A stretch of DNA of 16,874 nt from Candidatus Woesearchaeota archaeon (lineage in GTDB: Archaea > Nanobdellota > Nanobdellia > SCGC-AAA011-G17 > JACPIM01), in the NCBI GenBank assembly GCA_964513145.1, contig CAZELK010000008.1, positions 1 through 16,874 of the forward strand, written 5' to 3'. Shown piece by piece: positions 1 through 16,874 of this stretch (position 1 is its first letter; each line of letters starts with the position of its first letter). The position numbers and the translations under genes are program-made. Under the pieces are notes generated by a model, which did not search any database, was not told the origin of the DNA, and saw nothing but the letters and a program-made list of their open reading frames with translations.

Positions 1-78
1 AGACAGAAAGCTAAATTATCTTATTATAATTATCAGAGGATTGCACCAGAGCCGATTAAAAGAATATTTAAATATTAG
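1..78 (+). CDS. Probable 3' end of an upstream gene (partial)
   Basis: Frame 1 is open from base 1 (RQKAKLSYYNYQRIAPEPIKRIFKY) to TAG at 76-78. No family is recognisable. Confidence 0.35.
   Translation, partial: RQKAKLSYYNYQRIAPEPIKRIFKY
67..74 (+). promoter_or_regulatory. Candidate archaeal TATA box for the Nudix gene at 97
   Basis: TTTAAATA with an A-rich stretch upstream; begins 30 nt before the ATG. Confidence 0.45.
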
Positions 79-96
79 GATTATTTTTGTTAAACT

Positions 97-501
97 ATGA
101 ATTATGTCGGTATATTAATAGAAAAAAATGGAAAAATACTCTTTCAGTTAAGAGATAACAACCCAAATATTTTAAATCCGAATAAATGGGGTATTTTTGG
201 CGGAGGCATAAAAAATAATGAAATGCCTATTGATGCAATAATAAGAGAGCTAAAAGAAGAACTAGGGATTAAAGTCAAAAAAGAACAATTAAGATTATTG
301 GTGGTTTTTCCAGGATTTAAAAAAAGTAACTACATCTTCAAATTGAGACTTAATCTAGATATTCGTAAATTGAAACTTGAAGAAGGAGCTTCACTTGGTT
401 ATTTTAGTATTTTAGAAATGCTAAAAAAGAAAAATGTTGTAAGCTCTTTGCGTTTGCTCTTGTTGTTATATCCTTTACTATCTTTTATTAAAAGATATTA
501 A
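97..501 (+). CDS. Nudix hydrolase
   Basis: Nudix box GGIKNNEMPIDAIIRELKEELGI fits Gx5Ex7REUxEExGU; preceded by LQLRD...WGIFGG. Confidence 0.9.
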   Translation: MNYVGILIEKNGKILFQLRDNNPNILNPNKWGIFGGGIKNNEMPIDAIIRELKEELGIKVKKEQLRLLVVFPGFKKSNYIFKLRLNLDIRKLKLEEGASLGYFSILEMLKKKNVVSSLRLLLLLYPLLSFIKRY

Positions 502-551
502 TTCACACCTTGATAAGCAACTAATCCCCGGTTGTCAATTTCTTTTAAAAA

Positions 552-1232
552 TCACTTCAATAACTCACTATTTATGTCTTTTGAAATGCTTTTAACTAAT
601 CTTTTTTGTATTTTTAACTGCTCTAAAGCAATATCTCTAGAAATTTTAAGATTAAGAAGATTTGGATCAACTTTTTGTGTTACTTGCTGAAGAAATTTAA
701 TTGAATCAATAACGCCCCTCCCCGTTTGTGCTCCAAAAGAAAAAGGTCTAATAAATCCAGCAAAACCTAAATCAGCAATCATATCAGCGTCCTGCAAAAC
801 TTTTAGTTCTAATGTTTTGGAAGAATTTATTTTTTCTTCTAGTTCATGTTTTTCTATAAGTTCGCTTACTGCTATAATAAACTCTGATGAGTGTCCCATC
901 CCACTTAATATTTTTTTAGCAATAGGTAAGCCATAAATATTATGTTTGTCCCATTCATTTTGACCATTTGGTAATTTGTGATTGTTTGAAAAAACCAGAG
1001 ATAAATTAATGTAAGATTTCCCAACATCATGTAAAATAGCAGAGACAAGTATCAAAGAAACATTTACATTTTTGTGTAGTCGACGCATTATTTTCTTTGC
1101 AGTTTCGAATACTTTTAAAGTATAATAAGTTTCGTCACAAGCCCCATAATTAAAATATTTTGATTGAACAAATTGTTCTTTTACTTTATTGTAAATTGCT
1201 TTATAATCAGGATTTATATCTATGGCATTCAT
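552..1232 (-). CDS. HD-domain protein (putative metal-dependent phosphohydrolase)
   Basis: AILHDVGK (H68-D69), later KH and EKH histidines, and LQDAD. The first canonical His appears to be Tyr (YTLKV). Confidence 0.85.
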   Translation of the reverse strand: MNAIDINPDYKAIYNKVKEQFVQSKYFNYGACDETYYTLKVFETAKKIMRRLHKNVNVSLILVSAILHDVGKSYINLSLVFSNNHKLPNGQNEWDKHNIYGLPIAKKILSGMGHSSEFIIAVSELIEKHELEEKINSSKTLELKVLQDADMIADLGFAGFIRPFSFGAQTGRGVIDSIKFLQQVTQKVDPNLLNLKISRDIALEQLKIQKRLVKSISKDINSELLK

Positions 1233-1255
1233 ATTAGAGAAGATAGTTCTATTCT

Positions 1256-1263
1256 TTTTAATA
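1256..1263 (-). promoter_or_regulatory. Candidate TATA box for the HD gene
   Basis: TATTAAAA on the minus strand, 31 nt before the ATG at 1232. Confidence 0.35.
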
Positions 1264-1378
1264 TTATGGGGTGTTCAAGAAGTAGAAGACTTTTTGAAAC
1301 AGGGGATAATTTCTTATATATTAAGAAGGGGGTTTCAAGAAGGACTTGATGATGTTCCAATTTTTGTTATAGAAGGGC

Positions 1379-1386
1379 TTATAAAA
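1379..1386 (+). promoter_or_regulatory. Candidate BRE/TATA for the Nudix gene at 1410
   Basis: AGAAGGGC followed by TTATAAAA, 31 nt before the ATG. Confidence 0.5.
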
Positions 1387-1409
1387 TAAAGTTAGTTGGA
1401 TTTGTTAAT

Positions 1410-1847
1410 ATGAAGAAAGTACTATCATTTGTGTTTTCTAAAGGAAAATTTTTAGCTTTGCATAGCGAACCACATCCCAAACATGGAGACTGTGGTTGGT
1501 TTATTGTTACTGGTGAAGTTGAATCTGGAGAATCTCTTGATAATGCTGTGAGGCGCGAAATAAAAGAAGAAACAGGGCTTGATTCTTCTGAAATATTATC
1601 ACTTAACTGGGGTTCAATTTATGAGTGGTGTAATGAAATATGTGAAGAAATGAATTTCATTACCTTCGTCAAACCTGGAAAAATTAAATTAAATGAAGAG
1701 CATAATAAATACGAATGGATGAATTTGGATAATTTTGTCGAAAGAATAAAATGGGATGATGACAAAAATTTATTAAAAAAAGTATTAACAAAAGCGCTAA
1801 ATAAAAAACTACATTTCTTAAAAAAGGAGATTAAGAACTATATATAA
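1410..1847 (+). CDS. Nudix hydrolase
   Basis: Nudix box GEVESGESLDNAVRREIKEETGL; C-terminal LNEEHNKYEW motif typical of Nudix enzymes. Confidence 0.92.
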   Translation: MKKVLSFVFSKGKFLALHSEPHPKHGDCGWFIVTGEVESGESLDNAVRREIKEETGLDSSEILSLNWGSIYEWCNEICEEMNFITFVKPGKIKLNEEHNKYEWMNLDNFVERIKWDDDKNLLKKVLTKALNKKLHFLKKEIKNYI

Positions 1848-1930
1848 CGTTTAGGTTATTTTTGTTAAATTAAAGTTACCTAAATTAGGTGTAAAAAAGA
1901 ATACTCTGCCAATAATAAGCCAAAGAAAAA

Positions 1931-2152
1931 ATGAAATTAACAAAGCATGTTAGGTTTAGAAAAGAAAATGAGTATATTTTATTATGTAAAGTAGATACTT
2001 TGCAGTATTTTAGAATAGACAATAAGTTTTTAAATTTTTTAGAACAATTAAAATTAGATTATAACACTATAAATTTTAATGGATTAGACAAAAAAGAAGT
2101 TGATTTGTTCATGGAAGATTTAAAAGAAATGGATGTTTTAGAAAATGAATAA
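1931..2152 (+). CDS. Small PqqD/RRE-like winged-helix protein (73 aa)
   Basis: Three short beta-like segments (VRFRKE, YILLC, QYFRID) followed by helices ending EVDLFMEDLKEMDVLE, resembling the PqqD pattern by eye. Overlaps the next gene by 8 nt. Confidence 0.6.
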   Translation: MKLTKHVRFRKENEYILLCKVDTLQYFRIDNKFLNFLEQLKLDYNTINFNGLDKKEVDLFMEDLKEMDVLENE

Positions 2153-3077
2153 ATATTTAGTTACATATGCACCCCTTTTTTATAAAAAAATTATCGATGA
2201 ATTAGGGACTAACAATCATAAAGAGTTATCTAAAGGGTTATTACTTTTAGAAGCTAATAAAACGCCTAAATTAGCTTTATCTCATGAGATATATAAAATT
2301 GAAGCTATTGAAAAAATAGACGTTAAAGGAATTATATTTGCTATAAAAAAATTGCTAAGTGAAAAAGAATCTTTCATGATAAAGTGTATAATTTATGGTG
2401 ATGAGAAGTTTAATGTAAACACTTTAAACATAAAAAGTAGGGATATAGAAGTGCAGGTTGGCATTCAATTGGAAAAAGAAGGATTTCTTGTTGATAGAAA
2501 AAACCCAAAAAGCATAATATTGGTTAACATTGCTAATAATAATGCCTTTATAACAAAAAGCCAATATAAAAGAGAGGGTTTTAATTACGAAGATAGGTTA
2601 AATAGATCGCAACTAAAGTTAAGAGAAGCACTGCATTATTTTAATGTTGACTTAAAGAAAACAAGGAATGCCTTGGATATTGGTGCGGCTCCAGGTGGAT
2701 TTAGTAAAGAACTAAGTAAATATAAAATAAAAGTAACTGCTGTTGATCCAGCTGATTTAGACTCTTCTTTAAAAAATGATAAAAATATCACTCATCTAAA
2801 AATAAGGGCTGAAGACTTTAAGCCAAAAGAAGAATTTGATTTATTAGTCAATGATATGAATTTACATCCTAATGATTCTGCTAAAGTAGTGCTTGGATTA
2901 TGCAAATTCTTAAAAAGTAATGCGGTTTGCATCGTAACAATTAAATGTCCTACTAAAAATGTTTTCTATTATATGGATAATATAGAAAATCTTCTAAAAA
3001 AGTGCTTTAGAGAATTTGAATTTAAACATTTGCTCCATAATAAGATGGAAATTACTATGAAAGCCATTAAAATTTAA
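2145..3077 (+). CDS. THUMP + FtsJ/RrmJ-type SAM-dependent RNA 2'-O-methyltransferase (RlmM-like)
   Basis: THUMP-like segment (SRDIEVQVG...VDRKNPKSIILVNI), NRSQLKLREA, ALDIGAAPGG, VTAVD; K-D-K-E tetrad candidates in LKL, VND, TIK, MEI. Confidence 0.85.
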   Translation: MNKYLVTYAPLFYKKIIDELGTNNHKELSKGLLLLEANKTPKLALSHEIYKIEAIEKIDVKGIIFAIKKLLSEKESFMIKCIIYGDEKFNVNTLNIKSRDIEVQVGIQLEKEGFLVDRKNPKSIILVNIANNNAFITKSQYKREGFNYEDRLNRSQLKLREALHYFNVDLKKTRNALDIGAAPGGFSKELSKYKIKVTAVDPADLDSSLKNDKNITHLKIRAEDFKPKEEFDLLVNDMNLHPNDSAKVVLGLCKFLKSNAVCIVTIKCPTKNVFYYMDNIENLLKKCFREFEFKHLLHNKMEITMKAIKI

Positions 3078-3187
3078 TTTATATTAAGACCACCTGAAGA
3101 GTTTGAACAGGAGGTATTAAATAGAAGTAGTGTTCGTTAACTTAGAATCTAAAAATAGGGGTTCACTCCAGAGGTATTTAATTTAGA

Positions 3188-3817
3188 ATGTTCGCTCAAA
3201 AAAATAATTTTGTTATAAAATATGAAAAAGAAGATAATGCTTTTATTGATTCTTTGAATTTAAAAGAAGTATACAAAAGAGTACAGGATTTTTTTGAGTT
3301 TAATATAATTTTGAATATTAAAATATGTTTTTTATATTCTGTTAATGAGTTTAATTTCTTTTCAAGAGACAAATTTGAAGAATGGAAATGCTGTTTCTGT
3401 GGATCAAATAATACTATATTTATATTTTCCCCAAGCATTATTGAAAATTTAACTATACACAAAAGATCAGAATTTAATCAACTTCTAACGCATGAGTTAT
3501 CACATATCTTTTATGGAAATATGCATTTCCCAAGACTTGGTTTATTTGATGAAGGAATTGCTACTTACTTGTCTTTTTATAATAGAAATAAAAATATAAA
3601 AAATAAAATAACAATAACTGAGAATACATTAATAAAAGAATATCCCAAACAAAGAGAAATATATAATTTGGGATTTAAAGTTGTAAATGAAATTTTAGAG
3701 AAATATAACAAATTAAAATTATTTGAATTCCTAAAGAGAGTTCAAGAGTCTGACTCTGAAGATAAAATAAAAGAATCTTTTAAAGAAGTTATTGGAATAC
3801 CTATAACTAAAATTTAA
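3188..3817 (+). CDS. Putative zinc metallopeptidase (HExxH, gluzincin / peptidase MA-like)
   Basis: LTHELSH followed by LFDEGIATYL, providing the third-ligand Glu. No evident signal peptide. Confidence 0.75.
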   Translation: MFAQKNNFVIKYEKEDNAFIDSLNLKEVYKRVQDFFEFNIILNIKICFLYSVNEFNFFSRDKFEEWKCCFCGSNNTIFIFSPSIIENLTIHKRSEFNQLLTHELSHIFYGNMHFPRLGLFDEGIATYLSFYNRNKNIKNKITITENTLIKEYPKQREIYNLGFKVVNEILEKYNKLKLFEFLKRVQESDSEDKIKESFKEVIGIPITKI

Positions 3818-4017
3818 ATAGTAAACCTCCAGATATTATACCAAAGTTTACTGAATATGATTTTATAAAAGAAACTTATAGAGAATCTGATTTAAGATTA
3901 CTTAAGTACACTTTCTAATTGAGTTAAGTATTTATGTAAAAGTTTGATTTTCTTGCTAATTTAGGAAAATTATACTAAAAAGTTTAATTATGCACCAACC
4001 CCCCAGTTCTAGAAAAC

Positions 4018-4025
4018 TTTAAAAA
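4018..4025 (+). promoter_or_regulatory. Candidate BRE/TATA for the glycosylation operon starting at 4048
   Basis: AGAAAAC followed by TTTAAAAA, 30 nt before the ATG. Confidence 0.5.
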
Positions 4026-4047
4026 AACACCATATTTAAGCCTTGAG

Positions 4048-5556
4048 ATGGATAATCCAGTTAAGTCTAAAAGAATAAAATATATATTAATTTTTAGTAG
4101 CTTGCTCTTGTTTATATACTTAATTATGAGGCTAATAAATCAGGCAAAGATAATACAATATTTTCCATTAGACATAACGAATGATATTAGTTCCCATATT
4201 GCCCAATTATATTTTTTAAAATCCTGCGGATTTCATAATTTATGTTCTTATTGGTATAATGGATTTTATTTGTTAAAATTCTATCCACCGGGCTGGTTTT
4301 TCTTCACATATCCGCTATTATTGTTGTTCAAAAAACCAGAAATTGCAACATATTTATCTATAATAGTAATGTTGATAATTAGTTTCATAGCTATTCACAA
4401 AATTATTAATCTAAAAGAAAAGTCATGGCTAAAGTCATTTGCATTTTTTGTTTTTTTATTTGGAACAGCAGCATCTGTTAGTAGTTTTTTCAGGCTGGGC
4501 AGGGTAACAGAACTATTTGGCTGGATGATATTCTTAATTCTGTCTTTTTTTATTCTAAAATATAAGGATAAAAATCTTGATTGGAAATTTGTTTTATTTA
4601 TTCCATTTTATGCAATCTTGTTAATAGCGCAGCCAATTGTTGCCATACCATTTCATTTCTTCTTGCTGTCATTATTATTAATAAAACTAAAAAATAAAAA
4701 AGCGCTGTTTATCTTAATCGGGTCAATAATATTCGGCATAATTCTGTCTTCTTTTTGGTGGTATCAATTTGTTAATAATTTAGATTCTGAAAGCAGGACT
4801 TATAGTTATTTGCCAGAAATTACAATCAGGTTTTTCGATTTCAATGGTCAGTGGGCATCTTCTGCTTTTTTAATAACAATTTTACCTGTTTTAACATTAA
4901 TTATGTTTTATATTTTTTATATTTCTAATGATAAAAATAAAAAAGAATTATTTTTCTACAGCCCAATATTGCTAATTTCAATATTAGTTCTAACAAGAGC
5001 AGTTACGCTTATCCCATATATTAATTTCGTTTATCCAGAACCTTATTTTACATTTTTTACAATATTTATTTTATTATTTTTATTTAATACAAATCTGAAC
5101 AATTTGCCAGGTAAATTATCAAATTTAATTCTTATATCAATAATTATAATCCCAATAATATCAATTATATTGTCAGCAACAATAACAAGTTATTATCAGG
5201 ACCATACTGGGCTGGAAAAAAATACATTAAGTTTGTTAAAAGAAGCTAAAGGTCCTTTTATGATATTAGAAAGCCAGTCTTCAACATCATACCCAAAAGC
5301 ATACTATGCTTATGCTTCTATTTATTTAAATTTAAGCACACCTAGTGGCTGGTCCCCTTCAGAATTAAAAGAAGAAGATCAAAAACTGTTAAATGAACTA
5401 GGTGTTCAATTTAAAAATAAAGAATGCGATAATTTCTTAAACACTGCTTTAAAAATAAATTTAAAAGAAGTCATAACATATAATGAATATTGTAATTTAA
5501 AATGCAATTTCAAGGAAAAGATAATTAAGGAAAATGTTTGTTTATTAAGACTATGA
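4048..5556 (+). CDS. Multi-pass membrane protein, GT-C-type glycosyltransferase-like (PTPS-related membrane family)
   Basis: About 10 or more hydrophobic segments; first loop DISSH...WYNGFYLLKFYPPG; soluble C-terminal domain. Confidence 0.75.
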   Translation: MDNPVKSKRIKYILIFSSLLLFIYLIMRLINQAKIIQYFPLDITNDISSHIAQLYFLKSCGFHNLCSYWYNGFYLLKFYPPGWFFFTYPLLLLFKKPEIATYLSIIVMLIISFIAIHKIINLKEKSWLKSFAFFVFLFGTAASVSSFFRLGRVTELFGWMIFLILSFFILKYKDKNLDWKFVLFIPFYAILLIAQPIVAIPFHFFLLSLLLIKLKNKKALFILIGSIIFGIILSSFWWYQFVNNLDSESRTYSYLPEITIRFFDFNGQWASSAFLITILPVLTLIMFYIFYISNDKNKKELFFYSPILLISILVLTRAVTLIPYINFVYPEPYFTFFTIFILLFLFNTNLNNLPGKLSNLILISIIIIPIISIILSATITSYYQDHTGLEKNTLSLLKEAKGPFMILESQSSTSYPKAYYAYASIYLNLSTPSGWSPSELKEEDQKLLNELGVQFKNKECDNFLNTALKINLKEVITYNEYCNLKCNFKEKIIKENVCLLRL

Positions 5557-7175
5557 TAAAAAAGATATTTATTGAAGACAGGAATGATGAAAGAACCAAC
5601 ATATTAAGGCATTTTTTAAATCTGGAGAAGATCCCCTATTATTATATTAAGGAAGCTGAAATAAAAGATTTTGAAACATCTTTATTCTTGTTTACTTCTG
5701 AAATAAGCATAAAAGCAAATCACAAAATTATATTCAACCCAGAATTATTAAAAAGGCCTTTAAAAGTCAATCAATTGGAAAGATTAAAATTAAAAGTTTC
5801 TATAGATAATGTTACAGAAACATTAAATCATTTCAATTTAAATGATGATATTGACTTGCCAAATGTTCCAATATACAAAGAAATAGATAGTTATGCTGGC
5901 GAGACATTATTTAATATAACTGTTGATAAAACGCAGTATCCAGCTGTTACAATGGATAAAAATACAATATATTTCTTTTTTGATATATTAATTTTGTTTA
6001 ATGAACTTATTTCAGAAACTTATTTTGAAAAAGACATAGAGTCAAATATTTTATCTAATAAATTACTAGACAGAATATACAAATTAATACCATATGATTT
6101 AAGATTGAAGATTTATAAAAGATATTATTCCAAAGTGCACAAAGAACTTGAAAAGTCTGCTGAATTTACAACAAAATTTCCAGTTGATCCTACTGTCTTT
6201 GCATTGTTAGAATTAATTAAATATTCAATTTTGCTCCAAACTGATCTGGCAACTATAAACAAGTGGCCTGGAGCTTATAATTACGCAACTTTAATCACTC
6301 ATGACACAGAGCCGACAATATTTAGCTATACAAAAGGCCTAAAATTGCTGCTTGACAAACTTGATGAATATAATTTAAAATCAACAATAACTTTAGTAGG
6401 AAGCTATGTAAAATATATAAGTCCAGAAGATATTGAAAGATTAAAAAAACACTACATTGGATGTCATGGCTTATATCATGACAGAACATTCTTGCAAGTG
6501 CCAAATTACGAAAAAAAACTAAGATTAGAAAAAGCAAAAGAGATTATTGAAAATACTTTTAATACAGAAATATTATTTTTTAGAGCCCCGACATTACAGA
6601 GGCCAGCCAATTTATTTGAACTTCTTGAAGAGAAAAATTATAAATATGATTCATCAATTATCGATGTTCAAAGAGAACAGCCTTATTGTGGCAAAGGCAA
6701 TTCATTTTATTTGCCATTTTATCCGTTGATTAACAATAAAAGGTCGCAGATATTGGAGCTTAATATAACTGCTCCAGACTGCATATCTCCGTATTTTTTC
6801 GGTTATAGTATGCCAGAAACTTTAGATTTTTTTTCACAAAAAATAAAATTTATTGAAAAAGTAAACGGGCTTTGCACATTCATAATTCACACACCTGCCT
6901 GGGGTCCAAAAGACGCTGAAAACAGGCTTATGCTATTGGATCATGTAATTAAAAATACCAGGAATTCATGGGTAGCTACTGTAAAAGAAATTGTAAAATG
7001 GTGGGAAGCAAGAAGCAACTTGTTTTTAGAATTTAAAGACAATAAATTGCATTTAATAAATAAAAATAATTTTGAAATCAGCAATATAAAAATTAAGCTT
7101 GAAAACAGAAATAATCAGTCAAAAGACTTTCTAATAAAGAATATACTTCCAAACCAAAGAATAGTTGTAAAATGA
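5553..7175 (+). CDS. Polysaccharide deacetylase (NodB/CE4-like) with long N-terminal extension
   Basis: LITHDTE, GCHGLYH, FRAP and YDSS motifs. Start moved from TTG 5538 to ATG 5553, which overlaps the upstream TGA (ATGA). Confidence 0.82.
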   Translation: MIKKIFIEDRNDERTNILRHFLNLEKIPYYYIKEAEIKDFETSLFLFTSEISIKANHKIIFNPELLKRPLKVNQLERLKLKVSIDNVTETLNHFNLNDDIDLPNVPIYKEIDSYAGETLFNITVDKTQYPAVTMDKNTIYFFFDILILFNELISETYFEKDIESNILSNKLLDRIYKLIPYDLRLKIYKRYYSKVHKELEKSAEFTTKFPVDPTVFALLELIKYSILLQTDLATINKWPGAYNYATLITHDTEPTIFSYTKGLKLLLDKLDEYNLKSTITLVGSYVKYISPEDIERLKKHYIGCHGLYHDRTFLQVPNYEKKLRLEKAKEIIENTFNTEILFFRAPTLQRPANLFELLEEKNYKYDSSIIDVQREQPYCGKGNSFYLPFYPLINNKRSQILELNITAPDCISPYFFGYSMPETLDFFSQKIKFIEKVNGLCTFIIHTPAWGPKDAENRLMLLDHVIKNTRNSWVATVKEIVKWWEARSNLFLEFKDNKLHLINKNNFEISNIKIKLENRNNQSKDFLIKNILPNQRIVVK

Positions 7176-7801
7176 ATGATAATTATAAAGAAAATGTAAA
7201 AAACAGATTTAATGAATTAGCGCCATCTTATTCTAACAATGCTGTTAATTTCATTAAAAATAAAAGGTTAAGGCTTATTAAAAAATATATAAACAAAACA
7301 GATAAAATTTTAGAAATTGGCTGTGGCTCTGGAAACCTTTTAAAAAATATAGCTTGTGAAAATATAACTGGTCTTGATATTAGTAATAAAATGATAGATG
7401 AATGCAAAAAAATATGCCCAAATGGTAATTTTATTGTTGGTGATGCAGAAAATCTGCCATTTAAAAACAATTCATTTGACAAAGTAATAATTAGTGAGGT
7501 TTTATATTATCTGCCTGATTTAAACAAAGCAATCAAAGAAGCATTTAGAGTCTTAAAAAAAGATGGTTTATTGTTAATTACTTCGTTAAATAAAAAATAT
7601 AATCTTGTTAAAATAATAGTAAAATTGTTTCATATAGGAGTTCATGATAATATATCAAAATCCTATATTTCTTTAAATAATTTAAAAAGCATTATGGAGA
7701 AAGATTTTAAAATAGAAGAAATTGCTTCCATACCAATAAAGTTCATACCAGCGAATTATTCATTAATCTTTTTCATAACAGCAAGGAAAAATGAAAAATA
7801 A
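7172..7801 (+). CDS. Class I SAM-dependent methyltransferase
   Basis: ILEIGCGSG, GLDIS, GDAENLPF, FDKV, RVLKKDG; ATGA-coupled to the deacetylase. Confidence 0.9.
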   Translation: MNDNYKENVKNRFNELAPSYSNNAVNFIKNKRLRLIKKYINKTDKILEIGCGSGNLLKNIACENITGLDISNKMIDECKKICPNGNFIVGDAENLPFKNNSFDKVIISEVLYYLPDLNKAIKEAFRVLKKDGLLLITSLNKKYNLVKIIVKLFHIGVHDNISKSYISLNNLKSIMEKDFKIEEIASIPIKFIPANYSLIFFITARKNEK

Positions 7802-8756
7802 ACTCACAGTTTTAATACCAATGTATAATGAAGAAGAAAATGTAGTAATAACACTGCAGAAAGTAAATGATGTTTTATATTCTTTAAATACTGACTACGA
7901 GATATTGGTAGTAAATGATGGTTCTAAAGACAGAACTCTGGATATATTAAAAGAACAAAATTCTAAAAATAAAAAACTAAGAATTGTTACATACCCAAAA
8001 AATAAAGGCCTTGGTGCTGCTTTAAAAATTGGGTTTGAAAGAGCTAAAGGTGACTTTGTAATAACAATTGATTCTGATCTAAGTTATGATGCCAAATATA
8101 TTGCAGAAATATACAATGAACTAAACAATGCAAATTTTGATATTATTCAGGGGTCTCCTTATATGAAGGGCGGTCAGGCATTAAATGTGCCGAAGTTTAG
8201 GTTATTCGTAAGCAAAATATCAAATAAGTTCATAAGTTATGCTATTTCAGCAAATGTTCACACAGTTACTGGTATGCTAAGGGGCTATAGAAAAGAAGTT
8301 CTTGATTCCCTTGTTCTAGAATCAAATGGTCCTGAAATTATGGTTGAGATATTAACAAAAGCAGCATTATTAGGTTTCAAAATTAAAGAAATCCCAGCTG
8401 TTTTAAAAGGAAGAGAAAGGGGAAAAAGCAAATTTCAAAATCAGATTAGAAAAATCGGGGCTGAGTATTTTTCATTATTATTTGCTGTAAAGCCGATTGT
8501 TTTCTTTAAGATTACTGGTTTGTTTCTAGTTTTTCTTGGCTTTATTTATGGATTATATTTAGTTAGTAAATACATAAGGGGCTTAATTGAAACTGGTCAC
8601 CCAGTAATTACAAATCCTATAGTCATATTAGTTATTTTGGGTGCATTAATATCATTTTTTTCAATAATAATAAATCAATTTACACAAATTAAAAAAGATC
8701 TTTTAATAATTCAAAAACAAAATAAGAACATAGAGAAGTTTCTTAAAGAGAAATGA
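7791..8756 (+). CDS. GT2 glycosyltransferase (polyprenyl-phosphate sugar synthase-like) with two C-terminal TM helices
   Basis: VLIPMYNEEE, VVNDGSKD, NKGLGAA, IDSD (DxD), R-x-x-G-x-SK; two hydrophobic C-terminal helices; 11-nt overlap with the upstream gene. Confidence 0.92.
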   Translation: MKNKLTVLIPMYNEEENVVITLQKVNDVLYSLNTDYEILVVNDGSKDRTLDILKEQNSKNKKLRIVTYPKNKGLGAALKIGFERAKGDFVITIDSDLSYDAKYIAEIYNELNNANFDIIQGSPYMKGGQALNVPKFRLFVSKISNKFISYAISANVHTVTGMLRGYRKEVLDSLVLESNGPEIMVEILTKAALLGFKIKEIPAVLKGRERGKSKFQNQIRKIGAEYFSLLFAVKPIVFFKITGLFLVFLGFIYGLYLVSKYIRGLIETGHPVITNPIVILVILGALISFFSIIINQFTQIKKDLLIIQKQNKNIEKFLKEK

Positions 8757-9235
8757 AAAAAGAAATTGCTACATTTGGTGCTGGATGTTTTTGGGGTGCA
8801 GAATCTTTATTCTTAGAATTAAAAGGTGTTATTTCAACTTCAGTTGGTTATATGGGGGGGGATGAAAATTATAAAAATTTAAGCTATGAAGAAGTTTGCA
8901 CAGATAAAACTGGTCATGCTGAAGTAGTACAAGTTATATATGATCCAGAAAAAATACAATATAAAAAATTATTGGAAATTTTTTGGAACAATCATGATCC
9001 CACTACTTTAGATAGACAAGGTCCAGATATGGGAAGACAATATCGGTCTGTTATTTTCTATTATACAGAAGAGCAAAGAAAAGAAGCTATTAAATCTAAA
9101 GAAGAATTTCAAAAAAAATTAGGAAAAACTAAAGTAGTTACTGAAATTGTAAAATCAGGAAAATTTTACAAAGCAGAGGAATATCATCAACAATACTATA
9201 AGAAAAAGGGAATTAAGCCGACCTGTCATTTCTAG
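8753..9235 (+). CDS. msrA: Peptide methionine sulfoxide reductase A
   Basis: FGAGCFWG, YEEVC, GHAEVV, HDPT, QYRS, AEEYHQQY. Confidence 0.97.
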   Translation: MKKEIATFGAGCFWGAESLFLELKGVISTSVGYMGGDENYKNLSYEEVCTDKTGHAEVVQVIYDPEKIQYKKLLEIFWNNHDPTTLDRQGPDMGRQYRSVIFYYTEEQRKEAIKSKEEFQKKLGKTKVVTEIVKSGKFYKAEEYHQQYYKKKGIKPTCHF

Positions 9236-9246
9236 ACCATAAGTTT

Positions 9247-9254
9247 TTTAAGTA
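9247..9254 (+). promoter_or_regulatory. Candidate TATA for the epimerase gene
   Basis: CATAAGTTT followed by TTTAAGTA, 35 nt before ATG 9282. Confidence 0.4.
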
Positions 9255-9281
9255 TATTCTTGGTTTTAATCTTAATTTAAA

Positions 9282-10376
9282 ATGAAAAAAGTCATTACTA
9301 TAGCCGGAACAAGACCAGAATGGACGAAATTAAGTGCCCTAATACCATTATTAGACCAGGAATTTAATCATATCTTAGTTCATACTGGGCAGCATTATTC
9401 TTATAATATGGATAAGATATTTTTTGAAGAATTAAAAATAAGACCACCTGATTATTCTTTAGATGTTGGATCTGGAACTCAAGCTGAACAGGTTGGAAAA
9501 GGAATGATTGAATTTGAAAAAATCTTACTTAAAGAAAAGCCAGATTTGGTAATTGTATTTGCTGACACAAACAGTCCTTTAATTGGTTCTTTAGTTGCTT
9601 CAAAATTACATATACCTATTGCACATATTGAAGCAGGATGCAGATCTTTTAATAAACTAATGCCTGAAGAAATTAATAGAATAGTTGCAGATCATTGTTC
9701 TGACTTATTGTTTCCTCCTGATAAAGCAGCTTATAAAAATTTAAGAAAAGAAGGAATAAACAAAGAAAAAATATTTTTAACAGGCAGAACAGTTTATGAT
9801 GCTTGCTTAAGAACAAAAGAACTAGCTTTACAAACAGATATTTTAAAAAAATTAAATTTAGAAAAAGGAAACTATGTCCCATTAACAATTCATAGAGCTG
9901 AAAATACAAATAATTTAGAATCCTTAAAAATGATAGTTAACGCAATAAATTCTGTTTCAGTTAATGTTAAGATCGTATTTCCAATTCACCCAAGAACTAA
10001 AAAACTATTGCAAGAAAACAATATTAAACTTAGTGAAAATATCTTAGTAATAGAACCTTTAGGTTATTTAGAATTTACAAATTTGTTAATTAATGCCAAA
10101 TATACAATGACTGATTCTGGAAGTATTCAAGAAGAAGCAGTTATTTATGATATACCTTGCTTAATTCTAAGAAATGAAACAGAATGGACTGAGTTTATAG
10201 AAAAAGGTAAGAATTTGTTAGTTACAACAAATTATGATGCTATTATTACAATTAACAATGAATTATTAAATAATCCTTCTAAATTAGAAGAGATGAAAAA
10301 TATTAAAATAAAACATAAAGAAAATGTTTGTAAGAAAATAGTCGCGATTTTAAAAAATGAGCTTGAAAATATTTAA
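9282..10376 (+). CDS. wecB: Non-hydrolysing UDP-N-acetylglucosamine 2-epimerase (WecB/WbpI family)
   Basis: GTRPE, HTGQHY, HIEAGCRS, PEEINR, TIHRAEN, FPIHPRT, TDSGSIQEEA, LRNETEW. Confidence 0.93.
   Translation: MKKVITIAGTRPEWTKLSALIPLLDQEFNHILVHTGQHYSYNMDKIFFEELKIRPPDYSLDVGSGTQAEQVGKGMIEFEKILLKEKPDLVIVFADTNSPLIGSLVASKLHIPIAHIEAGCRSFNKLMPEEINRIVADHCSDLLFPPDKAAYKNLRKEGINKEKIFLTGRTVYDACLRTKELALQTDILKKLNLEKGNYVPLTIHRAENTNNLESLKMIVNAINSVSVNVKIVFPIHPRTKKLLQENNIKLSENILVIEPLGYLEFTNLLINAKYTMTDSGSIQEEAVIYDIPCLILRNETEWTEFIEKGKNLLVTTNYDAIITINNELLNNPSKLEEMKNIKIKHKENVCKKIVAILKNELENI
10348..10367 (+). repeat. 20-bp direct repeat, left copy (TTTTAAAAAATGAGCTTGAA)
   Basis: Identical to 11015-11034; lies in the last codons of wecB. 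Confidence 0.95.
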
Positions 10377-10390
10377 TTATTTAAAACCAA

Positions 10391-10425
10391 AATGTTTAAA
10401 TATAACATTTACGTATTAGTACGTA
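10391..10425 (+). promoter_or_regulatory. TA promoter with candidate operators
   Basis: TTTAAATA at 10395-10402 sits inside the inverted repeat AATGTT-N7-AACATT (10391-10409); two TACGTA palindromes at 10410-10415 and 10420-10425. Confidence 0.55.
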
Positions 10426-10441
10426 TAAATTCGAGTTAATC

Positions 10442-10657
10442 ATGATAAAAAAGAGCGATTTATTGATAACAGTGCACGCTGCTGATAAAATGATTATTGA
10501 AGGAATTTCAGCTGATCAAGTTTGTATAGCTTTAGAAAGAGGATCAAAATTTAAACAAACTGACGGATATTTAATGGTTTACTCTTATTTTTCGGTCGCA
10601 TACAAAATTATTGGAAATAAATATAAAATAAAAAGTGTTTTTATTAATAGGAGTTAA
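10442..10657 (+). CDS. DUF4258-like small protein (putative toxin)
   Basis: ITVHAADKMIIEGISADQVCIALERG matches the HA..(R)M...GIS..(E)V..AL..G pattern; 71 aa; directly upstream of an antitoxin-like gene. Confidence 0.7.
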   Translation: MIKKSDLLITVHAADKMIIEGISADQVCIALERGSKFKQTDGYLMVYSYFSVAYKIIGNKYKIKSVFINRS

Positions 10658-10658
10658 A

Positions 10659-10991
10659 ATGGATAAATGTGATAATTGTGGAAAAGGAACTTTGAAAAGA
10701 AAAAATGTAGATTATTTTTTATTGGGTCTAAATTTAGGTAATTTTGAAGCTTATGTTTGTTCTGAATGCGAAGAAACTGTTTTCGATGGAGAAACATTTG
10801 AATTAATTGAAAAAGAAGCTAAGAAAAAAGGACTGTGGGGGCTATCTGCAAAAACACGTATAGGCACTGCTGGAAATTCCTTAGATGTTAGATTACCTAA
10901 AACAATTACAGAATTTTTAAATTTAAAAAAGGGTCAGGAAGTAATTATCGAGCCCCTAGATAAGAAAAGATTTCAAGTGACTATAGAATAG
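10659..10991 (+). CDS. YgiT/MqsA-type zinc finger fused to an AbrB/MazE/SpoVT DNA-binding domain (putative antitoxin)
   Basis: CDNCGKG...VCSECEE zinc ribbon; C-terminal RIGTAGNSLDVRLPKTITEFLNLKKGQEV. Start moved to ATG 10659, with AGGAG at 10649-10653. Confidence 0.85.
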   Translation: MDKCDNCGKGTLKRKNVDYFLLGLNLGNFEAYVCSECEETVFDGETFELIEKEAKKKGLWGLSAKTRIGTAGNSLDVRLPKTITEFLNLKKGQEVIIEPLDKKRFQVTIE

Positions 10992-10992
10992 T

Positions 10993-11000
10993 TTTATAAA
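10993..11000 (+). promoter_or_regulatory. Candidate TATA for the SDR gene, located inside the cassette
   Basis: TTTATAAA, 31 nt before ATG 11024. Confidence 0.45.
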
Positions 11001-11014
11001 TTATTACTACAGTG

Positions 11015-11034
11015 TTTTAAAAAATGAGCTTGAA
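11015..11034 (+). repeat. 20-bp direct repeat, right copy
   Basis: Identical to 10348-10367; contains the SDR start codon. Confidence 0.95.
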
Positions 11035-11998
11035 GAATAAAAATATTTTAATAACTGGCGGTGCGGGATTTATTGGCAGTCATTTAGCAGATGCTTTAAT
11101 AAAGGAAAATCCCGAAAATATAACTATTTTATCAAATTTCTTTTTGGGAAAAGAAGAAAACCTAAAAGAAGCCAAGGAAAGTTTCCCAAAATTAAAAATT
11201 TATTATGGAAGTGCTGCTGATTTTGAAGCAACAAAAAAGATATTCGAAAATCTAAATATAGATATTGTTTATGATCTGGCTGTAATCCCTTTGACAGCCT
11301 CACTTGAAGACCCATTAAATACAACATTAGAAAATATTAAAATATCAATAAATATTTGTGAATTATTAAGAAAAGACTTGTTCAAGAAATTAATTCATTT
11401 CTCTTCTTCTGAAGCTTATGGCAGTGCTAAACAAGTTCCTATGAATGAAGGTCATCCATTAAATCCTGAAACACCTTATGCTGCTGCTAAAGCAAGCGGG
11501 GACTTAATTGTTGATTCATATTACAGGACATTTAAACTTAATACATCAATTTTAAGGCCGTTCAATAATTATGGTCCAAGACAAAATTCAGGAAAATTTG
11601 CAGCAATTATACCATTATTTATTAAAAAAATAATGAACAATGAAAATACTTTAACAATTAATGGAGACGGAGAACAAACAAGGGATTTTATTTTTGTTAA
11701 AGATACAGCAAGAGCAGCAGTTGAATTTTCTAAAAGCAATAATGTAATTGGCAAAACAGTGAACATTGCAAGCGGGCAAGAAATAAGCATGAATTACTTG
11801 GTTGATTTAATAACAAAAGAAATGAATTTTAAAGGAAAGATAATTCATGGAAAAGAAAGACCAGGAGATGTAAGAAGGCATTTCGCAGATGTTTCTCTAG
11901 CTAAAAAATTATTGAATTTTGAAACTAAAGTTAAATTTGAAGAAGGAATTAAAATAACCTGCGACTGGTACAAAAAGAACTTAAAAATTCTAAACTAA
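11024..11998 (+). CDS. Extended SDR nucleotide-sugar epimerase/dehydratase/decarboxylase
   Basis: GGAGFIG, SSSEAYG, PYAAAK (YxxxK), RPFNNYGPRQ, GDGEQTRDFIFV, RPGDV. Confidence 0.93.
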   Translation: MSLKNKNILITGGAGFIGSHLADALIKENPENITILSNFFLGKEENLKEAKESFPKLKIYYGSAADFEATKKIFENLNIDIVYDLAVIPLTASLEDPLNTTLENIKISINICELLRKDLFKKLIHFSSSEAYGSAKQVPMNEGHPLNPETPYAAAKASGDLIVDSYYRTFKLNTSILRPFNNYGPRQNSGKFAAIIPLFIKKIMNNENTLTINGDGEQTRDFIFVKDTARAAVEFSKSNNVIGKTVNIASGQEISMNYLVDLITKEMNFKGKIIHGKERPGDVRRHFADVSLAKKLLNFETKVKFEEGIKITCDWYKKNLKILN

Positions 11999-12025
11999 AT
12001 ATTTTCAGAAATACATATCTAATTC

Positions 12026-12038
12026 CGAAAGACTTTCG
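12026..12038. promoter_or_regulatory. Palindrome CGAAAG-A-CTTTCG (possible operator)
   Basis: Perfect 6-bp arms with a 1-nt centre in the intergenic region before the small-membrane-protein genes. Confidence 0.3.
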
Positions 12039-12085
12039 AGATTTTAAACAAAATTATTATTAATCACCAAGGTATTTTTTTCATC

Positions 12086-12286
12086 ATGAAATTTGATGAA
12101 GTGAATGCAATTTCAACTGCAATAATTTCGTATGTAGCTATAGTTGGTCTAATGACTGGACTATACTTCAATATGAAACCTTTAAATATAGGATTATTTT
12201 ATATAATCTTATTTGAAATAATTTTTGCAATTACAATTTGTATGTTTATTTTATGGGTAAGAAAAAAGGCGAAAAATGAAACTTAA
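12086..12286 (+). CDS. Small two-TM membrane protein of unknown function (66 aa)
   Basis: Two hydrophobic segments and a basic C-tail (RKKAK); 11-nt overlap with the next ORF. Confidence 0.65.
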   Translation: MKFDEVNAISTAIISYVAIVGLMTGLYFNMKPLNIGLFYIILFEIIFAITICMFILWVRKKAKNET

Positions 12287-12383
12287 AGATAAATTAATTA
12301 AATGGTTCAAGGAAAATTGGTTAATAATATTAGTATTTATTCTTACACTGTTCTTAATTACTAGATTAAATGTTCCATCTTGA
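12276..12383 (+). CDS. Single-TM microprotein A (35 aa), not in the ORF track
   Basis: MKLKDKLIKWFKENWLIILVFILTLFLITRLNVPS; paralogous to 12385-12507. Confidence 0.75.
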   Translation: MKLKDKLIKWFKENWLIILVFILTLFLITRLNVPS

Positions 12384-12384
12384 A

Positions 12385-12507
12385 ATGAAAACTTATAAGG
12401 AAAGGGCAATTAATTGGTTAAGAATAAATTGGATGATAATTGTTGTTATAATTTTATTACTTTTTTTACTTACAAGATTAGATGTTCCGCCAAGTTGGAA
12501 AAATTAA
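12385..12507 (+). CDS. Single-TM microprotein B (40 aa), not in the ORF track
   Basis: MKTYKERAINWLRINWMIIVVIILLLFLLTRLDVPPSWKN; 18 of 34 aligned residues are identical to microprotein A, 8 of them through different synonymous codons. Confidence 0.75.
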   Translation: MKTYKERAINWLRINWMIIVVIILLLFLLTRLDVPPSWKN

Positions 12508-12516
12508 TTACAAATA

Positions 12517-13077
12517 TTAAATTAAAATTTCACTTTTGCAATGCAAGCACTTTATTTTTCCCTTAAGGCTAAGGTCACCAAGTTTCTTCCCGCATTTACA
12601 AACATATCCCATATGTTTTGCAGGCACTCCATATACTAGAGCAAAATTTGGAATATTTTTTGTAACAACGCTTCCAGCACCTATCATTGCAAATTCTCCA
12701 ATTGTAATACCTGGCAATATAACAGAGCCAGCACCAATTGAAGCTCCTTTTTTTACTAAAGTTTTTGATAATTCCCAGTCACTTCCTTTTTTTAAAGAAC
12801 CATCAATATTAATCGCCCTTGGAACTAAATCATTTGTAAATGTAACATGTGGACCAATAAAAACACCATCTTCTACTATAACACCATCATAAATAGAAAC
12901 ATTATTTTGTACTTTGACATTATTTCCTAATTTAGTTCCAGAATCAATAAAAACATTTTTTCCCAAAATGCAATTATTTCCTACAAATGAACCTTTTCTA
13001 ACATGAGTATAATGCCATACATTTGTATTATCACCTATTTTAGCTCCTTCTTCAATTTCCGCAGTTTTATGTATCAT
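12517..13077 (-). CDS. wbpD: Hexapeptide-repeat (LbH) N-acetyltransferase, WbpD/WlbB-like
   Basis: [39 protein letters not shown]...FTND..PR, GVPA, and a C-terminal CKCG...CLHC. Confidence 0.85.
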
Positions 13078-13099
13078 AATTTTTCGGAAAATAAAGATA

Positions 13100-13107
13100 C
13101 TTATAAA
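13100..13107 (-). promoter_or_regulatory. Candidate TATA for the wbpD-like gene
   Basis: TTTATAAG on the minus strand, 30 nt before ATG 13077. Confidence 0.45.
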
Positions 13108-13147
13108 TTAATGTCACTACTTGAAAATAAAATTAATAAACAGAAAC

Positions 13148-13155
13148 TATTAAAT
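13148..13155 (+). promoter_or_regulatory. Candidate BRE/TATA for the radical SAM gene at 13185
   Basis: CAGAAAC followed by TATTAAAT, 37 nt before the ATG. Confidence 0.4.
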
Positions 13156-13184
13156 ATGTGTTTTAATAAAATAGGTTTGAGATT

Positions 13185-14588
13185 ATGATTGATGTCTTAT
13201 TAATTAATCCGCCGTATTTCAAAAAAGGAGGAAATATTTGGAAATCTGTTTCTAGTTGTATGCCTCCTTATGGTTTAATGGTTTTAGCTTCATGCATAGA
13301 ACAAAACAACCTTAAAGTCAAAATTTTAGATACATATGCAGAAAGATTAGCTGTAGATGATATAGAGGATTATCTGAAGAAAAATATAGATGAGCCGAAA
13401 TTTATAGGTTTAACTTCTAGTACAGTAAATGTGAAACATGCTTATGCAGTCAGCAATATATGCAAAAAATTATGGCCAAAAACAACAGTTATTTTTGGTG
13501 GAGTTCATGCAACATCAAAGCCAGAAGAACCGTTGATAAATAATGCAGCTGATTTTGTAATTAGGGGGGAGGCAGAATATACTTTTATAGACTTGATTAA
13601 AGGTCGCCAATTAAAAGAAATTAAAGGCCTGACTTATCGAAATTCTAAAAAAGAAATTGTTCATAATAAAGAGGGTGAAATAGTTGATTTAGATAAGCTG
13701 CCAATGCCTGCTTATCATTTACTGCCTATGGAAAAATATTTTCCTGCAGTTGGAAGTTACAAAAGACTGCCTGCAATGAATGTTGTTACATCAAGGGGTT
13801 GTCCAGGAAAGTGTACTTTTTGCTACCAGCCTTTTGGCAATATTTTAAGGCAGAGAAGCCCAAGAAAAATTGCTGATGAAGTTAAGATGCTAGTTGAAGA
13901 ACATGGAATAAAAGAAATTTGTTTTTATGATGATAATTTTACAACATTCAAGCATAAGATAAGGGAGTTTTGCAATATTTTATTAGATGAAAAAATTGAT
14001 GTTACATGGCTTTGTTTTGCAAGAGTTGACTGGATTGATCTTGAATTAATGAAACTAATGAAAAAAGCTGGCTGCCACCAGATATTATTTGGTGCAGAAA
14101 GTGCTAACCAAGAAATACTTGATAATATAAGAAAAAATATTTCTCCTGAAAAAGTTAGAAAGGCGGTTACATTGGCTAAAGAAGCTGGAATAGATTGCAG
14201 GGTAACTTTTTTATTGGGTTGCCCAGGTGAAACAGAAGAAACAATGCAGGAAACAATTAATTTTGCTTTGGAACTAGATCCAGATTTAGCTTTGTTCAAC
14301 ATAGTGTCTCCAAATCCAGGAACGCAGATGTATGAGTGGGCTGTAAAAAATAATTATTTATCAACAAAAAGCTGGGATGAATATGACTGGGGTGAGGTAA
14401 TATTAACGTTGCCAACAGTTTCGCCAGAGAAAGTTAAAGAATATTATAAAAAAGCATTTAAAAAATTCTATTTAAGACCAAAATATATTTTAAGAACACT
14501 TTCAAAAGTAAGAACAAAAAATGATATAATTACTGTTATGCATGGTTTTAAAGGGGTTCTTAATGTTATTAAACTAAAAACAGCCTAG
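13185..14588 (+). CDS. Cobalamin-binding radical SAM protein (class B / BchE-like architecture)
   Basis: N-terminal B12-binding domain (PPYGL, IFGGVHAT, RGEAEYT); SRGCPGKCTFC (CxxxCxxC); DDNF, GAES, PNPGT. Confidence 0.93.
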   Translation: MIDVLLINPPYFKKGGNIWKSVSSCMPPYGLMVLASCIEQNNLKVKILDTYAERLAVDDIEDYLKKNIDEPKFIGLTSSTVNVKHAYAVSNICKKLWPKTTVIFGGVHATSKPEEPLINNAADFVIRGEAEYTFIDLIKGRQLKEIKGLTYRNSKKEIVHNKEGEIVDLDKLPMPAYHLLPMEKYFPAVGSYKRLPAMNVVTSRGCPGKCTFCYQPFGNILRQRSPRKIADEVKMLVEEHGIKEICFYDDNFTTFKHKIREFCNILLDEKIDVTWLCFARVDWIDLELMKLMKKAGCHQILFGAESANQEILDNIRKNISPEKVRKAVTLAKEAGIDCRVTFLLGCPGETEETMQETINFALELDPDLALFNIVSPNPGTQMYEWAVKNNYLSTKSWDEYDWGEVILTLPTVSPEKVKEYYKKAFKKFYLRPKYILRTLSKVRTKNDIITVMHGFKGVLNVIKLKTA

Positions 14589-14594
14589 AGAAGT

Positions 14595-14602
14595 TTTAAA
14601 TA
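14595..14602 (+). promoter_or_regulatory. Candidate TATA for the second radical SAM gene
   Basis: AGAAGT followed by TTTAAATA, 33 nt before ATG 14628. Confidence 0.45.
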
Positions 14603-14627
14603 GTAAACAAATTTAAAAAATCAAAAA

Positions 14628-16034
14628 ATGAGTCCTAGTACAACTGCTATTTTTGAAAAAAAACCAAATACAAAACAGGTTTTAAAACAATTAAATATAG
14701 CTTTAGTTAATGTTATCAATAAAAGCAAAGACTATGCTATGAATAAAGACCTTAATGGTGGTTTTGGAACTGCTGATGATTATGGAAATTCTTTTACATC
14801 AAAGATTATTAAGCACTTGAAAAAAAAGAATATCAGACTGCCAATTATCAGCCTGGCTTTCTTGCAAGCTTTATTAAAAGAAAAAAACCACAAAGTAAAA
14901 TATTTTGAAGGGAGTTTGCCAAAAACAAACGAGTCTTATGATGTTATCCTTATTTATGGGACTGTTGTTGATTATAAAAATGAGAATTGGGCTTGCAGAG
15001 TTCTGAAAGACAGATTCCCCAAAGCAAAAGTTGGATTTTTTGGACCTTTTCCATCCAGAAATCCTGAAGTCTTTAATAGTGGGGATTTTGTTTTGCTAGG
15101 AGAAGCAGAAGCATTTTTTATGAATGATTTTAAAAAAATTGAACAGTTAAATGAAAAAGTAAATGTTTCTTCTTTGACAGACATAGATAAATTACCAATA
15201 CCTGATTTCGAAGGATTTCCAGTCCAAGAATATAGCTATTATCCGGCAATTTCAGTCAAACCCTTTGTAGCATTGCAAGCAAGCAAGGGCTGCCCTTATA
15301 GCTGCAGATTTTATTGTACTTACGGCGAGTATCAGGGACCAAAAATAAGGCAAAGATCACCAAAAAAAGTCGTTGATGATATTGTTTATCTGCAAAAAAA
15401 ATATGGAATTAAAGGGGTTCAATTTCGCGACCCAACTTTCGGACTAATAAAACCTTTTATAGGAGATTTTTGCAATGAACTGGAAAAAAGGAATGTTAAA
15501 ATTAAATGGGGTATGGAAACAAGATTAGATTTATTAAATGAAAACAATCTTAAAAGAATGTTCGATGTTGGATTAAGAAATATAAATGTAGGCATAGAAA
15601 CAAACAATGAAGAAATTGCAAAATTAAATAAAAGAGGCCTAGTTGAGAATAATCATCAAGAAAAAATAATAAGATATTGTAATAAAATTGGAATAAAGGT
15701 TTCTGCATTTTATATTCTTGGTTATGAAGGAGACACAATAGAAACAGTAAGAAATACAATAAAATATGCTATTTATTTAAACACGCCTCTTGCAAGATTT
15801 GCAATTTCAACACCTTATCCTGGAACTGGTTTTTATGAACAATTGAAAAAAGAAAACAGAATAGTTACAGAGGACTATGAAAAGTATACCCAATTTAACC
15901 TGGTATATAAGCATAAAAATCTAAGCCAGGAACAACTCAAAAAATTACTTGAAGAAGCATTAAGAAAATATTATTTCAGGCCTTCTTATTTATTAAATTT
16001 CATAAAATGGAAAATAAGAGAATTCTGGTTATAG
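14628..16034 (+). CDS. Second B12-binding-type radical SAM protein with an atypical cysteine motif
   Basis: GEAE, SKGCPYSCRFYC, RSPKKVVDDI, FRDPTF, ETRLD, GIET, TPYPGT. Confidence 0.88.
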   Translation: MSPSTTAIFEKKPNTKQVLKQLNIALVNVINKSKDYAMNKDLNGGFGTADDYGNSFTSKIIKHLKKKNIRLPIISLAFLQALLKEKNHKVKYFEGSLPKTNESYDVILIYGTVVDYKNENWACRVLKDRFPKAKVGFFGPFPSRNPEVFNSGDFVLLGEAEAFFMNDFKKIEQLNEKVNVSSLTDIDKLPIPDFEGFPVQEYSYYPAISVKPFVALQASKGCPYSCRFYCTYGEYQGPKIRQRSPKKVVDDIVYLQKKYGIKGVQFRDPTFGLIKPFIGDFCNELEKRNVKIKWGMETRLDLLNENNLKRMFDVGLRNINVGIETNNEEIAKLNKRGLVENNHQEKIIRYCNKIGIKVSAFYILGYEGDTIETVRNTIKYAIYLNTPLARFAISTPYPGTGFYEQLKKENRIVTEDYEKYTQFNLVYKHKNLSQEQLKKLLEEALRKYYFRPSYLLNFIKWKIREFWL

Positions 16035-16840
16035 GTGGTTTCGGATATATTGGAAGGGAAATTCTGCCAAAATTACTGGAAAATAATTATGACATAACAG
16101 TAATATCAAGAATAAAAAGAAATACAAATTATAAAACACTAATTTGTAATATATTAGATAAAAACTTTCTTCTAAATAATGTAAAGGATTTTGATATAGT
16201 TATTTATCTGGCTGCCATTGTAAGAAGTCTAAAAAAATCAAGATATGAAGAAAATATCACCGGACTAAACAATGTACTGGAAGTTATGAAAATAAATAAA
16301 ATAAATAAAATAATCTATTTCTCAACACAAAATGTTTATTTGGACAAAACCGGGCCTTATGGTGAATCTAAAAAAGAATGCGATAACATATTAATAAATA
16401 GCAAATTTAATTATATTATTATTAGACCAAATTATGTTTATGGCATAGATAAAGAAAATGACTTTTATAAATTATTTAAATTAATTAAAACATTTAAAAT
16501 ATGCCCTATAATAGGAAATGGAGATAATAAAATTCAGCCAGTTAACAAGGAAGATATAGCCAGTATAACAATATCAAATTTAAAAAACTTCAAAAATAAA
16601 ACAATAATTGATGTTTCTGGAAAAAACACTGTAACAATCAATCAGATTGTTGAATTTATAAAGAAAGAAGCTAAGATTAGGTGTTTAGAGATATATATAC
16701 CAATAAAAATAATAAAGTTTTTCAAATATATAGTGCCATTTGATGTTGATGGTTTTGACAAAGACAGAATTTCTTTAAATAGCACAATAAATATTAAGCA
16801 TGATATTTTTGAAGACTTAATGGAGATAATAAAGTTATGA
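16007..16840 (+). CDS. NAD(P)-dependent epimerase/dehydratase-like SDR
   Basis: ILVIGGFGYIG, IYLAA, YGESK (YxxxK), RPNYVYG, IQPV; 28-nt overlap with the upstream gene. Confidence 0.88.
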   Translation: MENKRILVIGGFGYIGREILPKLLENNYDITVISRIKRNTNYKTLICNILDKNFLLNNVKDFDIVIYLAAIVRSLKKSRYEENITGLNNVLEVMKINKINKIIYFSTQNVYLDKTGPYGESKKECDNILINSKFNYIIIRPNYVYGIDKENDFYKLFKLIKTFKICPIIGNGDNKIQPVNKEDIASITISNLKNFKNKTIIDVSGKNTVTINQIVEFIKKEAKIRCLEIYIPIKIIKFFKYIVPFDVDGFDKDRISLNSTINIKHDIFEDLMEIIKL

Positions 16841-16874
16841 AAAAAGATTTTTTAAAAAAAAACGAGTTTAAAAT
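16837..16874 (+). CDS. 5' start of the next coupled gene (partial)
   Basis: ATG overlaps the upstream TGA (ATGA); the frame stays open to the window end (MKKDFLKKNEFK). Confidence 0.5.
   Translation, partial: MKKDFLKKNEFK

Follow-up and report, generated by a model that had tools for sequence, protein, structure and literature searches.

Probable insertion with target duplication of a toxin-antitoxin operon at the wecB/SDR gene junction of a DPANN archaeon

How toxin-antitoxin genes move without mobility genes is an old question, and the junction between wecB and an SDR gene in a Candidatus Woesearchaeota archaeon provides an unusually clean natural experiment on it. The window, meaning the whole stretch of 16,874 nucleotides analyzed here (contig CAZELK010000008.1), carries at this junction a small toxin-antitoxin cassette bracketed by a direct repeat, which raises the question of how the cassette came to be there and whether it can leave again. 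The locus offers an insertion point that is exact to the base, empty alleles in the nearest relatives, and filled alleles of apparently different ages, having perfect repeats, decayed repeats, or a decaying cassette. The same scar is seen on other cassettes of the 0.98-Mb genome, and the route is thereby testable.

The 20-mer TTTTAAAAAATGAGCTTGAA occurs exactly at positions 10348–10367 and 11015–11034 (+ strand), a start-to-start distance of 667 bp, as an earlier note made from the sequence had reported; when the window was shuffled 200 times with dinucleotides preserved, two matches never arose. These two copies, which bracket the cassette, are the only exact ones in the 977,603-bp genome, where a search for further copies returned a next-best match with 2 mismatches. 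The genome-wide chance expectation is ∼0.1 exact 20-mer pairs at a spacing of 250–4000 bp, calculated analytically from 29% GC; this value was used because a Markov-3 random-genome control for repeat pairs was erratic, giving 0 in 6 of 10 runs and low-complexity artefacts in the other 4.

Both copies lie in host genes. The left copy comprises the last codons of wecB (UDP-N-acetylglucosamine 2-epimerase; 9282–10376, + strand; PF02350, E = 6.6e-102), and the right copy comprises 9 nt upstream of the SDR start, the native start codon (11024–11026), and the codons right after it; the SDR gene, which encodes an SDR-type NAD-dependent sugar epimerase/dehydratase, is intact (11024–11998, + strand; PF16363, E = 5.2e-59; PF01370, E = 3.5e-53). 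The last two codons and the stop codon of wecB (10368–10376) are now supplied by the insert, and the C-terminus reads NELENI* in the window versus NELEK* or NELVK* in relatives with an empty site. Removal of one 667-bp unit yields ...AATGAGCTTGAAGAATAA, in which wecB terminates as NELEE* with a 17-nt overlap at the SDR ATG, the deletion product that had been predicted. The insertion would lie inside a translationally coupled pair of glycan-pathway genes and destroy neither, wecB taking its end, and the SDR gene a candidate promoter, from the insert.

The 647-bp insert (10368–11014, + strand), which is missing from the three congeners G001, G002, and G003 and from L177 and L181, consists of a promoter, an operator, a toxin gene, an antitoxin gene, and a 23-nt tail. 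Two open reading frames, at 10442–10657 and 10659–10991, are the only genes between the repeat copies, in agreement with the two toxin-antitoxin-like genes described earlier; they are co-oriented and 1 nt apart, and the pair is present in 102 of 131 family loci. The putative archaeal TATA box of the cassette, TTTAAATA (10395–10402, + strand), lies 40 nt before the toxin ATG and is conserved in the window, L040, and L042; other members of the family have a TATA-like box in the equivalent position. A TATA-like box had also been noted ∼31 nt before the SDR ATG, and TTTTATAAAT is indeed found in the insert tail (10992–11001, + strand), 31–32 nt before that codon. Each of the three filled alleles with available DNA (window, L040, and L182) has such a box 31–33 nt upstream of the SDR start, and the L042 cassette, at its unrelated site, lacks it; the box is a candidate replacement promoter for the SDR gene, and the module may, as the earlier note supposed, alter expression of the glycan genes. 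The tail sequence TAGTTTTATAAAT is common to all filled alleles, and a head sequence is common to the window and L040.

The unit itself bears no sign of a mobility function. Neither a Pfam mobility domain in the unit nor a terminal inverted repeat at the insert ends was found, and no integrase lies nearby in the window, consistent with the earlier description; three tyrosine-recombinase genes are present in the genome, all on other contigs. No attC-like hairpin was found in the tail, which separates the stop codon from the repeat by only 23 nt and has a predicted fold of −0.8 kcal/mol (z = +1.3), and an integron-like reading was rejected on the grounds that the tail lacks a hairpin. A transposon or MITE was likewise rejected, given the lack of terminal inverted repeats and duplication lengths that vary from 12 to 40 nt in the family.

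The toxin gene (10442–10657, + strand) encodes a 71-residue protein probably of the DUF4258 family, with a predicted RelE/ParE-superfamily (BECR) fold. The window protein itself scores below the cut-off of 25 for PF14076 (E = 0.033, 14.9 bits), and its aligned relatives reach 30.5 bits (L087), 25.0 bits (L066), and 24.5 bits (another member). The AF2 model has a pLDDT of 96.7, and its top Foldseek matches are all RelE-superfamily toxins, at weak E-values (0.03–0.1); the best fold matches are BrnT (3u97, TM 0.71/0.66), followed by RelE, YafQ, and YoeB. Gerdes (2025, PMC11980606) counts DUF4258 among the BECR-fold toxin families and also describes DUF4258-MqsA fusions. Family and fold suggest RNase activity for this putative DUF4258 toxin with its predicted RelE/BrnT fold.

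The antitoxin gene (10659–10991, + strand) encodes 110 residues, with an N-terminal CxxC...CxxC zinc ribbon resembling the MqsA N-domain and a C-terminal AbrB/MazE domain. The latter matches PF04014 at E = 1.9e-4 over residues 71–100, and cysteines C4, C7, C34, and C37 are conserved; the family profile matches the MqsA N-domain weakly (E = 0.13–0.55) and MazE at E = 0.99. No relatives of the antitoxin were found on viral contigs. Values of dN/dS are 0.07–0.15 for the toxin gene and 0.10–0.18 for the antitoxin gene, indicating purifying selection on both.

A candidate operator, TACGTA-TTAG-TACGTA (10410–10425, + strand), is situated downstream of the TATA box and ahead of the toxin start; it may be the binding site of the AbrB-type antitoxin. 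Its counterparts are the perfect palindrome TACGTACTAGTACGTA in L040 and AACGTACTAGTACGTA in L042, and TACGTA-like motifs recur in L073, L105, and L055. Judged by family and fold, the zinc-ribbon domain would neutralize the toxin, and the AbrB domain would repress the operon by binding TACGTA-N4-TACGTA, past the TATA box but before the point where transcription begins; cells losing the cassette would be arrested, and the cassette would thereby be stabilized. The insert can accordingly be described, from sequence and structural models, as a self-contained type II toxin-antitoxin operon whose toxicity, neutralization, and operator binding are predicted.

Two known systems resemble the pair in part. 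As in MqsRA and DUF4258-MqsA systems, the toxin gene comes first, the toxin is small with a predicted BECR/RelE fold, and a CxxC...CxxC zinc ribbon forms the N-terminal part of the antitoxin; the pair differs from both in its archaeal TATA promoter and TACGTA-N4-TACGTA candidate operator. MqsA, however, has an XRE helix-turn-helix where the present antitoxin has a C-terminal AbrB/MazE domain, and the toxin is assigned to DUF4258, with no MqsR match found for it. BrnTA of Brucella abortus shares the toxin-first gene order and provides the best structural match (3u97, rmsd 2.4 Å over 74 columns), but the toxins are only 9% identical in sequence and belong to different families (PF04365 for BrnT versus PF14076), and the zinc-ribbon-AbrB protein bears no relation to the antitoxin BrnA.

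The prediction that relatives should possess an empty site, with the wecB end joined directly to the SDR start, was pursued by a search and proved correct. The empty site is present in the congeners G001–G003 and in L181, with a wecB/SDR overlap of 14–17 nt, and in L177, the nearest relative, with an overlap of 11 nt; the P0055 contig is empty with a 17-nt overlap, as judged from gene layout only. Wherever DNA existed (G001–G003, L177, and L181), the empty junction carries one repeat copy, and the window and L177 differ at 2 of 20 positions in the 20-mer region. P0052 was scored as empty on its C-terminus alone, P0051 was left unscored, and P0056 was assessed by gene layout only. The filled site is 100% identical to the window in three independent assemblies (SRR12113420, SRR12113422, and SRR12113424). 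It is filled by the same cassette lineage in L040 and L041, where the repeats have decayed and the two L040 copies differ at several positions, and in L182, which has lost the toxin gene and retains a broken antitoxin gene; the P0004 and P0006 contigs are filled at the same site according to gene layout. In L042 an 84%-identical cassette occupies an unrelated site, with homology that starts at the TATA box and goes no further than the stop codon; the 20-mer is absent around it. The single-repeat empty sites support the proposal of the earlier note that this is a non-autonomous insert with a long target duplication or att-like core, which may be excisable. The junction alignments of L040 and the window leave room for a longer original duplication, of ∼35–40 bp, that decayed later.

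We consider it likely that a foreign toxin-antitoxin operon entered the 17-nt wecB/SDR overlap by insertion with target duplication, made by host repair or replication. Such an event would leave a copy of 20 junction bases on either side of the insert, with the end of wecB kept by the left one and the SDR start codon by the right one. Host break repair or replication may have made the insertion by fill-in of a staggered break or by template switching, and selection would have retained only those insertions that left wecB and the SDR gene whole. Loss would proceed by recombination or slippage between the two repeats, restoring the overlap exactly, and gain by fresh insertion or by recombination from a filled relative. 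The locus would then be a clear example of 'addiction' genes moving without a transposase of their own, with both target genes kept whole.

The closest known phenomenon is insertion with long target duplication, which is said to have been described for restriction-modification gene units by Nobusato and colleagues (in Gene, 2000). The present case resembles such insertions in several respects: a small selfish unit without a mobility gene is flanked by direct repeats, a relative's empty site holds a single repeat copy, the repeat is unique in the genome, and it spans a stop and a start codon with the target genes intact. The same mode of insertion of restriction-modification units was analyzed by Furuta, Abe & Kobayashi (2010; NAR 38:2428, PMC2853133), in whose examples repeats often span start or stop codons, so that target genes are left intact. 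The thresholds in that study were >30 bp in a genome-pair screen and >20 bp in a flank screen; the 20-bp repeat falls below the former and only reaches the 20-bp limit of the latter. There are further differences, in that the cargo here is a toxin-antitoxin operon in place of restriction-modification genes, a DPANN archaeon is the host whereas the published hosts are bacterial, the duplication is 20 bp as against ∼46 bp and more (of the order of 100 bp), the insert entered two coupled genes where they overlap, and the same junction is filled or empty across several related lineages.

Homologous cassettes with flanking duplications, which the earlier note had suggested looking for, do exist at other sites. 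Flanking repeats above the shuffle level were found in L155 (40 nt), L147 (28 nt), and L105 (22 nt, at a gene end), and in L135/L133 the flanking repeat lies at a tRNA 3′ end and is itself the tRNA end. Repeats above the shuffle level occur at only ∼6–8 of ∼90 family loci; across the family, repeats range from 12 to 40 nt and differ in sequence, and there is no motif common to the insert ends. At other gene ends the repeats of independent family insertions hold the same position relative to the operon, with a spacing of 596–727 bp, and other toxin-antitoxin cassettes in the genome of the window are bracketed by exact, target-derived 22–51-bp repeats. A second empty site, at the junction of a 345-aa gene and a CYTH-like gene occupied in L073/L105, was not found among 30 loci fetched; the 345-aa gene is present in 211 of 240 genomes of the order and stands beside the CYTH gene in 0 of these 30 loci.

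Site-specific integration, in which the 20-mer would be an att-like core and a tyrosine recombinase acting in trans would move a circle with one core copy in and out, as for a cis-mobilizable element (CIME), is an unlikely origin. It would account for direct repeats in the window and a single copy in empty sites, and for occupation of the same junction in several lineages with empty sisters; the three tyrosine-recombinase genes elsewhere in the genome could provide the enzyme, and the L133/L135 member at a tRNA 3′ end occupies a classic integrase target. Integron cassettes and att-flanked cis-mobilizable elements also share with the insert a small or promoter-poor cargo, the lack of a recombinase of their own, repeat boundaries, and a defined site. 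However, integron cassettes have an attC hairpin of a kind that is lacking here, and the repeat at this locus is a host coding junction found nowhere else in the genome rather than an element-borne sequence. The variable family repeats and the lack of a motif shared by insert ends also argue against a recombinase core. Classification as an integrase-mediated integrative element was rejected, no integrase adjoining the insert and the L042 copy lacking the 20-mer.

A one-off accident, namely a single illegitimate recombination that happened to duplicate 20 bp, with other repeat-flanked cassettes being coincidental or tandem duplications, is similarly improbable. In its favor, no enzyme or mechanism is known, family loci with repeats above the shuffle level are few, and some of the repeat pairs in the genome lie between paralogues. 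It is opposed by the several cassette types in the genome that have exact 22–51-bp repeats where ∼0.1 pairs are expected, by the independent family insertions having repeats at equivalent operon positions, and by the published precedent of restriction-modification units.

In the cassette tree, the window, L040, L182, and L042 form one clade (97/95). In the host trees, the filled window is sister to the empty L177 (100/99 on wecB DNA) and the filled L040 is sister to the empty P0055 (98/93); identities of PMSR and the SDR gene also group the window with L177, host relationships being based on three linked genes only. Because two sister pairs differ in state, gain or loss of the cassette at the junction happened on more than one occasion. 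The sister contrast fits either repeated gain or repeated precise loss. The perfect repeat of the window, together with a window-to-L040 dS that is lower for the cassette (0.63) than for host genes (0.97–1.37), favors younger or lateral gain, whereas the head and tail sequences common to filled alleles favor one origin. Import of the filled allele by homologous recombination through long flanks was considered as well and is not favored: at 150-nt resolution, the flanks of the window are nearest to L177 almost throughout, the lineages being unseparated only in the 5′-most third of wecB and over the initial 150 nt of the SDR gene. Base-level alignment of the last and first 120 nt revealed only two or three variants common to filled alleles, and some of these are found in empty congeners too. 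Loss of EamA was considered as a derived marker uniting the window and L040 and was rejected, since L040 keeps an EamA remnant, indicating that the EamA losses were independent.

These comparisons make it very doubtful that the cassette is a fixed relic of one ancient, vertically inherited insertion, with repeat identity maintained by coding and start-codon constraint and the sister contrasts being single-locus artefacts. Such a history would be consistent with the shared tail and head, with the identity of the filled allele across three samples, and with the overlap of both repeat copies by functional sequence. It conflicts with the grouping of the window with empty L177 and of L040 with empty P0055 and with a cassette dS below that of host genes, and an absence of any difference between the window copies over the same time span would be unlikely given 2 differences in 20 from L177 and the decayed copies of L040. 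An assembly error that wrongly placed the cassette in the contig by way of a short repeat is scarcely credible, nothing but the short repeat at both joints being in its favor, since the filled site is reproduced in three independent assemblies and is therefore not an artefact, diverged relatives share the arrangement, and neither wecB nor the SDR gene is damaged at its joint.

Whether the same route applies beyond this locus is a more tentative matter. It is conceivable, at somewhat less than even odds in our judgment, that small toxin-antitoxin operons of DPANN archaea spread without an element-encoded recombinase, through 20–50-bp target duplications at gene ends and junctions, with later precise exit. 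If so, junctions like wecB/SDR would be filled and emptied in turn as close relatives diverge, a reversible and scar-free mobility driven by host repair or replication. As a minor observation, L042 and L177 co-occur in the same four samples, conceivably as one genome with a relocated cassette; MoxR is 80% identical to that of the window, and the two genes flanking the L042 cassette are only 52–57% identical.

The 20-mer TTTTAAAAAATGAGCTTGAA occurs exactly at 10348-10367 and again at 11015-11034, and these are its only exact copies found by a search of the whole 977,603-bp genome; two copies appeared in none of 200 shuffles of the window. The left copy forms the end of wecB (9282-10376; PF02350, E 6.6e-102), and an SDR-type sugar epimerase/dehydratase gene (11024-11998; PF16363, PF01370) has its start codon within the right copy. 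The 647-bp segment between the copies (10368-11014) carries two ORFs, for a predicted 71-aa toxin (10442-10657) and a predicted 110-aa antitoxin (10659-10991). Without one 667-bp unit, as the earlier note had calculated, wecB would end in NELEE* with a 17-nt overlap onto the SDR ATG. The filled site is no assembly artefact, because three independent Logan assemblies, each from a different run, match the window at 100% identity over it. The host is a DPANN archaeon with a genome of 0.98 Mb, 29% GC and 98.8% completeness, and homologues of its proteins are labelled Woesearchaeota or Nanoarchaeota.

The predicted empty site exists in relatives. In three genomes of the same genus wecB overlaps the SDR gene, by 17 nt in two (G001 and G002) and by 14 nt in the third (G003), with one copy of the repeat region. 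A wecB protein search located closer relatives, of which the nearest, locus L177 (wecB homologue P0050), has amino acid identities of 87–88% for wecB, 83% for PMSR and 85% for SDR; its junction is empty, with an 11-nt overlap. The SDR start codon in L177 (3570-3600) is ATA rather than ATG and the gene is called from a TTG 6 nt downstream, hence the shorter overlap. The junction is also empty in L181 (P0053), with a 17-nt overlap, and the gene layout of the P0055 contig gives 17 nt as well. On the contig of one further relative, P0056, the gene layout places an IS200/IS605-type Y1 transposase gene directly 3' of wecB, so this junction is also the target of a conventional element.

Filled alleles are found in relatives too. 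At loci L040 and L041, where wecB is 79% identical, this junction holds the same cassette, flanked by repeats that have decayed to TATTGAAAAATGAGCTTGAA on the left and TTTCAATAATGGGCTTGAA on the right. L182 (wecB 81%; 1833-2547) holds the same insertion in a decaying state: the toxin gene has been lost, with unrelated sequence containing small ORFs in its place, an internal stop interrupts the antitoxin gene, and two tandem repeat-like copies, AATGAGTTTGAAAAT and ATGACTTTGAAGAAT, lie at the right joint. The gene layout of the P0004 and P0006 contigs (antitoxin 86% and 84% identical) shows the same spacing beside an SDR gene. All filled alleles for which DNA is available share the tail TAGTTTTATAAAT 3' of the antitoxin stop. 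An 84%-identical cassette occupies a quite different site in L042-L047, beside MoxR/DUF58/VWA genes, so the unit has been inserted in at least two places; the window and L042 share homology only over the stretch that begins a little 5' of the TATA box and ends at the stop codon. Upstream of wecB, the 242-nt PMSR-wecB spacer of L040 (1370-1611) retains a remnant of an EamA gene (encoding FKKLTIEK), which is intact between PMSR and wecB in L177, L181, G002 and another genome (G008) and wholly missing from the window.

The wecB DNA tree pairs the filled window with the empty L177 as sisters (100/99). A wecB protein tree that omitted the last 16 residues groups the window with P0051, P0050 and P0052 (86/97) and makes the filled L040 sister to the empty P0055 (98/93). 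Two sister pairs thus differ in filled or empty state. These changes may have been gains or precise losses. That the window's lineage gained the cassette more recently or laterally is favoured by the perfect repeat (20/20), though the window and L177 differ at 2 of 20 positions there, and by a window-L040 dS of ∼0.63 for the cassette against 0.97–1.37 for host genes; comparison of the window's flanks with those of relatives gave no clear sign that a filled allele was co-imported with long flanks. Alternatively, the filled alleles may have a single origin, as the head and tail sequences common to them suggest. The cassette tree unites the window, L040, L182 and L042 in a single clade (97/95).

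The family of the toxin is widespread among DPANN genomes; members pass the DUF4258 cut-off in Pfam (30.5 and 25.0 bits), whereas the window's own protein falls below it (E 0.033). His12, Ala13, Gly21, Gly34 and Val52 are invariant in the family alignment. The AlphaFold model (pLDDT 96.7) best matches RelE-superfamily toxins, BrnT first (TM 0.71/0.66), with weak Foldseek E-values. DUF4258 is catalogued as an uncharacterised BECR-fold toxin family, with known fusions to MqsA-type antitoxins (PMC11980606). The antitoxin has conserved cysteines C4, C7, C34 and C37 and a C-terminal AbrB/MazE domain, and its family profile matches the MqsA zinc-binding N-domain weakly (E 0.13–0.55). The pair has the layout of an MqsRA module in which AbrB replaces the helix-turn-helix, but the domain searches did not place it in MqsRA itself. 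Upstream of the toxin gene lie a TATA box, TTTAAATA (10395-10402), and a TACGTA-TTAG-TACGTA motif (10410-10425) that recurs across the family and is a perfect palindrome in L040; judged by sequence, together they may form an archaeal promoter with a candidate operator for the AbrB domain. Values of dN/dS of 0.07–0.18 indicate purifying selection on both genes.

A non-autonomous toxin-antitoxin cassette has indeed been inserted here with a target duplication; this confirms what the earlier note observed and supports its interpretation. No recombinase gene, terminal inverted repeats or hairpin in the 23-nt tail were found in the 647-bp unit; three tyrosine-recombinase genes lie on other contigs of the genome, and a genome search found neither a Y1 transposase nor Cas1. 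The chemistry of joining and excision, like any influence on glycan-gene expression, is conjectural. The closest described phenomenon is the insertion with long target duplication reported for restriction-modification units, in which the repeats are unique, a relative has the empty site and mobile elements are lacking (Furuta et al., 2010, PMC2853133; see also PMC3874152). Those repeats often lie across start or stop codons, leaving target genes intact, and double-strand breakage is the suspected cause (Furuta et al., 2010, PMC2853133). The anatomy is the same here, but the cargo is a toxin-antitoxin pair, the host is a DPANN archaeon, the duplication is short (20 bp), the target is the overlap of two coupled genes, and filled and empty states are polymorphic among close lineages. 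A literature search found no description of such insertion for toxin-antitoxin operons or in archaea.

Flanking direct repeats were screened at about 90 loci of the family, that is, pairs of DUF4258-like toxin and zinc-ribbon-AbrB antitoxin, and scored against shuffles. Repeats exceeded every shuffle in the window, L055, L155 (40 nt, 5 mismatches), L147 (28 nt), L105 (22 nt) and L135, and were within shuffle range in the orthologous L073/L075 (16 nt) and in L133 (12 nt, a tRNA 3' end). Their sequences vary by site, and their positions are always 63–139 nt 5' of the toxin start and 1–34 nt 3' of the antitoxin stop. In L105 the repeat consists of the 3' part of the upstream gene, copied ahead of the next gene; the L135 repeat is a tRNA-end-like sequence, the same as in L133. 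In both of these (L133:2230-2265, L135:2229-2264) the cassette abuts the 3' end of a tRNA gene (GGTTCGAATCCGCCCGGGGCTA), which is copied after the antitoxin stop, a classic footprint of integrase-type integration. The L055 repeats are part of a composite repeat that occurs genome-wide and also flanks an unrelated cassette of RelE type. In this DPANN genome (G061) the composite surrounds two unrelated cassettes on different contigs (L055:2633-2717 and 3338-3391; L094:880-1560, minus strand) in the order CCTGCMGTCCGCAT, CGCGAAGCTCTGGGGTTGCTCAG, hairpin GGGGAAGCCCCCTTAT; it appears to be a genome-specific cassette-associated repeat, unlike the host-derived repeat of the window.

Exact direct repeats of 22–51 bp also flank five other cassettes in the window's genome: PIN_3 with MazE/AbrB (C5:12586-13458, L216; 30 bp), a YafQ/ParE-like toxin with a 56-aa antitoxin (C9:26519-27358, L217; 27 bp), DUF2283 with a 105-aa partner (C5:25205-26394, L218; 23 bp), a paralogous zinc-ribbon-AbrB pair with a 341-aa gene (C11:21343-23349, L219; 22 bp, low complexity), and an MNT/HEPN-like pair of a nucleotidyltransferase (PF01909) and a 136-aa partner (C10:14349-15763, L221:1349-2763; 51 bp, 1.3-kb insert). 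The last insert is located at the 3' end of a 340-aa gene; in L042 the DUF4258/zinc-ribbon-AbrB cassette lies immediately against the same end of the orthologous gene, so different cassettes have landed at this gene end.
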